Positions 1 through 64,000 of a DNA stretch of 64,000 nucleotides are shown here, one piece after another. The DNA lies in the NCBI GenBank assembly GCA_964235605.1, contig CAXSCR010000003.1, positions 112,275-176,274 on the forward strand. Direction: 5' to 3'. This stretch comes from an uncultured Cyclobacteriaceae bacterium. GTDB lineage: Bacteria; Bacteroidota; Bacteroidia; Cytophagales; Cyclobacteriaceae. The first letter of the stretch is position 1, and the number at the start of each line of letters is the position of its first letter. The notes under the pieces were generated by a model. It ran no database searches. It saw only the letters and a list, made by a program, of their open reading frames with translations, and was not told the origin of the DNA. The position numbers and the translations under genes were made by a program.

Positions 1-1696
1 TTAAATATTTTCTATAAACCAAATTGTGCGCTGCGCCGATCTTTGTTTCCTCTGAAGCAGGTACACTATTATTTTTAATGTACATCACATACGCGATAAT
101 GATCATCACCAATGTGAGTGTTATCACAGTTCCCATCAACGCGTATTCTGTGGTATGATCAAGATGATGAACTTCAAGTAAGGCATTAGATCCGGCGAAT
201 ACAGGATTCAAGAATTCACCGATTTTATTTGAACCCATCAGTACTTCAGGGATTCCTACAAAGCCACCAACGATAGAAAGTGCGGCGAGTATAATTAATG
301 GTATGGTTATACTTTTTGGTGATTCATGTATGTGATGCATAACATCATGACTTGCCCGCTCTTTACCAAAGAAAGTAAGAAAGAACAATCGGAACATATA
401 AAAAGCAGTAAGCAAAGAAGCCAATAACGCGACGCCCCATACCAATGGATTTTCCGCGAAAGCGTGTGCTAAAATTTCATCTTTAGAAAAGAATCCTGCA
501 AAAGGAGGAATTCCAGATATGGCTAAGACACCAATTAAAAAGGTAAAGTAAGTTACAGGAAGATATTTTTTTAATCCACCCATCTTACGAAGATCTTGCT
601 CGCCTTGCAAGCCATGAATAACACTACCAGCGCATAAAAACAATAAAGCTTTGAAAAAAGCATGCGTCATCATATGAAAAATACCGCTTGAATAAGCGCC
701 AAGACCTAACGCTACGAACATTAATCCAAGTTGACTTACTGTTGAATAGGCTAATACTTTCTTTATATCATTTTGTGCCAGTGCTATGGTTGCTGCAAAG
801 AGTGCTGTTGCTAATCCGATAACTAACATAAGATGCATGCTGGCGGGCGACAGTGTGTACAAAATATTATTTCTGGCCACCATGTAAATACCTGCGGTAA
901 CCATGGTTGCAGCATGTATCAATGCAGATACTGGCGTTGGGCCTGCCATCGCATCGGGCAACCAAGTATAAAGTGGTATCTGCGCGCTTTTGCCCATAGC
1001 ACCTATAAATAAAAGAATAGTTATAAGGGTTAAGCTTTGAGATCCTACTTCAATAGATGTTGCCTTAGCAAAGACTTCTTGATATTCAATATTACCGAAT
1101 TGTACGAAAATTAAAATCACACCTAATATCAAGCCTAGGTCACCAATGCGGTTCATGATAAACGCCTTGTTCGCCGCATTCGTATAATCATGATTCTTAA
1201 ACCAGAAACCAATCAGTAAATACGAGCATAGGCCTACACCTTCCCAGCCTACAAACATGAGCAGGTAATTTGATCCCATCACCAACAACAGCATGAAGAA
1301 CACAAACAAATTCAGGTAGGAGAAAAATTTATTGAAGCCTTCATCGCCATGCATATACCCAACAGCGTAAACATGGATTAAAAAACCAACACCAGTTATA
1401 ATGAGTAAGAATAAAGATGAAAGTGAATCAATCAGAAAAGAGATATCAGCATTAAATCCACCCGCGCTAATCCAATTGAATAGTGTTATCTTAAGTGATA
1501 GCGCATGGCCGTGGGTACTTTGACCATACAAGTCTATGAATATTAAAACTGAAACCAGAAATGATATAAGAACCGCACCACAAGCAATGGTAGACGCGAC
1601 AACATGCGATAGTCGTTTTACATTTAACGCAATAATTAAAAAGCCAAGCAAAGGTAATAGTGGAACGAGGCTTGTTAGTAGATTTAAGCTTACCAT
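1..1696 (-). CDS. nuoL: NADH-quinone oxidoreductase subunit L (C-terminus runs off the window start)
   Basis: Own minus-strand translation from ATG 1696-1694 gives [19 protein letters not shown]...[11 protein letters not shown]...[33 protein letters not shown] and stays open to position 2. The ATG overlaps the nuoK stop (ATGGTAA). It follows nuoK in operon order. Confidence 0.9.
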
Positions 1697-2007
1697 TTTA
1701 ATCGGTTCAAAATATTAATATCGGTGGTCTTTGTGTTTCTGTACATCATGATGAGTATAGCAAGTCCTACAGCAACTTCAGCAGCAGCTACCGCCATGAT
1801 GAAGAATACAAACACCTGGCCTGATGCATCACTATAATAATTAGAGAAAGCAACTAAAAGAAGATTGACTGCATTGAGCATTAACTCAATGCACATAAAA
1901 ATAATAATGGCATTACGGCGATATAATACACCGAGAACGCCAATGGTAAATAATGCGGCACTTAACCACACATAGTAATCTAACGGTACACCTTGTGCTG
2001 TTTTCAT
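1690..2007 (-). CDS. nuoK: NADH-quinone oxidoreductase subunit K
   Basis: 105-aa protein with three TM segments in the nuoJ-nuoK-nuoL position. It abuts the nuoJ stop. Confidence 0.9.
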
Positions 2008-2514
2008 TTATATAGCGCTTTGATTTTTTTCTGGCTTACCTAACATTACAGCACCCACCATTGCGGCTAGCAACAGAATGGATGATATCTCGAATGGCAA
2101 TAAGAATTCTTTGAATAAAACTCTCCCTAAAGTTTTTACATCACCTACTTGTGTGGTTGTTGCTGGTCCAATAAGTTGCTCTGTGCCCTTTAATGATGCT
2201 ATTAACACGAGCATCAATAAGCCTGCAGAAATAGTAGCAGCGAATTTTAACAGATTACTTTTATGTGGTTCGTCTTCATGATTAAGATTCAACATCATGA
2301 TAACATATAGAAAGAGTACCATAATAGCACCCGCGTATACTATGACGTGGACAACAGCTAAGAATTGAGCATTAAGCAATACATAGTGCCCAGCTATGGC
2401 AAAGAATGTAAGAATAAGATAAAGTACACTGTGTACCGGATTCTTAGAGAACACAACCAGCAAGGCACATAGCACTCCAAGGAATGAAAGAAGATAAAAC
2501 AGATTGAGCGTCAC
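2008..2514 (-). CDS. nuoJ: NADH-quinone oxidoreductase subunit J (GTG start)
   Basis: 168-aa hydrophobic protein between nuoI and nuoK. The start codon is GTG at 2514-2512. Confidence 0.85.
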   Translation of the reverse strand: MTLNLFYLLSFLGVLCALLVVFSKNPVHSVLYLILTFFAIAGHYVLLNAQFLAVVHVIVYAGAIMVLFLYVIMMLNLNHEDEPHKSNLLKFAATISAGLLMLVLIASLKGTEQLIGPATTTQVGDVKTLGRVLFKEFLLPFEISSILLLAAMVGAVMLGKPEKNQSAI

Positions 2515-2526
2515 TTGATGTTCGAA

Positions 2527-3090
2527 TTATTTGTTATGACTTAATTGCTTTTGTTTTTTGAATTCTAATACCTCAGGTGTTTGGCGTTTCGTCACATCAA
2601 TTCGTTCATCCACTTTCTCTACCAATTTATCCTTACCGTAAATAAAATCTTGTCTTGCGTAATCCGTTGTTACCATGCGGTCTGTAAGAAATATGGCTTC
2701 TTTTGGACAAGCCTCCTCACATAACCCACAGAAAATACAACGCAACATATTGATCTCATACGTTGATGCATATTTTTCTTCTCGGTATAAATTTTCTTCA
2801 CCCTTTTGACGTTCTGCGGCAGTCATTGTAATAGCTTCTGCCGGACAAGAAACTGCACAAAGACCACAGGCCGTACAACGCTCTGCACCCTTTTCATCAC
2901 GCTTCAATACATGCTGACCTCTCCATATCTCACTAAACTCACGCGTCTTTTCAGGGTAGCGTACCGTGGCACTTTTCTTAAATAAATGTTTTATAGTTAT
3001 AGCAATGCCGGCAAGGACTGCAGGAAGATATATTCTTTCCCAGAAGTTCATCTCCTTGTCAACCACTACTTTCGATCTCTTTGTTAGCAT
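2527..3090 (-). CDS. nuoI: NADH-quinone oxidoreductase subunit I (2x 4Fe-4S ferredoxin)
   Basis: Two CxxCxxCxxxCP motifs are present: CTACGLCAVSCP and CIFCGLCEEACP. Confidence 0.95.
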   Translation of the reverse strand: MLTKRSKVVVDKEMNFWERIYLPAVLAGIAITIKHLFKKSATVRYPEKTREFSEIWRGQHVLKRDEKGAERCTACGLCAVSCPAEAITMTAAERQKGEENLYREEKYASTYEINMLRCIFCGLCEEACPKEAIFLTDRMVTTDYARQDFIYGKDKLVEKVDERIDVTKRQTPEVLEFKKQKQLSHNK

Positions 3091-3100
3091 TCTTTTCTTA

Positions 3101-3293
3101 GTTAATAGTTAATAGTTATCAGTTAATGGACCGATATCTACTTATATATTTGATAATTCCTTTATATCTAATGCTCAAACTCAATCATTCAATTCTCAAT
3201 CATTTTTGTAGTTCAGTACTTTTATTCTGTCATGCACTATTATTCACCCTTACTCAAACCACTATTAACTGATAACTTGTAACTATTAACTAT
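3101..3293. repeat. Heptad inverted-repeat element, nuoI|nuoH junction
   Basis: Left arm 3101-3127 is GTTAATAGTTAATAGTTATCAGTTAAT. Right arm 3261-3293 is ACTATTAACTGATAACTTGTAACTATTAACTAT, largely its reverse complement. The spacer is about 133 nt. The right arm contains the nuoH stop codon (3286-3288). Confidence 0.9.
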
Positions 3294-4326
3294 TTAAAGC
3301 AAGCACAAGTCCCGTAATTAATACATTCAATATGGACAATGGCAACAAGCCTTTCCAACCTAAATTCATCAGCTGGTCATAGCGGAAACGCGGGATAGTC
3401 CAGCGAACCCACATGAAGAAGAAGATGAAGAAGAATATCTTTGCAAAAAAGGCAAGGGATCCTAGTATGGTTAAAGTATTATGATCCAGTCCGAGATCAT
3501 TCATGAATGGGAAGTTATATCCGCCAAAATAAAGCGTAGCTATAACTGCTGATGAGATGAACATGTTGATGTATTCCGCAAACAGATAGAAACCAAGTTT
3601 CATACTGCTATATTCGGTATGATAGCCACCAATCAATTCGGTTTCGCACTCTGCAAGATCAAATGGTGTTCTGTTACATTCTGCGAATGCAGACACCAAA
3701 AATATTATAAAGCCGAGGGGCTGATACACTACATTCCAAAAATTCCAATCAGCACCGGCACCACCAGCCTGGCCTGCGCTTATCTCAGCTAAACTTAAAG
3801 TACCTGTCATCATTACAAAAGCGATAATGGAAAGGCCCATACCAATTTCATAACTGATCATTTGCGCTGAAGCACGAATGGCGCCCAATAATGAGAACTT
3901 GTTGTTCGAAGCCCAACCCCCTATCATAATACCATATACACCAATTGATACAACACCGAAGATATAAAGTATACCAATGTTAATATCCGTTATTTGTAAA
4001 TCGTACTCCGTATCTCCAATAACAATTGAGTTACCCCATGGAATAACTACACCAGTCATTAAAGCGGTAAGCATGGCGATGCAAGGGCCAGCAACAAAGA
4101 GAAACTTATTTGAAACATTGGGTATAATCTCTTCCTTCATGAAGAACTTTACACCATCAGCCAGTGGTTGAAGAATACCAAATGGGCCTGCACGATTTGG
4201 TCCTACCCTATCTTGTAGGAAGGCTGCCACTTTACGTTCTGCGTAAGTAGAATACATGGCAATAACCAACGTGATTACAAACACGGCCAGCACCAGAATA
4301 CTCTTATATATTAAAAAGTCAATCAT
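3286..4326 (-). CDS. nuoH: NADH-quinone oxidoreductase subunit H
   Basis: 346-aa polytopic protein with the NuoH/ND1 signature PFDLAECETELIGGYHTEYS. Confidence 0.95.
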   Translation of the reverse strand: MIDFLIYKSILVLAVFVITLVIAMYSTYAERKVAAFLQDRVGPNRAGPFGILQPLADGVKFFMKEEIIPNVSNKFLFVAGPCIAMLTALMTGVVIPWGNSIVIGDTEYDLQITDINIGILYIFGVVSIGVYGIMIGGWASNNKFSLLGAIRASAQMISYEIGMGLSIIAFVMMTGTLSLAEISAGQAGGAGADWNFWNVVYQPLGFIIFLVSAFAECNRTPFDLAECETELIGGYHTEYSSMKLGFYLFAEYINMFISSAVIATLYFGGYNFPFMNDLGLDHNTLTILGSLAFFAKIFFFIFFFMWVRWTIPRFRYDQLMNLGWKGLLPLSILNVLITGLVLALNS

Positions 4327-4329
4327 GTT

Positions 4330-5331
4330 TTAATTTGAAGGATTATGTTCAGGCAATTGTTTTCCTCGTTGATACTCGAGTTGTCTATCGATTTCAAGTT
4401 TTAATTTTTGAAGGTCGATCTTCTCATAATGATTCTGCGAAATAACAGAATTACGATCTATGTGACGTGGGCCTTCCACAGTCCAGTCGCTCATGTTTTT
4501 ATGATCGTAGCGACACGCGTTACATATAAATTCTTTCACTTCACTGTACTGATCTTTGCGAGCAGTTACACGAAGTACATCTTCACCTTTAGTCCAGAGC
4601 ACCACCTTACCACAGCACTTGTCACAGTTACGGTGGGCATCTAATGGCTTCGTGAACCACACGCGTGATTTAAATCTAAAAGTCTTATCAGTTAACGCCC
4701 CTACAGGACAAACATCAATCATGTTTCCAGAGAATTCATTTTCAACTGCTTTCTCAATATAGGTACTGATCTCTGACTTATCTCCCCTATTTAAAATACC
4801 ATGCACACGATTATCGGTAAGTTGATCGGCAACATAGGTACAACGGTAGCATAAAATGCAACGCGTCATGTGAAGTTTGATCTTATCACCAATATCTATT
4901 CTATCAAAAGTTCTTCTCTCCTCTTCGTAGCGTGTTTTAGCAGCGCCATGTTCGTAAGCCAGGTTTTGTAAATCACACTCACCAGCCTGATCGCACACCG
5001 GGCAATCAAGCGGGTGGTTTATCAATAAAAATTCTACCACACCTTTGCGGGCTTCCAACACTTCAGGTGAAATAAGGTTCTGCACCACCATTCCATCCAT
5101 AATAGGTGTACGGCAAGAGGCTACCAGCTTAGGCATAGGACGCGGATCTTTAGCAGATCCCTGCGTTACTTTAACAAGGCACACCCTACACTTACCACCA
5201 CTGTCCTTCAGGCTCGTGTAATAACACATAGCCGGAGGCACTGACGCGCCACCAATTTGCCGTGCAGCATTAAGGATACTTGTTCCATCCGGAACCTCTA
5301 CCTCTATGCCATCTATTGTTACTTTTGCCAT
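4330..5331 (-). CDS. nuoG: NADH-quinone oxidoreductase subunit G, short form (Fe-S N-terminal part only)
   Basis: Contains a 2Fe-2S motif (CYYTSLKDSGGKCRVC) and HPLDCPVCDQAGECDLQ. At 333 aa it lacks the molybdopterin-like C-terminal domain. Confidence 0.9.
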   Translation of the reverse strand: MAKVTIDGIEVEVPDGTSILNAARQIGGASVPPAMCYYTSLKDSGGKCRVCLVKVTQGSAKDPRPMPKLVASCRTPIMDGMVVQNLISPEVLEARKGVVEFLLINHPLDCPVCDQAGECDLQNLAYEHGAAKTRYEEERRTFDRIDIGDKIKLHMTRCILCYRCTYVADQLTDNRVHGILNRGDKSEISTYIEKAVENEFSGNMIDVCPVGALTDKTFRFKSRVWFTKPLDAHRNCDKCCGKVVLWTKGEDVLRVTARKDQYSEVKEFICNACRYDHKNMSDWTVEGPRHIDRNSVISQNHYEKIDLQKLKLEIDRQLEYQRGKQLPEHNPSN

Positions 5332-5337
5332 CGCTTT

Positions 5338-5370
5338 GTTAATAGTTAATAGTTATCAGTTAATAGTTAT
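5338..5370. repeat. Heptad repeat arm between nuoG start and the four-helix-bundle ORF stop
   Basis: Sequence is GTTAATAGTTAATAGTTATCAGTTAATAGTTAT. It supplies the TAA stop (5367-5369) of the 138-aa ORF and ends 6 nt from the nuoG ATG. Confidence 0.9.
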
Positions 5371-5783
5371 GGGCTAATCGGAATATCACCGTAATCTATT
5401 ACTGGTTCGTACACTTTATTCTGTGCCTTTGCTTTGGATAGATAATTAATAAATCCATTTAACAATGCTAAGCACTCTACAATCTCTTTTTTATAAATAT
5501 TCAGTTCGTCTTCTGAAATGTACTTTTCTTCTTTGGCGACAATTAGGTGATCAATAATTTCATACAATGATGCCCTGCTTTGTCTGCAATATTGAACATA
5601 CTCTTGATAATGATACCTCCCAAATCCTTCAGCTATGTTCGCTGTAACCGATCTTGAAGCCCTCGTTATCTGATCTACCAACCGAAACTTCTCTTCTAAT
5701 GGCAGCCGCTTTGTTAACGCGGAAAGTTTCATTCTCAAAGCTGCTGCTTTTTTCCAACAGTTAAGATCCTCGAAACTCTTCAT
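5367..5783 (-). CDS. Four-helix-bundle protein (23S rRNA intervening-sequence protein family, TIGR02436-like)
   Basis: Family-typical sequence: FEDLNCWKKA...QITRASRSVTANIAEGFGRYHYQEYVQYCRQSRASLYEIIDHL. It is inserted between nuoF and nuoG on the same strand. Confidence 0.85.
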   Translation of the reverse strand: MKSFEDLNCWKKAAALRMKLSALTKRLPLEEKFRLVDQITRASRSVTANIAEGFGRYHYQEYVQYCRQSRASLYEIIDHLIVAKEEKYISEDELNIYKKEIVECLALLNGFINYLSKAKAQNKVYEPVIDYGDIPISP

Positions 5784-5786
5784 TTA

Positions 5787-5969
5787 GTTAATGGTTAATG
5801 GTTAATGGTTATATGTTAATTGTGGTTACTAATATTTCTACTTGGTTTTAATCTATTTCAAGCAGGCTTAAATCTTTCTTCAATCTCATAAAGTTATGTC
5901 AGCAAAGTTTAACTATTAACTATTAACTATTAACTATTAACTATTAACTATTAACTATTAACTATTAAC
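5787..5969. repeat. Heptad inverted-repeat element, 4HB-ORF|nuoF junction, including 8.7 perfect tandem TTAACTA units
   Basis: Left arm 5787-5822 is (GTTAATG)n-like: GTTAATGGTTAATGGTTAATGGTTATATGTTAATTG. Right arm 5909-5969 is 8 full TTAACTA units plus TTAAC. The nuoF stop (5958-5960) lies inside the array. Confidence 0.95.
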
Positions 5970-7319
5970 AGTAACCAACTTCCCCGATCTAAACGGCTCC
6001 AAATGAAAGTGCTTCGGATCCATCACTTTCTCCGGGTACTTTACGTGGTATTCAAACTCTTCTCTGAAGTGACGGATTGCGCTGGCTACGGGCCAGGCTG
6101 CTGCATCACCTAGCGGACAGATTGTGTTGCCTTCAATTTTCTTGGCAACGTCTACCAGTAAATCAATATCACCCATGTGCCCGTGGCCATGCTCAAGACG
6201 ATGAAGTACTTTCTCCATCCAGCCTGTGCCTTCACGACACGGACTGCATTGACCACAAGATTCATGGTGATAGAAGCGTGAGAAGTTCCAGAGGTTACGA
6301 ACGATGCAAGCGCGTTCATCGTAAGCGATGAATCCACCTGAACCTAACATTGAACCACTTACAAAACCGCCTTCAGAGAGTGACTCGTAAGACATCAACC
6401 TCTTTTCTCCGGTAGCGGTTTTTAAAATTAAATCAGCAGGTAGAATTGGAACGGAAGAACCTCCAGGCACACATGCCTTTAGTTTACCACCATTCTGAAT
6501 ACCACCACACCATTCATCTGAATAAATAAATTCTTCTACAGACAAGCCAAGTTCAATTTCATAAACGCCAGGCTTGTTAATATTTCCACCCGCTGAAATC
6601 AGCTTCGTTCCAGTACTTCTTCCTATACCGATTTTCGCATATTCATCACCACCCATGTTTAGGATTGGAACAACAGCAGCAATCGTCTCTACATTATTTA
6701 CAACAGTTGGACTAGAATATAAACCTGCAATAGCGGGGAACGGTGGCTTCAATCTTGGAAGTCCACGTTTGCCTTCTAAAGATTCGAGTAAAGCAGTTTC
6801 CTCACCGCAGATGTAAGCACCAGCGCCTGGATGTACATACAGGTCTAATGAATACTCTGTACCTAAAATATTTTTACCAAGAAAACCAGCAGCGTAAGCT
6901 TCTTCAATTGCTTTTTCAAGAATGCGTACAATGTACATGTACTCACCACGAATGTATATGTATGATGCCTTGGCACCCAATGCAAAACTAGAAGTGATCA
7001 TGCCCTCAATCAAAAGGTGAGGGAGTTTTTCCATTAGGTAACGGTCTTTAAAAGTTCCAGGCTCACTCTCGTCTGCGTTGCAAACCAGATAACGTGGTTT
7101 CTCTGATTTACGATCGAGAAAACTCCATTTCATCCCAGCAGGAAAACCCGCTCCTCCTCTACCACGCAACCCAGACTTTTTCACTTCTTCCATAACAGAA
7201 TCAGGTGACATAGTCTTGAGCGCTTTTTCAACTGAAGCATAACCTCCCTTTTTCCGATAAACCTCGAAGGTCTGGATGCCAGGAACGTTAATGTGCTCGA
7301 GTAATAATTGTCTCCCCAT
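5958..7319 (-). CDS. nuoF: NADH-quinone oxidoreductase subunit F
   Basis: Contains GLRGRGGAGFPAGMKW (FMN/NADH site) and ESCGQCSPCREG (4Fe-4S). Confidence 0.95.
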   Translation of the reverse strand: MGRQLLLEHINVPGIQTFEVYRKKGGYASVEKALKTMSPDSVMEEVKKSGLRGRGGAGFPAGMKWSFLDRKSEKPRYLVCNADESEPGTFKDRYLMEKLPHLLIEGMITSSFALGAKASYIYIRGEYMYIVRILEKAIEEAYAAGFLGKNILGTEYSLDLYVHPGAGAYICGEETALLESLEGKRGLPRLKPPFPAIAGLYSSPTVVNNVETIAAVVPILNMGGDEYAKIGIGRSTGTKLISAGGNINKPGVYEIELGLSVEEFIYSDEWCGGIQNGGKLKACVPGGSSVPILPADLILKTATGEKRLMSYESLSEGGFVSGSMLGSGGFIAYDERACIVRNLWNFSRFYHHESCGQCSPCREGTGWMEKVLHRLEHGHGHMGDIDLLVDVAKKIEGNTICPLGDAAAWPVASAIRHFREEFEYHVKYPEKVMDPKHFHLEPFRSGKLVTVNS

Positions 7320-7324
7320 GGTTC

Positions 7325-7434
7325 GTTAATAGTTATCCGTTAATAGTTAATAGTTAATTGTTAATTGTTATACGTTAATTGTGTCATATCTTCTTCTTCC
7401 GCTCACTATTAACAATTAACCATTAACATCTAAC
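7325..7434. repeat. Heptad inverted-repeat element, nuoF|nuoE junction
   Basis: Left arm 7325-7380 is GTTAATAGTTATCCGTTAATAGTTAATAGTTAATTGTTAATTGTTATACGTTAATT. Right arm 7406-7434 is CTATTAACAATTAACCATTAACATCTAAC. The spacer is short, about 25 nt. The nuoE stop (7416-7418) lies inside the right arm. Confidence 0.9.
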
Positions 7435-7958
7435 TGAATATTCTCTCTCATATATGATGATCTTTTATCCGCTGCTCCCAACTTATCAATCAATGTGTCA
7501 ACTTTCTCTGGTGTTAAATTTTCATAGTAGTTAGCGCCACATTGTAACATGGGTGCAGTGCCACATGAGCCTAGACATTCAACTGTTTTCAAAGTGAACA
7601 TACCATCAGCAGAAGTCTCACCATCTTTAATGTTCAAGCGTTTTTCTATATGTTCAACAATATCTTCAGCGCCGCGTAACCAACATGGCGACGTACGGCA
7701 AACCTCGATCAAACACTTGCCTACAGGCTTTAGATTATACATTGAATAGAAACTTGCTACTTCATAAACCTCAATCGGCTTTATGTTTAGCAAAGAAGCT
7801 ACATAATCCATTGTTGCTGGACTCAACCATCCATCAAATTCAGACTGCGCCACATGTAACAAAGGCAACAATGCAGACTTTTCTTTTCCTACCGGATAGC
7901 GCGCGATAATTTTCTTTGCCAGGGTTAATGTTTCATCTCTGAATTTTACCACTTCCAT
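7416..7958 (-). CDS. nuoE: NADH-quinone oxidoreductase subunit E
   Basis: Thioredoxin-like 2Fe-2S motifs: CRTSPC...CLGSCGTAP. Confidence 0.95.
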   Translation of the reverse strand: MEVVKFRDETLTLAKKIIARYPVGKEKSALLPLLHVAQSEFDGWLSPATMDYVASLLNIKPIEVYEVASFYSMYNLKPVGKCLIEVCRTSPCWLRGAEDIVEHIEKRLNIKDGETSADGMFTLKTVECLGSCGTAPMLQCGANYYENLTPEKVDTLIDKLGAADKRSSYMRENIQLDVNG

Positions 7959-7964
7959 TCCTTT

Positions 7965-8132
7965 ATCAGTTATCAGTTATCAGTTAATAGTTAATAGTTA
8001 ATAGTTATCGTCTAACCTTAAATGCTTCACCTTAGCTTTTCTATTTATACTACTATCCCTATTCTAAATCTTTGCTACACTTATTCACTAACCCTATCCC
8101 ACAATTAACAATTAACTATTAACTATTAACTA
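7965..8132. repeat. Heptad inverted-repeat element, nuoE|nuoD junction
   Basis: Left arm 7965-8010 is (TATCAGT)3(TAATAGT)3. Right arm 8101-8132 is ACAATTAACAATTAACTATTAACTATTAACTA. The spacer is about 90 nt. Confidence 0.9.
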
Positions 8133-8134
8133 CC

Positions 8135-9352
8135 CTAAGCATCAAGCTCCCCTGCAATCACATTCATACTACTCATCGTCAGAATCGCATCTGACAACAT
8201 TGAGCCTTTAATCATTTCAGGATATGCTTGGTAATAAATAAAGCATGGTCTTCTGAAATGCAAACGGAATGGTGCTCTTCCTCCATCGCTGATTAAATAA
8301 AATCCAAGCTCACCATTACCACCTTCAACCGCGTGATATACTTCACCTTTTGGAACATCGGTTTCGCCCATAACAATTTTAAAGTGATAGATGAGTGCTT
8401 CCATATTATTGTAAACATCTTCTTTCGGAGGGAGATAAAATTCTGGAACTGAGGCATGGAACGGACCTTCAGGAAGTTTCGCTATGGCTTGTTTAATAAT
8501 ACTCAAACTCTGCCACATTTCTTCTTGACGTACCATGAAGCGATCATACACATCGCCATTAGTGCCTACCGGGATAATGAAATCAAAATCTTCATACGAT
8601 GAATATGGATTCATAACCCGTACGTCGTAATCAACACCTGCTGCCCTGAGGTTCGGGCCTGAAAAGCTATAACTAAGTGCCATCTCGGGTGTAATGCCGC
8701 CTACACCAATGGTTCTATCCATGAAAATCCGGTTGCGTTTCAACAGGTTCTCAAATTCTCTTAACACTTTAGGAAAATTATCCAGGAAGTCGTTAATCTT
8801 CTTCCACGCTTTTGGTGTGAAGTCGCGTTCAAAACCACCGATTCTACCGAGGTTGGTTGTTAAACGTGCACCACAAATTTCTTCGTAGATCTCATATACA
8901 AGTTCACGTTGCTGGAACAAATAAACAAACCCAGTAAGTGCGCCGGTATCAACACCAATTACTGCATTACAAACCAAGTGATCAGTGATACGCGCCAACT
9001 CCATAACGATAACACGTAAATATTGTACGCGCTTCGGAATTTCGACACCTATTAATTTTTCGACTGTCATGTGCCAGCCAATGTTATTGATTGGTGAGGA
9101 GCAGTAATTCATTCTATCTGTTAGCGGCGTAATCTGATAGAAAGGCCTGCGCTCTGCAAGTTTTTCGAAAGCACGGTGTATGTATCCGATAGTTGGTTCA
9201 GCCTCCACGATAATCTCGCCATCCATCTTCAGAACGTTCTGAAAAATACCATGGGTTGCAGGGTGTGTTGGCCCCAGGTTGAGATAGGAGTATTCCTTCT
9301 CTGCGGGTGTTACCGTTCCATTCGTGCTAATATTTTTACCTATATCCTCCAT
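8135..9352 (-). CDS. nuoD: NADH-quinone oxidoreductase subunit D
   Basis: 405 aa with an N-terminal [11 protein letters not shown] motif, in the position between nuoC and nuoE. Confidence 0.95.
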
Positions 9353-9354
9353 GA

Positions 9355-9870
9355 TTATCTTCCAAACATTGCGTTGTCTTTATCTTCACGAGTTTGATCT
9401 TCCAATGGGTATTCTTTACGCATTGGGAATATTATCATCTCATCTACATTCAGAATCCGCTTCAAGTTAGGGTGACCTATGAAATTAACGCCGAAGAAAT
9501 CATAGGTTTCACGTTCTAACCAATTTGCTGCAGGAAATACCGTAGTTAATGTCGGTGTTACCAGATTCTCCATGGGCAAATATATCTTGAGTCTTATTTG
9601 CTGATTAGCTACCAGGTTATGAAGCTGATACATCACGGCTATCTGATTCAGATCAGGATAATGAATTCCGCAAAGTGTTGTAAGGTATTGAAACTGTGCC
9701 GTAGGATGATTGTATAGATACCGAATGATGTCTACAACCTTTTCCTTTTTTAACGTGATCGTTAAAAAGTTATAGGGTGTTTCAATAAGAAGTACCTGAT
9801 CTTCGTACTTCTCTTTAAGAATTGTTATAATATTATCGTGTTCTGTTACTTCGGGCTTATTCGATTCCAT
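9355..9870 (-). CDS. nuoC: NADH-quinone oxidoreductase subunit C
   Basis: Contains the ERETYDFFG motif. It overlaps nuoB by 14 nt. Confidence 0.9.
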
Positions 9871-10414
9871 ATTTATTAAGCATGGCCTTATATTCCGGAG
9901 AATCTCTCCTTCTCAATGATTCAGTTTCAACCAAGTGTTGTATTTTAATTATTCCATCAATAATTTGTTCTGGGCGGGGTGGGCAGCCTGGTACATAAAC
10001 ATCTACAGGAATAATTCTATCGATACCCTGTAAAACACTATAGGTGTCAAATATTCCACCGCTTGAAGCACAGGCTCCAACCGAAAGTACCCACCGTGGT
10101 TCTGCCATCTGCTCATATACCTGGCGAAGTATAGGACCCATTTTCTTAGCGATGGTACCCATAACCATTAACAAATCTGCCTGACGTGGTGAAAAGCTTA
10201 AACGCTCAGAACCAAAACGGGCAAGATCATAATGTGCGCCCATTGTGGCCATGAACTCAATGCCGCAGCATGAAGTAGCAAATGGTAAGGGCCAAATCGA
10301 ATTTTTTCGGGCAAGTCCAACAGCTTTTTCAAGGCTCGTGGCAAAAAAGCCAGCGCCTTCTAGGCCATCTGGTCTCGCTGATACACTTACATTATTTAAT
10401 GATACTGGTTCCAT
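9857..10414 (-). CDS. nuoB: NADH-quinone oxidoreductase subunit B
   Basis: Contains the N2 cluster ligand motifs SCCGIEFMA and VPGCPPRPE. Confidence 0.95.
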
Positions 10415-10415
10415 A

Positions 10416-10796
10416 TTACTCCCACTTCAAAGCGCCTCTCTTTATTATATAGAAAAATCCAACTAACAAACATGCAATGAATACGATCATTTCAATAAAA
10501 ATTGCAATACCATTCTCCTTAAGAAGATCCCTAAAGAGCACCGCCCACGGATACATGAATATTACCTCCACATCAAACAATACAAATAAGATGGCTACCA
10601 GGAAGTACTTGATAGAGAATGGTATACGCGCATTACCCCGAGGTTCAATACCGCACTCGAAAGAATCAAGTTTGATTTTACCCTTTCTCTTGGGACCCAG
10701 CATATGGGTAGATACCATGGTTAACCCCACAAAACCAGCCGCCACAAAAAACATTAGCGCGATTGGTAAATACTCCACTAAATATTGCTCATCCAT
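10416..10796 (-). CDS. nuoA: NADH-quinone oxidoreductase subunit A
   Basis: 126 aa with three TM segments and the [12 protein letters not shown] motif. It is the first gene of the operon. Confidence 0.9.
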
Positions 10797-11008
10797 AATG
10801 ACTAGGGTAAGGACAAAGCCTTTTCGGCCTCAAAGATCAAAATTTTTTGGTTTTTACCTTCCATTTCGAAGAATCTATTTTCACTATTTCATAACAGTGT
10901 AAGTTTTAAATGGTTCTTCGTATACTATAAATCGACCAGCTCCAAGAAAAATAAATCTCTTGTAGCCAATGCCCCGAGGGGTATTTTTGGAATAAAATCT
11001 GACGGTAT

Positions 11009-11042
11009 TAAAAAAAGATAGCCAGATCAACTGACCTGGCTA
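11009..11042 (-). terminator. Rho-independent terminator candidate upstream of the nuo operon
   Basis: Hairpin TAGCCAG-N10-CTGGCTA at 11019-11042. It is followed on the minus strand by a T-run (plus-strand A-run 11010-11016). It lies downstream of the minus-strand gene 11285-11884. Confidence 0.55.
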
Positions 11043-11142
11043 CTCTTAATTTTGTTTTAAATCCGCTTGAAGTCCTAAGGCCAAAATTCACACTTTGCAT
11101 AGTTCATAGATAATGCGCGAACCTACCGTATATTTTCCTGGT

Positions 11143-11182
11143 AAAATTGTAGGCGCGCATTTTAAGCGCGGCCTACAATTTT
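11143..11182. other. Long near-perfect palindrome (about 16 bp stem with one bulge)
   Basis: Sequence is AAAATTGTAGGCGCGC-ATTTTAA-GCGCGGCCTACAATTTT. It is locally GC-rich in an AT-rich intergenic region. It could be a terminator or a protein-binding site. Confidence 0.5.
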
Positions 11183-11284
11183 GTAGAATGTGATGCGCTT
11201 AACTTCCGCGCCTTTACCACCGCCCACTTAGTACAGGAAGGGGATACTCATATTTTATCTATTCGCAATCAATAACGCTTTAAA

Positions 11285-11884
11285 CTATTTATACTTATTC
11301 GAATTCCTTTCCAAGCCTACATGGATAGCATGAATCCAATAATTTCTTATTCCTTCGCCGCCTGGAGGGCCATCACCTTTTTCTAAACTTACTATTTCAT
11401 GCGTTTTTAAGTTAAAAAAAACGGAATAGAATTTACATATTTCGTCTTGCTTATCCATGCTCTCAACAACGATTATAAGTCCAAGATCAGCCCGCGTAGA
11501 GTTATAATTAACAACAATAGATTTTATTTTTTCTTTATCTATCGTGTAAGAATCATCCTCTATTATGCAGTTTTCACTTTTATATTGCTGATTTCGATCA
11601 AGCGATGTTTGTAGCTCTATTTCATATTTCGGAACATTGAAATACTTTATTATGCTGTATTTCTTAGGCTCCAACTTAAACATCTCATTCCATTCAGTAA
11701 AATATTTAAACGTCAATGATTTGCAAAGTGGGGTGCCATTTTTATTCAAAAATCCATTTTTATGGATTAGCCGGAATTCAGAGAAATCTAATCCAAAAAA
11801 CACAACATTTTTCGCGCCGCTTACCTGCGCTGATGCAGCACAAGTAATCATAGCAAATACGGTTATTAAAAGTATGAGTCTCAC
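11285..11884 (-). CDS. Hypothetical secreted protein (GTG start)
   Basis: 199-aa ORF with an N-terminal signal-like MRLILLITVFAMITCAASAQ. I recognise no family. Confidence 0.55.
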   Translation of the reverse strand: MRLILLITVFAMITCAASAQVSGAKNVVFFGLDFSEFRLIHKNGFLNKNGTPLCKSLTFKYFTEWNEMFKLEPKKYSIIKYFNVPKYEIELQTSLDRNQQYKSENCIIEDDSYTIDKEKIKSIVVNYNSTRADLGLIIVVESMDKQDEICKFYSVFFNLKTHEIVSLEKGDGPPGGEGIRNYWIHAIHVGLERNSNKYK

Positions 11885-11892
11885 CTTTCTAT

Positions 11893-12465
11893 TTATTTTA
11901 GGTTCTTTTTAATAAATTTTAAAAACATATTTGCACTGCTTGTCATTGCAATTCTTATTCGAATAGGAACTGTTGGAGTCATGTAACTTAATTGTGCTCC
12001 CCTTACTCTAGGCACGCCAATGATAGCAACCTCTTTTCCTGCTTTATCTAGTATATAAATTTTCGCCATAAATGATGAATATTTTATAGGCGAACCTGTA
12101 TCAACATGGGTAGGGCGAATAATCATTTTATATTCACTATCCGGATCATCAACATTAAAATTAAGCTCCGATTTTTTCATTTTTGATGCTAAAAATTCTT
12201 GATAATTGATCAAAAGGTTCTTTTTATCTTTTTCCCAACTGGCTTCAAATTCTTCTGGTTTATCCTTTTTGCTTTTGGCATACTTGATATACTCTTCTTC
12301 GCTTTCAAGTCCATCTACTGAAGTTTGAGACCAATCGAATTCCATCAAAAAGGATTTTTTACCTTTAAAAATAGAAGCATCACCTTTAATAAATTGAACA
12401 CCTTCACCAGCAAACACCACCGTTGAAAACATGAAACAAAGGATTAACAAAGCATTTTTTTTCAT
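11893..12465 (-). CDS. Hypothetical secreted protein
   Basis: 190-aa ORF with signal peptide MKKNALLILCFMFSTVVFAGEG. It sits in tandem with the downstream ORF (8-nt gap). Confidence 0.6.
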   Translation of the reverse strand: MKKNALLILCFMFSTVVFAGEGVQFIKGDASIFKGKKSFLMEFDWSQTSVDGLESEEEYIKYAKSKKDKPEEFEASWEKDKKNLLINYQEFLASKMKKSELNFNVDDPDSEYKMIIRPTHVDTGSPIKYSSFMAKIYILDKAGKEVAIIGVPRVRGAQLSYMTPTVPIRIRIAMTSSANMFLKFIKKNLK

Positions 12466-12954
12466 AGATTTTATTTTTTAATTGTTGTGAATATACTTTT
12501 ATAGTTTAAAATTTGAGTTTATAGAGATGGGTCTTATCCTGATATTTTGACATACCAGTCAGCAGGGTAATCTGTAAGGGTGCAATTAATGCGTTAGGGG
12601 GTTTCTGACTCATTAGCTCTTGATTATTACGTTTTCGTATAGCTTTTCGTTTCGCCTGGTTTGTTATGATTTCTGCTTCACTCTTGTCACAATATAATAA
12701 ATATATTTTGAGTTACATTAAGATGCTGTACTTAATACATTCAAGAAATCAAACTTAAATAAACCAAAACTCTTTATCCCCATAATATGCTACGTTTATA
12801 CTGGCAGAGGATGGCAATATCATTTATAATCTAACATGTCTAATTAATAACTCCTTTATGATATTTCCTGAGCAACTAATTTAATTTACTTCATGCTTGT
12901 ATTTATTGGTTAAGCAAAGCAATTTACCTTAGATCGGTAAATACCTAAAAAAGT

Positions 12955-13398
12955 ATGAGAGTAGAATTTGAAAAACTAGAACTAGTTCTTGAAAACAAGC
13001 AAGGCGTTTTCAGATATGACAGGAATACAAAAATTCTGTATGCTAGGTTTTGGGGAATCCCAAACAAAGATTTATTAAAAGAGCTTTTTCAGGCTATGAT
13101 GGATTATGCTACTCAAAACCAGATTATAGGAGCAGTGTGTGATTTAACAAAGGTTACGGGCACTTTCACAAGTTTAAATTCATGGTTAAATTCTCATTTC
13201 TATCCTCACATGCTTTCTTTAGGATATAAATATGTTACCATGACTTCATCAAGCAATCCATTCACAATGTTTGCCTTGACCGCTTTAATTAATTTAACTG
13301 GGCCTAAGGGAATTGAAAATAAAATGCTTAGCAATATGGATGACTGCGAAAATTGGATCTATGACAAAATGGGGATAAAATCGCTAACAGAAGCTTAG
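12955..13398 (+). CDS. Hypothetical protein
   Basis: 147-aa ORF with an ATG start, ending before a strong terminator hairpin. I recognise no family. Confidence 0.5.
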   Translation: MRVEFEKLELVLENKQGVFRYDRNTKILYARFWGIPNKDLLKELFQAMMDYATQNQIIGAVCDLTKVTGTFTSLNSWLNSHFYPHMLSLGYKYVTMTSSSNPFTMFALTALINLTGPKGIENKMLSNMDDCENWIYDKMGIKSLTEA

Positions 13399-13503
13399 CT
13401 TACCCAAATTCTCATACACTTCTTACTTAACATGAGCCCGTTCAAGATGCACATACTCAATTCAAGTAAAAAGCAATTCCAGCGCTCATAACATGCATTT
13501 GAA

Positions 13504-13543
13504 TTATTATGCCTTGCGTTACTTAGAACGCAAGGCATAATAA
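13504..13543. terminator. Bidirectional terminator hairpin between convergent genes
   Basis: Perfect 16-bp stem TTATTATGCCTTGCGT / ACGCAAGGCATAATAA with an 8-nt loop. The arms end in A/T runs. Confidence 0.75.
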
Positions 13544-13575
13544 ACATGCACCTGATAGATGTAGTCTGATACATG

Positions 13576-15228
13576 CTATTTCGCAAACTCTACTTTAATT
13601 AAGAGATCTTCTTTCTTCTTTTTATAGGCTTCAAATACAAAAGAGGTTGGTGAAGTCTCTTTAATTCTTCTTGGTGTAAATTGATATATCTCCATGCCTT
13701 CAACATTACGTGTATCGAGGATAGAAATTTTCTTTACATCACCGGTTTTATCATTGATAGTATATGCGGTAAGAAATCCACCTGCACCATCGCGATGAAC
13801 GGCTGGAACTTTCGTAACAGGAAGCGCAATGTTCTTTTCATTATCAAGGAATAGTAAGTAATGTTCTGTAGCTCCGGGGAAATAATAGAAAGACATTCCT
13901 CCAATGAAAGATCCTCCTCCACCGCCGCCAAACATCCCCCCTGATGCGGTCATGGGAGGAGATTGTTGACGCTTAGGAAGTTTTCTCATCCAAGCTAATT
14001 TTCCTGAGGCGTCAATCTTTGTAGCCAACATATCATTATAAAAATACGTGCTGGTAGTGGTAGTAGAATGCGTAGATGAGTTATAATGTGATCTTGTGAT
14101 TACATAATGCTGTTCGCCAATAAGTAAAGTACTTCCATCGTCATTAACAATGATTTTACTAAGCCTCAAGTTTTCAAACTCAGCACGGTCTTCAACGTCT
14201 TTATCATCATTTTTACGGACTGTTCGGGAACTAGCAAATTGATTTAGAACATCAACCGGAATTTCATATGTTTTAAAATCATAGAGTTTATTATCCTGAC
14301 TAAGTTTAAATAAGATCACACCATCGGCATTAGCAGCATTCTTTCCGATATTATAGAAACCGGCGCATGTCATATATCCTTTCGGACTTTCATTAAGTAC
14401 TATTGTTTTAACAAAATTACCGACAAGCTCTACAGGTGTTGAGACTATTTTACCAGAAGATGAAATTTTAAGGATCTCTAGGTGATAATTTGGTTCATCT
14501 GATCCTTTTTTCCTTTCTTTGGTGGTATCATCATTATAAACACTGGTAACGATGTATGCATTTCCTTTTGAATCTACCGAATAATCAAGATTATTCATCT
14601 TTTTCTCAGTGTAAGGCATTTTTACTTTCTTAGTCCATATTTCATTTAAGCTAGGTTCAAATATGTGCAACCCTATCATGTCGTAATTTTTACTATCATC
14701 CTTGAACTCAGGCTTAAATCTGTATTGAATAGCTAATGTAGATTCGTTACTTGAAACATAGAAATCATATTTGTCTGATACAGACATACTAAAAAATCCT
14801 GACCTCCCCAGCGTTCCTGTCAGCTTCTCCTTTACTGATATAATTTTTCTTCCTTGCCCTATAAAAGTGCCTGCTTCAAAATCAATCTCACGAGCAAAAA
14901 GCTGCTCGTTTTCCCCATCCCAATACGAGTAGAATACATAGTATTTTCCTTGTAAGTCTGTAATTAATTCGATAACGAAATTCTTTGGAAAATCGTCATA
15001 TAGCCTAACTTTAACAAAAGTAAGATTATCTGTATTGAGTTTTTGTAGATGAATTGTCTTACGATCTACTTTAATTGTAAGAAGCTCCTTACCTTTTGAA
15101 AAGTAATATTTACTTTCAGCATCAATAACACCATACGGCTTTCCGAGCGTTATTTTTGTCTTTGTCTGTGGGTAAGCAGCGAGGCCAAGGCATAGCAATG
15201 TGATTGTGAAGAGGGACTTTTTTACCAT
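13576..15228 (-). CDS. Hypothetical secreted protein with internal poly-Gly tract
   Basis: 550-aa ORF with signal peptide MVKKSLFTITLLCLGLAAYPQ and the tract GGMFGGGGGGSFIGGM. I recognise no family. Confidence 0.65.
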   Translation of the reverse strand: MVKKSLFTITLLCLGLAAYPQTKTKITLGKPYGVIDAESKYYFSKGKELLTIKVDRKTIHLQKLNTDNLTFVKVRLYDDFPKNFVIELITDLQGKYYVFYSYWDGENEQLFAREIDFEAGTFIGQGRKIISVKEKLTGTLGRSGFFSMSVSDKYDFYVSSNESTLAIQYRFKPEFKDDSKNYDMIGLHIFEPSLNEIWTKKVKMPYTEKKMNNLDYSVDSKGNAYIVTSVYNDDTTKERKKGSDEPNYHLEILKISSSGKIVSTPVELVGNFVKTIVLNESPKGYMTCAGFYNIGKNAANADGVILFKLSQDNKLYDFKTYEIPVDVLNQFASSRTVRKNDDKDVEDRAEFENLRLSKIIVNDDGSTLLIGEQHYVITRSHYNSSTHSTTTTSTYFYNDMLATKIDASGKLAWMRKLPKRQQSPPMTASGGMFGGGGGGSFIGGMSFYYFPGATEHYLLFLDNEKNIALPVTKVPAVHRDGAGGFLTAYTINDKTGDVKKISILDTRNVEGMEIYQFTPRRIKETSPTSFVFEAYKKKKEDLLIKVEFAK

Positions 15229-15388
15229 AAGAACAGTTTTATTAATTATTGTAAATTATGGTTATTACTGAAGAAATTTAATGGAAAAGGTTTAGATGTG
15301 ACGCTCATGTATGTTTTGGGCTTAATCATATTTAAGCGAACGTAAGACAAGCTCACTTTCACTTACAATATCTCTACAAATAGTCTAT

Positions 15389-16384
15389 ATGAAAAAGATC
15401 ATCTATATTACTTTCCCCTTCCTAGCCATACTCTCTATTTACTTTTTAGGACCCGCCCCTGTTAAACCTACGTTCGATATAGCTCAACCTATACTTCCTA
15501 AAGAAACAGTTGCCTTGGAGCAATACATTATCAAAAAAGAAAAACAACATAAACTAAAACCAGATAACGAAGCACGTATAATCTGGGCTGACAGCACAAA
15601 ATCAAAAACACCCTATAGCGTGGTTTATATTCACGGATTCTCTGCAAGTCAGGAAGAGGGCGATCCTGTACATATTGACTTTGCCAAAAAATTTGGATGC
15701 AATCTTTTCTTAACCCGAATGGCTGATCATGGAATAGATACCGTTGATCAACTTTTATATTTCTCAGCCGAACGATTCTGGCAAGACGCTAAAGAAGCTT
15801 TAGCTATTGGCAAGACGTTAGGTGATAAAGTAATTATAATGAGTACCTCTACGGGGGGTACTTTGGCTCTAATGCTTGCTGCCGAATACCCTGATGATGT
15901 TCACGCGCTAATTAACATGTCACCCAACATTGCTATAAATGATGCAAATGCTTGGCTTCTTAACAACCCCTGGGGTTTGCAGATGGCAAGATTGGTATTG
16001 GGAGGAAATGTTCGCTCCTTTCCTGTCGACACGCTGGTCGATAAATATTGGAATAATCCGTATCGGTTAGAGTCTGCCGTACAACTCGAAGAACTTCTTG
16101 AATCTAAAATGAATGAAGAAACTTTTCAGAAGGTAAAATGCCCGGTGCTAACAATGTATTATTATAAGAACGAAGAAGAACAAGATCGCACTGTAAAAGT
16201 AAGTGCTATACTTAATATGCATAAACAACTTGGCACCCCTGATTCATTAAAAGTAGCGGTACCCATTCCGAATGCGGGAGCCCACGTGTTAGGTTCTCAT
16301 GTCTTGTCCAAAGATATTGAGACCGTTGAGCATGAAGCAGAAAAGTTTGCTATAGAAAAGCTACGACTCGAACAGAAGCTATAA
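15389..16384 (+). CDS. Alpha/beta hydrolase
   Basis: Contains HGFSAS (oxyanion region) and the nucleophile elbow IIMSTSTGGT. It has an N-terminal anchor or signal. A paralogue lies at 63574-64000. Confidence 0.75.
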   Translation: MKKIIYITFPFLAILSIYFLGPAPVKPTFDIAQPILPKETVALEQYIIKKEKQHKLKPDNEARIIWADSTKSKTPYSVVYIHGFSASQEEGDPVHIDFAKKFGCNLFLTRMADHGIDTVDQLLYFSAERFWQDAKEALAIGKTLGDKVIIMSTSTGGTLALMLAAEYPDDVHALINMSPNIAINDANAWLLNNPWGLQMARLVLGGNVRSFPVDTLVDKYWNNPYRLESAVQLEELLESKMNEETFQKVKCPVLTMYYYKNEEEQDRTVKVSAILNMHKQLGTPDSLKVAVPIPNAGAHVLGSHVLSKDIETVEHEAEKFAIEKLRLEQKL

Positions 16385-16542
16385 TTGAAATCACTGATAT
16401 TTAGCTGTACGCATTTCTTTATTATTATAACCGCTGAATGCATCCTCCATACACCATATAATATGTATGATGGGAATTCATAGTGCAAAATACTTTGTAC
16501 AATTTATTCATTGAATTACCTTACTAGTCTTTAATTAATTTT

Positions 16543-18222
16543 ATGTCCATGCCCTATAAAAGATTTGTATTACCCCTCCTGTTTATTTTGTTTAGTATCC
16601 AGGCATACGCGCAAAAATTGCCCGCGGGACCTCAAGTTTTAACCTTCTTTTCTGATGTTGATGATACTGAGCAACCTTATGGACTCTATCTACCTAAGAA
16701 CTATGATGAAAATAAAAAGTATCCCCTCGTTGTCATGTTGCATGGTGCAGGATCAAATCATAGGTTATCCTTAAGAAGAGTTTTTGGGAAAAGTAATGCG
16801 CCTGGTGAAACCGATGTTGAAGCAACACGGTATTTCCCAGAGTGGAAAGATGTGGGCTACATTGTTGCATCACCTTTAGCCCGTGGCACTATGGGGTATC
16901 AAGGCATTGCTGAACAAGATGTTTACGATGTACTTACCGATGTAAAGAAGCGGTTTAATATAGATGAAGACAGAACTTACTTAACAGGGTTATCCATGGG
17001 CGGTGGTGGAACAATCTGGATAGGTTTAACACGTCCAGATATATGGGCAGCTTTATTTCCTGTTTGCCCCGCTCCCCCAAAAGAATCTGAATACCTCATG
17101 GGCAATGCGTTAAATATTCCGATGTACTTCCATCATGGTGATCAAGATAGCGCCGTACCAGTTGCCGTTTCGCGTGATTGGACGAAACGTTTGAAAGACC
17201 TTGGCGTGAAGGTTTCCTACATGGAGTATCCAGGCGTGAATCATAACAGCTGGGTGAACGCTTATAAAGATGAGGCTGTGTTTGAGTGGTTCAACAAATT
17301 TACACGTAATAAATTTCCTGATCGCGTAGTGTACAATACTAAGAATTATAAATATAGTAGCGCTTACTGGGTAAAGATTGACCAACTAACCCCTGGTACA
17401 CTGGCTACTATTGATGCAAAAGTTACAGCACCTAATACTATTGAAATTAAAACAACATCGTTAGGCGGGTTTACACTTCAACTTAAAGATCATCCTAAAA
17501 TAAAAACTGGTGAGCCAATTGAGCTTATCATTAATGGTGAAAAGAAAATTAAAGTACAAGATACTTCGGGCTCTTATTCGCTGATGTTACAAAATGGCAA
17601 ATGGGTAGATGGTAAAATACAAGTCGCTACCGCATCAAAGAAAGCTAGCGCCGAAGGCCCCATAAGTGAGGCATTTGCTAATCGACATATTTACGTTTAT
17701 GGAACAGGTGGCAACCCAAGCGATGAAGAGGTAAAAGCGCGAATCGCTATAGCAACGCATGCAGCCAACTTATCTGAATATAGAGGTGCTTTTTTGGGCA
17801 GGCTCATGATATTTCCACGCGTTCTTTCTGACAAAGACGTAAGACCAAGTGACATTGTAAGTTCAAACCTTATCTTATTTGGCACCAAAGAGACCAACAG
17901 TATTATTGAAAAATATAGTGATCGATTGCCCTTACAACTTAATCCTACGGCGAATGATTACGGCTTATTCTATGTTTTCCCTGTAGATAAACATTATGTA
18001 GCTATAGCATCAGGGCTCCCTTGGTGGAAGGGGACAGAAGCACTAGATTATAGGTTAATGCCCGCCTCGTTAACTTCTATTACCGAAGGAAGAGATTTTA
18101 TACTTTTTAAGAACTCAGTTAGTAATATAATAGCTGAAGGATACTTTGATTTAAACTGGAAACTACAACCCGCAGATACGAAGAAGATTACTGACTCAGG
18201 AGTTGTTAACATTCATAAATAG
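16543..18222 (+). CDS. Secreted alpha/beta hydrolase (prolyl oligopeptidase/esterase-like) with a C-terminal extension of unknown function
   Basis: Signal peptide present. Motifs are VVMLHGAGSNH, nucleophile GLSMGGGG and HHGDQDSAVPV. Confidence 0.75.
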   Translation: MSMPYKRFVLPLLFILFSIQAYAQKLPAGPQVLTFFSDVDDTEQPYGLYLPKNYDENKKYPLVVMLHGAGSNHRLSLRRVFGKSNAPGETDVEATRYFPEWKDVGYIVASPLARGTMGYQGIAEQDVYDVLTDVKKRFNIDEDRTYLTGLSMGGGGTIWIGLTRPDIWAALFPVCPAPPKESEYLMGNALNIPMYFHHGDQDSAVPVAVSRDWTKRLKDLGVKVSYMEYPGVNHNSWVNAYKDEAVFEWFNKFTRNKFPDRVVYNTKNYKYSSAYWVKIDQLTPGTLATIDAKVTAPNTIEIKTTSLGGFTLQLKDHPKIKTGEPIELIINGEKKIKVQDTSGSYSLMLQNGKWVDGKIQVATASKKASAEGPISEAFANRHIYVYGTGGNPSDEEVKARIAIATHAANLSEYRGAFLGRLMIFPRVLSDKDVRPSDIVSSNLILFGTKETNSIIEKYSDRLPLQLNPTANDYGLFYVFPVDKHYVAIASGLPWWKGTEALDYRLMPASLTSITEGRDFILFKNSVSNIIAEGYFDLNWKLQPADTKKITDSGVVNIHK

Positions 18223-18310
18223 TATACTATTTATAAGTTTCATAACACAGCACCAGACAATTCAAAATATTGAATATCCATCTAGGCAATTTCTTTACGT
18301 TAGAAACCGA

Positions 18311-18789
18311 ATGATCATCACCAACAGTTCTGACAATTCTATACAATTCATAAAAACGTTATTTGAAACGGCTTTTGCTTTACCTGAAAGAGAGAATGGA
18401 AACAGTTGATCAGTTTGTTACAAGAACCGGAAATGCAGCTCTTGCTAATACAAGAAGATGGCGCTTCCATAGGTTTTATTATTTTATGGGAATTAGATAG
18501 CTTGTTTTACATTCAGCATTTGGTTATAGAGCCGATGCTACAATGCGAAGGTTATGGCAGTAAACTGATCTCTCAACTAATAAAAAACAGACGCAGACTT
18601 ATCTTCGAAACCTCTTTTCCTAAGGATGACCTCACCATAAGACGTCTGCAATTTTATGAGTGGCTTAATATTTTTAACAAGGTTAGAATGGATAACTTTT
18701 TTATGGTTCATACAGAAAGGCATATGCATCAACTTAGAATATTTATAATGGGATATATGGTAATCAATTTGAACCCAGCATTTACATAA
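18311..18789 (+). pseudogene. GNAT family N-acetyltransferase, apparently frameshifted near 18385-18397
   Basis: Frame 1 reads MIITNSSDNSIQFIKTLFETAFALPERENGNS*. The offset frame continues (KRE)WKQLISLLQEPEMQLLLIQEDGASIGFII...LQCEGYGSKL, which has the QxxGxG motif. Together they read as one GNAT gene. Confidence 0.55.
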
Positions 18790-18825
18790 ATAGATAGTAT
18801 TAACTCCTTTTTATAAATATAAAAT

Positions 18826-18852
18826 ATCCAGGATACCATAAGCATCCTGGAT
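18826..18852. terminator. Bidirectional terminator hairpin
   Basis: Perfect 9-bp stem ATCCAGGAT-N9-ATCCTGGAT in an AT-rich context. It lies between the convergent GNAT remnant (+) and the GH18 gene (-). Confidence 0.65.
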
Positions 18853-18870
18853 TTAAATTATACAGCCAAC

Positions 18871-21800
18871 CTATTTCTGTATCACCATTCGAACTACATG
18901 AACATCATGATTGGTTTGAAGACGATAGAAATAAATTCCTGATCCATGGGATGTACCATTCCATGAAATAGTGTGGGTACCTTTTTGCATCGTTTTATTT
19001 AACACGGTAGATAGTAGCTGACCGGTTACATCCATAACTTCTAGCTTCACACGACTATCATTTACTAAATGAAATTCGATGTTTGTTATATCGCTAAAAG
19101 GATTTGGATAATTGTGCGTAACCTTGGCATTCACTGATTCCAAATTTTCAGAACCAATACGTGCAGAGGAAACCTGAACAGAAGCATTACTTGGTGGGGT
19201 GAATACTTGGCCGGCGGTAATGATTCCTAGAAAACCAAACACAATTGATTGATTTGCAAGAATGGTTTGCGTAGTAGCTGCACTACGAATTTCATAATGA
19301 TTACCAGTATGATTGGTTATAACTGCATCCCATATTGGTGTGAGTTCATGCGGACAATCCAAGGCAACAAGCCAATTACTTGTAGCAACAGGTGAATTAT
19401 TAAATACCCTTACTTCGCCCTGAAAACCTGTTGACCATTCTACAATTGTCTTATATACAATTTGCAGCTGAACCGTTGTTGACGTTACAGAAATATTTAC
19501 AGGAGATGAAGTTGTAACCTCGCCCTCATTATCTGTAGCACGCGTGGTAAGTGAATAACTACCGACACCAACGTTTGCCCAATTGAAAGTATAAGGACTT
19601 GAATTATCCGTTCCAAGAAGTATGCTTCCATTGTAAAACGCAACAGAAACAATAGCACCATCGGTATCTGATGCTGCTGCATTGATAGCGATGTTTGCCG
19701 GCGCATTGAATATAGCATTATTTGTAGGCAAGGTTATGTTAACTGTCGGTGGTTTATTACCTGTAACTGAAAAGCTTACTGAGGTAGAGGTTGTCACTGC
19801 ACCTTCATTATCCTTTGCCCTTGCTGTGATGATATAATTACCAGTGGATACATTGTTCCAACTATAACTATAAGGATTGGAGTTGTCTGTTCCCAGCAAA
19901 ACACTACCATTGTAAAAACTAACGGAAGCTACAGTTCCATTGGTATCTGTTGCCGTTGCGTTGATCGTAATATTAGCTGGAGCAATAAACGTTGATCCAT
20001 TAACAGGCAGGGTTATAGATACCGTTGGCGCAGGATTAACCGAGCCGCTCACCACTTGTTCGCCTGCAAGGTTTTTACGCAGCACACCACCTTGACGAAG
20101 ATTATTTACTATAGACAAAACATCTTCATAAGAAAGTATGGCATTTTTGGCGTGATATACCCAATCTGCTTTCATAGTAGTTGTTCTTACAGTTGTGGAT
20201 GTACCGGTAATGTTTTGATAGATCCAGTTAGCAAATGAAATATTTACATCTGAGTCAGGTTGGTATTGGCTATGTGTAGCCACGAGTTGACCATCAATAT
20301 AATATTTAACAGGCTGCCCTTCAATTACTGCATAGACAAGGTTGTGCCATCCTGCATAAGATTGTACTACTTTATCAAACGTTCTTGTTTCGCAGGTTTC
20401 CCACGTAGTGGTATACATGGTATTTTTTCTTTCATAATGCCATGCATCCCACGGTAGATATTCAAAATCACATTCAGAATAAAGATCGGCTTGGTTACAA
20501 GTTGCATAGCTATTGATGGTGTAAAATGTTTCAACATTGCCATCACCATATTGAGCGGGTGTATCGTCAAAGTATACACGTGCGGCAAACGTACCATTAC
20601 GGTATGGAAAAATATCAGTCTCTATTCTTGAATGGCGCGTGTTATTTGGATTATTATCTGCCGTTGTGGCTACACCCATAATGGTGTTTGAAGGATTCGC
20701 CGGATCTGCAGAAAATGTAATGAGATCTTTCGAATATATAGCGCCTGAAGGTGGGCCACTCGGGCCATCAACAACGATCCAATTATTAATAACATGAAGG
20801 GCGGGATCTGTTGAGCTGCTGTATGAGAAATCATCAAACATCTCTGTCACAAAAGGAAGCAATCCGTCTGTAATTTTATTCTGGGGTGATTCTGTTGACT
20901 TACCATTGCTACTATACGCAACGGCTTTTAAAGTATGCTTTCCACCTGCCATGTTTTGCCAGTTATAGTTGTAAGGCGCTGTTAGGTCAGAACCTAATAA
21001 AGCTCCATTTCCATAAAACTCTACGCGCTGTATCGTAAAGCCAGCCTCGACAGATGCAGTAGCTGAAATAGTTAGTGTACTTCCGGGTATGAACACAAAA
21101 TTATTAGCGGGTGAAGATATCGTTACTGTAGGCTTACCCTCGGTATTGAGATCCACACCTACTAACGCATTACCAACCACTTGCAGCAAAGGCTGTTGTT
21201 TGGTTACCTTATCAACATCCTGCGTGATTTCCCATATCATGGCACCGAGCAGTTCTTTTTGTTTTATATAATTAGTTTTTTCATTTAATGAAGTTTCATC
21301 ATCATAAGTAATAAAACCACTTCCAGAATTTTTTAAAAGATACGGAACCTTAGATTGATCATCCCAATATCTTGTCCAACCATTTCCAATAAGCGGCGCT
21401 ACATCATAGTAGGCTATGCCACCACCACCTTCACGTGGGGTTTGGTAGAGTGCTGAGTTATAAAACTCACGCCCATAAAAAGCAAGGCCCATAACAATTT
21501 GATTGGCTGGAATGTGAAGTGAATCAGTCATGTTTTTTACACCTCTGTCAACACTAAGATACCGATCACATATTTCCGGAGGGCCACAATACAAGGGTGC
21601 ATTGTGAGCTGCATGAATTGAATACGCCCAGTCACCGGCATAGTCATAAGACATTAATCCAAACCAGTCTATATAATTTTTAAGGGTTGCAAAATCAACC
21701 CACGTGGCATAATACAAACTTGAATGTACAGCCATAGAGATTTCAAGATTTTTGCCTAATTGCGATTGTGCTGCTGTAAATGCCTGGCGCATTTCTGTAA

Positions 21801-22284
21801 TTAGTGAAGTTAGATTTTGCCGATCCTCATTTCGATTGTTGTCGCCTGGATATTCCCAATCTATAGTTACGCCATCATAGCCATAAGTTTTACACCAATC
21901 TACAAGCGTCTTAATAAAAATAGTACGTGTTGAGGCAGATGCTGCCATGTCATGAAATCCGCCAGATTGAAGTCCACCGCCCATCATGATAATAAACTTT
22001 TTACCTTCAGCATGGGTGCGTGCTATTAAGTTTGGATTATGGTATGAACCTGTTTCGGTACTGATGCTACCATCGGCGCGCGGTCCGGCAAAACAATAAA
22101 TTAAGTGTGTTAGATTTTGTAATACAATGTTCTCTGGCTTCAATACATAATCCTTTGTGTATGGATAAAATCCCGCAACGATAAGTTTCTCATACTGTTG
22201 TTGTGCCTTCAAGCTGAAAGCACAATTAAACATGCATGCTAGCAGAAGTACAGCTCGCATCAAGCTCCGTTTTATTGTCTTCAT
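18871..22284 (-). CDS. Multidomain secreted glycoside hydrolase: GH18 + Ig-like + GH16-like + 2x Ig-like + CBM2-like + T9SS type A C-terminal sorting domain
   Basis: GH18 motif YDGVTIDWEYPG. Central concanavalin-like domain carries ECDFE (ExDxE). Two tandem repeats of about 90 aa (PTVSITLPVNGSTF... and PTVNITLPTNNAIF...). CBM2-like segment VEWSTGFQGEVRVFN. C-terminal segment NYPNPFSDITNIEF...GIYFYRL. Confidence 0.85.
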   Translation of the reverse strand: MKTIKRSLMRAVLLLACMFNCAFSLKAQQQYEKLIVAGFYPYTKDYVLKPENIVLQNLTHLIYCFAGPRADGSISTETGSYHNPNLIARTHAEGKKFIIMMGGGLQSGGFHDMAASASTRTIFIKTLVDWCKTYGYDGVTIDWEYPGDNNRNEDRQNLTSLITEMRQAFTAAQSQLGKNLEISMAVHSSLYYATWVDFATLKNYIDWFGLMSYDYAGDWAYSIHAAHNAPLYCGPPEICDRYLSVDRGVKNMTDSLHIPANQIVMGLAFYGREFYNSALYQTPREGGGGIAYYDVAPLIGNGWTRYWDDQSKVPYLLKNSGSGFITYDDETSLNEKTNYIKQKELLGAMIWEITQDVDKVTKQQPLLQVVGNALVGVDLNTEGKPTVTISSPANNFVFIPGSTLTISATASVEAGFTIQRVEFYGNGALLGSDLTAPYNYNWQNMAGGKHTLKAVAYSSNGKSTESPQNKITDGLLPFVTEMFDDFSYSSSTDPALHVINNWIVVDGPSGPPSGAIYSKDLITFSADPANPSNTIMGVATTADNNPNNTRHSRIETDIFPYRNGTFAARVYFDDTPAQYGDGNVETFYTINSYATCNQADLYSECDFEYLPWDAWHYERKNTMYTTTWETCETRTFDKVVQSYAGWHNLVYAVIEGQPVKYYIDGQLVATHSQYQPDSDVNISFANWIYQNITGTSTTVRTTTMKADWVYHAKNAILSYEDVLSIVNNLRQGGVLRKNLAGEQVVSGSVNPAPTVSITLPVNGSTFIAPANITINATATDTNGTVASVSFYNGSVLLGTDNSNPYSYSWNNVSTGNYIITARAKDNEGAVTTSTSVSFSVTGNKPPTVNITLPTNNAIFNAPANIAINAAASDTDGAIVSVAFYNGSILLGTDNSSPYTFNWANVGVGSYSLTTRATDNEGEVTTSSPVNISVTSTTVQLQIVYKTIVEWSTGFQGEVRVFNNSPVATSNWLVALDCPHELTPIWDAVITNHTGNHYEIRSAATTQTILANQSIVFGFLGIITAGQVFTPPSNASVQVSSARIGSENLESVNAKVTHNYPNPFSDITNIEFHLVNDSRVKLEVMDVTGQLLSTVLNKTMQKGTHTISWNGTSHGSGIYFYRLQTNHDVHVVRMVIQK

Positions 22285-22813
22285 ATTCGCGTTAGGTTAG
22301 GTGGATATGAAGTAAAAATCAACATTTGGAAATGGCTAGTCTCTTAAACAAGGGCTACAAAACATGCTACAGTATAAAAAAGAAGGGCTACATTTTACGG
22401 TAATGACATGAATGAGCGCATCAAAATATGAGATATTATGCAATGCAAGCAGTTAAGTTATTACGCTACCTGATTTTTAAGATATACGGGAAAGCTATTT
22501 TTATAGTGTTGTTATAAACTAGAATTGCACTCGATCTGTATCGTGAAAAGCAATAATTGGTAAGATCGTAATCTTAACTATACGTCGCTATACAGTGTTG
22601 TGATACATAGTCAAGTCACTGGATTGACTGCTCACCTTATTTAGAAATAGTAGTGAATGATGTGTGAGTACACAACCTTGAAAGGCTGCTATATATTCTT
22701 CGCCTCGACTGTGTTTATTCACCTACACCTAGAAGTAAGCTATTTGGCAGACAAATAATCAACCAGCTGCTTATTTGTGTAATCGGCCATCAGGGATAGA
22801 TTAGTAAGTATAT

Positions 22814-23566
22814 TTATAAATACTTATTCAAGCTACTTAGATTATTAAAAGCATCTCCCATTGTGTTATTGAAGTACACAAAAACTTTTTTTCCATCTTC
22901 CAACCACTGTTTAACATATTCAGCATATTCGAGTAAAAAATCATTCTCATAACTTCCACGGTATTTACCCGTTGGGCCATGAAAACGAACATAAACAAAA
23001 TCTGATGTTGGATCCGTTAATGGTGTTGCTGAAGCGGGAATGTCATGTATAACAAGCGAAGCATTATAAGTATCTAAAAGCGCATAAACATCTGGATTAT
23101 ACCAGCCTCTATTACGGAATTCTACAGCAACACTCCATACGTTTTCCGGATCTGCGGTTTTTATTACATTTAAAAGCTTATCTAAATTATTAATATTCTC
23201 ATTTTTTAAACTTGGCGGAAACTGTATAAGTAAGCAACCTTTTTTATGTCCCGCATAAGCTATGGTTTGTATAAAATGATGAATGTCTATTTCATCAAAA
23301 ACCAGATTCTTGTTGTGTGTTATTTGTTTCCACAGTTTAAAAGTAAATCTAAAATTATCATTTACAGATGATGCCCATTTACCAACTGTAGTCTTCATAG
23401 GTACTTTATAAAAACTACTATTGATTTCAATGCTGTTGAAAAAAGTAGAATAATAAGTTAAGCGACTCGATGCCTGATGCTCTGGTGGGTATAAATATTT
23501 AGGAACTGGAAGCTGTAAACCACTTATACCTGCGTAATAGGAATTGGGTATGCTTTGGTTGTTCAT
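22814..23566 (-). CDS. DUF72 (YecE-like) family protein
   Basis: Family-typical YYSTFFNSIEINSSFYKVP and FRFTFKLWKQITH. Confidence 0.75.
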   Translation of the reverse strand: MNNQSIPNSYYAGISGLQLPVPKYLYPPEHQASSRLTYYSTFFNSIEINSSFYKVPMKTTVGKWASSVNDNFRFTFKLWKQITHNKNLVFDEIDIHHFIQTIAYAGHKKGCLLIQFPPSLKNENINNLDKLLNVIKTADPENVWSVAVEFRNRGWYNPDVYALLDTYNASLVIHDIPASATPLTDPTSDFVYVRFHGPTGKYRGSYENDFLLEYAEYVKQWLEDGKKVFVYFNNTMGDAFNNLSSLNKYL

Positions 23567-23902
23567 AGATTAGATTATGTACGGTAGCATGTTTAATAAA
23601 ATATCAAGAGTATAAAAATATCACACCAACTTTATACAATGCACATGTTTCCCTCAACGACTTTAAATAAATGAACCATTATACTAATGAGACCTTGCTC
23701 CCTGTACTTGTTGCTCTGTAAATGGCTTGTAATGAATGGATAAGCTTGAAACACAGTTGTTACTCCCCTTTATATTGTCGCAATTAGCCCGCTAAAGTGT
23801 CGCCTTTACCACCTGTGAAGGCTGTATTTAACTGCGCATATTTGTATTGTTAATTTGATATACAGACTGACAAACAAATTGTAAAACATTAATTTAATAA
23901 CT

Positions 23903-24358
23903 ATGGAAAATCTAGAATATAAAATCGTGATTTCCGCACCAGCAAAAACAGTGTGGGACACAATGTTACAGGAAGACACCTATAAGCAGTGGGTAGCGAA
24001 AAGCTGGCCCAACGCTGCTTACGAAGGCAAGTGGGCGGAGGGAGAAAAGGTAAAATTCGTCTGTGCCGGGCAAGGTGGCACACTCGCAGAATTAACTGAA
24101 GTTAAACCTTACGAAAGCGTTGTTGCACGTCATATCGCTATCATCAATTCCGACGGCTCAGAAGATCGCACTAGCGACTTTGCTAAGGGCTGGGTAGGAA
24201 TTATAGAGGCATACAAATTTACGGAACAAGATGCTACGACCACACTAACGGTATCCATCGAAACTAATCCGGAATGGAAGAAGATGTTTGACGACGGCTG
24301 GCCTACCGCATTGCAAGAGTTGAAAAAATTAGCCGAAGGGCAACTTGTAGTTGTTTAA
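23903..24358 (+). CDS. SRPBCC/AHSA1-like domain protein
   Basis: 151 aa. The start LEYKIVISAPAKTVWDTML is typical of START/AHSA1-fold proteins. Confidence 0.65.
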   Translation: MENLEYKIVISAPAKTVWDTMLQEDTYKQWVAKSWPNAAYEGKWAEGEKVKFVCAGQGGTLAELTEVKPYESVVARHIAIINSDGSEDRTSDFAKGWVGIIEAYKFTEQDATTTLTVSIETNPEWKKMFDDGWPTALQELKKLAEGQLVVV

Positions 24359-24369
24359 AGCTGTTGTTA

Positions 24370-24399
24370 TAAGAAATGCGGGTAAGAACGCATTTCTTA
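24370..24399. terminator. Bidirectional terminator hairpin
   Basis: Perfect 11-bp stem TAAGAAATGCG-N8-CGCATTTCTTA between convergent genes. Confidence 0.65.
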
Positions 24400-24434
24400 C
24401 TATTGGTAATCCAATTTATTATGAGTGATTCCCC

Positions 24435-24809
24435 TCACCTTAATACGGCGGTTCTCGATTTCAGAAGCTTAAGAATTTTTTTTCGTCTATAAGTAAAAAT
24501 TCTGTATGTCTTTCTATCGAGCGTTGTAATCCCTATTCGATTGGAGAACAATGTTGCCTTGTATCGTTTGACCTTTGCTATTTGCGTGTATGGCAAGGCA
24601 AAATTAATTTGACTCGCGCTAGCTTTGATGGCTCGGAAGACAACAGAGTCACGTCCTAATTTTAATACTCCTTTTGTTCCTTGAAATGCTTGAAATATGC
24701 TAACATCATCTCGCCTCACCGTTTGCTCAAATGGAATCTCTATTTGACTGAACGCCGGCCAATTGATAATTATAAAAGACGTTATGAAACAAAGAAGATT
24801 TATTCTCAT
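24435..24809 (-). CDS. Hypothetical secreted protein
   Basis: The ORF-track ORF uses a GTG at 24833. The internal ATG at 24809 gives signal-like MRINLLCFITSFIIINWPAFSQ. I recognise no family. Confidence 0.5.
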   Translation of the reverse strand: MRINLLCFITSFIIINWPAFSQIEIPFEQTVRRDDVSIFQAFQGTKGVLKLGRDSVVFRAIKASASQINFALPYTQIAKVKRYKATLFSNRIGITTLDRKTYRIFTYRRKKILKLLKSRTAVLR

Positions 24810-25040
24810 GGTTATCAAATTACTGAGCTGCACAGTCAGGCCGGAGGTTATGGTATAACAGGAAATGAAGCCAGGTTAACACGTCACTCTCCCTAACAAA
24901 AATAATATAGTACACAATTCATCCATTACTCACAGTAAATTTACACACGCGTTGGTGTCCTCTAGATTATTATTACAGAGTCTACACCGACCCTGATGGC
25001 AATCAACCTTAATAACGTATGAACAAATACGAATCATAAA

Positions 25041-25379
25041 TTAATGAATGGACGTCTCATTAATAAGGCCTTTTAAAACATTAAAAACGTCGTCTTTCTG
25101 TCGGCCTAAGAGCTCATTAAATTTAATTGATGTAACAAATGCGTGTGTGAGCTTAACCTCATCATCTAATAAGTCAACTTTCTTTAATTCCGAAATTTTT
25201 ACGCTGTAGGTTTTAAAGGGAGTTCTCTTCAACGTAATGTTCTCATCGTCCACTGTCACATAGGGTACAAAATTTAACCACAATGCATAGCTAAATAAAA
25301 CAGCTGCCACTACATAGTACATAAATATTGGTATCAAACCGTCTAGTTTGTTTTCATAATATCTTATACCTCTTGACAT
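25041..25379 (-). CDS. Hypothetical membrane protein
   Basis: The ORF-track start at 25412 is TTG. ATG 25379 (MSRGIRYY...) is followed by a hydrophobic segment. The start is uncertain. Confidence 0.45.
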   Translation of the reverse strand: MSRGIRYYENKLDGLIPIFMYYVVAAVLFSYALWLNFVPYVTVDDENITLKRTPFKTYSVKISELKKVDLLDDEVKLTHAFVTSIKFNELLGRQKDDVFNVLKGLINETSIH

Positions 25380-25680
25380 GACTAGTACATCGTTCTTTAA
25401 ATAACGTATCAAACAAGGGCCAATTTAGATTTACTGGTAGTGCGCACCTTTGATAGGTTTTATCAAAAAATATAATTTTTATTTGTAATGTTATTTTAAG
25501 AACGAAATACTAGTATACCAAGTATAAACAACAACCTAAATACTATTTTGTTTCTCTTAAATTTGTGTTCCATTCATAATTTAATCTAATAGCAAAACGT
25601 TTTAATAAATCACGGAAGAAACTTCCGTGCGAGAGGGTAGAGGCGCACCGTCTACTCGATTGTGACTCGTACCTTTTACG

Positions 25681-26070
25681 CTACTCATTTATTTTCACAA
25701 ATATCTGCATTACCCCTTTTGAATTTAAGTCATAAAAATTCTCAACTATAAGACTGTCGCCTGCTTGGGTGAAGTTATAGTCATTGTAGTCCGTACTAGA
25801 GGATAAAGTCCAACGAAGAGAAATTTTGTCTGATAGTATTTTATAGTAATATGGCCCAAATCCATTTTTTGGTCTTAAGCATCCATTTGTCATCTCGAGT
25901 CCTCGATCAAGTTGAACATAATCATGTTCACTTACTACCAAAAAAGTAAGGGTGTCCGTCTTGGTATTAATGTCAACCCATTTTCCCTTCAACTTTGTCT
26001 GCATTACTGAATTCTCGTCAGCACAATCGAGTAGCGAGATTACAAGAATAAATAGGAGTCCGAGATTCAT
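25681..26070 (-). CDS. Hypothetical lipoprotein
   Basis: ATG 26070 gives MNLGLLFILVISLLDCADE, a lipobox-like LLDC. The ORF-track TTG start at 26094 is less likely. Confidence 0.5.
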   Translation of the reverse strand: MNLGLLFILVISLLDCADENSVMQTKLKGKWVDINTKTDTLTFLVVSEHDYVQLDRGLEMTNGCLRPKNGFGPYYYKILSDKISLRWTLSSSTDYNDYNFTQAGDSLIVENFYDLNSKGVMQIFVKINE

Positions 26071-26304
26071 TGTCTTTACTATGTTTATGACCAACTAGTC
26101 CAAAGGCATGTGCCACAACTACTTCATTTATACACCAAGCGAATATATATATTCCATTTATTCTAACTAACAAGATACATATATCTATTATATCAAGAAG
26201 GTTTTAAACACCTTTTAAAATCAAGATGATGATTGATTCCTATCTTTCCTCATTGATCTTCAATCCATTCATCTTTTTAAAGGGAAACCAGTCACCTAAT
26301 AACT

Positions 26305-27999
26305 TTAAAAATTCCCCTTATCCATCTCCTCCACTGCATAATTAGCGGCCCTCGCCGTTAACGCCATAAAAGTAAGCGAAGGGTTTTGTGTACCTGTGGA
26401 TGTCATGCAAGCGCCATCAGTGACAAACACATTTTTGCATGCGTGAAGTTGGTTCCAGTTATTTAATAAAGATGTCTTAGGGTCTTTGCCCATGCGTACG
26501 CCGCCCATCTCATGAATATCTAAGCCAGGTGCTTGTTTGCTGTCACGCGTTATGATGTTTATGCAACCGGCTTTTTTAAGCATTTCAGTGCCTTGCTCAA
26601 AAAAATCTTGTACTATCTTCTCATCGTTGTCATCAAAGTCAACTGAGGTAATTAATTGTGGTATGCCCCACGCATCTGTTTTATCTGGACTTAAACGAAC
26701 ATGATTCTCGAATTTAGGAATGGTTTCTCCTTGCATCATCATGTAGACGCTCCAAGGTCCGGGCTTTGTCATTTCGTTTTTAAACGCCTCACCAAATTTA
26801 TCTGATTGTCTTGACCAATCTTCGCGACCGGCGGAGTAAGTGACTATGTACCCACGTTTAAAATCCATTTCTTGTTTATAAACATTTCTGAATGAAGGCA
26901 TGAGGACCATTACGGGTCTTCTGCCCGAAAAATATTGATCTTCATAACCTTCAAAGGTTGCTGTAATGGAGCCACGATAATTATGGAAAGCAATGTAGTG
27001 GCCTAGTAAACCATTATCATTTCCCAAGCCATTGGGAAAACGATTGGATTTTGAATTCAATAAAATGAGATTGGTATTTATAGCAGCAGCATTAACAAAT
27101 ATAATGCGTGCATAAAATTCCATTTCTTCTTTTGTGTTTGCATCAATTACACGAACGCCAATTGCTTTTTGTTGTTTCTCATCATAGATAATTGAATGAA
27201 CAACAGAATCTGTACGAAGCGTAAGGTTTCCTGTTTTATTTGCCCACGGCAATGTGGAGGCGTTTGAGCTGAAGTAAGCACCATACGGACAACCACGATA
27301 ACATAAGTGGCGTGCCTGACACTTACCACGCCCTTGTTCTATATGAACAGCACTAGGCTTTGTAAGATGAGCACCACGACCCATTACAACGGGCCTGTCT
27401 TTATAATTTTCTAGAATTTTATCTTTGATATGCTTCTCAACGCAATTCATTTCAAAAGCAGGCTGCACTTCGCTATCAGGCAGATTTTCTAAACCATCAC
27501 GATCACCACATATACCTGCAAACAACTCAACGTGCGAGTACCAAGGCGCCAGGTCATTGTAAGAAATGGGCCATTCGACTGCGAAGCCATCGCGCGCAGG
27601 CGCTTCAAATTCAAAGTGGCTCCAGCGTTGTGTTTGTCGTGCCCAGGTGAGTGACTTGCCGCCTTCCTGATATCCACGAATCCAATCAAAAGGTTTTTCT
27701 TGAATGTAAGGATGCTCATTGTCCTTGACGAAAAATTGTTTTGTTGCATCATCAAATGCGTAACATTTACCTATGATGGGGTTTTCTTTTCTTAGTTCTT
27801 CAGGAAGGTCACCACGATAGAGAAAGTCCCAAGGGTTTTGCATGGCTGTAGGATAATTGCCGTGTTTCAAAGACCTTCCGCGTTCTAGTAACAATGTCTT
27901 CTTGCCTTTGTCACATAATTCCTTCGCTGCCCATCCACCGCTTATACCTGAACCAATTACTATAGCATCGTAAACTTTCCCCTTAGCTTTTTGCGACAT
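26305..27999 (-). CDS. GMC family FAD-dependent oxidoreductase
   Basis: N-terminal Rossmann motif YDAIVIGSGISGGWAAKEL. The length of 564 aa and the C-terminal region are GMC-like. Confidence 0.8.
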   Translation of the reverse strand: MSQKAKGKVYDAIVIGSGISGGWAAKELCDKGKKTLLLERGRSLKHGNYPTAMQNPWDFLYRGDLPEELRKENPIIGKCYAFDDATKQFFVKDNEHPYIQEKPFDWIRGYQEGGKSLTWARQTQRWSHFEFEAPARDGFAVEWPISYNDLAPWYSHVELFAGICGDRDGLENLPDSEVQPAFEMNCVEKHIKDKILENYKDRPVVMGRGAHLTKPSAVHIEQGRGKCQARHLCYRGCPYGAYFSSNASTLPWANKTGNLTLRTDSVVHSIIYDEKQQKAIGVRVIDANTKEEMEFYARIIFVNAAAINTNLILLNSKSNRFPNGLGNDNGLLGHYIAFHNYRGSITATFEGYEDQYFSGRRPVMVLMPSFRNVYKQEMDFKRGYIVTYSAGREDWSRQSDKFGEAFKNEMTKPGPWSVYMMMQGETIPKFENHVRLSPDKTDAWGIPQLITSVDFDDNDEKIVQDFFEQGTEMLKKAGCINIITRDSKQAPGLDIHEMGGVRMGKDPKTSLLNNWNQLHACKNVFVTDGACMTSTGTQNPSLTFMALTARAANYAVEEMDKGNF

Positions 28000-28124
28000 T
28001 ATGTTATTATTTTTAGGAAGTTATAAACTTCGTTGTGATTTAAGAAGATGCTGGTAGGATTTTCGGCGATTTTCCAGTTGTACAGATTGATCGACTAGTT
28101 TACATTTACAAGCGAACTAAGAAA

Positions 28125-28718
28125 ATGAGGAAGAGATTTAGAAAAAATATGCGCTTAGCAAGGGTTGTTATCTACAAAGAAACCCTACTTGATTTTAAAG
28201 AGCATTTCTGGACTTTCATTGGTGCTTTTACTGGTATAGCAGCTATTGGATACTTGAACAGCACCTACATAGATGTGCATGATAACATTTTCCTTATCGG
28301 CTCATTCGGAGCATCTTCTGTGCTTATTTATGGTGTAATTAATAGTCCGATGGCACAACCCAGAAACCTGATTGGGGGCCATGTAATTTGTGCTTTTACG
28401 GGTGTAACGTTATATTTTTTGATTCCTAATCTTTGGTTTGCTGCTGCGTTGGCTGTAGCCTCTTCCATAGTCTTCATGCAAATTACGAAGACACTTCATC
28501 CACCAGGCGGCGCAACGGCACTCATTGCAGTTATAGGCTCTCCTAAAATACACGAACTAGGATACCTCTATGTACTTAGTCCGGTGTTAAGTGGTGTGGC
28601 TATTTTATTGGTGGTGGCGTTGGTGTTTAATAATATCACTTCACATCGCAGCTATCCTAAAAATAAACATTGGTATCGTGTCTGGAAAAGGAGATATCTA
28701 CATAAGAAGAATTTATAG
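28125..28718 (+). CDS. HPP family membrane protein
   Basis: Polytopic protein with the diagnostic HPPGGATAL motif. Confidence 0.8.
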   Translation: MRKRFRKNMRLARVVIYKETLLDFKEHFWTFIGAFTGIAAIGYLNSTYIDVHDNIFLIGSFGASSVLIYGVINSPMAQPRNLIGGHVICAFTGVTLYFLIPNLWFAAALAVASSIVFMQITKTLHPPGGATALIAVIGSPKIHELGYLYVLSPVLSGVAILLVVALVFNNITSHRSYPKNKHWYRVWKRRYLHKKNL

Positions 28719-28777
28719 GGGATGAAATTTCATTCAATTATATTCTGCCAGAATCGCCAGACGAGGTCTCTCACCTC

Positions 28778-28901
28778 GGTCTGTGTCCTCCCAGACCGAA
28801 AGGATGTAAACCCCAGCTCAATAATGAATATATAGCGTTAAATATGTGACAGCATCAATACATCCCGCGAAATCTGTAATAGGTCTGTGAGGACACAGAC
28901 C
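28778..28901. repeat. MITE/REP-like element with palindromic termini (copy 1)
   Basis: Termini are GGTCTGTGTCCTCCCAGACC (28778-28797) and GGTCTGTGAGGACACAGACC (28882-28901) in inverted orientation around an 84-nt core. The core (GAAAGGA..AACCCC...CTGTAATA) matches 37701-37807 in reverse orientation. Confidence 0.8.
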
Positions 28902-28982
28902 TTGGATATGGTTTTGAGATTTAGACACTTCAAATGTAAATAAGGATAAATCTCAACTTAAAATAGCCCGGCTCGCACCATT

Positions 28983-30173
28983 CTAATCTGCCGTAACCTC
29001 TGGAGCAGCAACTTTCTCTTTGCTCCCAGCATATAGCTCATACTCTAACAAGCGGCAGTCGATTTGGCTTGTGTAGAATTCTATTCTTCTGCTTGCCTTG
29101 AGTCCGATTTTTTTGGCGAGGTCAAGATTACCTGTGAAGATATATCCTGTATAGCCTTTGCACTTCTTCTTTAAAAAATCACCCATACGGGCGTAGGTTT
29201 CTTCAAGCTCAGTTACTTCTCCTAATCGCTGGCCGTACTCTGGATTAAAATAGATAACACCAGATTCACCTTGCGGGACTGATGTTTCTTCAAAATCACA
29301 TTCTATAAACTCAATGTAATTTTCAACGCCTGCATTAGCAGCGTTGATCTTTGAGATATTAATAGCATCATTACTTATATCTGAAGCAATAACTTTTAAA
29401 CCTGGTATGTCTACGATTTGGTCTTTTAACTTTTGAAATTCGGCATCATACATTTCGCGGTCATAACCCAGAATATGCATGAAAGAATAGTTATCACGAA
29501 ACAAACCAGGCCTTCTGTTCGTGGCCATTAGAACGGCTTCGATGGCAACTGTACCTGAACCGCACATGGGGTTTATGAAGTTCGACTTACGATCCCATTT
29601 TGTCGCTAATAATGTAGAGGCCGCTAGTGCTTCTAACATGGGTGCTTGACCCGGAATTTTACGGTAGCCGTGTTTAGCCAACGTGTGGCCCGATGTATCG
29701 ATGAATACTTCAGCACGATTCTCTTTCCAGTATAAATGGATTACCGTTCCATCCATTTCTGATCCGGAGTCCGGACGCTGCCCTGTTTCCCTTCTAAGTT
29801 TATCCGCAATAGCGTCTTTCACTTTTACATTAACAAACAACGGATTATTAACGGTATAATGATCAACGTGACTTGTTACTGATAGATAACCATCTTTGGG
29901 TATCAATGCTTCCCAAGGGAATGCAACCAAGGTATCATAGACATGCTCTGGACTATTGGTATTGAATGATTTCAAGGAATACAACACCTGGCTTGCGCAG
30001 CGCAGTCCCAAGTTCAATCTTATACAGTCTTTCAATGTACCATTTAGTTCAACGCCAGTTGCAAACTGGCGTTCAACGGTAAATCCTAGTTCTTCAACTT
30101 CTTGTTTTAAAAGTGCCGATAGGCGCTTGTTGCAGGTAATTATAATGCGGCTCGAATTTTCAAATACTTTCAC
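28983..30173 (-). CDS. THUMP-domain class I SAM-dependent RNA methyltransferase (GTG start)
   Basis: Motif I NPMCGSGT and motif IV FNPEYGQR. The N-terminal region is THUMP-like. Confidence 0.8.
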   Translation of the reverse strand: MKVFENSSRIIITCNKRLSALLKQEVEELGFTVERQFATGVELNGTLKDCIRLNLGLRCASQVLYSLKSFNTNSPEHVYDTLVAFPWEALIPKDGYLSVTSHVDHYTVNNPLFVNVKVKDAIADKLRRETGQRPDSGSEMDGTVIHLYWKENRAEVFIDTSGHTLAKHGYRKIPGQAPMLEALAASTLLATKWDRKSNFINPMCGSGTVAIEAVLMATNRRPGLFRDNYSFMHILGYDREMYDAEFQKLKDQIVDIPGLKVIASDISNDAINISKINAANAGVENYIEFIECDFEETSVPQGESGVIYFNPEYGQRLGEVTELEETYARMGDFLKKKCKGYTGYIFTGNLDLAKKIGLKASRRIEFYTSQIDCRLLEYELYAGSKEKVAAPEVTAD

Positions 30174-30324
30174 ACCGCAAACATAATTAATAAAAAGCTG
30201 ATTCGAACAATGAAGCGGGTGTGATGATAAAGCAAAGAGGACGCGTGCTATGCCAATAAGAAAACAACTTTCGATGGGTGGGGGATATCTTAACTCCTTT
30301 CATTATAAGGAACATTGCCTATGG

Positions 30325-30873
30325 CTACCAGGTAATAATATAAGTACAACTGTCGCCCCCATTTAAACGCGTTTCGCTAGATGAATCTAGTTGAACATCA
30401 AATATAAATGATGTGGTCGGAACAAACTTTTTTACAAGTGTACTGATTATGCCGCGATCGAATTCACTTGGGTATGGATTTTTGCAAATCATGACGGCAG
30501 TTCGTTTACTATCATCATACTCTTTTAAAGTATAATGACCGATCTCGCCACCTCGGTGGTTGAGATGATAGGCTACATCAATAGAAAAAAGTGCTTTTTG
30601 AAGGTTATCTATTTCGCTAGGGAAAATAGCATTTCCGGGTATCGCCTCGCCTATGGCAAAAAGCGTATGCATGCCTAATTCTTCCGAAATTTCCTTAAAA
30701 GCATCCAACCAGGCCTGTTGACTATACCATCCTGCGGAATGTGGCGCTAAAATACCATGCTTTTCCATAATTTTAGTACGCGTTGAACGCCCAGCTTCTA
30801 AGGCATTAACAACTGCCAATACAGTTTGACCATTTACTTCAACACCATCCTGAAAAGGAATAAATTGCGCCAT
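30325..30873 (-). CDS. Hypothetical protein, divergent from the histidine kinase gene
   Basis: 182-aa ORF with an ATG start. I recognise no family with confidence. Confidence 0.6.
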   Translation of the reverse strand: MAQFIPFQDGVEVNGQTVLAVVNALEAGRSTRTKIMEKHGILAPHSAGWYSQQAWLDAFKEISEELGMHTLFAIGEAIPGNAIFPSEIDNLQKALFSIDVAYHLNHRGGEIGHYTLKEYDDSKRTAVMICKNPYPSEFDRGIISTLVKKFVPTTSFIFDVQLDSSSETRLNGGDSCTYIITW

Positions 30874-30991
30874 AAGTAATTGAAATTCAATCTCAAAATA
30901 CGATTATAATTGAAAAGATTGAATATATGTAGGTTTTTGAAACTCAATACCTACTAAGTCCAACCTAAAAATTATACTTTTAGCTAAAATT

Positions 30992-32845
30992 ATGGACTTA
31001 AAAAACGCCGCTCCCACTGATTTCTTGAGGTCCATCCTAGAAAGTCCGAAAGGTGTTGTGATTTTTAGTTTGGATAAAAACTACCAGTACACAACTTTTT
31101 CTGAAAGCCATAAAGCTGAAATTAAAACAATTTGGAATGTTGAGATTGCCGTTGGCGTGAGTGTGCTCGCGGTTATACTAAATGAAGTTGACCGTGAAAA
31201 AGCCAAAGCCAATTTTGATAGGGCACTTCAAGGTGAATCTTTTGTATTAATAGAAGAATATGGCGATGTAGACCATCAGCGTATTTTCTATGAAAATAGA
31301 TATGCACCTGTAAAGGATGATGAAGGCAAAATAATCGGTGTCTCTGTTTTTGTGATCGATGTCTCTGAACTGAAACAGGTTGAGAATGCCTTAAAATTAA
31401 GCAAGCAAAGACTTCGATTAGTACTAAAATCTATTCCTGATTCCATATTCAGAATTAATACAGATGGAACCTATCTCGATTCCTTAACTGAACTAAGCAA
31501 TGGCGATCCATCCCCCTTGTTAGGGAAAAATATTTCAGATAAGTTATCGCCTAAGATATCATTGCAATACAAAAGGGCTATTAAACAGTGTCTGTACTTA
31601 CAAACTATTCAAACGCTAGATTACGAGATATTAAATAATGGTTTACAACAAACCTTAGAGGCTAGATTCATACCTTTTAGCCAAGAAGAAGTACTCGTGT
31701 TAGTAAGGGATATTACATCCCAAAAAAGAACCGAACTGGAAATATTAAAACTTTCTTTAATAGCTGAACACACCGTTAACGCCGTTATCATAACCGATGC
31801 AAGTGGAAATATTGAATGGGTTAATGAAGCCTTTACGCGAATCACAGAATATAGCTTACCTGACGTAATTGGTAAAAAGCCTGGGTCAGTTTTACAAAAA
31901 GAGGAAAGTGACCCCGTGTTGTGCGCGTATATGCGCGAAAAAATTAAAGCTAAACTACCCTTTATTGTTGAAATCATAAATTACACAAAATCAGGAAGGA
32001 AATATTGGGTGCATATAAATGCACAACCTATCTTCGAACATACAGGGTTAGTAACTAAATTCTTTGCCATTGAAACTGACATTACCGAGAGAAAAATGGC
32101 AGAGATTAAAATTGTTGAACAGAATACCAGGCTGACTTCAATTACAGAAAATCTGACACGGAAGAATGAGCAGTTAGAGGAGTTTACACAAATCGTTTCC
32201 CATAACCTTCGCTCTCCGATTGGCAATATCAGCGCGTTAATTGAACACCTGCATTCAACACAAGACGAAAGCGAACGGCTGGACATCATCAACCACCTTA
32301 AGCTTTCTACCAAGTCAATCATGTTAACTTTAAATGAATTGAACGATGTACTGAAAATAAAATATGCAGGGCACATAGTAAGAGAAGTCATTGATCTGCA
32401 AAAGGTCTATGAAAAAGTAAAGGGAATGCTGTTATTACAAATTAATGAAATTAAGGCAGATGTAACCGCTGACTTCAAAAACGCACCAATTATTTTATAC
32501 CCTCCAATTTACATTGAGAGCGTTATACTTAACCTACTAAGCAATGCATTAAAATATTTTTCTCCAGATAGAAAAACGTTAATTCATTTCGAATCCTGGA
32601 TTGAAAATAATTCGGTTATGATGAGCGTTAATGATACAGGATCAGGGATTGATCTTGAGCGATACGGCCACCAGGTCTTTAAATTAAGGAAAACTTTCCA
32701 TCGGCATTCTGAAAGCCGTGGTGTTGGGCTTTTCCTAATCAAGAATCAAATCGAAACAATGGGTGGCGAAATAACGATTAGTAGTGAAGTGAATATGGGA
32801 ACCACCTTTATAATAAATTTTGGAATCGACAGCTATGAAAAATAA
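30992..32845 (+). CDS. PAS-domain sensor histidine kinase
   Basis: H-box SHNLRSPIGNI, N-box LNLLSNALKY, G1 VNDTGSGID, G2 GVGLFLIK. PAS-like repeats and a coiled coil lie upstream. Confidence 0.9.
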   Translation: MDLKNAAPTDFLRSILESPKGVVIFSLDKNYQYTTFSESHKAEIKTIWNVEIAVGVSVLAVILNEVDREKAKANFDRALQGESFVLIEEYGDVDHQRIFYENRYAPVKDDEGKIIGVSVFVIDVSELKQVENALKLSKQRLRLVLKSIPDSIFRINTDGTYLDSLTELSNGDPSPLLGKNISDKLSPKISLQYKRAIKQCLYLQTIQTLDYEILNNGLQQTLEARFIPFSQEEVLVLVRDITSQKRTELEILKLSLIAEHTVNAVIITDASGNIEWVNEAFTRITEYSLPDVIGKKPGSVLQKEESDPVLCAYMREKIKAKLPFIVEIINYTKSGRKYWVHINAQPIFEHTGLVTKFFAIETDITERKMAEIKIVEQNTRLTSITENLTRKNEQLEEFTQIVSHNLRSPIGNISALIEHLHSTQDESERLDIINHLKLSTKSIMLTLNELNDVLKIKYAGHIVREVIDLQKVYEKVKGMLLLQINEIKADVTADFKNAPIILYPPIYIESVILNLLSNALKYFSPDRKTLIHFESWIENNSVMMSVNDTGSGIDLERYGHQVFKLRKTFHRHSESRGVGLFLIKNQIETMGGEITISSEVNMGTTFIINFGIDSYEK

Positions 32846-33242
32846 AAGTATCTGTGTAGGCATCGTAGATGATGATGACACTTTTCAGTTTATCACATTA
32901 AAAGCAGTAAACTCTATTGCTTCAGATAATACTGTATTACCATTTTCAAGCAGTATTGATGCGCTGAAATTTCTTAAGAAGAACGCAAAGCTTCCTGATC
33001 TTTTACCCGACCTATTACTGGTGGATATCAATATGCCTGTAATAGATGGGTGGATGTTCCTGGAAGAGTTTCATTTATTTCAAGACAAAATAGCTAAGCA
33101 AATAGATATTTACATGGTTAGCTCCTCAATAGATTTTAATGATATTGAGCGCGCCAAGCAAAATAAAAACATTCTTGAGTATTTGACTAAACCCATCTCG
33201 AACGAAAAATTTAAGGAACTACTAACAAGAACAAAGCGTTAA
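32835..33242 (+). CDS. Response regulator, receiver domain only
   Basis: Contains IVDDDD, phospho-acceptor LLVDINMPVIDGW and TKPI. ATG 32835 overlaps the kinase 3' end by 11 nt. The ORF-track start 32820 is a non-ATG start. Confidence 0.85.
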   Translation: MKNKSICVGIVDDDDTFQFITLKAVNSIASDNTVLPFSSSIDALKFLKKNAKLPDLLPDLLLVDINMPVIDGWMFLEEFHLFQDKIAKQIDIYMVSSSIDFNDIERAKQNKNILEYLTKPISNEKFKELLTRTKR

Positions 33243-33266
33243 AACGATCCCCTCTAATTGCCAAGC

Positions 33267-33752
33267 ATGGATCTATCACGATTTCAGGAACAGTCAAAAA
33301 ATAAGTCTGTTGAAAACAAAAAGTTTTTATTGGGCTTAAAGAAGAAAGATGCACGTAAAGTTGACGACACCTTTCACGAAACACATGACGAAGTTTTTGA
33401 AGAACTCAATTGTTTAGAATGTGCCAATTGCTGTAAAACTACCAGTCCTATATTTTATCAGAATGATATTGAGCGTGTAGCGAAATCACTACGCTTAAAA
33501 CCTGGCGAATTTATAGATCGATACTTACGCATAGATGAGGATAAAGATTATGTTCTACAATCTTCACCTTGCCCCTTTCTTGATTCAGATAACTATTGCA
33601 AAGTTTACGACGATAGACCTAAAGCCTGTCGTGAATATCCACATACCGACCGCAAAAAGATGGTTCAAATCATGGACCTTACCCACCAAAACACCTTGGT
33701 ATGCCCAGCTGTTTTACAAATCGTGGAACGCTTGAAATCGCTTTTCAAGTAG
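33267..33752 (+). CDS. YkgJ family cysteine-cluster protein
   Basis: Contains CLECANCC and a second Cys cluster CPFLDSDNYCKVYDDRPKACREYP. ATG 33267 is preferred over TTG 33258. Confidence 0.75.
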   Translation: MDLSRFQEQSKNKSVENKKFLLGLKKKDARKVDDTFHETHDEVFEELNCLECANCCKTTSPIFYQNDIERVAKSLRLKPGEFIDRYLRIDEDKDYVLQSSPCPFLDSDNYCKVYDDRPKACREYPHTDRKKMVQIMDLTHQNTLVCPAVLQIVERLKSLFK

Positions 33753-33950
33753 TTGGTATTGGCCTAAGGTTAACAATCGGCTAGCCACAGCAATTTACCA
33801 TTCAATACCAAAATACCTGCTTAATAAGCTTAATAATGGTTTAGGGTTCAATAATTTCTAAGTATCTTATCTTTAATTCCTGGCCACACGAACAGATCAT
33901 CAATACGTAACGGACTTTCGGTCGTGGATTGTGGAGTTTAAAAACTAGTC

Positions 33951-36900
33951 ATGATTTGGAAACATAAAATAAGGCTGCTATACGCCTTAATTTATTTTAA
34001 CGTTATAGGAATAACGAATGCTGGCACGGATCCAGGATTGAAGTTTATTGAAAACAAAAATCAATGGCCTTCACCAATCCATTTTTCAGCAAAGATGCCT
34101 GGTGGAAATATATTTCTTCAACCCGGGCGATTCAGCTACTATGTATTTGATGCACAGAAGCTGCATGATATACATGAACAGAACCATACCAATAGCGAAG
34201 TTAACCAGTCCTACTCCGACAATAGTATTAGAGAACATCTTTTGTTTGTAGATTTTATCGGTTCAAATAAAGATGCCATACCTCAACCTATTGGTATGTT
34301 ACCCACATATTATAATTATTTTATTGGGGGTGACTCTAACAAATGGGCACACGGCGCAAACTCGTATACAGGCGTACTATACCAAGACTTTTATGAAGGC
34401 ATAGACCTCAAAATCTATTCTGTTAACGAAAACTTTAAGTATGATTACATAGTAGCACCGCTAGGCGATCCAACGAAAATTCTTGTTCGTTATTCTGGTG
34501 CTGACAACATTTACCTAGATAATGGAAACCTATTTTTAAAAACATCTTTAGGTGATATAATTGAAAAACGTCCTTATGCTTATCAGATAATCAATGGAAA
34601 AAAAGTTGAAGTCGTTTGTAAATATGTTTTACAAGGCAAGCAAGTTTCGTTTCATTTTCCCGATGGCTATGACGCGTGCTATGAATTAACAATTGATCCC
34701 GTTCTTATTTTTTCCACCTATTCAGGTTCTAGCGCAGATAACTGGGGAAGTACAGCTACGCCGGGAGAAGGTGGTAAACTGTATTCTGCTGGTGTTACTA
34801 ATCCAAGTAGAGGCGGTGGTGCGTTCCCTGTAAGAGGAGGGCCATTCCAAACTGCTTACGCTGGCATGTACGACATAGGAATTTTAAAATATGACTCTGC
34901 AGGCAAGACGCTTCTGTACGCATCTTACCTGGGTGGGGACGATTCTGAATCACCGCATAGTTTGGTTATGAATTCAAATGAAGAGTTAATTGTATTTGGC
35001 ACCACCAGTTCATACAATTTTCCTACAACAACAGGTGTTATAGATAGAACATTTAACGGTGGTACGCTGGTGGCACATGTTGTAATGTATACCAATGGTT
35101 CTGATATGTTTGTAGCGCGTATCAGTAAGGATGGTAAGAGCCTATTATCTTCCACCTACCTTGGTGGATCTAATAACGATGGACTCAACCCAATTGAGGG
35201 TGGTCTAGTCCGAAATTATGGAGACCAACTACGTGGCGATGTTATAACCGACGAACTTGGAAACATTTACATTAGTTCAGTGACTTCTTCATCAGACTTC
35301 CCTGTCACGAAAGGACTCGATACGTTATATAACAATGGCGGCACAGATGCCGTGTTAGTAAAGTTAAATCGTGAATTGACAAATATAATTTGGGGTACTT
35401 TTCTTGGTGGTGACGGAGCAGACGCTTCGCATACACTTAAGCTAGACAAGGATAAAAATGTGTTCATTGCGGGTGGTACCAATAGCACAGATTTTCCGGT
35501 AACTGATGAAGGCTATCAAACAACAAATGCAGGAGAGGAAGACGGCTGGATTGGTAAAATTAAGAATGACGGAAAGGAGATCATTTCTGCTACCTACACC
35601 GGAACTTCTGAATTTGATCAAATTTATTTTTTAGATATAAATGAAGATGAAGACGTTTATGTTTATGGACAGACTGCCGGTAATTTCCCCGTAACTACCA
35701 ATTCATTTAAGCCAGGAAGCGGACAATTTTTACAGAAGTTTAAAAATGATTTATCTAGCTCAATTTTTTCTACTGTCTTCGGATCTGGTAGCGGCATACC
35801 CGATATCTCGCCTACAGCTTTTTTAGTAAATGAATGCAATAATATTATCATGGCCGGATGGGGTGGTGACATAAATAGTAACCTCGGCTATTGGCCAAGT
35901 AGTACCCACGGAATGCTTACAAGTGAGGATGCCTACCAATCAACCACCAGTGGTTCAGACTTTTATTTCATTGTATTAACAGAAGATGCTAGCCAACTAT
36001 TATATGCAACCTACCTCGGAGGCAGTGATTCTAAAACGCATGTTGACGGAGGTACCAGTCGCTTTGATAAGGGAGGTATAGTGTATCACGCCGTATGTTC
36101 AGGATGCGAATATTTAAATGAAACAGGTCACTCAACCTCAGACTTTCCAACTACCGACGGCGCCTGGTCAGCAACAAACAATAGCACGAATTGTAATAAC
36201 GCTGCTTTCAAATTTGATCTATCAACATTGAAAGCCCGCTTACAAACCAATACTACAATTTTTGACATGCCTGGTTTCAATAGGGTATGCATGCCCAATT
36301 TGATTGTATTCGAAAATAAATCTATCGGTGGAAAAAAATATGAATGGGACATGGGTGATGGAACTACTAAATTGTTACTAGACACCAATTACTTTGAATA
36401 TGAATATGGTGCCATCGGAGATTACGTTGTTAAACTAAAAGCAATTGATGAGGGCACATGCATAGGCACAGATATAGCGTCAACAGTGGTGCATGTATAT
36501 GAGCCTAGAGTTACAATTCAGGATGATCAGGCGCTTTGTTTTGGTACGCCCTTTTCACTACAGGCATATAATAGCGACAACAATAGTCACAACGATTATT
36601 TTAACTGGACTACCAACAATAATTCATTTGAATCACATGATTTCAATTATACGCACATAGTAAATCCACCAGAAACAACTGAATACTATGTTACTATTAC
36701 TGAAGGGGAAGGCTGCATCCATAAAGAGAGCGTACAACTCACTGTAATTCCAAACGTTGAGTTAGACTTTGAATTTAAGCGTCCAACAGATTGCTTTTCA
36801 CGACCTACCATTGAGCTTAGAACTACCTTAAAATCAGAAGATGCCGATCAAATATTCTATGACTTTGGTGACGGCCAAACATCTGATGCAGATGAAGTAG

Positions 36901-37268
36901 AACACACCTACACTTCTGATAATACCTATCATGTAAAACTAGTTGGTACCCGTGAGTTCTGTGTTTATGAAAAAGGAATTGATGTACCGATCTACACCAT
37001 AAAAGTACCCAACGTTATTACCCCTGCACAGAAAGAAAAGAATGATACATTCACAATTCAATATGGCGATGTAGCTGGCGCTACCCCAGCTAACTATGGA
37101 TTAAAAGTATCTGTTGTAATCTACAATCGCTGGGGCCGACCGGTTTATGAATCAGAAGATTACAAATATGATTGGGCAGCAGAAGGACTTGCAGGTGGTG
37201 TTTACTTCTACGATGTTGAGATAGAAGGCCGCTCAAGTTGTAAGAGTTGGATACATGTAATTAAGTGA
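33951..37268 (+). CDS. Large secreted protein with beta-propeller (SBBP-like) repeats, PKD-like domains and a T9SS type B (gliding-motility-associated) C-terminal sorting domain
   Basis: Repeated YLGG..D motifs. PKD-like YEWDMGDGT and FYDFGDGQ. C-terminal segment VPNVITPAQKEKNDTFTI...IYNRWGRPVYES...GGVYFYDVE. Confidence 0.8.
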   Translation: MIWKHKIRLLYALIYFNVIGITNAGTDPGLKFIENKNQWPSPIHFSAKMPGGNIFLQPGRFSYYVFDAQKLHDIHEQNHTNSEVNQSYSDNSIREHLLFVDFIGSNKDAIPQPIGMLPTYYNYFIGGDSNKWAHGANSYTGVLYQDFYEGIDLKIYSVNENFKYDYIVAPLGDPTKILVRYSGADNIYLDNGNLFLKTSLGDIIEKRPYAYQIINGKKVEVVCKYVLQGKQVSFHFPDGYDACYELTIDPVLIFSTYSGSSADNWGSTATPGEGGKLYSAGVTNPSRGGGAFPVRGGPFQTAYAGMYDIGILKYDSAGKTLLYASYLGGDDSESPHSLVMNSNEELIVFGTTSSYNFPTTTGVIDRTFNGGTLVAHVVMYTNGSDMFVARISKDGKSLLSSTYLGGSNNDGLNPIEGGLVRNYGDQLRGDVITDELGNIYISSVTSSSDFPVTKGLDTLYNNGGTDAVLVKLNRELTNIIWGTFLGGDGADASHTLKLDKDKNVFIAGGTNSTDFPVTDEGYQTTNAGEEDGWIGKIKNDGKEIISATYTGTSEFDQIYFLDINEDEDVYVYGQTAGNFPVTTNSFKPGSGQFLQKFKNDLSSSIFSTVFGSGSGIPDISPTAFLVNECNNIIMAGWGGDINSNLGYWPSSTHGMLTSEDAYQSTTSGSDFYFIVLTEDASQLLYATYLGGSDSKTHVDGGTSRFDKGGIVYHAVCSGCEYLNETGHSTSDFPTTDGAWSATNNSTNCNNAAFKFDLSTLKARLQTNTTIFDMPGFNRVCMPNLIVFENKSIGGKKYEWDMGDGTTKLLLDTNYFEYEYGAIGDYVVKLKAIDEGTCIGTDIASTVVHVYEPRVTIQDDQALCFGTPFSLQAYNSDNNSHNDYFNWTTNNNSFESHDFNYTHIVNPPETTEYYVTITEGEGCIHKESVQLTVIPNVELDFEFKRPTDCFSRPTIELRTTLKSEDADQIFYDFGDGQTSDADEVEHTYTSDNTYHVKLVGTREFCVYEKGIDVPIYTIKVPNVITPAQKEKNDTFTIQYGDVAGATPANYGLKVSVVIYNRWGRPVYESEDYKYDWAAEGLAGGVYFYDVEIEGRSSCKSWIHVIK

Positions 37269-37700
37269 TTCAATAATATCATGATTCGTGACTATTCAAG
37301 GTGCTGTAGTTGTGATGATCTGATTCACAACAGAGATTGGACTGTTGAAATAATAAGATAAGAATTACGTGAAGACAACCCAGAAATTCCATTTAACTCA
37401 AACAAAATATCACATATCCAGGTCTGTGTCCTCACCATAGCCGTCAACCTAAGATGAGTCTCAGAGGGACGGTATATTGGTAGCCTGGAATTTCATAGAG
37501 ATATAAGTCCTGTAGGAACGGTATATATCGTACCTACGGCACTTATTTTTCCTTATAATGTTATGATCTACCGATATATCATCCCTACGGGATTTTGTTA
37601 GGTTACGTCTACTAGTAGAAACACAGACCGTGATTATGGTTTAAGATTTAGACACCTCAAAACATGATACTATAACCTTTTAACCCTTGCCCATATCCAT

Positions 37701-37807
37701 GGTCTGTGTCCTCACAGACCTATTACAGCCTCCGCAGGATTAATGCTCTATTGTTCATTCAAAGCTTGTGTCGGGGTTTCCTTTCACAGTCTGTGAGGAC
37801 ACAGACC
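37701..37807. repeat. MITE/REP-like element with palindromic termini (copy 2, inverted relative to copy 1)
   Basis: CATGGTCTGTGTCCTCACAGACC (37698-37720) and GTCTGTGAGGACACAGACCATGG (37789-37811) are inverted repeats. The core is homologous to 28798-28881 in reverse. Solo half-sites lie at 37431-37445 and 37621-37629. Confidence 0.8.
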
Positions 37808-37815
37808 ATGGTGGG

Positions 37816-37870
37816 AGGACAATTTGTACAATGCGCGATATCGGTAGTTTGACTAAATGGAATTTCATCA
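37816..37870 (-). pseudogene. Detached duplicate of the 3' coding end of the nuclease gene at 38186-41080
   Basis: 37816-37855 matches 38213-38252 with 1 mismatch in about 40 nt, and similarity decays over the next 15 nt or so. The minus strand reads (stop)TGDEIPFSQTTDIAHCTNCP, against NPEVPFSQTTDIAHCTNCP in the intact gene. Confidence 0.8.
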
Positions 37871-38185
37871 CCCGTTCAGCTCCGTAGGAGCTTACTGTTT
37901 ATAGAAAACAATGGACATTTTTTTCGCTCCATAGGAGCCTCCTGAAAACTACCTCTATTTGTGAGAATTAACGTAACACATATTAGGTGGCTCCCATGGA
38001 GCCTGATCTATTAAATTATAATTTTCTATAAACACGATGCTCCTCCGGAGCTAGAGCAGAAGGTAGCTTAAAACTTATAGTATAATTATTTATTGTCATT
38101 GTGTCCACCAACTATTGCCGACACTAATCATGATACAGTTTTAAAAACCCAACCTTATTGGTGCTGCATTCAATTAACACAATTT

Positions 38186-41080
38186 CTACCCACGATAACA
38201 AATCGTTTTATAAGGACAATTTGTACAATGCGCAATATCGGTAGTTTGACTGAAAGGAACTTCAGGGTTGAAGAGCTCTTGTAGCAGTGTCTCCAGGGAC
38301 AATTGAAATTCGGGGAGTAAATGACTTACGCTCTTTAAACGTTCATGGTTTAATTTTAAGCCGAATGGCTCATCTCCGAATAAAGTATTTCTGTTAAAGA
38401 GTCCAGCATTTATTCTTTGATCGGTCGCATATAAATGATTTGCTTTGTAGAGCAGCGCATAATATAAAGTTTGGAAGGCGGCTTTATTTAATTCGCCTTC
38501 TTGAACAAATAGAGATGCAAGTCCGCCTCTAATTTCAACTTTATCTTTACCGGTTTTGTAATCTATTACACGTACATCATCGCCTTTACGATCAATGCGG
38601 TCGATAATACCTTTTATCATTACGGACTGTTTTTTACCCTCAGTAAAGACCGGTAATAAATGGGTAAGGCCGCCACGTTCTACACCTTCAATCTCAAAAG
38701 GTGCATAGGCAACATCCTTTTCTATTATACGATCTGCAAATTGCTTTACAACTTCTCGTACCACAAGACGTTGACCATCGTAGTCAACGGGTTTATCAGG
38801 ATCAAGCTTGTAGGTATCAATGAAAACTTTATCAATCAACTGTGGGATAACTTTTTTATGCTCTTCAAGGTCGGCTGCTTCAAGGAAAGTTTTGCCCGTA
38901 CGTACTTGAATGGTTTCGTAAAAGAATTGCATGACTTGATGTACAAAACTTCCAAGAATCCGCGCATCGAGATCTTCTTCAACCTCTGAAGCTTCTCTGA
39001 TGTTGGCAACATGCCGCATATAAAAGCGAAGTTTGCACTCAAGATAGTCAATAAGGTTGGTGGGATAGAAACCACGACCCGCAGGATGTCCTTGCAAAAA
39101 CATGCGCAGTTTGCTTAAGACCTCTGCATCTTTTATTACTTCAACATTTGTAATTGAATTGGGCTGCACCGGATTATGAAGAATTTTCTTTTTTATATCC
39201 CAACCTGATTCATACAATACCTGCTGTAGATATCGACTCATCTCTCCCTGCCCTAACACATCCGTTTCAGAATTATAGAAAAGGAAAATGTTTTCAGCGC
39301 GTTGCATAACCCGGTAGAACAAATACGCATAAATAGAATCTTGATGTTCTGGGGTTGGTAAGCCGTAGGCTTTCCTAATATTAAAAGGAATATATGACCC
39401 TTTACCTCCGCCTGATGGTAACGCACCTTCATTTAACGAAAGGATAAAAACATTTTTAAAATCAATGTTACGCGTTTCAAGAACCCCCATTACCTGAAGG
39501 CCTTTTAGTGGTTCACCTGTAAATGGAATTTTTTGCGCCCGTACCAGCTGTCGAAAAAGTCGCAGGAAAGATTTTAATGCATCACGCTCAGTAGATTGAA
39601 TAGACTTGCCAGTTATTGCAATTGGATCTTGCGGTTGCTGATCAAGTACCTCTTCTACACGATTTATGAATTTTATGAAATGAAAAGAATATTCTTTATC
39701 GAATTCAGCAATGTTATCAAGCAACCCTATGTGCATTACAATTTGCCGTAGGTATTGGGTAATAGATAAATCGCCTGACGGCGAAAATAATTCTTTAAAG
39801 ATTAGTTGGTGTAAAACACAATCTGATTGTAGCCAATCTGCTGCAATGTAAACTCGGTTGTGTTTATTAATATCTTTACGCTTTTCATTACCAGACCTTG
39901 CATCAGCAGCAACAACATATGGATGACCTAAAATTGCCAGAACCTGACGGTGATTAAATTCACCACTACGCTTATTGATGTGAAGTTCAACAAGTAATTC
40001 TATCAGATTAAAAAGTGGTGTACTACTCAGCGGAAACCCCATAGTAACATTGAGGGTCTCTACACTCGCCGAAATTCCGTGCAACACGGGTAACATGAGT
40101 TTTTCATCAGGCAATACAATCAGCGTTTCTTCAGGAGTGATACCTTTCGCTAATTGTTCCTTCAGTATCTGCGACATTAATTTTGCCTGACCTACGTGTT
40201 GCGCAGCGCCTAATACATGCACTGTTTTCTGGGCTTTGAAGTTAGAAGGAATATCAGACGAGAAAGTCTTACCTAATATGGGGTGTTTTTGATACTCACG
40301 AAAAAATGATCCCGCTTCTTGCGTGTTGTTGTTTACATAATAGGTATCCAGATCCCAATGAACTTCTGCGTTTTGCTCTGTAACAAAAAAAGAAACTATC
40401 TCCTCCTCTGCTTTGGTGAACGCATTAAATCCTACAAAATGAAGTTTATCTTCTGCCTTATAAGGCGATTTAATTTTTCTAGAAACAATGCCTTCCGCGA
40501 CTGCGCGATGCAACATGCCTTCATATGCGTGTCCTTCTTGTGCTAATTGCTTTTTAAATTCAAGATATACATCCGGAAGTTGTCTCCACAAGTGAAGGAA
40601 TTTCTTCTTGTTGGTAGATGAGTGCTCATCAAAATTGTTCCAGAAACTTTTTAAGAACTCAAGTTGCTCAGGCGTTAGAAAATCAAAGCTGGAATCTATT
40701 TCCTTTTGATGACTGAGGTCTTTAAATAATTGAGATGCATTAGCCATGTATTTATCGATCTCATCAAAATCGCGGAGCAACATTTCGCCCCAGAAATAAA
40801 ATTGATCGAATGATTCATCGCTACTAACAACATATTGATAAGCTTTATAAAGCCTGTGAATCAAACCAAGTTTATCGGGTACAACCCAATGAGAAAATTG
40901 ACTTATGAAATCTTCAATGGTAATTAATCGCGGTGAAAAAGCAGGTTTACTAATTAAGCTGCTTACATGCTTTCTAAAATATAAAGCAGCTCTGCGGTTA
41001 GGGAATACCAGTGTATGTAAATTTAATGGAATATGGGTGTCACGAATTTTTTCCGCAAGTTCCAATAAGAAAGGTTTCAT
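38186..41080 (-). CDS. PD-(D/E)XK nuclease family protein, AddB-like, with C-terminal Fe-S cysteine motif
   Basis: 964 aa. Nuclease motif GIIDRIDRKGDDVRVIDYKTGK. C-terminal CTNCPYKTIC (CX2CX5C) plus an upstream Cys (DYLECKLRFY), as in AddB-type nucleases. Confidence 0.8.
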   Translation of the reverse strand: MKPFLLELAEKIRDTHIPLNLHTLVFPNRRAALYFRKHVSSLISKPAFSPRLITIEDFISQFSHWVVPDKLGLIHRLYKAYQYVVSSDESFDQFYFWGEMLLRDFDEIDKYMANASQLFKDLSHQKEIDSSFDFLTPEQLEFLKSFWNNFDEHSSTNKKKFLHLWRQLPDVYLEFKKQLAQEGHAYEGMLHRAVAEGIVSRKIKSPYKAEDKLHFVGFNAFTKAEEEIVSFFVTEQNAEVHWDLDTYYVNNNTQEAGSFFREYQKHPILGKTFSSDIPSNFKAQKTVHVLGAAQHVGQAKLMSQILKEQLAKGITPEETLIVLPDEKLMLPVLHGISASVETLNVTMGFPLSSTPLFNLIELLVELHINKRSGEFNHRQVLAILGHPYVVAADARSGNEKRKDINKHNRVYIAADWLQSDCVLHQLIFKELFSPSGDLSITQYLRQIVMHIGLLDNIAEFDKEYSFHFIKFINRVEEVLDQQPQDPIAITGKSIQSTERDALKSFLRLFRQLVRAQKIPFTGEPLKGLQVMGVLETRNIDFKNVFILSLNEGALPSGGGKGSYIPFNIRKAYGLPTPEHQDSIYAYLFYRVMQRAENIFLFYNSETDVLGQGEMSRYLQQVLYESGWDIKKKILHNPVQPNSITNVEVIKDAEVLSKLRMFLQGHPAGRGFYPTNLIDYLECKLRFYMRHVANIREASEVEEDLDARILGSFVHQVMQFFYETIQVRTGKTFLEAADLEEHKKVIPQLIDKVFIDTYKLDPDKPVDYDGQRLVVREVVKQFADRIIEKDVAYAPFEIEGVERGGLTHLLPVFTEGKKQSVMIKGIIDRIDRKGDDVRVIDYKTGKDKVEIRGGLASLFVQEGELNKAAFQTLYYALLYKANHLYATDQRINAGLFNRNTLFGDEPFGLKLNHERLKSVSHLLPEFQLSLETLLQELFNPEVPFSQTTDIAHCTNCPYKTICYRG

Positions 41081-41147
41081 TCTTTATCTATGCTTTAATC
41101 ATTAAATATACACCGGCGCTAAAACAATCGTTCAGCGTTAGGTATCA

Positions 41148-41180
41148 TAAAAAAAGCCGAGGCTAATCACTTCGGCTTTT
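41148..41180 (-). terminator. Rho-independent terminator after the DUF2911 gene
   Basis: Hairpin GCCGAGG-N7-CTTCGGC flanked by an A-run (plus strand), which is a T-run on the minus strand. It lies 20 nt downstream of the stop at 41200. Confidence 0.65.
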
Positions 41181-41199
41181 GTTATAACTAAATTTCTTT

Positions 41200-41712
41200 C
41201 TAATTCACTTTAAAAGCGACAGCTGTGTCTTCCCACTTTAATTCTAACGCGTCTTTTCCAACGGTGATGGTAAAGGTTTCAACAAAAGCACTGGTTTTAG
41301 TTGGTTTAACATTTACACGAAGCACATCATTTGCCTGTTTGTAACTATAAGCACCCCATTGCTTGCCATATTTTTGAAAGATGATGGTCCACTCAGCTTC
41401 TCCTGGAATTGTAAAGAGTTCATATTTTCCTGCTGGAAGATCTTTGCCTTCAATCTTTACTGCTTTATCGAATTCTATTGTGGTAGCTTCATTGGCACCT
41501 GTGCGCCATACTTCGCCGAAAGGTTCTTTGCCACCAATCATTTTTCTACCTCTTGCCGAAGGTGCAGAATAATCAACTTTAACTCTTACATCGCCAATAA
41601 TTCCTTCTGCGGTAGCAGGTGGACTGGGACGTTTACTTGCATCTTTTTGAGCTAGCGCGTTAAATGATAGTGAAGTGGCAATAAAAAATAAAAGGAAAGC
41701 GTATCGTTTCAT
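41200..41712 (-). CDS. DUF2911 domain-containing secreted protein
   Basis: Signal peptide present. Family-typical VKVDYSAPSARGRKMIGGKEPFGEVWRTGANEAT and LPAGKYELFTIPGEAEWTIIF. Confidence 0.75.
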   Translation of the reverse strand: MKRYAFLLFFIATSLSFNALAQKDASKRPSPPATAEGIIGDVRVKVDYSAPSARGRKMIGGKEPFGEVWRTGANEATTIEFDKAVKIEGKDLPAGKYELFTIPGEAEWTIIFQKYGKQWGAYSYKQANDVLRVNVKPTKTSAFVETFTITVGKDALELKWEDTAVAFKVN

Positions 41713-41889
41713 ATTATTTGATTTTATACGGTTTGTATACGGGTTTGTATACGTAAATGCCCCCGGTTGACCGGAGGCATTTAGAAAATATTTAAAAATT
41801 ACCTGTAAACTACCTTTCTAACGATATTACCTGCAATTTGGTTTGACAGATTCACATTAAATTTTATTCTTGAAAAATTGAGCTTGAAA

Positions 41890-43221
41890 TTATTTTCCTA
41901 ATTGAGTTAATGCTGACATCGCACGTTTTCCGCCTCCCATTTTATTCATTGTTTTCATTAACTTCCGCATATCTCCAAACTGTTTAAGTAATTGGTTTAC
42001 TTCCTGTATGGTACGGCCGCTGCCTTTTGCAATGCGGGTTTTACGACTTGCATTAATTAGATCAGGATTTTCACGCTCAGCAAAAGTCATTGATCTGATA
42101 ATCGCTTCGATGGGTTTAAATGAATTATCGTCGATGTCAGCACCTTTTAAGGCTTTGCCCATTCCAGGTATCATGCCTAAAAGATCTTTCATGTTACCCA
42201 TTTTCTTTACTTGTTGTAACTGGGAAAGAAAATCATTGAAGTCGAATTGATTTTTGCGAATCTTCTTATTCAGTCTAGCTGCTTCATCTTCATCAAAAGC
42301 TTGTTGTGCTCTTTCTACCAATGAAATCACGTCACCCATTCCGAGAATCCGGCTCGCCATACGATCAGGATAGAACCGATCGATAGCTTCCATCTTTTCG
42401 CCCAAACTCATAAACTTAATCGGCTTGTCGACTACCCTACGAATAGAGAGCGCAGCTCCACCACGTGTATCACCATCAAGTTTGGTAAGTACTACGCCAT
42501 CGAAGTTTAAGCGATCATTGAAAGCCTTGGCTGTGTTCACGGCATCTTGACCAGTCATTGAATCGACTACAAATAATGTTTCTGATGGCTTCAAGGCCTC
42601 TTTAAGGCGCGCAATTTCATCCATCATGTGTTCGTCTACAGCAAGACGACCGGCAGTATCAACAATAACGACTTTGTAATTATTTTTCTTGGCATACTCA
42701 ATAGCCGCTTTCGCGATTTTTACAGCATCATTATTATCAGGTTCAGCATAAACTTCAACGCCTATTTGTTCTCCCAATACTTTTAATTGGTCAATAGCAG
42801 CAGGACGATAAATGTCACAGGCCGTGAGCAGAACTTGTCGGCCTTGTCTCTTTATATAATTAGCAAGTTTACCAGAGAATGTAGTTTTACCCGAACCTTG
42901 TAAACCCGCAATCAAAATAACAGCCGGGCTGCCTTCAATTACTATGTCTTCTGATTGCCCGCCCATCAAGGCTGTAAGCTCATCGCTGGTTATTTTTACG
43001 AGCAACTGTCCTGGGGAAATGGCCGTGAGTACATCTTGGCCCATGGCTTTCTCCTTAATCTCATCGGTTACTTCTTTAGCAACCTTGTAGTTAACATCAG
43101 CGTCAATAAGTGCTTTCCGAATTTCCTTTATGGTAGTCGCTACGTTGATTTCACTTATTCTTCCCTGGCCTTTAAGGTTCTGAAAGGCCTTTTCTAACTT
43201 TACACTTAAACTATCGAACAT
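41890..43221 (-). CDS. ffh: Signal recognition particle protein Ffh
   Basis: NG domain motifs GLQGSGKTT, DTAGR and TKLDGD. The M domain is Met-rich. Confidence 0.95.
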   Translation of the reverse strand: MFDSLSVKLEKAFQNLKGQGRISEINVATTIKEIRKALIDADVNYKVAKEVTDEIKEKAMGQDVLTAISPGQLLVKITSDELTALMGGQSEDIVIEGSPAVILIAGLQGSGKTTFSGKLANYIKRQGRQVLLTACDIYRPAAIDQLKVLGEQIGVEVYAEPDNNDAVKIAKAAIEYAKKNNYKVVIVDTAGRLAVDEHMMDEIARLKEALKPSETLFVVDSMTGQDAVNTAKAFNDRLNFDGVVLTKLDGDTRGGAALSIRRVVDKPIKFMSLGEKMEAIDRFYPDRMASRILGMGDVISLVERAQQAFDEDEAARLNKKIRKNQFDFNDFLSQLQQVKKMGNMKDLLGMIPGMGKALKGADIDDNSFKPIEAIIRSMTFAERENPDLINASRKTRIAKGSGRTIQEVNQLLKQFGDMRKLMKTMNKMGGGKRAMSALTQLGK

Positions 43222-43292
43222 GTTATTTTTATTTAATCAACAGAAAACCTGACAAACTTAGCTCTCAAACTTTTTCAAAATTACGCATTTTC

Positions 43293-44486
43293 TTAAAGAC
43301 GGAAAGAAATTAATGGAAAGGCTTCTCCCGCCCGAAATATTGAATTTTCAAGCGGCAGTTCGAGGAAGCCATCTACATTTTTAAGGTTAGCGAAATCACC
43401 AGATCCGCCACCTGCATCTGGATATGCTAAAAGCTTGCCGCCTTCATTTACAACCCTGACTTGCGCAAAATAAGTTAGGGGAGGTTTAAACGAAAAATCT
43501 TCGGCTAGAATTGCAAAATTGGGCCTTGCTTTAACGCCTAAACTTTTCCATAGCCAAGGCATAATGTATTTATAAAAACACATGTATGTGGAAACCGGAT
43601 TCCCCGGAAGGGCAAAACAAATTTTATGATCATCTGAAGAGCCAAACCAAAACGGCTTTCCTGGCCGCTGACTCACTTGGTGAAAGTGTTTCTTGATACC
43701 GATGTCTTCAAGCACTTTTGGGATAAAATCAAACTTTCCTTTCGAGACGCCCCCCGATACAATGATCACATCATACGTTTCTTTAATCTTGGTCAACGAA
43801 AGCTTTAAGATCTTTTCGTCGTCGGGCAGATGATATTGCGTGCTCTCCCACCCTACGGATTTCATGGCAGACTGAAGTGCATACGTGTTTGACCGTCTGA
43901 TTTGATGGGTCGCGGGCTGCGTGGTAATATCTACCAACTCATCACCACTCGCTACAATGGCGGTTTTAGGAAATTGAAAAGTACCTACTCTACTTTTGCC
44001 GACCGAAGCTAGCACGGCAACTTCCGCAGGGGAAATGACTATTCCGGGTTCAAGTAAAACATTTCCTAAACTAACATCTTGACCCTGCCGGTGAACATTT
44101 TGACCTAACGCAATCTGCTCCAATATTACTTTTGCACGGCCACCTTCAATCTTAATATCTTCATATCGAATTATTGTATCTGTACCTAGCGGCAACATGG
44201 CGCCGGTCATTATCTCAAGACAATTATTAAGATTAGATAATTTCTTTTCAGGCTCACCGGCAGCTTGAATGGCCTCAATTAAAAATTCCCTTTGTCCATT
44301 GCGCCAAGATTCATAGTTTACAGCAATGCCATCCATGGCTACTCTATTGAATGGGGGGAAATCGCGATCAGCGTGAATCACCTCGGCTAGTACTTTACCT
44401 ACAACCTGCTCTATATCTAATGAGACAATTTTTGGTTTGAAAAGATTAGCAGATATAATCGTTGAAGCTTCGGCAATACTTACCAT
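43293..44486 (-). CDS. moeA: Molybdopterin molybdotransferase MoeA
   Basis: Contains NRVAMDGIAV and SGGVSKGKFDF motifs. Length is 397 aa. Confidence 0.9.
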   Translation of the reverse strand: MVSIAEASTIISANLFKPKIVSLDIEQVVGKVLAEVIHADRDFPPFNRVAMDGIAVNYESWRNGQREFLIEAIQAAGEPEKKLSNLNNCLEIMTGAMLPLGTDTIIRYEDIKIEGGRAKVILEQIALGQNVHRQGQDVSLGNVLLEPGIVISPAEVAVLASVGKSRVGTFQFPKTAIVASGDELVDITTQPATHQIRRSNTYALQSAMKSVGWESTQYHLPDDEKILKLSLTKIKETYDVIIVSGGVSKGKFDFIPKVLEDIGIKKHFHQVSQRPGKPFWFGSSDDHKICFALPGNPVSTYMCFYKYIMPWLWKSLGVKARPNFAILAEDFSFKPPLTYFAQVRVVNEGGKLLAYPDAGGGSGDFANLKNVDGFLELPLENSIFRAGEAFPLISFRL

Positions 44487-44564
44487 GTTTAAATATTTAT
44501 AACTTTGATTAACTTAAGTGTTCCCGAAAGTTCGAAACTTTAAGAAGCTTTTTAATAATTTTAA

Positions 44565-45053
44565 ATGAAAAGAGAAGAAAAGCTGTCGCACGTAGATGAA
44601 TCAGGCAACCCTCAAATGGTTGATGTATCAGATAAGCAGGTTACAAAACGTGTTGCACGGGCTAGAGCCATTGTAAATGTTGGTGCCGAAATTCTCAGTC
44701 AGCTTAAAGACAATGAGATAATTACCAAAAAGGGGCCCGTATTTCAAACCGCCATTATAGCCGGTGTGATGGGTGCGAAGAAGACATCCGATCTCATTCC
44801 CTTTTGCCATCCCATTGGTCTGGAAGATTGTCAGATTAAAATTTCCGTAAAGGAAAATAAGATACACATTAATAGTAACGCCATCATTACTTCAAAAACT
44901 GGCGTAGAGATGGAAGCACTCACGGCCGCTTCAATAGCAGCGCTCACCATTTACGACATGTGCAAGGCGCTTTCTCATGATATTGTGATAGAGGAAATCA
45001 CGCTTATGGAAAAAACTGGCGGAAAAAAAGATTTTAAACGAACTAACGAATGA
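44565..45053 (+). CDS. moaC: Cyclic pyranopterin monophosphate synthase MoaC
   Basis: Contains LSHVDESGNPQMVDVSDKQVTKRVARA and a GVEMEALTAASIAALTIYDMCKA signature. Confidence 0.9.
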   Translation: MKREEKLSHVDESGNPQMVDVSDKQVTKRVARARAIVNVGAEILSQLKDNEIITKKGPVFQTAIIAGVMGAKKTSDLIPFCHPIGLEDCQIKISVKENKIHINSNAIITSKTGVEMEALTAASIAALTIYDMCKALSHDIVIEEITLMEKTGGKKDFKRTNE

Positions 45054-45841
45054 CCTTACGAAGGCGACTGTACCTTACGTTCGAGCCACATGAGAGAGGC
45101 GGGCTCATTGAACGGATCTTTGAAATTGTGCTGGTCATTATTATCCTTTTAAACATTTTGGCCATTGTCATTAACTCCATAAAAAGCATTCATAACACGT
45201 ATGCAGAGTTGTTCTGGAACTTTGCGAAGTTCTCCGTGATCTTTTTTACAGTCGAATACTTTGCCCGCCTTTATAGCGTCGTAGAAAATCCAATCTATGC
45301 CGATCCTATTTACGAAAGATTAAAATACAGCCTGTCACCTTTATCTATTATTGATGTGCTTTCATTTTTACCTTTTTATCTCACTTTCCTTCCCATTGAT
45401 CTTCGGTTTTTAAGAATATTTAGGTTGATGGCTTTGTTTCGGATGTTTAAGATCGCCCGCTACCTCCATGCCTTAAACATCTTTAAACGTGTTCTTGCTG
45501 ATCGTAAAGAGCAACTCATCCTAAGTCTTGTCTTCTTACTTTTTGTTCTCATTTTTATTTCCTTCGTCATGTTTTACGTAGAGCATGACGCGCAGCCAGA
45601 GGTTTTTAGTAGTATTCCAGCAACGATGTGGTGGGGGATTGCTACGATTACTACGGTGGGTTATGGCGATATAGTACCCATTACCACAGTAGGTAAATTT
45701 CTTGGCGGCCTTTTCGCCATCGCGGGCATCGGGTTACTCGCGCTACCTGCTGGTATTCTTTCTTCCGGATTTTTCGAAATGATTCATACAAAGCACCGAG
45801 AGCAGAAATGTCCACACTGCGGAAAAGATATTCATGAGTAA
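45050..45841 (+). CDS. 6TM voltage-gated K+ channel family protein
   Basis: S4-like LRFLRIFRLMALFRMFKIARYL with basic residues recurring mostly every third position. K+ selectivity filter TTVGYGD. C-terminal CPHCG. The start overlaps the moaC stop (ATGA) and the stop overlaps the mobA start by 8 nt. Confidence 0.85.
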   Translation: MTLRRRLYLTFEPHERGGLIERIFEIVLVIIILLNILAIVINSIKSIHNTYAELFWNFAKFSVIFFTVEYFARLYSVVENPIYADPIYERLKYSLSPLSIIDVLSFLPFYLTFLPIDLRFLRIFRLMALFRMFKIARYLHALNIFKRVLADRKEQLILSLVFLLFVLIFISFVMFYVEHDAQPEVFSSIPATMWWGIATITTVGYGDIVPITTVGKFLGGLFAIAGIGLLALPAGILSSGFFEMIHTKHREQKCPHCGKDIHE

Positions 45842-46466
45842 TGTGATGGTCCTCAGTCCACAGTCGACGGTCCACGGTGGGGAAATTTTGGGGCTTGTTT
45901 TGGCAGGGGGAAGAAGTAGTAGAATGGGGCGTGATAAAAGTTTGATTGAATATCATGGAAAACCTCAGGTGGATTATTTGGCAGAATTGCTTGCGTCATT
46001 TTGTAATCAAGTGTTTATCTCTTGTAAGCAAACTGAACAGATGCCTGCTGGTTTGAATTATCTATTCGATCAATTTCCAATGGATAGTCCTTTGAATGGC
46101 GTGCTAAGTGCTTTCAATTTTAACAGCAACGCCGCTTGGCTTACCGTGCCTGTCGATATGCCGCTTATTGATTCGAAGACCATTGCATTCCTCATCCTTA
46201 ACCGCGATGCTTCTAAGGCTGCAACTTGCTTCCTGGACTCTGACGGAAAAAACCCAGAGCCGTTGTTCACTTTGTGGGAACCGAAAGCTTTTAAACTTCT
46301 ATCAGACTTCTATAATTCAGGCAAGGTGAGTCCGCGTTATTTTTTAAAACAGGCAGATGTAAAGTTGCTAACTGTACCCAACTTAAACGTGTTAACGAAC
46401 ATCAATTCGGTCGATGAACTTAAAAAGTTTATCGACCATCGAACCGTTGATAGAGACAACTCATAG
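45834..46466 (+). CDS. mobA: Molybdenum cofactor guanylyltransferase MobA
   Basis: N-terminal GLVLAGGRSSRMGRDKSL motif. Confidence 0.8.
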   Translation: MSNVMVLSPQSTVHGGEILGLVLAGGRSSRMGRDKSLIEYHGKPQVDYLAELLASFCNQVFISCKQTEQMPAGLNYLFDQFPMDSPLNGVLSAFNFNSNAAWLTVPVDMPLIDSKTIAFLILNRDASKAATCFLDSDGKNPEPLFTLWEPKAFKLLSDFYNSGKVSPRYFLKQADVKLLTVPNLNVLTNINSVDELKKFIDHRTVDRDNS

Positions 46467-46557
46467 TTTGAAAATATATTTTCATCGTAGATAGGAAACC
46501 GATATTATATATCATTACCCCTGCTATATTTGTAGTGTCTTAAACACAAGGGGCTCA

Positions 46558-46698
46558 ATGAAAACATTTTCAAAATATTTCCTTCCGGAAATTTTAAATA
46601 ACTCAATCAACCGAGATTTGATTCTGATTTTTATAATCGGACTCTTCGCTGCCGTAACGTTGGTATCTGCGGCTGTTATCATTCTACATCAATTATAA
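46558..46698 (+). CDS. Candidate small membrane protein (46 aa)
   Basis: Own translation: MKTFSKYFLPEILNNSINRDLILIFIIGLFAAVTLVSAAVIILHQL*. One TM segment. It is below the ORF-track length cutoff and has no other support. Confidence 0.25.
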   Translation: MKTFSKYFLPEILNNSINRDLILIFIIGLFAAVTLVSAAVIILHQL

Positions 46699-46718
46699 TA
46701 ACTGATTGGTGTGTAAGT

Positions 46719-47129
46719 TCAGTGCGCTGATATCCACTCTTCACCTTCTTCAAAAACTTCTTTCTTCCAAATAGGGGCTTTTGCTTTAAGTGTATCAATA
46801 ACAAATTGACACGCTTCAAAGGAGGCCTTTCTATGTGCTGTGGAAATTGCTACCACTACAGAAACTTCACCGGGCTTTAAATGACCGATACGGTGACATA
46901 TTGCCCATCCCTTAACCATCCATCGTTGGAGTGCTTCGTCTACTATTTTTTGAATTTCAGATACGGCCATTGATTCATAGGCCTCATATTCTAGCCTTAC
47001 AACACCTTTACCCGAAGCGGCAGCATTTCTTACCGTACCAATGAATACATTAACAGCTCCGGCTTCAGGGTGGCCGGCTTCTTTGATGACCTGTTGAACG
47101 TCAATTGGCTGGGGGGTTATGGTTATCAT
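46719..47129 (-). CDS. moaE: Molybdopterin synthase catalytic subunit MoaE
   Basis: Contains FIGTVRN, LEYEAYESMA, HRIGHLKPGEVSVVVAISTAHRKASFEA and PIWKKE. Confidence 0.9.
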   Translation of the reverse strand: MITITPQPIDVQQVIKEAGHPEAGAVNVFIGTVRNAAASGKGVVRLEYEAYESMAVSEIQKIVDEALQRWMVKGWAICHRIGHLKPGEVSVVVAISTAHRKASFEACQFVIDTLKAKAPIWKKEVFEEGEEWISAH

Positions 47130-47228
47130 TGTTGTTAATTGCTATCCGTTAATTGTTATCCGTTAATTGTTAATGTTAATCGTTAATAATCGTTAATCGT
47201 TATCAGTTAATTGTTGTCTGTTAATGTG
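47130..47228. repeat. Solitary degenerate heptad (GTTAATn) repeat tract immediately 5' of moaE
   Basis: Sequence is TGTTGTTAATTGCTATCCGTTAATTGTTATCCGTTAATTGTTAATGTTAATCGTTAATAATCGTTAATCGTTATCAGTTAATTGTTGTCTGTTAATGTG. It has the same motif family as the nuo junctions. No complementary arm was seen before dnaA. Confidence 0.85.
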
Positions 47229-47338
47229 AAAACTTGGTCTGCCTATAGAAATGGTTGGGATAGAGATTAAGTTTTGGGTGATTAGTCTCAAATTGATCTA
47301 AAATGAAATGGGGATTGCTACGCTTTTTTGAAAGAAAA

Positions 47339-48760
47339 TTAAGCAACACGCAGCTTTAATTTCTTTCCTAATTCTTCTACGGAAGCTTTAAAATTAGGAT
47401 CAGTCTTCATCATGTCTTCAACTGACTCGAGTGCGTGGATTACTGTGCTGTGATCACGACCACCAAAATTTCCTCCAATTAACGCAAGGGTAAGTTGGGT
47501 GTAACGCTTGCAGAAGTACATTGCTACCTGACGTGGAATAACGATTTCACGTTTCTTAACCTTGCCTTTCATGGCTTCGAGGTTAATTTTAAAATACTCT
47601 GATACTGTTTTTTGAATAAAATCAACGCTTACATCAGACTGAATTTCTTTGATAATATTTTTTAAGACCTCTTTCGCTAACTCCAAATTAATGTCCTTCT
47701 TTAATAAAGTAGCATGAAAGATCATGGAGTTCATTACACCTTCCATGTCACGCAAATTTGTGTCGACGCTGTAAGCAAGATATTCTGATACTTCAGTTGG
47801 AATTTCAATACCATCAGCAAGCATCTTTCTATTAATGATCGCTAATTTAGTTTCGAAGTCAGGTTCTTGTAAATCGGCAGTCAACCCCCATTTAAATCTA
47901 GACAGCAATCGTTCTTGGAAGCCTTTAAGATCGCGAGGAGGACAATCACTGGTCATAATAACTTGTTTGCCAGACTGATGAAGTTGATTGAAGATATGGA
48001 AAAACATTTCCTGGGTCTTCTCTCTCCCAGCAAGAAACTGTACATCATCAAGTATGAGCAGATCTACCTGTAAATAGAAATTTTGAAAATCTTGAAGTCT
48101 ATGGTTTTGTAACGCATTGAGAAACTGATTGGTGAAATCATTTTGATCAACATACAAAACTACCTTGCTCGGCATGTTGTTCTTAATCTCATTACCGATG
48201 GCTTGAACCAAGTGCGTTTTACCAACACCTACTCCGCCATAAAGCATCAACGGATTAAAAGAAGTAATGCCTGGTTTCTTAGCAACTGCCAATCCGGCTG
48301 ATCTTGCCAATCGATTGCAATCGCCTTCTACGAAATTGTCAAATGTATATGTGTTATTTAATCTTGAGTTAACAGTGAGCGGATTTAGCGCTTTAAAAGT
48401 AAAGGGTGTGTACTCATCAGAGAAGCCCCCATTGTTCATGGCGCTGCGCCTTGTGCCACCACCATTCGGATAGTTTACTGCCAATGGCGGATTGCTTGTG
48501 TTTCCGCTGTCAACAATAACAGAGTACTCAAGTCGACCCGTTGCACCTAAGACAGTATGAATTGCTTTTTTAAGAACAGGTACATAGTTATCTTCTAACC
48601 ATTCGTAAAAAAATTGAGAAGGCACTTGAATAGTAAGTACGTCTCCATCAACACGTAAAGGCGATATAGGCCTAAACCACGTATTGAAATTTTCGTCTCC
48701 TACGTTTTCACGTATTACTTCGAGACAGTCATTCCATACGGTGCCGCAGCTTACTTCCAT
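47339..48760 (-). CDS. dnaA: Chromosomal replication initiator protein DnaA
   Basis: AAA+ Walker A GGVGVGKTHL, LLILDDVQFL, and the C-terminal DNA-binding region GGRDHSTVIHA. Confidence 0.95.
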   Translation of the reverse strand: MEVSCGTVWNDCLEVIRENVGDENFNTWFRPISPLRVDGDVLTIQVPSQFFYEWLEDNYVPVLKKAIHTVLGATGRLEYSVIVDSGNTSNPPLAVNYPNGGGTRRSAMNNGGFSDEYTPFTFKALNPLTVNSRLNNTYTFDNFVEGDCNRLARSAGLAVAKKPGITSFNPLMLYGGVGVGKTHLVQAIGNEIKNNMPSKVVLYVDQNDFTNQFLNALQNHRLQDFQNFYLQVDLLILDDVQFLAGREKTQEMFFHIFNQLHQSGKQVIMTSDCPPRDLKGFQERLLSRFKWGLTADLQEPDFETKLAIINRKMLADGIEIPTEVSEYLAYSVDTNLRDMEGVMNSMIFHATLLKKDINLELAKEVLKNIIKEIQSDVSVDFIQKTVSEYFKINLEAMKGKVKKREIVIPRQVAMYFCKRYTQLTLALIGGNFGGRDHSTVIHALESVEDMMKTDPNFKASVEELGKKLKLRVA

Positions 48761-49032
48761 GGATTATTACTTATTTTGGATTCGGTTCCTGCTTAGAGGA
48801 AGGGGGACAAAGATGTAGAAAAAGAGTTTAAGAAAACAAGGGGAAGGGTGCTTGACTTTTTAGAAATATTTGCTTGCTAAATAAAAACCCATCTAAACCA
48901 CCATTGCGGACTAATAACCAACAAATTAAATTTTTTAAAAGTTATGTTCTGTTTTATTTACTTTGGTAGCGGGGCAAATTGGTGAAAAATCTATGCTGTT
49001 TACAGATAAAAATTAAATCTTAAAGAAAAGCA

Positions 49033-50130
49033 ATGACTTTTAACAAACTTTTATCCGAAACATTTCCCAATGCGGACAAAACTAAATGGCAAAAGGCTGC
49101 CTTATCGGAAATTCATGGAAACGTGATAGAATCTTTACAGTGGGAAACTTCTAACCTAAGATTTGATGCGTATTATGACCAAACAGATCTTTCAAAAATA
49201 AAATATCTTAATAATTTTCTTCTACAAGATAACGCCACAGAATATTCTGGACCAAGATCATGGAGTTCTATCGCTCACGTTCCTTTAAACGAAGATGCTA
49301 TAGCCAACCAACTTGCACTTGATCATTTAAAAAACGGGGCCGATGGCATAGTCTTTAATTTGCCCAATAGAAGTACTGATTTTAACGTATTGTTGGAAAA
49401 AATAGAATGGCCTTACTGTACTATATTATTTTTGGCACATAACAACTACCCACTTACATCACTTAACCATTATTTTGAGCAAAACTATAAAGACAAAGAA
49501 TTACCAGGTGCTATCTTTTGGTCGGATATAAAATCAATTAATGTTCCGCGTCAAGATATTGGAAAGTTTAAAAAATTAGGTCTCTATATTAACGCCTCGT
49601 CACCAGTAGAGGAAATAGCAGAGGCATTGACCCGGGCCGTGCAACTTATTGATCAATTTCAAGAAATATCAGGTTATACGCCAGAAAGAATAATAAATAA
49701 TATTGCCTTTTCTATTCCGATAAGCAATACAATGCTCGTTGAAGTAGCCAAATTAAAAGCACTTAGGATACTGTGGTATCAAATAACACAAGCATTTCAG
49801 CTCCCCTCCTATCAACCTGATGATTTATATATACACACTCGTTCAGAAGTATATGTAAACGAAAAATATCAACCGCATGGTAACATGTTGAGTAACACCA
49901 TTTCTTCCATGGCTGCTATTGCAGGTGGATGCAATGCACATACCATTTATGCAGCAAGTGATACAGAAAAATGGATGAACAGAATTGCCATAAATACTTC
50001 TACCATACTACGAGATGAAGCACACTTTGGAAGAGTAGCAGATGTCTTTGCGGGATCTTATACAGTTGACACCTTGGTTGACAAACTATCACATCAAGCA
50101 TGGGAAAAATTCAAATCCCAAATTAAATAA
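49033..50130 (+). CDS. mutA: Methylmalonyl-CoA mutase small (beta) subunit-like protein, short form
   Basis: It lies immediately upstream of the catalytic subunit. It has mutase-barrel-like segments ([19 protein letters not shown]). At 365 aa no B12-binding domain is evident. Confidence 0.65.
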
Positions 50131-50134
50131 TAGA

Positions 50135-52267
50135 ATGAAACCCGATTTCAAATCTCTTGCCTATAATCATTATCAACCTAAGAACCGGTATGTAAAAGAT
50201 ACACCTGCATGGAAGAAGAGTGCAGAAACAATAGACATAAAATCAAGTTATACAGAAACCGATATTTTAAAATTTACACATCTTAATTACACCTCTGGCA
50301 TACCGCCTTATCTGCGTGGACCTTATGCCACCATGTATGCTACTAAACCTTGGACCATCAGACAATATGCTGGATTCTCTACAGCGAAAGATTCAAACAA
50401 TTTTTATCGTAAAAATCTAGCGGCAGGGCAACGCGGACTTTCAATTGCGTTTGATCTAGCAACACATAGAGGTTATGACTCTGACCATGCACGCGTTACT
50501 GGCGATGTTGGCAAAGCCGGAGTTGCCATTGATTCCGTATTAGATATGAAAATTTTATTTGATCAGATACCACTTGATAAGATGTCTGTATCAATGACTA
50601 TGAATGGTGCTGTACTGCCAATCATGGCTTTCTATATTGTAGCAGCAGAAGAGCAAGGCGTACAACCGCAGCAACTAAGTGGAACCATTCAAAATGATAT
50701 TCTAAAAGAATTCATGGTGCGTAATACCTATATCTATCCACCTACACCTTCCATGCGCATTGTTGCCGATATCTTTGAATACACATCGCGCAACATGCCT
50801 AAATTTAATTCAATTAGCATAAGCGGATATCATATGCATGAAGCTGGCGCACCTGCGCACTTAGAACTTGCCTATACGCTAGCTGATGGACTAGAGTATA
50901 TACGCACAGGTATAAAAGCAGGTATTGCTATCGATGACTTTGCACCACGCCTTTCTTTTTTCTGGGGAATAGGAATGAACTTCTTTATGGAAGTGGCAAA
51001 GATGCGTGCGGCACGCCTGCTTTGGTCTAAGATCGTTCAGCAGTTCAATCCAAAAAATAAAAAGTCATTGGCATTACGAACACATTGCCAAACTTCAGGC
51101 TGGAGTTTAACGGAACAAGATCCTTTCAACAATGTTACGCGTACGTGTGTTGAAGCCATGGCTGCTATACTTGGTGGCACACAATCATTGCATACAAACT
51201 CACTTGATGAAGCCATTGCCTTACCAACTGATTTCTCTGCAAGAATAGCACGAAACACACAACTCTTTATTGAAAAAGAAACGGGTATTACAAAGGTTGT
51301 CGATCCGCTTGGTGGCTCATACTATGTGGAAAGTCTTACCGCAGAGCTGGCCGAAAAAGCATGGGGGCTTATTGAGGAAGTTGAAAAACTTGGTGGTATG
51401 ACAAAAGCCATTGAAAGTGGAATACCAAAAATGCGCATTGAGCAAGCAGCTGCTGCCAAGCAAGCACGAATTGAAGCAGGTAAAGACATTATTGTTGGTG
51501 TTAACAAATATCAGGTAAGCGAAAAGCAGCACGATCTTGAAATTCTAGAAGTTGACAATGCTGCTGTGCGATTAGAACAAATTGAAAGACTTACTCAACT
51601 AAGAAAAGAACGCAATACAAATGATGTTGAACGCGCCCTCAATGCTTTAACTGAAGCTGCCAAATCAGGTCAGGGTAATTTACTTGAGCTTGCCATTGAT
51701 GCTGCACGTAAGCGCGCAACACTTGGGGAGATTTCAACCGCTTTAGAAAAAATATTCGGGAGATATAAAGCCACCATAAGATCTATTTCTGGTGTATATT
51801 CGGGAGAGATGAAAAATCAAAAAGAATTTGAGGTAGCAAGAAAACTTGCTGACCATTTCGCAGAACTTGATGGGCGAAGGCCACGCATACTCATAGCCAA
51901 GATGGGTCAAGATGGTCATGACCGTGGCGCTAAAGTAATTGCGACAAGTTTTGCAGACTTGGGTTTTGATGTGGACATCGGTCCGCTGTTTCAAACACCT
52001 GAAGAAGTTGCTATGCAAGCTGCTGAAAATGATGTACACATAATTGGTGCATCAAGTCTTGCTGGAGGTCATAAAACATTGGTTCCTGAACTTATTGCTG
52101 CACTTAAAAATATTGGTAGACCAGACATCATGGTGGTTGCAGGTGGCGTCATTCCTCAACAGGATTATGATTTTCTTCATAAAGCTGGCGTTATCTTCAT
52201 ATTTGGGCCTGGAACTGTAATAACAGAAGCCGCTCAGGTAATTTTAAAAAAGCTATTAGAAGACTAA
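50135..52267 (+). CDS. mutB: Methylmalonyl-CoA mutase large (alpha) subunit
   Basis: Contains [44 protein letters not shown] and the C-terminal B12-binding [11 protein letters not shown] (DxHxxG). ATG 50135 is preferred over the ORF-track alternative start 50042. Confidence 0.95.
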
Positions 52268-52362
52268 GCAACTGTCAATAAAGAATGCAGATCCATCTGT
52301 TAAATTAGTACAAAAAATTCCATCAAATTCGTTAAATTAGGGACTGGTTCAACTCCCTAACA

Positions 52363-55300
52363 ATGAAAAAAATATTGTTATCTTGCCTGTTCTCTGCCTC
52401 TCTTATTTTATTGACATCAGCGGTCTTTGCGCAGAAGAAATATGACAACACGCTGAAGAAAGCAAATTTCTTATATAGTTCTGGCAATTATAAAAAAGCA
52501 TCTAAGACTTTACAAAAATTAAAAAAGTCAGTTACAACCGACCTTGGAGCGCAGAATAATTACATGCCTGCATATTACATTCTGGAAGCAAAAAACAATT
52601 TAGCGCTTGGTGTTCTTGTCGGTTTTGAAAGTACACTTGAAAGTGCATTAGCTGCTAGCTTCAATACATACGGTGAGAGCAACGTTAATCATGCCGTAAC
52701 TATGATTGACATTGCTGAGGTATATAACTTATATGGCAACTTCAGATTAAGTAAAGAGTTTATACAAAAAGCAAGGCTACTACTTGAAAAATCAAATCTA
52801 CTTACTGACGAGCTGAAAGGTCGCATGGCGTTAGCAGAAGCTGAAGCCTTAATCGGTCAAGGTTTTATTAATGATGCGATTGAAATATTAAAAAGTGTTG
52901 ATTCTTATTTTGCATCACGAGCTATAGAAAAAGAATCAATTGTAGAAGGAGGATCAATTAAAACTAAGCGCGTTCCTATTGATGAACTCCCCATTCGTTT
53001 CGGTAGCTACGCTAAGCTATTAACCCTTTATGGAAACGCTTACTCTAAGAAAGGAAGAATATCAATTGGCGGCGGTGATACTGAAAATACAGATGCTGCT
53101 TTCAAGGCAGAAGAAAATTGGTTAAGGGGAAAAACAAAATACTTAGGAGAAACGAGCTTGATACCCCTTGAGTTTCGTTATTACTGGGCCATGGCATTGG
53201 TCGAAAATGGTAATAAAGAACGCGAGTCGCAATTACAGTTCGAAAAGATTCTGAACGAGTTAAAAAGAAAGGTAATTCCTACCAGTGCGCTTGCACATGC
53301 ACTCTATCTAAACTATTTAAAGCAACTTCTCGATGAAGATAATGGAACACGTTACAGAAGCACGAAATCAGAATATCATAAAGCCATCAATAAATATTTT
53401 CCAAAAACGAGTCTACACCGCCTTAACATGCAGGCAGTAGAATTCAATTCCAAACTAAGCAAAGACAAAACAAAAAACCTGGAGCAAGAAGCGCTTAACG
53501 TTTTAAAGACTTTACCAAAGACCTATAAGACCACACTTCAAATATTAGCATTCCTATACGATGTAGCACTAGCTGAAAAACGCTACGCAAATGCAGAAGG
53601 CTACCTCAATCAAATAGTTGAGGCCAAGAAAGAGCTGTGTGGAGAAACTACTCCTGAGTATCACCTAGCTAAAATTAAGTTGGCCAATTTCTATTTGGAT
53701 TACACCAACAAGTTTGAGGAAGCCGGAAAAATATATGATGAGAGTTATTATAAAGTTGTTGCTAATCAAATTGGAGAGCAACATAAAGATTTGATCAATA
53801 TATTAAATCACATGGCCCAGTATTATGAACTGACTGATAAATATGCCCAAGCCTCTAAAATATTAAAAGCTGCTTCAGATGCAGCAATATCAAAATATCA
53901 AAATGATGACATCTTGTACGGCATAGAGCTTAACAACATTGCTAAGCTTCAACTAAAACTAGGCGAATATGAAGAGGCCGAAAAAAATCTTACTAAAGCG
54001 CTCTCTGTAATTCGCCTTAAATCAAACGACGTGTATCTCGAACAGCAACCGGCATACATTAACACCTTAGAAACACAAGCAAAATTATATGGCATAAAAG
54101 GTCTATTCGAAGAGGCTGAAGAAAATCTAGACCGCACCAAGAAATTGATATCTAAATCCGCCACCCATGTTGTAATAGACAAGCTTTCTACTGCAAAAGA
54201 ACTCTCTAGTCTGTTCATTCAACTAGGCAGGTATGCTGAAACAGATGATTTATTAGATAAGCTATTAATGGATAGCGAAAAGATTTTTGGTAAAAATTCT
54301 TTACATCTTATAGAACCGCTAGTCGATAAAGGCAAGATATTGTTAGCGAAAGGTGATTATACCGAGGCAGAAAAATTTGCCCTGCGTGCCCATGACATTG
54401 CCATAAAAACGTACGGTGAAAATTCAACTAAGACTGCTCCGACGCAAAAGCTCCTAAGTGATATTTATTATACACTAGGTGATTATGAAAAGGCTGAAGA
54501 AAACATTACCCAAGCCATGTCAAGTCAAGAAAAAAACTTTGGCAGAAATCATATTGAAGTAGCCAAGTCACTTTCACAATTAGCACTTATAAAATTCTAT
54601 AAAGGAGATAGCAGAAAAATAGTTGAAAAATACCTCCTCGAAGCGCGAGACATTATGGCTACCAAGCTAGGAAAAGATAATCCACAGTATGCTGAAATAT
54701 TAAAGAATGTTGCCGTTCTCTACATTGCAGAAAAGAATTACGAAATTGCTTTCAGCTCATTAACCGATGCAGAAAATATTTGGCGAACAAAAACTGGAAC
54801 TAAAAATAACATTAACGCTGCCAGCATCTATACCCTTACGGGAGATGTGTACTATCAAATAAAAAATTATAAGAAGGCGGAAGAATTCTACAATAAATCT
54901 AAAGACTTATATGAGAAGTTCTTTAGTGCGACACACCCAGAATATGTAAAAGTACTTTCGAAGCTAAGCAAAGTGTATTACATGGAGAAAGACTACAAGC
55001 GTTCGAAACGTATGGTGGAAGAATCGCTTGAAAATTACGAAAATTTTATCAAGCTATACTTCCCCGCCTTAAGTGAACGGGCAAAGGCAAAGTATTGGAA
55101 TACGATTAAAGGTGATTTCGAGTTCTACAATACACTTGCATTTAGTAACCTTGAAGACTTTAAAGACTTAACAGAAAAAGTTTATAATTATCAATTGCTC
55201 ACCAAAGCATTACTACTAAGCTCGTCAATAAAAATAAGAGAGAGAATATTAAATAGCACAGATGAAGATTTGAAAAATCAATATAACGAATGGGTAGTGA

Positions 55301-56610
55301 AGAAAGAGAAACTCACGTTGGCACTTTCTATGAGTGCTGCCCAACTTTTAGAAAATGAAATAAATCCAAATACTTTACTACAAGAAGTAGAAGCAATAGA
55401 GAAAGAACTTAGTCAACGTTCAGAACTATTCGGACAAGCCTTTGATAATAAACGTATCACTTTCGAAGACGTTAAGAAGTCATTGCTTCCCAATGAAGTT
55501 GCTATTGAAATGGTTCGCTACAGACACTTTAACCATACCTTTACCGACTCTGTGATCTATGCTGCACTATATGTGCGAAATGAATTTGCGAAACCAAAAG
55601 CTATACTTTTAAAAGATGGCCATAAAATGGAAACTCGTTTCTTTAAATACTATCGCAACACAATTATGGGGAAAGTACACGATGATATTTCATATGCAGT
55701 GTATTGGGAACCTTTGTATAAAGAGATTGGGCAGGCAGCAAGTATATATCTGTCAGCTGATGGAATCTATAACCAAATTAACCTTGAGACAATAGCAACA
55801 CCTGATGGAAAATATGTCATTGACAATTCGAACATTGTGTTAGTAAGCAATACCAAAGACATGTATGTGCGAAAAATTAAAACCCGAATAGCGTCAACAG
55901 AAAATACGGCCACCATATTTGGCAATCCTACATTCTATCTTACAGCTTCAGCAGGCCAGTCTGTTAGTTCACTTCCAGGAACTGAAAAAGAAGTTAATCA
56001 GGTACAATTCATGTTGAAACAAAAAGGCTGGACTACCAATGAATACATGGAGAAGACTGCCACCGAGGAGAGAGTAAAAGAATTAAACAGTCCCAAGATA
56101 TTTCACATTGCTACGCACGGTTTCTATAAACCTACAGAGCAGGTAAGGATGGAGGAAGAATTAGAGGGTAATGAAGCCACACTCACACAGAATCCCCTGA
56201 TGAGAACAGGTTTACTATTAAAAGGTGCTGGCGATTTGTTAGATAAAACAAACCATAATTACAACATGGACAACGGCATACTTACAGCCTACGAAGCCAT
56301 GAGTTTAAATTTAGATAAGACAGATTTGGTCGTGCTTAGTGCTTGCGAAACGGGTCTCGGTGAACTTCAATCAGGCGAAGGTGTTTATGGCCTTCAACGT
56401 GCGTTTCTCGTTGCCGGCGCAAAAGTGCTTATCATGAGTATGTTTAAAGTTGATGATGACGCGACGCAAAAACTAATGTTGAAGTTCTATCAAAAATGGC
56501 TCAACAGCGGCAACATGCGTGTTAGCTTTATCGATGCTAAAAAAGAATTACGGCTCGAATATCCTGAACCAATTTATTGGGGTGCGTTTATAATGATTGG
56601 TTTGGATTAA
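52363..56610 (+). CDS. Signal-peptide TPR-repeat protein with C-terminal CHAT (caspase-like) protease domain
   Basis: Signal peptide MKKILLSCLFSASLILLTSAVFAQ. About 1000 aa of TPR-like repeats (Y..LG.Y..AE motifs). CHAT dyad context FHIATHGF and VVLSACETGLGE...GLQRAF. Confidence 0.85.
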   Translation: MKKILLSCLFSASLILLTSAVFAQKKYDNTLKKANFLYSSGNYKKASKTLQKLKKSVTTDLGAQNNYMPAYYILEAKNNLALGVLVGFESTLESALAASFNTYGESNVNHAVTMIDIAEVYNLYGNFRLSKEFIQKARLLLEKSNLLTDELKGRMALAEAEALIGQGFINDAIEILKSVDSYFASRAIEKESIVEGGSIKTKRVPIDELPIRFGSYAKLLTLYGNAYSKKGRISIGGGDTENTDAAFKAEENWLRGKTKYLGETSLIPLEFRYYWAMALVENGNKERESQLQFEKILNELKRKVIPTSALAHALYLNYLKQLLDEDNGTRYRSTKSEYHKAINKYFPKTSLHRLNMQAVEFNSKLSKDKTKNLEQEALNVLKTLPKTYKTTLQILAFLYDVALAEKRYANAEGYLNQIVEAKKELCGETTPEYHLAKIKLANFYLDYTNKFEEAGKIYDESYYKVVANQIGEQHKDLINILNHMAQYYELTDKYAQASKILKAASDAAISKYQNDDILYGIELNNIAKLQLKLGEYEEAEKNLTKALSVIRLKSNDVYLEQQPAYINTLETQAKLYGIKGLFEEAEENLDRTKKLISKSATHVVIDKLSTAKELSSLFIQLGRYAETDDLLDKLLMDSEKIFGKNSLHLIEPLVDKGKILLAKGDYTEAEKFALRAHDIAIKTYGENSTKTAPTQKLLSDIYYTLGDYEKAEENITQAMSSQEKNFGRNHIEVAKSLSQLALIKFYKGDSRKIVEKYLLEARDIMATKLGKDNPQYAEILKNVAVLYIAEKNYEIAFSSLTDAENIWRTKTGTKNNINAASIYTLTGDVYYQIKNYKKAEEFYNKSKDLYEKFFSATHPEYVKVLSKLSKVYYMEKDYKRSKRMVEESLENYENFIKLYFPALSERAKAKYWNTIKGDFEFYNTLAFSNLEDFKDLTEKVYNYQLLTKALLLSSSIKIRERILNSTDEDLKNQYNEWVVKKEKLTLALSMSAAQLLENEINPNTLLQEVEAIEKELSQRSELFGQAFDNKRITFEDVKKSLLPNEVAIEMVRYRHFNHTFTDSVIYAALYVRNEFAKPKAILLKDGHKMETRFFKYYRNTIMGKVHDDISYAVYWEPLYKEIGQAASIYLSADGIYNQINLETIATPDGKYVIDNSNIVLVSNTKDMYVRKIKTRIASTENTATIFGNPTFYLTASAGQSVSSLPGTEKEVNQVQFMLKQKGWTTNEYMEKTATEERVKELNSPKIFHIATHGFYKPTEQVRMEEELEGNEATLTQNPLMRTGLLLKGAGDLLDKTNHNYNMDNGILTAYEAMSLNLDKTDLVVLSACETGLGELQSGEGVYGLQRAFLVAGAKVLIMSMFKVDDDATQKLMLKFYQKWLNSGNMRVSFIDAKKELRLEYPEPIYWGAFIMIGLD

Positions 56611-56724
56611 AAACGATTTTATGAATTAGACTTGATGCGTATGCCTAACCTGAGCCTCGATAATTAAAATTATTTATCCAACCTTATTACACTTTCAAGT
56701 GTCTTAGGTAGGAAATAAATTCTT

Positions 56725-57309
56725 ATGAAAAAGACACTATCAATTACTTTGGTTTGGATAATATTTAACCTAACCGTTTTAACTATCCAGGCCTGCAATC
56801 CCCATGATTGCAATTCAGGACCTTTTAATTTCAAATTAATATCTATTGGAGCTACCTTAAAAAGGTTAACTTCAGAATTACCAACAGATTACTTACCGAC
56901 TGAAAAAGGGATACGATACGATAGCGTCGGAATTGAAGTAAGTAACGAAATTACGACAGCGTCAAGTAATAGTAAAGCAAATTGGATCGATCAAACATTT
57001 GCGTGCAGTCCTGTTGAAAACTATGAGAAACTTAAAGAAATCAGCATTGTCTCATCAGCTAATTATAACTTAGAATACCCGAAAGGATCTGAACTAAAGC
57101 ACATCATTTTAGTAAAAAATGATTATGATAGAGAAGATGAAGAGGTAGCATCAATCGAACTTAACCATGAATTAGATGGAAGAAGTATTCTTCTTATGTT
57201 TAAAGCGCCACCCGCTCAAGATAATGTTCATGACATTACAATTACATATAAACTTACTAATGGTAAGGAACTCCAAACAAAGATTGAAAGCTTAAAGATT
57301 AATAAATAG
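56725..57309 (+). CDS. Hypothetical lipoprotein
   Basis: 194 aa with a signal peptide and lipobox-like LTIQAC. I recognise no family with confidence. Confidence 0.6.
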   Translation: MKKTLSITLVWIIFNLTVLTIQACNPHDCNSGPFNFKLISIGATLKRLTSELPTDYLPTEKGIRYDSVGIEVSNEITTASSNSKANWIDQTFACSPVENYEKLKEISIVSSANYNLEYPKGSELKHIILVKNDYDREDEEVASIELNHELDGRSILLMFKAPPAQDNVHDITITYKLTNGKELQTKIESLKINK

Positions 57310-57450
57310 AACCTGGTCGGTAAGGAAACTATGACAGGTAATAATGATCGTAGTTCTTGTTTGCTGTAGTAATTATTATTTAACGGGTATGGTGGCGCTG
57401 TTCATCTTCCATATCTAAAGAGCACTTATTACAACTTCATGCAGAAGCAC

Positions 57451-57669
57451 TTATCTTCGGGCTGATATTTTCTGCTTCGAGTTGTAAGGCCGAGTTACTT
57501 GAACGATACTTGGGATGAACCCAAATCCCACATCTTTGTCATAAAATTCGATTCCTGCATTGTAATCCCCTCTCGCTTTCCGTAAATATTTAATAAGCAA
57601 CTTTCTGTCAACAGCGTAGTTAACCATTGCTAATTTTCTCCACTCAGCTTGTAAAAAGGTCTTAGTCAT
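57451..57669 (-). pseudogene. Truncated 5' fragment of a DUF2071 (YqjF-like) gene, copy A
   Basis: MTKTFLQAEWRKLAMVNYAVDRKLLIKYL resembles the N-terminus of the DUF2071 family, whose full length I recall as roughly 240 aa. This ORF stops after 72 aa. Only about 140 nt separate it from the next gene. Confidence 0.5.
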
Positions 57670-57948
57670 TAGTCGAAATTTCACCTAACGCCCTGTTACA
57701 TGAGCCGCGCCGGCATTCCAATTTAATAATTATTACCAACTGTATTGTTACCATTTGTACAATTTACACGACACCCCTCGCAATGGTGCACAAGACTTTC
57801 TACAGTGGCGGCCTTAGCTTCCATTAGCCGAATCCATACAACAAAGCATGATAACGATTTGATGCTTAACTTTAGCACTTCTGTCGTCATTGCTTAACAC
57901 CCTTTTGTTAGTGGCGCATTGTTTGACATTCACCATTATTGAAAATTG

Positions 57949-59031
57949 ATGAACGAAGTAAAACGAAGTCCGGACCTTTTAAAAACGACTCAGCATTTTG
58001 AAATTCTTGATGGGTTAAGAGGCATTGCTGCGCTGGCTGTTGTCATTTTCCACTTTATGGAATGGGTCTTCGTCGATTTCAGCAAAAACTTTATTGGTCA
58101 TGGTTTTTTAGCTGTGGACTTTTTCTTTTGTTTATCGGGCTTTGTTATTGGCTACGCTTATGATGACCGCATCGGGAAAATGGGAGTTGGGGAGTTTTTC
58201 AAGTCGCGGCTGATAAGATTACATCCGTTAGTGGTTATGGGTTCTATATTGGGATTATTAGGCATTCTTTTGGACCCCTTTGCATCACCCATAGCTTACG
58301 ACGCAGGCAAACTTGCATTGCTGTTTGTTTGCTCGCTTTTACTTATTCCGCTTCCACTGATGGAGGAGCGTGCTTTCAACCTCTTTGCTTTGAATGCTCC
58401 ATCGTGGTCACTTTTTTGGGAATATGTTGCTAATATTTTTTATGCGTTCGTTCTTTGTAAGGTGGACCGTCGCTCTATGGCAGCATTGACTATCCTGGCT
58501 GCTCTAGGCATTTGCATAGTCAGTTATCGAGCTGGGAACCTTCTCGGTGGCTGGTCGAAAGATAACTTCTTAGATGGTGGTGCCCGTGTTGCTTACTCCT
58601 TTTTAGCAGGTCTCTTTCTTTACCGTTCGAATTGGATCATTAAAAACAGACTTGGGTTTATAGGCATGGCCATTTTGTTGTTTTTAGCGTTTATCATGCC
58701 CGGGACTAAATGGAACTGGCTGACGGAGACATTGATTGTACTCTTCTATTTTCCACTGATGGTTTCTCTCGGAGCAGGCTCGGCTCTCGCCCCTCAATGG
58801 AAAAAAGTTTGTCAGTTTTCCGGTAACATATCATATCCTCTTTACATGACACATTATGCAGCTATATGGATCTTTGGAAATTATTATACAAATGAAAAGC
58901 CGCCGATAAGTGAACTACCCTATATCATCATACCAGGCATAATTATCCTGGTAGTTATTGCTTATTTCGTAATGGTGTTCTATGATATACCTGTCAGGAG
59001 ATTACTCGCCAAAAAGAATATGTCGCCGTGA
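57949..59031 (+). CDS. Acyltransferase family 3 (OafA-like) membrane protein
   Basis: About 10 TM segments. The N-terminal LDGLRGIAALAVVIFH is typical of acyltransferase_3. Local GC is clearly higher than in the neighbours. Confidence 0.8.
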   Translation: MNEVKRSPDLLKTTQHFEILDGLRGIAALAVVIFHFMEWVFVDFSKNFIGHGFLAVDFFFCLSGFVIGYAYDDRIGKMGVGEFFKSRLIRLHPLVVMGSILGLLGILLDPFASPIAYDAGKLALLFVCSLLLIPLPLMEERAFNLFALNAPSWSLFWEYVANIFYAFVLCKVDRRSMAALTILAALGICIVSYRAGNLLGGWSKDNFLDGGARVAYSFLAGLFLYRSNWIIKNRLGFIGMAILLFLAFIMPGTKWNWLTETLIVLFYFPLMVSLGAGSALAPQWKKVCQFSGNISYPLYMTHYAAIWIFGNYYTNEKPPISELPYIIIPGIIILVVIAYFVMVFYDIPVRRLLAKKNMSP

Positions 59032-59043
59032 AGAAATTGGAAC

Positions 59044-59166
59044 CTATGAAATCGGATACAAGCTTCTCAGTGTTTTTAGGTAAATATTTGTCAGGCAGCT
59101 TCTATCAATGGAATAGTTAGCCATTGCAACCTTTCTCCACTCAGCTTGTGAAAACGTCTTAGGCAT
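59044..59166 (-). pseudogene. Truncated 5' fragment of a DUF2071 (YqjF-like) gene, copy B
   Basis: Own translation: MPKTFSQAEWRKVAMANYSIDRSCLTNIYLKTLRSLYPIS*. Over roughly 60-100 nt it is clearly similar, though not identical, to 57570-57669. Confidence 0.5.
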
Positions 59167-59490
59167 TAAGAGGCTTCATATTTTCGCTATGAGTACTACT
59201 TTTCAATTCAGCCACTATTTTCCTCCTTCTTTTATTTGTCAACACTTTAACCCATGCCGTAATAATTACATCATATCCTGATATTTTCCCTTGTTGGTTC
59301 TGTTATCAGTAATCTATTTGTTTGGTATTTCTTTGCCTCGCAAGGTTGTCATTGTAGCTAATCTCAATTTGTCGCTTCCCTCAATTTTCTTTATACGCAT
59401 TACCACACTCATTCGGGACTTGCACCCTTATAGCCAATACCTGACGCACAAAAAAAAGGCAGCTACTTTCGTAACTGCCCTCTATCACCG

Positions 59491-59564
59491 CTCCTCCTTT
59501 TGGACTTGAACCAAAGACCCTCTGATTAACAGTCAGATGCTCTAACCAGCTGAGCTAAGGAGGA
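59491..59564 (-). tRNA. tRNA-Asn (anticodon GTT)
   Basis: The minus strand folds as a cloverleaf: TCCTCCT TA GCTC AGCTGGTTA GAGC A TCTGA CTGTTAA TCAGA GGGTC TTTGG TTCAAGT CCAAA AGGAGGA G. It is 74 nt and CCA is not encoded. Confidence 0.9.
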
Positions 59565-59673
59565 AAATGGGACTGCAATATTAGGGTTTGAGGTTAAATT
59601 CTCCAAAAAGGAGCTTAAAATTTTAATAATAATTCTTCAAAGGCGTATTTAAAGCTAAAATGTAATAGTCGGT

Positions 59674-61299
59674 TTAATCTAGAAAAGAATATCGGTAATC
59701 TGTTGGTGTTACAAATGTCTCTTTTATGGTTCTCATGGAAACCCAGCGCGATAAATTAACCTTCGCCCCGGCTTTGTCGTTCGTTCCAGAGGCCCTGGCT
59801 CCACCAAATGGCTGCTGGCCAACTACGGCACCTGTAGGTTTATCATTAATATAAAAGTTTCCAGCAGCGTTAACGAGCTTCTTCGCAGCAAGATCTACGG
59901 CATATCGATCTTTAGCGAAGATGGAACCTGTGAGCGCATAGGGCGATGTGTTGTCTACTAGTTCTAATGTCTGTTCAAAGTTTTCTTCGTGATATATGTA
60001 CACCGTTAGTACGGGACCAAATATTTCTTCACACATGGTAAGGGAAGATGGATCTTTAGAAACAATAACTGTGGGTTCAACAAAATAGCCTTTCGACTTA
60101 TCACATTTGCCTCCCGCTATGATTTCATTCAATTGATTAGTTCGTGCTTTCTCTATATAGCCACTTATTGTATCGAAGGATTTTTCACTTATTACGGCAT
60201 TAACAAAATTGCCCAGTTCTTCAACACCGCCCATTTTCAAGCCTTTGAGATCTGTTAGCAGATGTTTTTTGATATCCTCCCATAAGTTAGAAGGAATATA
60301 ACAACGCGATGCTGCTGAACATTTTTGTCCCTGGTATTCGAAAGCACCACGCAACATAGCGGTGGCTACTTCTTTGGCATTCGCGCTTTTGTGCACCATG
60401 ATGAAATCCTTTCCACCCGTCTCACCCACTATTCTTGGGTACGATTTATATTTATGGATATTGATGCCAATGGTTTTCCACATCTCTTGAAACACTTTGG
60501 TGCTTCCTGTAAAATGAAGTCCGGCAAAATCTCTATGATTGAAAACAATATCGCCAACAACAGGGCCATCAACATAAATCAAATTGATTACACCGTCTGG
60601 TAAGCCAGCTTCTTTTAAAACCTGCATTATCACATGCGCCGAATAGATCTGCGCGTAGGCGGGCTTCCAGACCACTGTATTCCCCATAAGGGCCATGCAA
60701 GTAGGAAGGTTGGCTGCTATAGCGGTGAAGTTAAATGGGGTAACAGCAAAGGTAAAACCTTCTAGTGGACGGTACTCCATACGGTTCCATACACCGGGTG
60801 ATGACTGTGGCTGTTCACTATAAATTTGGCTGGCGAAATAAACATTGAATCGAAAGAAATCGATTAACTCACACGCTGAATCAATCTCTGCCTGATAGGC
60901 ATTCTTTGATTGTCCCAACATGGTTGCTGCATTGATTTTATATCGGTAGGGTCCTGCAATCAAATCGGCTGCCTTCAGAAAAATACTCGCTCTATTTTCC
61001 CACGGTAGGTTGGCCCATAATTCCTTCGCGCCAAGCGCTGAATTTATTGCCTGATCAACGTGTGTGCTGTCGCCTTCATGAAAGTAGGCTAGAATGTGCT
61101 TGTGGTCGTGAGGCGGCGCTAATGGTTTTTTATCATCTGTTCTAATTTCTTCACCACCGATATGCATTGGAATATCCAACACATGCGCACGTGCTTCTTC
61201 AATTTCTTTTTTTAAAGCTATACGCTCAGGCGAACCGGGTGCATAATTTAAAACAGTTTCGTTCTTTGGCAACGGCACAGAAAAAAATCCAGTAGACAT
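59674..61299 (-). CDS. pruA: L-glutamate gamma-semialdehyde (1-pyrroline-5-carboxylate) dehydrogenase
   Basis: Aldehyde dehydrogenase motifs FTGSTKVF, ETGGKD and catalytic GQKCSAASR. The 541-aa length is typical of PruA. Confidence 0.85.
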   Translation of the reverse strand: MSTGFFSVPLPKNETVLNYAPGSPERIALKKEIEEARAHVLDIPMHIGGEEIRTDDKKPLAPPHDHKHILAYFHEGDSTHVDQAINSALGAKELWANLPWENRASIFLKAADLIAGPYRYKINAATMLGQSKNAYQAEIDSACELIDFFRFNVYFASQIYSEQPQSSPGVWNRMEYRPLEGFTFAVTPFNFTAIAANLPTCMALMGNTVVWKPAYAQIYSAHVIMQVLKEAGLPDGVINLIYVDGPVVGDIVFNHRDFAGLHFTGSTKVFQEMWKTIGINIHKYKSYPRIVGETGGKDFIMVHKSANAKEVATAMLRGAFEYQGQKCSAASRCYIPSNLWEDIKKHLLTDLKGLKMGGVEELGNFVNAVISEKSFDTISGYIEKARTNQLNEIIAGGKCDKSKGYFVEPTVIVSKDPSSLTMCEEIFGPVLTVYIYHEENFEQTLELVDNTSPYALTGSIFAKDRYAVDLAAKKLVNAAGNFYINDKPTGAVVGQQPFGGARASGTNDKAGAKVNLSRWVSMRTIKETFVTPTDYRYSFLD

Positions 61300-61700
61300 A
61301 TTTGAATTGCTTAGTTATCAAAGTTAACATTTGAATTGAAAGAATAAATTCCCTTCCATTAGCTAGCAGGAAAATCGCTTTTAAAAAATGATAGTGGATT
61401 AAGAGTCATTTTTACTAACTATTGATATAATAAAAGAATTTCTTCTCATGATGGGTTTGGCTTTCAAACGATGATGGTCATCTGCCCTTATTACTTATTC
61501 GTTATGCCACCTGGTCAAGAAATACAAATCCTTAACACAAGCCCGACATGTGAGTCACCTGTATAAAACTTTAAAAAATCGACCCAGCAGCTCAACGCTA
61601 GCAGCCAGAAGCTATAACTTTGATATTAAAACCTAAAGCGGCTTCCCTGAATTTGCTAGATAAGGTAGAAGAAATATACGGCTGTACTAATACGCTGTAC

Positions 61701-62393
61701 TTATAAAAATGTAGATAATTCTTTTAAGCATTTGATCTCATAATTTACATCATCATTATGCAATAGCGCTTCCGGATTAAAGAAGACTGTATCGATTAAT
61801 GCATTGCGGGCTCCTTGCATATCCGTAATTAAATTATCACCAATCATGATTGCTTCGTGAGGACCTATGTTGTTTGATAGCAATGTAAAATCAAAAATTT
61901 CTTTTGAAGGCTTTTTGCGACCCGCTTTCTGCGACGTGACTACATGGTCAAAGAAATGATCCAGTTTTGCTGCGCGTATTTTACGGTGCTGTATTTCGTC
62001 AAATCCATTGGTGACAACGCTTAGTCTATACCTATCTGCCAAATAATGCAATGTTTCAAGTGCATGTGGCATAAGGTGAATCTTCTCTGGACAAATGTCT
62101 AAATAATTATCTGAGATATTGAGAACGAGCGTTTCTTCGTAAGCATTAAAGGTTTCTAGAATTTGTTTAAATCTTTCCTTCCGGATAACGTCGCCCTGTA
62201 TTACACCACGATCATATAAATTCCACAGAGAAAGATTGACTTCTCTAAACCTAATATGAAACCTGTCAAAGTCATCGATGCCTTTTTCTTGTAGATTAAG
62301 AAAATGATAGAGATCAAAAAGGGCCTCTTTAGAATTACGCTCATAATCCCATAAGGTATGATCAAGATCAAAGAAGATGCATTTGTATTTCAT
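61701..62393 (-). CDS. HAD-IA family hydrolase (YjjG-like nucleotidase)
   Basis: Motif I IFFDLDHTLWDY. Also VVTNG, the K..P motif and the C-terminal IGDNLITDMQGA. Confidence 0.75.
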   Translation of the reverse strand: MKYKCIFFDLDHTLWDYERNSKEALFDLYHFLNLQEKGIDDFDRFHIRFREVNLSLWNLYDRGVIQGDVIRKERFKQILETFNAYEETLVLNISDNYLDICPEKIHLMPHALETLHYLADRYRLSVVTNGFDEIQHRKIRAAKLDHFFDHVVTSQKAGRKKPSKEIFDFTLLSNNIGPHEAIMIGDNLITDMQGARNALIDTVFFNPEALLHNDDVNYEIKCLKELSTFL

Positions 62394-62442
62394 ATTCTAA
62401 AAACAAGTACAAGTTATTTTAATTGATTAGCAGCCATACCTT

Positions 62443-62829
62443 TCATTCCTTCTGCCATTCTTTTATCAACACTTTATTCGCAGCCAGTTCACGATTTGAA
62501 TGTAGCGTTAAATAAATCTGCTGATCTTTTTGAAGTTGCGCGTCTTTACGCACAAACGAAAAAATTTGTTTAATGATTTCGTCTACCTCATCCTTAACCT
62601 GATAGAACACCCAATGGTTATATCGTCTAAAAGAAAGTATGCCAGAATTTTTAAGGTAGATTAAATGCCTTGATGTTTTCGCTTGTGTAAACTCCAGAAT
62701 TCGCTCTAGATCTGAGATGCACATCTCACCATTTTGAAAAATAAGATGTAGAATGCGCAGCCGCGATTCGTCAGCACAAGCCTTAAATATCTGTGCACCG
62801 AGTGTAAGATTAAAATTTTTAAGTCTCAT
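62443..62829 (-). CDS. ArsR/SmtB family transcriptional regulator
   Basis: Winged-helix signature ADESRLRILHLIFQNGEMCISDLERILEFTQAKTSRHLIYLKNSGIL. Confidence 0.8.
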   Translation of the reverse strand: MRLKNFNLTLGAQIFKACADESRLRILHLIFQNGEMCISDLERILEFTQAKTSRHLIYLKNSGILSFRRYNHWVFYQVKDEVDEIIKQIFSFVRKDAQLQKDQQIYLTLHSNRELAANKVLIKEWQKE

Positions 62830-62901
62830 GAAGCAACTTTAGCTAACGGTTCAAAGTTATAGATTAGGCACTTAAAATGCTTATCTATATATTTGAAATC
62901 A

Positions 62902-63573
62902 ATGGCTTTTAAAATCGTGTCTGTGAAGCATAGTGTTACAAAATTACAATTTTTCATCTTTTTAGTGCTTATTTTCTGGTTTACAGGCAGCCTAGCCGTA
63001 TTCGCACAAAACCAAAAACGCGTCATTCAATTGTCAGGCGTGGTTCTCGGTGAAGATAGTGTCTCTGGTCTTCCGGGTGTACACATTTACGTTCCAAAAG
63101 CGGGTCGGGGTGCAACTACCAATGGAATGGGTTTCTTTTCTATGCCCGTACTTATTGGTGATAGCATTGTGATAAGCTCTGTGGGGTATGCAAGACAATT
63201 TTATATTGTACCCAATCATCCATCGGAGTTTCTAACGGTTGTCTTTGAATTAGATGAAGACATGACTTACCTCAATGAAATTACAGCAACTGCCTTTCCT
63301 ACAGAAGAAGTATTTAAAGAAGCCATTCTAGCCCTTAACCTTCCACCAGACAATCAAATTGATCAGAAAAATTTGAATGCAGAATTGCTAGCGCTCATGC
63401 TTAGAACTGCTCCAATGGATGGGCCGATGAATCAGCGGTATTATTTGAATGAGTGGGCCAATCACCAGAACGACAGGTTTATGCCCGTCACCAATCCTTT
63501 CCTTAATCCTTTTAACTGGGTAAAATTCTTTAATTCCCTCAAGAAGGATAAAAAAAAGAAAGTCAAAAGATAA
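62902..63573 (+). CDS. Carboxypeptidase-regulatory-like domain protein
   Basis: Signal or anchor present. IQLSGVVLGEDSVSGLPGVHIYVPKAGRGATTNGMGFFSMPVLIGDSIVISSVGY is typical of the CarboxypepD_reg fold. The start is ATG 62902 or TTG 62893. Confidence 0.65.
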   Translation: MAFKIVSVKHSVTKLQFFIFLVLIFWFTGSLAVFAQNQKRVIQLSGVVLGEDSVSGLPGVHIYVPKAGRGATTNGMGFFSMPVLIGDSIVISSVGYARQFYIVPNHPSEFLTVVFELDEDMTYLNEITATAFPTEEVFKEAILALNLPPDNQIDQKNLNAELLALMLRTAPMDGPMNQRYYLNEWANHQNDRFMPVTNPFLNPFNWVKFFNSLKKDKKKKVKR

Positions 63574-64000
63574 TTATCGCTTTTGCATACCTAATTTCTC
63601 TGTAGCAAATCTTTCCATTTCACGGTAAACACCTTCAACATCTTTTGATGTTAATGACGAACCTATAACATGTGCACCTGCGTTGGGTATGGAAACAATT
63701 TCCTTAAGAGAATCTGGCGTGGCTAGTTGTTTATGCATTTCAAGCATGGCACTCACTTTTACTTCGGGGTCTTGCTCTTGTTCGTTCTTATAATAATAAA
63801 GCGTTAAGGAAGGTTGGTTTACTTTAGAAAATGTCTCCGCGGTCATTTGACCTTCCAATAATTCCTGCAGCTCTGTGGTTGACTCTAATCTGTACTTGGT
63901 ATTCCAATAAGATGATATGCTCGTCTGAAAACTATCAGAACCACGGTATTTTCCACCCATTACAACACGAGCAATCTGTAAACCCCAAGGATTATTTAGT
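63574..64000 (-). CDS. Alpha/beta hydrolase, paralogue of 15389-16384 (N-terminus beyond window end)
   Basis: The frame stays open upstream of the ORF-track Met, reading LNNPWGLQIARVVMGG. The C-terminal half aligns closely with the 15389-16384 product, for example LYYYKNEQEQD..VKVSAMLEMHKQLATPDSLK..IPNAGAHV. Confidence 0.8.
   Translation of the reverse strand, partial: LNNPWGLQIARVVMGGKYRGSDSFQTSISSYWNTKYRLESTTELQELLEGQMTAETFSKVNQPSLTLYYYKNEQEQDPEVKVSAMLEMHKQLATPDSLKEIVSIPNAGAHVIGSSLTSKDVEGVYREMERFATEKLGMQKR

Follow-up and report, generated by a model that had tools for sequence, protein, structure and literature searches.

The spacers of the nuo operon in the DNA stretch analysed here (the window, 64,000 nucleotides from an uncultured Cyclobacteriaceae bacterium) are filled at five junctions with tandem heptanucleotide arrays, which belong to one class with the TAACTGA-type and STRR heptamers of Bacteroidota, Cyanobacteria and Beggiatoaceae, and two of the arrays enclose a gene of the PF05635 family, ORF138, located between nuoF and nuoG. 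The arrays are tied to PF05635 genes, and such genes elsewhere are bracketed as in the window. We propose, giving this reading about as much credence as doubt, that slippage-prone, lineage-specific heptad arms form RNA hairpins that resemble rRNA intervening sequences (IVS), and that these are probable processing or stability modules tied to PF05635.

The nuo genes are all on the minus strand, in the order nuoA-B-C-D, E, F, ORF138, G-H and I-J-K-L. TRF detects nine period-7 arrays in the five filled junctions (3099–3127, 3261–3294, 5338–5369, 5787–5820, 5909–5969, 7325–7379, 7408–7428, 7963–8009 and 8104–8132), and the one at 5909–5969 consists of 8.7 perfect TTAACTA units. Allowing up to 2 mismatches, the sequence TTAACTATTAACTA occurs 30 times in the window, 29 of them inside the five junctions, compared with 1.41 ± 1.14 in shuffled sequences, an excess of about 21-fold. 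The dominant unit is TAACTAT (TTAACTA), and the units TAACTGA, TAACAAT, TAACCAT and TAACGGA are also found, in arrays of 3–9. Read in either orientation, a tract of three or more heptads has stop codons in every frame. The remaining junctions are tight, with 1 nt between nuoA and nuoB, -14 between B and C, 2 between C and D, 3 between G and H, 12 between I and J and 0 between J and K, while nuoK and nuoL overlap. The first-pass annotation, which had described the period-7 arrays in five junctions, the stops in all frames and the tight spacing of the other junctions, is thus borne out on these points.

Between nuoD and nuoE the stop-proximal (5') arm at 8104–8132 (minus strand, as are all the features below) has three UAGUUAA and two UUGUUAA-type units, was found by TRF and is paired in the MFE fold; it begins 2 nt past the nuoD stop. 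It is followed by a unique, C-poor loop (8010–8103, 4 C in 91 nt) and by the start-proximal (3') arm at 7963–8009, (UAUUAAC)3(UGAUAAC)3, also from TRF, which ends 4 nt before the nuoE ATG and has its last three units unpaired in the fold. Between nuoE and nuoF the 5' arm (7408–7437, GUUAAUG GUUAAUU GUUAAUA, TRF) covers the stop of nuoE and the three codons before it, and the 3' arm (7322–7379, TRF and fold) has eight TAAC heptads and lies 5 nt from the nuoF ATG. The arm at the nuoF stop (5909–5972), a leader arm of (UUAACCA)-type units reaching the ATG of ORF138 (5784–5820) and the (UUAACUA/UGAUAAC)5 arm before nuoG (5337–5369) were all delimited by TRF and fold, and the first of these has about nine perfect UAGUUAA units. 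By the same two methods, the nuoH/nuoI junction has a 5' arm at 3261–3294 that covers the final codons and stop of nuoH, and a 3' arm at 3098–3127 that is 8–10 nt from the nuoI ATG, on either side of a unique, C-poor loop (3128–3260). The last residues of NuoE (VNG*), NuoF (VNS*) and NuoH (NS*) are accordingly encoded by the array itself. A sixth site, absent from the first-pass annotation, is found by TRF downstream of dnaA at 47132–47225, where about 12 TAAC-type heptads stop 1–2 nt before the moaE ATG; this array is unpaired (fold z 0.85). Six start codons (nuoE, nuoF, ORF138, nuoG, nuoI and moaE) thus have a G-poor array 0–10 nt upstream, and the earlier placement of the arms, near start codons at one end and over or just past stop codons at the other, agrees with the sequence.

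Inverted arms are present at four junctions (D/E, E/F, F/ORF138 and H/I), where the minus-strand RNA is predicted to fold with z-scores of -3.2, -4.7, -4.8 and -4.3 respectively, in line with the stems that had been suggested from the reverse-complementary arms. The ORF138/nuoG junction has a single arm only, with a fold z of 0.2, and the nuoF-to-nuoG stretch as a whole reaches -8. The suggestion that the loops of different junctions are related did not hold, since every pair of loops aligns locally with a score no higher than that of shuffled sequence; neither the rest of the window nor 280 loci contain another copy of a loop, and the window loops show no lag-7 periodicity. No internal promoter motif is found in the nuo junctions, and an intrinsic terminator was rejected because none of the junctions has a terminator-like site (a G+C-rich stem followed by a U tract). 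No Rfam family is found in the junctions, nothing between 2900 and 8300 matches with E below 0.4, and the only match at the gathering score in the window is one tRNA; rRNA is not found in the window.

ORF138 (5367–5783), left without identity in the first-pass annotation, belongs to PF05635/TIGR02436, the four-helix-bundle 23S rRNA IVS proteins of the S23p family (E 2.7e-31 in Pfam and 4.2e-28 in NCBIfam). A PF05635 ORF is located at nuoF/nuoG in all six homologues that were looked up, which are relatives within the set L260–L268. The dN of ORF138 is 0.15–0.28, similar to that of nuoE, while dS is saturated, and judged by these substitution rates the gene is under purifying selection; it is thus conserved like a normal host gene, which a selfish IVS fits less well. 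Both the identity of the gene and its synteny under purifying selection appear to be new. The arms around it (5337–5378 and 5929–5970) are 42 nt long, 86% complementary and 550 nt apart. The arm at the nuoF stop can pair with either 3' arm, and the leader arm of ORF138 matches it at six of seven positions, but its best partner is the arm before nuoG, so that ORF138 is predicted to be looped out; a similar long-range pairing around the PF05635 ORF is predicted in five of seven genomes.

The first-pass annotation knew of no described element with this structure, which is wrong: heptamer repeats have been described in PMC4679880 and heptamer hairpins in PMC2670836. MacGregor (2015) reported TAACTGA-type heptamers before starts and after stops in Beggiatoaceae, Cyanobacteria and Bacteroidetes, among the latter the Cytophagales member Flexibacter litoralis (PMC4679880). 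Like these, the window arrays are intergenic tandem 7-nt units with a TAAC core, including TAACTGA itself and single-base variants, in a Bacteroidetes host, and in both cases the 'forward' repeats lie a few nt from starts and the 'reverse' repeats right after stops, with stops in all frames and strain differences in steps of 7 nt. They differ in having mainly the unit TAACTAT (TTAACTA), in being concentrated in one operon, in occurring as inverted hairpin-forming pairs, where a single indirect repeat, in BOGUAY, is reported in PMC4679880, and in their link to a PF05635 gene, a family that is not mentioned in that paper. The cyanobacterial hupS-hupL spacer contains a heptamer (STRR) hairpin, which has been suggested to influence the stability of the transcript or to couple translation (PMC2670836). 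STRR are likewise 7-bp tandem repeats in operon spacers with a possible hairpin between two cistrons, but the window arrays are from another phylum, have other unit sequences and fill five junctions of one operon with arms that adjoin or overlap the neighbouring stop and start codons. The STRR consensus units of heterocystous cyanobacteria are CCCCAGT, TTGGTCA and CAACAGT, and the TTAACTA-type units of this Bacteroidota host do not correspond to them. REP/BIME, REPIN and Correia-type repeats are also extragenic inverted repeats that are co-transcribed in operons, and some of them are RNase III targets or have a stabilising effect on mRNA, but they are families of conserved sequence whereas the window arrays are tandem heptads; no similarity of the arrays to REP/BIME, REPIN or Correia-type sequences was found, and no link to a RAYT or transposase was seen.

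The nuoF-to-nuoG segment also resembles the IVS in the 23S rRNA of Coxiella burnetii. There RNase III cuts a terminal stem of 28 bp, and the loop holds an S23p ORF with two or three strain-variable heptamers ahead of its ATG (PMC4990558). In both, a PF05635 ORF is enclosed in the loop of a long stem, heptamers of variable number directly precede its start, and ORF-bearing and ORF-less forms exist side by side. The window element is in an mRNA operon and not in helix 25 or 45 of 23S rRNA, its stem arms are themselves heptad arrays, and its ORF is under purifying selection with clade-wide synteny, whereas the Coxiella ORF is decaying (PMC4990558). The nesting of ORF138 between inverted heptad arms in the manner of such an IVS appears to be described here for the first time. 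The RNase III processing or stability module suggested in the first-pass annotation gains support only by analogy, from the nesting of the gene in a 42-nt stem as in the RNase III-cut IVS of Coxiella; the hairpins are probably RNase III substrates.

The GTTAAnn units after stops and the nnTTAAC units before starts form heptanucleotide simple-sequence arrays, and in the mechanism that we propose these are resized by slippage. The arms should pair within the polycistronic nuo transcript into AU-rich stems of 20–45 bp, looping out either the PF05635 ORF (from nuoF to nuoG) or a loop without an ORF (D/E, E/F and H/I), and the looped-out segments might be the mRNA counterpart of the ORF-bearing and ORF-less intervening sequences of rRNA. 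The stems would most likely be cut by RNase III, or else act as modules for processing or stability that split up the transcript of the operon, and the unpaired, G-poor rest of the start-proximal array could serve as an unstructured leader for Shine-Dalgarno-less initiation. The folding, cleavage and expression effects of the nuo hairpins are predictions from the nucleotide sequence.

Much of the behaviour of the arrays would also be expected from neutral or selfish simple-sequence expansion only, by slippage at harmless gene ends and with arm pairing as a by-product that has no role in the RNA, a possibility to be taken seriously though we think it well short of probable. In two close assemblies, L264 and L265, the ORF protein is identical while the arrays differ by one heptad (61 and 68 nt) and by three heptads (49 and 70 nt), a growth or shrinkage by whole heptads such as replication slippage would produce. 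Of the tandem arrays found in the window and in 40 Bacteroidota nuo loci, 19 have period 7, three have period 8 and none has 5, 6, 9, 10 or 11, and this exclusivity points the same way. Arrays start from seeds at gene ends, and the relative L258 has junctions of 11–13 nt holding single TTAACGG-type units. They are absent in relatives at 83–87% protein identity, and the unit sequences vary by lineage. The D/E junction is 176 nt in the window, 25 in L260 and 5 in L266, and the G/H junction is 119 nt in L260 but 3 nt in the window; the named relatives of the window NuoE are Ohtaekwangia, Fulvivirgaceae and Chryseolinea, all Cytophagales. A lack of presence/absence polymorphism in relatives had been named as an observation that would speak against mobile or structured elements, but both the junctions and the heptad counts vary, and the whole-heptad difference between two close assemblies together with the variable hairpin-bearing junctions in relatives appears to be new. 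Hairpins are not kept at given junctions throughout the phylum (81 junctions, median fold z -0.75, 11% below -3), the (TTAACTA)n arrays of metagenome contigs are for the most part unpaired, and the arms pair no better than arrays with permuted unit order, so there is no fine-scale covariation for the stems.

Expansion alone does not account as easily for the polarity of the arrays. Of 75 TAAC-reading arrays in metagenome contigs, 50 have their 3' end directly at a gene boundary and 12 their 5' end. All detected pairs, four in the window and eight in metagenome contigs (8 and 16 arrays when counted strand-wise), are GTTAA...TTAAC, and no reverse-configured pair was found among them. The arrays always point outward to the flanking genes, which at a junction of co-directional genes gives an inverted pair. 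Arrays before starts have less G than C and those after stops more G than C, and this also holds for other, unrelated heptads. In addition, six genomes with saturated synonymous sites have kept GTTA- and TAAC-type heptads at the borders of nuoF, the ORF and nuoG, and the arrays associate with PF05635 genes, with a heptad type that co-varies with the protein. That arrays abut gene ends with a fixed polarity also appears to be new.

The association with PF05635 genes was seen in a sample of 14 plasmid genes, picked by protein similarity alone and 13 of them cyanobacterial, where heptad arrays are present in 17 of 28 adjacent spacers compared with 7 of 36 others (Fisher p 8e-4), an excess that appears not to have been reported before. 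The similarity of the PF05635 proteins tracks the heptad type across genera. This indicates that the link is general and that PF05635 genes lie inside operons, between inverted heptad arrays. PF05635 genes and heptad arrays might even be one system, although as a whole this seems rather unlikely: the gene would be a cassette that is bounded by inverted heptad arrays, inserts in operons and rRNA and is looped out and processed as RNA, the heptamers would be bound by its pentameric protein, and ORF-less hairpins and solo arrays (STRR, TAACTGA) would be satellites or binding sites. The operon sites named for such a cassette are nuoF/nuoG, cas10/cmr3, cas6/cas4 and parA/parB.

It is less likely still that the arrays are sites in RNA or DNA where a protein specific for the repeats binds, the prime candidate being the pentameric PF05635 protein of the operon, and that nuoE, F, G, I and moaE make up a small post-transcriptional regulon. 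A TAACTGA-binding protein, possibly mobile, was postulated by MacGregor (PMC4679880), which agrees with this. The far higher frequency of arrays beside PF05635 genes than beside others, the same heptad family with closely related proteins of different genera, the single heptad dialect that each genome has at all its junctions, and the unpaired array at moaE would also be consistent with binding sites. The sample is small, however, an ORF and arms that move together as a cassette explain the co-variation equally well, and the Avd-type relatives of PF05635 bind nucleic acid non-specifically.

An initiation enhancer had also been among the first suggestions. We consider it improbable that the start-proximal arrays are primarily initiation leaders or enhancers for Shine-Dalgarno-less Bacteroidota ribosomes, with an upstream ribosome that melts the hairpin as it terminates and thereby couples translation. 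The arrays do end close to the ATG and are G-poor, the 5' arms overlap upstream stop codons, and the array is unpaired beside nuoE and nuoF, where opening of the nuoE initiation region should cost only 3.3 kcal/mol. At H/I the nuoI region is sequestered, and the predicted cost of opening it, 15.2 kcal/mol, drops to 6.0 when a terminating ribosome occupies the nuoH stop, but of the junctions tested a single one shows such coupling. Sequestration is inconsistent: nuoE and nuoF have none, and it is strong at H/I, ORF138 and nuoG. Upstream of nuo start codons in 39 Bacteroidota loci there is no enrichment of TAAC (observed/expected 1.02), and two thirds of the boundary-abutting arrays in metagenome contigs follow stops and do not precede starts.

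A DNA-level MITE family, with the heptad arrays as terminal inverted repeats and a transposase acting in trans, was among the first suggestions and has inverted arms, presence/absence polymorphism, an inner motif GTTAATnGTGGG common to several elements and, in L260, two loop sequences shared between junctions, one of them a loop end of 26 nt (p<0.002), in its favour, but it is very improbable, since the window loops are unrelated and unique with no conserved core, loop ends are shared only in L260, no target-site duplication is evident in the junctions, where arms that abut or overlap stop codons leave no clear flank to compare, the arms overwrite the ends of coding sequences and stop codons and grow from seeds that relatives also carry, solo arrays of the same polarity are common, and lengths change in 7-nt steps.

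STRR- and TAACTGA-type heptanucleotide repeats and the PF05635 "IVS protein" family have been known for decades from Cyanobacteria, Bacteroidota and some Proteobacteria, and to our knowledge no function has been assigned to either. The window unites both in one essential respiratory operon, that of complex I in a member of the Cytophagales, where the arrays overwrite the last codons of genes and shift in length by 7 nt between close strains. Contigs often end within TAACTGA-type repeat regions (PMC4679880), and such arrays can therefore affect assembly as well as gene calling.

The nuo genes are all located on the minus strand, with nuoA at 10416–10796, followed by nuoB and nuoC, nuoD (8135–9352), nuoE (7416–7958), nuoF (5958–7319), ORF138 of 138 aa (5367–5783), nuoG (4330–5331), nuoH (3286–4326) and nuoI (2527–3090), and beyond this nuoJ, nuoK and nuoL in that order. 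As described in the first-pass annotation, heptad arrays of the TTAACTA type fill the five junctions D|E, E|F, F|ORF, ORF|G and H|I. Tandem Repeats Finder detects nine period-7 arrays, every one within these junctions, and the 14-mer TTAACTATTAACTA, allowing up to 2 mismatches, is present in 30 copies in the window vs 1.41 expected, with 29 of the 30 in the five junctions. The gene coordinates confirm that the other nuo junctions are tight or overlapping. In mRNA sense a paired junction reads stop-(UAGUUAA)n-loop-(UUAACUA)n-0 to 10 nt-AUG, with a stop-proximal 5' arm and a start-proximal 3' arm. In nuoE, nuoF and nuoH the 5' arm extends over the end of the gene, and the C-termini of these proteins (VNG*, VNS* and NS* respectively) are therefore encoded by the arrays. 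The inferred NuoG is short, 333 aa, and matches approximately positions 1–266 of a 606-position NuoG model with the C-terminal part absent; its length is similar, 334–335 aa, in all close relatives.

No element with this structure was known to the first-pass annotation, a statement that fails since such heptamers have been published. TAACTGA direct repeats occur in Beggiatoaceae, 15 Cyanobacteria and 5 Bacteroidetes (MacGregor 2015, PMC4679880), STRR heptamers form hairpins between hupS and hupL in cyanobacteria, with a proposed role in transcript stability or translational coupling (PMC2670836), and a Nostoc preprint describes heptamers close to start codons. Most TAACTGA repeats lie a few nt before a start codon, and they show 7-nt indels between related strains, and Flexibacter litoralis has one set of seven, reversed, directly after a stop codon (PMC4679880). 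TAACTGA units are present also in the arrays of the window, and the dominant unit here, TAACTAT, differs at two positions. The set of junction arrays is a real and unusually dense case of an already known repeat class.

Inverted arms at four junctions, as first proposed, are borne out by folding: the z-score is -3.2 for D|E, -4.7 for E|F, -4.8 for F|ORF and -4.3 for H|I, while ORF|G has one arm only. A mirrored order of variant units in the two arms, examined in the manner of a covariation test, was rejected, as pairing did not exceed that of permuted arrays in any of the 15 testable elements; the complementarity is thus a property of the heptad family only. The loops of different junctions had been thought related, but their alignment within the window does not exceed that of shuffles; nor are they decayed heptads (the lag-7 signal is absent) or dispersed repeats, each being unique in the 2.6 Mb of DNA compared. 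Neither internal Bacteroidota promoters (TAnnTTTG) nor terminators were found on the coding strand in the junctions, and no Rfam family was matched there. Many 5' arms have a G-rich variant heptad with the motif GTTAATnGTG(G/A)G at their inner end, located at 8098–8109 and 7402–7413 in the window, at 3816–3827, 5355–5366 and 6950–6961 in the close relative L260 and at 3196–3207 in L261, and it is also found inside arrays of the unrelated metagenome contigs L095 and L099.

Arrays are not confined to nuo. The sixth array of the window, an unpaired TAAC-type array of about 12 units at 47132–47225 on the minus strand, precedes moaE (46719–47129, minus), ending 1–2 nt before its start and lying downstream of dnaA (47339–48760); no inverted partner was found for it. 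Upstream of dnaA, 48761–50041 is a 1281-nt gap lacking ORFs of at least 100 aa, which may be the replication origin region, and a 12-nt direct repeat, TATACGGGTTTG, is present in 2.5 copies at 41725–41753 directly upstream of the gene at 41200–41712. Scanning for (TTAACTA)3 in metagenome contigs gave at least 120 loci, and the neighbours are genes of many kinds, for instance tig-clpP-clpX-lon, indicating that the arrays are not nuo-specific. On contigs with prokaryote-like coding density, among the matches listed, 50 of 75 TAAC-reading arrays have a gene boundary at their 3' end (33 antisense stops and 17 sense starts) and 12 of 75 have one at their 5' end. All detected pairs among the matches listed, four in the window and eight in metagenome contigs (8 and 16 arrays respectively when counted strand-wise), have the order GTTAA...TTAAC, with none reversed. 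Arrays preceding a start have less G than C and those following a stop more G than C, and unrelated heptads elsewhere in Bacteroidota follow the same rule. TAAC was rejected as a phylum-wide start-proximal motif, with an observed/expected ratio of 1.02 in 204 spacers. (TTAACTA)3 is also present in 56 IMG/VR contigs (L201–L256), many of them low-G+C giant-virus MAGs; no inverted pairs were found in these, and the sites may be ordinary AT-rich microsatellites.

One database protein, from a contig of 197,937 bp, is 100% identical to the window NuoE; the hits that follow, with at most 84% identity, are named Ohtaekwangia, Fulvivirgaceae and Chryseolinea, all Cytophagales. TTAACTA arrays are absent from the 40 Bacteroidota nuo operons compared, many of which have the same layout with other heptads, such as TAGATTT/AAATCTA in Flavobacterium hydatis. 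The stop-array ... array-start arrangement with unrelated, species-specific heptads was seen in L011, L012, L017, L018, L021, L022 and L023, where the units are TAGATTT/AAATCTA, GTTTCAA/TGAAACC, AGCTAAC, CATTGAA/TTCAATA, AAGAATT/AATTCTT, ACGATTG and ACCACCC. The intergenic tandem arrays of these 40 loci and the window have period 7 in 19 cases and period 8 in three, with none of period 5, 6, 9, 10 or 11. That any one nuo junction has a hairpin conserved across Bacteroidota was rejected, their occurrence being only sporadic.

Among close relatives (L257–L268) the junctions vary in length, and the presence/absence polymorphism proposed as a check was found: G|H measures 119 nt in L260 vs 3 nt in the window, D|E is 176 nt in the window, 25 in L260 and 5 in L266, and H|I is between 27 and 195 nt. 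At orthologous nuo junctions hairpins are gained and lost. In L258 and L259 (83% NuoE identity) the junctions are 11–13 nt; in them nuoF is preceded by single units of the TTAACGG type and nuoG by three TAAC heptads, and these units are seeds of the arrays. L264 and L265, with an identical ORF protein, differ by one heptad upstream of the ORF and three downstream. Loops at orthologous junctions are not conserved between relatives, and within L260 elements at different junctions have loop ends in common (p<0.002). In L257 (83% NuoE identity) nuoD|E and nuoE|F contain a different repeat, GGAGAAGGATTTAGGATGAGG, in place of heptads (9898–10000 and 10544–10652).

ORF138 encodes a four-helix-bundle protein of the PF05635/TIGR02436 ("23S rRNA intervening sequence protein", S23p) family. 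All six homologues looked up (65–78% identity) are located between nuoF and nuoG, and the dN of 0.15–0.28 is near the nuoE value while synonymous sites are saturated, indicating that the ORF is a conserved part of the operon and is kept by purifying selection. No relatives were found in viral contigs. At the nuoF stop, the arm of nine units is complementary to the arm before nuoG over 42 nt (86%) at a distance of 550 nt, and is predicted to pair also with the (UUAACCA)-type leader of ORF138 itself; pairing of the nuoF end with the nuoG start is predicted in five of seven genomes. In the window ORF138 is nested between inverted heptad arms. In the 23S IVS of Coxiella, RNase III cuts a terminal stem of 28 bp whose loop contains an S23p ORF, with 2–3 strain-variable heptamers before the ORF ATG (PMC4990558), and nuoF-ORF138-nuoG shows the same layout with a PF05635 ORF within the stem arms. 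In Bacteroidota nuoF|nuoG is a hotspot of gene insertion, where the gap measures 376–3630 nt (L009, L013, L020, L023, L024, L032, L034, L037 and L038); the insert in L032 is a PDDEXK_3 (PF13366) ORF bracketed by a 31-nt, 84% inverted repeat, and others encode an ORF6N protein (L038) and a GDSL lipase (L024).

A tblastn search of plasmids gave PF05635 relatives in Cyanobacteria and Riemerella only, and 14 loci were read. The usual layout is stop-(G-rich heptad)n-ATG ORF stop-(complementary C-rich heptad)n-ATG of the following gene. In cyanobacterial plasmids the ORFs are found inside operons, between cas10 and cmr3 (type III-B CRISPR), cas6 and cas4, and parA-like and parB, each flanked by heptad arrays (L269 3992–4348, L277 1501–1860 and L273 3992–4354). 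At the 14 loci a period-7 array is present in 17 of the 28 spacers adjoining the ORF and in 7 of the 36 others (p 8e-4, Fisher odds ratio 6.4). Periods of 5, 8 or 9 are absent among the arrays, and the single period-6 array lies away from the PF05635 ORF. In pairwise comparison protein similarity follows heptad type across genera: 90% identity where both have GGGTGTA, 80% with GGCAGAA/TTCTGCC in both, 74% where both are of TTAGC type, and 72% between GGGAAAA and GGGAACA. Enrichment of PF05635 in contigs selected by (TTAACTA)3 was rejected, with just three more ORFs among the matches listed, two of them heptad-bracketed. A connection of PF05635 to heptamer repeats or nuo operons is absent from MacGregor 2015 (PMC4679880) and the literature searched.

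The arrays are slippage-prone heptad simple-sequence repeats with a fixed polarity at gene ends, a strong pairing potential and an association with PF05635 genes. In the polycistronic nuo mRNA the arms would form AU-rich stems of 20–45 bp, and these would, by analogy with rRNA IVSs, probably be RNase III substrates or processing/stability modules. The predicted cost of opening the initiation region is 3.3 kcal/mol for nuoE and 4.4 for nuoF, where the adjoining G-poor units are unpaired and could keep the region open, and 15–18 kcal/mol for nuoI, ORF138 and nuoG, whose initiation regions would be sequestered. Translational coupling through melting of the stem by the terminating ribosome is supported in the model at H|I only, with little effect at nuoG and ORF138, while nuoE and nuoF are already open. 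The arrays could also be neutral products of slippage, putative binding sites of the PF05635 proteins, initiation enhancers or a MITE family, and these four alternatives are not mutually exclusive. The value of the finding lies in the link of heptad repeats to the IVS-protein family, exposed by the follow-up of these junctions, which makes both problems, the repeat class and the protein family, testable.

Follow-up and report, generated by a model that had tools for sequence, protein, structure and literature searches.

The spacer between nuoF and nuoG of this uncultured Cyclobacteriaceae bacterium holds a PF05635 gene in the loop of a predicted hairpin. Tandem arrays of 7-nt units, inverted with respect to each other, form the two arms, and this is the design of the S23p-bearing intervening sequences (IVSs) of 23S rRNA. 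We interpret nuoF-ORF-nuoG as an IVS-type hairpin cassette in an mRNA spacer, the arms of which probably pair in the transcript to form a putative substrate of RNase III, and we give this interpretation a probability of about 0.55. The gene and its heptad bracket are one recurrent unit. The cassette has long been inherited at the nuoF/nuoG junction, with its protein under purifying selection, and the copy number of the units in its arms changes quickly.

The window, that is, the whole 64-kb stretch of DNA analyzed, carries nuoF, the ORF and nuoG on the minus strand, within a nuoA-to-nuoI operon. Arrays of period 7 were located with Tandem Repeats Finder (TRF). In the direction of transcription the region is composed as follows:

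5958-7319, minus strand: nuoF, 453 aa (TIGR01959, 590 bits; Pfam Complex1_51K and NADH_4Fe-4S)
5909-5969, minus strand: 5' arm, (GTTAATA) x 8.7 in the mRNA sense (TRF, 100% matches, score 122)
5821-5908, minus strand: loop before the ORF, 88 nt, the loop of an ORF-less hairpin that precedes the ORF
5787-5820, minus strand: inner 3'-type arm, (TAACCAT) x 4.9 in the mRNA sense (TRF)
5367-5783, minus strand: four-helix-bundle protein gene, 138 aa (PF05635 / TIGR02436)
5338-5369, minus strand: outer 3' arm, (TAACTAT/TAACTGA) x 4.6 in the mRNA sense (TRF)
4330-5331, minus strand: short nuoG, 333 aa (Pfam Fer2_4, NADH-G_4Fe-4S_3 and Fer4_Nqo3), with the N-terminal Fe-S domains only

The original prediction held that heptad arms bracket the ORF and that the outer arms are mutually complementary. 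The three TRF arrays bear out the bracket, and 5338-5369 and 5910-5941 are indeed complementary at 94% over 32 nt; the corresponding value for 5785-5823 and 5912-5950 is 82% over 39 nt, and a further figure for the complementary termini of the element is 86% over 42 nt. It is also correct that the repeats supply the ORF stop codon (5367-5369, within the array at 5338-5369) and come to within 3 nt of its ATG (5781-5783, next to the array at 5787-5820). The outer 3' arm stops 6 nt short of the nuoG ATG. The stop codons of nuoF and nuoE likewise lie inside heptad arrays, that of nuoF within the 5' arm.

Read in the mRNA sense (minus strand), the array-bearing nuo spacers always have the order stop-(GTTANNN)n-loop-(TAACNNN)n-ATG. 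This rule makes 5787-5969 a complete hairpin in its own right, without an ORF: nine units form its 5' arm, five units its 3' arm, and the loop between them is 88 nt long. The ORF comes after this hairpin and is closed by the second 3'-type arm at 5338-5369. The layout first proposed for the element is therefore right as to the bracket and needs correction in this detail. Similarity between the loop at 5821-5908 and the ORF did not exceed that of shuffled controls. The length of the 5' arm allows simultaneous pairing with both downstream arms, and inverted-repeat pairs I1-I12 involve it. In the minimum free energy (MFE) fold of the sense RNA 5325-5985 (-167 kcal/mol, z = -7.1), the 5' arm is shared between two partners, the outer half being paired with 5338-5369 and the inner half with 5787-5820; the resulting stem encloses the ORF. 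The GTTANNNGTTANNNGTTA pattern was counted 34 times in the window, where chance predicts 0.02, and every match is at a nuo junction or at 47.1 kb. All arrays of the window belong to one GTTA/TAAC unit family, a uniformity within the locus that is also found in L001 and L007; TAACTAT is the main unit, and TAACTGA units are present at 7963-8009, 5338-5369 and 3099-3127.

The assignment of the ORF to the four-helix-bundle family first known from IVSs is supported by both profiles and predicted fold. Its translation contains QITRASRSVTANIAEGFGRY and matches Pfam PF05635 with 108.4 bits (cut-off 33.8) over profile positions 1-106 of 106, as its sole Pfam match, and TIGR02436 with 97.7 bits (cut-off 24). 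An AlphaFold2 monomer model (pLDDT 87) has helices at 8-26, 29-54, 59-85 and 91-120. Foldseek aligned this model with XCC0516 (2GSC; E = 6e-7, target-normalized TM 0.92-0.95), with BT_0352 (2RLD; TM 0.83-0.88) and with Avd (4DWL and 8UB7; target-normalized TM ~0.8-0.88), and phmmer matched the protein itself to 2GSC with E = 1e-8. As modeled, then, the product is a four-helix bundle like XCC0516 and BT_0352. A homopentameric torus is a further feature by which the PF05635/TIGR02436 family is defined. Exact look-up of the protein sequence returned no record. Compared with its orthologues the ORF has pN of 0.15-0.22 and pS of 0.72-0.96, with synonymous sites saturated, a substitution pattern that points to strong purifying selection on the protein; a C-terminal E-P..Y motif is conserved and clade-specific.

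In other genomes, orthologues (53-78% identity) flanked by inverted heptad arms are found at nuoF/nuoG. Each of the three close homologues looked up (P0005, P0007 and P0060, 69-75% identity) is at this junction, as is L089, and L110 is just upstream of nuoG; the spacers around these copies consist of heptads, (GTTANNN)n upstream and (TAACNNN)n downstream. Paralogues occupy unrelated operons of Bacteroidota and Cyanobacteria (sdhA/sdhB, cas, par, polysaccharide), mostly with heptad arms, and close family members are also present in paa operons. The original prediction had called for a search for heptad flanks around other copies of the family; the window has no second PF05635-type member by tblastn or phmmer, and in the loci of other genomes such flanks are frequent. 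In the main locus clusters the neighbors of the ORF were identified as operon genes, and in ~85% of loci the ORF has the same orientation as both neighbors. In a family-wide set of 66-71 distinct metagenome loci, mostly in operons other than nuo, GTTA has a density of 17/kb upstream of the ORF and TAAC one of 19/kb downstream of it, against a background of 3-4/kb and ~6/kb for the wrong orientation. The repeat unit is lineage-specific, yet complementary within each locus: own-locus arm complementarity is 15.7 versus 9.1 across loci (p = 6e-11), and it is also above that for the direct orientation. Clearly inverted heptad arms with lineage-specific units flank the ORF in 8 of 12 annotated plasmid loci, the arms are approximately inverted in a Calothrix locus of the plasmid set (L176), and inverted arms were found for two of the three viral-contig ORFs examined.

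The arms themselves are less constant. Pairing is imperfect, and only the GTTA core is invariant; the arms of L110 match at ~5/7 positions, the two arrays of a Pseudanabaena locus are direct and not inverted, and some loci of the family have an array on one side only. The same protein, identical in sequence, comes with arms of 80 nt in L006, 86 nt in L004 and 107 nt in L005. PDDEXK_3 and ORF6N genes, other small inserts at nuoF/nuoG, lack heptad arms; not every inserted gene, therefore, comes with them.

The IVSs of 23S rRNA are inserted in helix 9, 25 or 45 and are excised by RNase III without religation, and those bearing an S23p/PF05635 ORF are known from Coxiella burnetii and Leptospira. 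In the Coxiella IVS, two to three GACAGAT heptamers, variable among strains, precede the S23p ATG, the terminal stem measures 28 bp, and RNase III cuts at the first heptamer (PMC4990558). A search of plasmids uncovered a PF05635 ORF inside the 23S rRNA gene of Azospirillum lipoferum AZO_p2 (L178), flanked by GAGGACG-type and CCGTCCT-type heptads that are inverted and paired in the MFE fold. These two cases bear out the early impression that the layout between nuoF and nuoG mirrors an rRNA IVS. In both systems a PF05635 ORF lies in the loop between complementary termini, these consist of tandem heptamers, present in numbers that differ from strain to strain or locus to locus, and tandem heptamers stand ahead of the S23p-family ORF (in Coxiella and Azospirillum as in the nuoF/nuoG element). 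The systems differ in that the host is here a protein-coding nuoF/nuoG transcript and not helix 45 of 23S rRNA, in that the nuo arms are AT-rich with a GTTA core, and in the additional inner arm and 88-nt loop ahead of the nuo ORF. Also, the Coxiella ORF is reported to be decaying and probably untranslated, whereas the nuo ORF is under strong purifying selection, and RNase III cleavage, demonstrated for IVSs, is for the nuoF/nuoG element an inference. Rfam detected no rRNA in the window, and 23S rRNA motifs are absent from the 168 loci L001-L168. Within the literature searched, the Coxiella note is the only described link between the PF05635 family and heptamer repeats.

Heptad hairpins are also present at three other nuo junctions of the window, and one array stands alone:

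7963-8132, minus strand: ORF-less hairpin between nuoD and nuoE, arms 8104-8132 and 7963-8009, 94-nt loop (sense MFE -37.7 kcal/mol, z = -4.2)
7325-7434, minus strand: ORF-less hairpin between nuoE and nuoF, 25-nt loop, nuoE stop codon in the 5' arm (sense MFE -30.0 kcal/mol, z = -5.0)
3099-3294, minus strand: ORF-less hairpin between nuoH and nuoI, 133-nt loop
47132-47225, minus strand: lone TAAC-type array abutting the moaE start codon, downstream of dnaA; same repeat family as at the nuo junctions, without a partner arm

The neighboring ORF-less hairpins are of the same type and carry no cargo; they may be empty sites or derivatives. In Rfam no family covers the hairpins of the window, and matches were at chance level only. 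ORF-less heptad hairpins, with other repeat units, also occupy nuoF/nuoG in genomes that have no ORF there; hence the hairpin does not need the ORF, and since such hairpins are in addition common in the same genomes, the arms are not specific to it. These observations could mean that the arrays are generic intercistronic signals of the STRR/TAACTGA type, acting as translation-initiation leaders or mRNA stabilizers, and that the ORF is an ordinary operon gene between two of them and no cassette. The TAAC-type (forward) arrays of the window, with stop codons in all frames, end a few nucleotides before a start codon, exactly as described for TAACTGA repeats (PMC4679880), 9-18% of other spacers contain heptad arrays, and the ORF behaves as a syntenic gene under purifying selection. 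Against this account, arrays occur in 53% of the ORF-adjacent spacers of the metagenome set versus 18% of other spacers in the same loci (p = 4e-6), an approximately three-fold enrichment. Moreover, L004, L007, L089 and L110 are simple brackets with only 5'-type units before the ORF and only 3'-type units after it, the bracket recurs in cyanobacteria with different units, and it is also present within a 23S rRNA gene, which has no cistron start in need of a leader. We therefore regard generic signals as an unlikely explanation, if the most durable of the alternatives.

Somewhat less probable still is that the arms act at the level of DNA, as portable homology or terminal repeats by which the ORF moves among hairpins through recombination or an unknown transposition, with the ORF-less hairpins as landing pads and the RNA stem as incidental. 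The arrays are inverted around the ORF as terminal repeats would be, a single unit family serves all arrays of a locus (the window, L001, L007), the loops of the ORF-less hairpins of L001 resemble one another, the ORF family is found in many unrelated operons, and presence varies among close relatives, L009 (87% nuoF identity) having neither ORF nor arrays. Mismatches in the arms do not distinguish the strands either (56 G:U versus 49 A:C, p = 0.56), and an RNA-level constraint is therefore not demonstrated; duplex energies favor the sense strand (43 versus 21) in what is a weaker test, confounded by flank composition. Against movement as DNA, the ORF has no recombinase or transposase associated with it. 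The copies linked to nuo are old and have descended vertically, with saturated synonymous sites and no recent transfer observed, and at 30-60 AT-rich bp the arms give homologous recombination only short substrates.

The original prediction went further and took the ORF-bearing element to be autonomous and the ORF-less hairpins to be its non-autonomous, MITE-like deletion derivatives. The two kinds of element do share an architecture, and the nuoH/nuoI loop aligns with ORF nt ~252-345 at a weak Smith-Waterman score of 26 that none of 2000 random window segments reached. Yet nhmmer did not confirm this match, the other loops align with the ORF at chance level, and no ORF remnant was found in any ORF-less loop of the window by tblastn, phmmer or nhmmer with a profile of five orthologous genes. 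Nor does the protein have a known catalytic domain, and ORF-less hairpins far outnumber ORFs and are present also where no ORF is nearby, including nuoF/nuoG in genomes that lack the ORF there. Descent of the hairpins from an ORF-bearing element is thus not borne out and seems to us very doubtful. A lineage-specific accessory factor or subunit of complex I, as might be supposed from the conserved synteny, the purifying selection and the clade-specific E-P..Y motif, was rejected on the distribution of the family, the ORF being absent from all 40 Bacteroidota nuo loci sampled in species-representative genomes while close relatives reside in sdh, cas, par, paa and polysaccharide operons and in rRNA.

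If the IVS-type cassette is the right reading, the 5' (GUUAAUA)n arm of the polycistronic nuo transcript would pair with the 3' (UAACNNN)n arms, looping out the ORF and bringing the nuoF stop codon beside the nuoG start codon. By analogy with rRNA IVSs, the paired stem would be a likely substrate of RNase III; the literature searched contains no report of such cleavage in a comparable mRNA spacer. The insertion could thereby be insulated from the host transcript, or processed out of it, with the operon still working.

Three known systems invite comparison. Mazel et al. reportedly described in 1990 the STRR sequences of cyanobacteria, which are intergenic heptamer tandem repeats. TAACTGA repeats are intergenic heptamers in Beggiatoaceae, Cyanobacteria and some Bacteroidetes (MacGregor 2015, PMC4679880); they are described as direct, with one inverted set only in the BOGUAY genome, and are co-distributed with BOGUAY_0693, a 29-copy protein. 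The period-7 arrays of the window are likewise intergenic, the forward ones ending just before a start codon, and the 3'-type arms contain literal TAACTGA units, but these arrays are inverted pairs that form hairpins and are enriched around PF05635 ORFs. The same paper draws no link to a four-helix-bundle gene, the term "four helix" occurring 0 times in it (PMC4679880). The REP/REPIN-RAYT system resembles the nuo element in joining a small gene to inverted flanking copies of a short repeat that is dispersed nearby as intergenic hairpins. It differs in that its repeats are single palindromes and not tandem heptads, and in that the product of the nuo ORF is a four-helix bundle lacking an HUH/Y1 transposase domain; PF05635 being the sole Pfam match, a RAYT-like transposase was ruled out on domain content. 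Finally, a review of diversity-generating retroelements (DGRs) notes that PF05635 resembles Avd (PMC10053308). The fold is common to Avd and the ORF protein, but sequence identity is ~10%, and the ORF adjoins nuoF and nuoG, with no reverse transcriptase or template/variable repeats.

It seems possible, though we suggest it only tentatively, that stand-alone PF05635 genes and the STRR/TAACTGA heptamers of Bacteroidota, Cyanobacteria and Beggiatoaceae are one system, in which hairpins colonize intercistronic spacers and rRNA helices and an Avd-like protein encoded in some of the loops binds, maintains or spreads them. In Bacteroidota and Cyanobacteria the PF05635 family, large and of unknown function, has many copies in each genome. 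We know of no explanation put forward since about 1990 for the heptamer tandem repeats of these two groups, nor, to our knowledge, has the origin of the S23p-bearing rRNA IVSs been established. The recurrent bracket ties these three puzzles together: inverted heptad arms often enclose PF05635 genes, whether the host is an mRNA operon, a plasmid, a phage-like contig or a 23S rRNA gene. The PF05635 genes inside cas, nuo and sdh operons are probably nested cassettes and not functional partners of the genes around them. If the one-system view is true, this class of elements would have the classical rRNA IVS as only one habitat among others.

The four-helix-bundle ORF lies between nuoF and nuoG in a minus-strand nuo operon, among tandem 7-nt (heptad) arrays that were called with Tandem Repeats Finder at period 7. 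The nuo genes, the ORF and the arrays of the window are as follows:

2527-10800, minus: nuo operon, of which nuoC is also a member
2527-3090, minus: nuoI
3286-4326, minus: nuoH
4330-5331, minus: nuoG, short (333 aa)
5367-5783, minus: four-helix-bundle ORF (138 aa), between nuoF and nuoG
5958-7319, minus: nuoF
7416-7958, minus: nuoE
8135-9352, minus: nuoD
5338-5369: period-7 array near the ORF
5787-5820: period-7 array near the ORF
5909-5969: period-7 array near the ORF
3099-3127/3261-3294: paired period-7 arrays
7325-7382/7408-7434: paired period-7 arrays
7963-8009/8104-8132: paired period-7 arrays
47132-47225: single period-7 array

The ORF protein matched the full PF05635 profile (108 bits; cut-off 33.8) and TIGR02436 (98 bits). 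Its AlphaFold2 model (pLDDT 87) has four helices and superposes on XCC0516 (2GSC) and BT_0352 (2RLD) and, more distantly, on the DGR protein Avd. Membership in PF05635, the four-helix-bundle/IVS family to which the original prediction had assigned the ORF, is therefore secure. A homologue search with the protein gave 1839 matches in all, the closest at 64-78% identity. Three of the close homologues were sampled, each from another assembly (one a MAG labelled Cyclobacteriaceae), and all three are encoded at the nuoF-nuoG junction; the ORF of comparison locus L089 (74% identity) has the same position, and that of L110 (53%) is directly upstream of nuoG. At the orthologue loci, identity to the window is 82-91% for NuoF and NuoG and 69-75% for the ORF, comparable to nuoC and nuoE. 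Because non-synonymous divergence of the ORF is low (0.15-0.22) while synonymous sites are saturated, we conclude that the protein has long been retained by selection between nuoF and nuoG. The arrays change rapidly in length, as the 3' arm measures 86, 107 and 80 nt in three contigs whose encoded protein is identical.

The motif GTTANNNGTTANNNGTTA occurs 34 times in the window, against 0.02 expected. On the mRNA-sense strand, array-bearing nuo spacers share one layout: a stop codon and (GTTANNN)n, then 25-133 nt of loop, then (TAACNNN)n and ATG. Complementarity between the outer arms of the ORF is 94% over 32 nt, and arrays contain the stop codons of nuoE, of nuoF and of the ORF itself; thus the ORF is enclosed by complementary heptad arms and takes its stop codon from the repeats, both as predicted. 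L004, L007, L089 and L110 have a simple bracket, (GTTANNN)n-ATG-ORF-stop-(TAACNNN)n-ATG (nuoG), with short spacers that are almost nothing but heptads. In the window, a complete ORF-less hairpin (9 x GTTAATA, a loop of 88 nt, 5 x TAACCAT) lies ahead of the ORF, as it does in the closest relative, L001, and a second TAAC-type arm comes after the ORF. In the MFE fold of the sense RNA (-167 kcal/mol, z = -7.1), the long 5' arm pairs simultaneously with both 3' arms. Coding regions also enter the arrays, at 7416-7434 (nuoE) and 5958-5969 (nuoF), with stops supplied by GTTA arrays, and in L004 (4417-4456) heptads encode the C-terminus of the protein, ending ...ITNNEQRITNNG. Elsewhere in the window, dnaA (47339-48760, minus) is followed by the lone array, of TAAC type, which abuts the start of moaE (46719-47129, minus); a replication origin may lie near 46719-48760.

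A metagenome scan with the ORF protein returned 80 loci, 71 of them distinct. All but two are outside nuo operons (34-59% identity to the ORF), in sdhA-sdhB (7-8 loci), polysaccharide, paa and hdr operons and elsewhere, and in about 85% the family ORF has the same orientation as the genes on either side. GTTA reaches 17/kb upstream of these ORFs and TAAC 19/kb downstream, against a background of 3-4/kb and about 6/kb in the opposite orientation. Within 120 nt of the ORF ends, the density of strict heptad arrays is 18 times that in the rest of the same loci; when other intergenic spacers serve as the control, which is fairer, an array is present in 53% of ORF-adjacent spacers versus 18% (p = 4e-6). 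Arms are more complementary within a locus than across loci (15.7 vs 9.1, p = 6e-11), and more so inverted than in direct orientation. Units are lineage-specific yet matched, as in GGTTATA/TATAACC, GTTCTTG/CAAGAAC and GGATTTT/AAATCC. The sdhA-sdhB junction is a second conserved nesting site, with GTTA/TAAC arms (L091, L093, L098, L099, L103, L105, L106 and L111); like nuoF-nuoG, it has a flavoprotein gene upstream and a downstream gene that begins with a 2Fe-2S domain.

An independent annotated sample, 12 loci on plasmids of Cyanobacteria, Riemerella and Azospirillum, agreed with this: the heptad arms are clearly inverted at eight loci and approximately so at Calothrix L176, with units such as GGAGATA/TATCTCC, GGTTTAA/TTAAACC, GGGAAAA/TTTTCCC, ACAGGTG/CTGTCAC and GGAGTAG/TCCCTAC. 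Heptad flanks are frequent on other copies of the family. An exception to the hairpin rule is L174, on Pseudanabaena galeata pPg_01, where the arrays are direct, (AAAAGCT) x 16 upstream (~1385-1500) and (AAAAGCC) x 10 downstream (~1861-1965). Plasmids alpha (L169, 1498-1848) and gamma (L175, 1204-1554) of Nostoc PCC 7120 encode an identical protein, WP_010994075.1, next to IS transposases, each with a 3' (CTCTGCC)n array only. Inverted arms flank two of the three viral-contig ORFs examined; L185, a viral-contig relative of the Nostoc copies, has both.

The strongest support for the proposed analogy with rRNA IVSs comes from heptads in genuine IVSs. On Azospirillum lipoferum 4B AZO_p2 (L178), a family match fell where no feature is annotated, and Rfam identified the entire 2.7-kb stretch as 23S rRNA (2135 bits). 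About 80 nt past the conserved TAATAGCTCACTGGT segment a 5' heptad arm starts, and about 140 nt past it the family ORF, which has no obvious ATG start. The arms, which pair in the MFE fold, lie inside the 23S rRNA gene:

L178 1139-1180 and 1573-1608: heptad arms, with GAGGACG GATGACA GAGGACG GAGGACA on one flank and CCGTCCT CTGTCTT CTGTCAT CCGTCTT on the other

L178 thus holds a genuine 23S IVS, in which inverted heptad arms enclose a PF05635 ORF. According to a study of the Coxiella IVS (PMC4990558), that element has a 28-bp terminal stem and is excised by RNase III; two or three strain-variable GACAGAT heptamers directly precede its S23p start codon, and the 5' cut falls at the first heptamer. 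Thus, heptad arms are part of genuine S23p-bearing IVSs, and the bracket around the ORF does mirror their architecture.

The nuoF-nuoG junction is also occupied in other ways. None of the 40 Bacteroidota nuo loci returned by a NuoF scan of species-representative genomes has the ORF, and in one of these, from a Cyclobacteriaceae MAG with an 87% identical NuoF, the 55-nt spacer has neither heptads nor ORF. In L017 the insert is a degraded PF05635 gene that has inverted heptads of its own; other inserts are one gene each for PDDEXK_3 (GxxExxY-like), ORF6N and GDSL lipase proteins, and several unannotated genes. From reading the sequences, an unannotated protein of ~280 aa is apparently common to three genomes. 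In Bacteroidota, this spacer is a hot spot for insertion, with these inserts:

L017 8407-8568
L040 8465-8842
L046 8339-8854
L031 8345-9178
L042 8394-9266
L045 11117-11938
L032 2354-3535

Often the junction has a heptad hairpin but no ORF, and the unit is then specific to the lineage (L019, L020, L025, L026 and L036); hairpins therefore occur without the ORF. The proposal that ORF-less elements derive from ORF-bearing ones found no support. Neither protein-level nor profile searches detected a trace of the ORF in the window's ORF-less loops; the nuoH-nuoI loop aligned with ORF nt about 252-345 (Smith-Waterman 26, reached by 0/2000 random window segments), one weak AT-rich match among many comparisons. 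Loops of different nuo junctions resemble one another (L001 2319-2404, 3859-3943 and 5453-5527; window 8010-8103), beginning GTGGG... and ending ...TAAGACG ahead of the 3' arm; those of L001 share the ends GTTAATnGTGGG ... TAAGACG-TAAC. This likeness, as if one short element had been copied, suggests repeated copying among the ORF-less hairpins rather than decay of ORF elements. By eye, these loops seem C-poor on the sense strand.

Earlier work had already described the PF05635 family, rRNA IVSs and intergenic heptamer repeats individually. In the searchable literature we found neither the frequent nesting of a PF05635 gene in inverted heptad arms, nor one cassette in both mRNA operons and rRNA, nor a repeat type common to the cassette and nearby ORF-less hairpins. 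The data show the anatomy and recurrence of the cassette, its long stay between nuoF and nuoG with selection on the protein, and the fast length change of its arms. In the nuo transcript, the arms would pair and loop out the ORF, placing the nuoF stop beside the nuoG start, and RNase III might cut the paired stem, by analogy with rRNA. A strict RNA stem is opposed by the Pseudanabaena direct arrays, by the constancy of the GTTA core alone (about 5/7 positions match in some arm pairs) and by the mismatch counts: G:U-type mismatches (56) are not commoner than A:C-type (49), which favours neither one strand over the other nor RNA over DNA. Therefore, a DNA-level role, in which the arms serve as portable homology or as terminal repeats and the ORF-less hairpins as landing pads, stays a live rival. 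So does the reading of the arrays as generic intercistronic signals of the TAACTGA/STRR type (PMC4679880), with the gene nested by chance. The hypothetical protein BOGUAY_0693, with 29 paralogues, is co-distributed with TAACTGA repeats (PMC4679880, Supplemental Table 7).

On cyanobacterial plasmids, family genes lie inside cas operons (cmr2-cmr3 and cas6-cas4), between parA-like and parB genes, and antisense between nrdB and nrdA:

L170 1492-1848
L174 1501-1860
L177 1195-1563
L172 1492-1854
L180 1195-1563

A large survey lists PF05635 as CRISPR-associated (PMC10910872), and nesting of family genes in cas operons could explain that listing.
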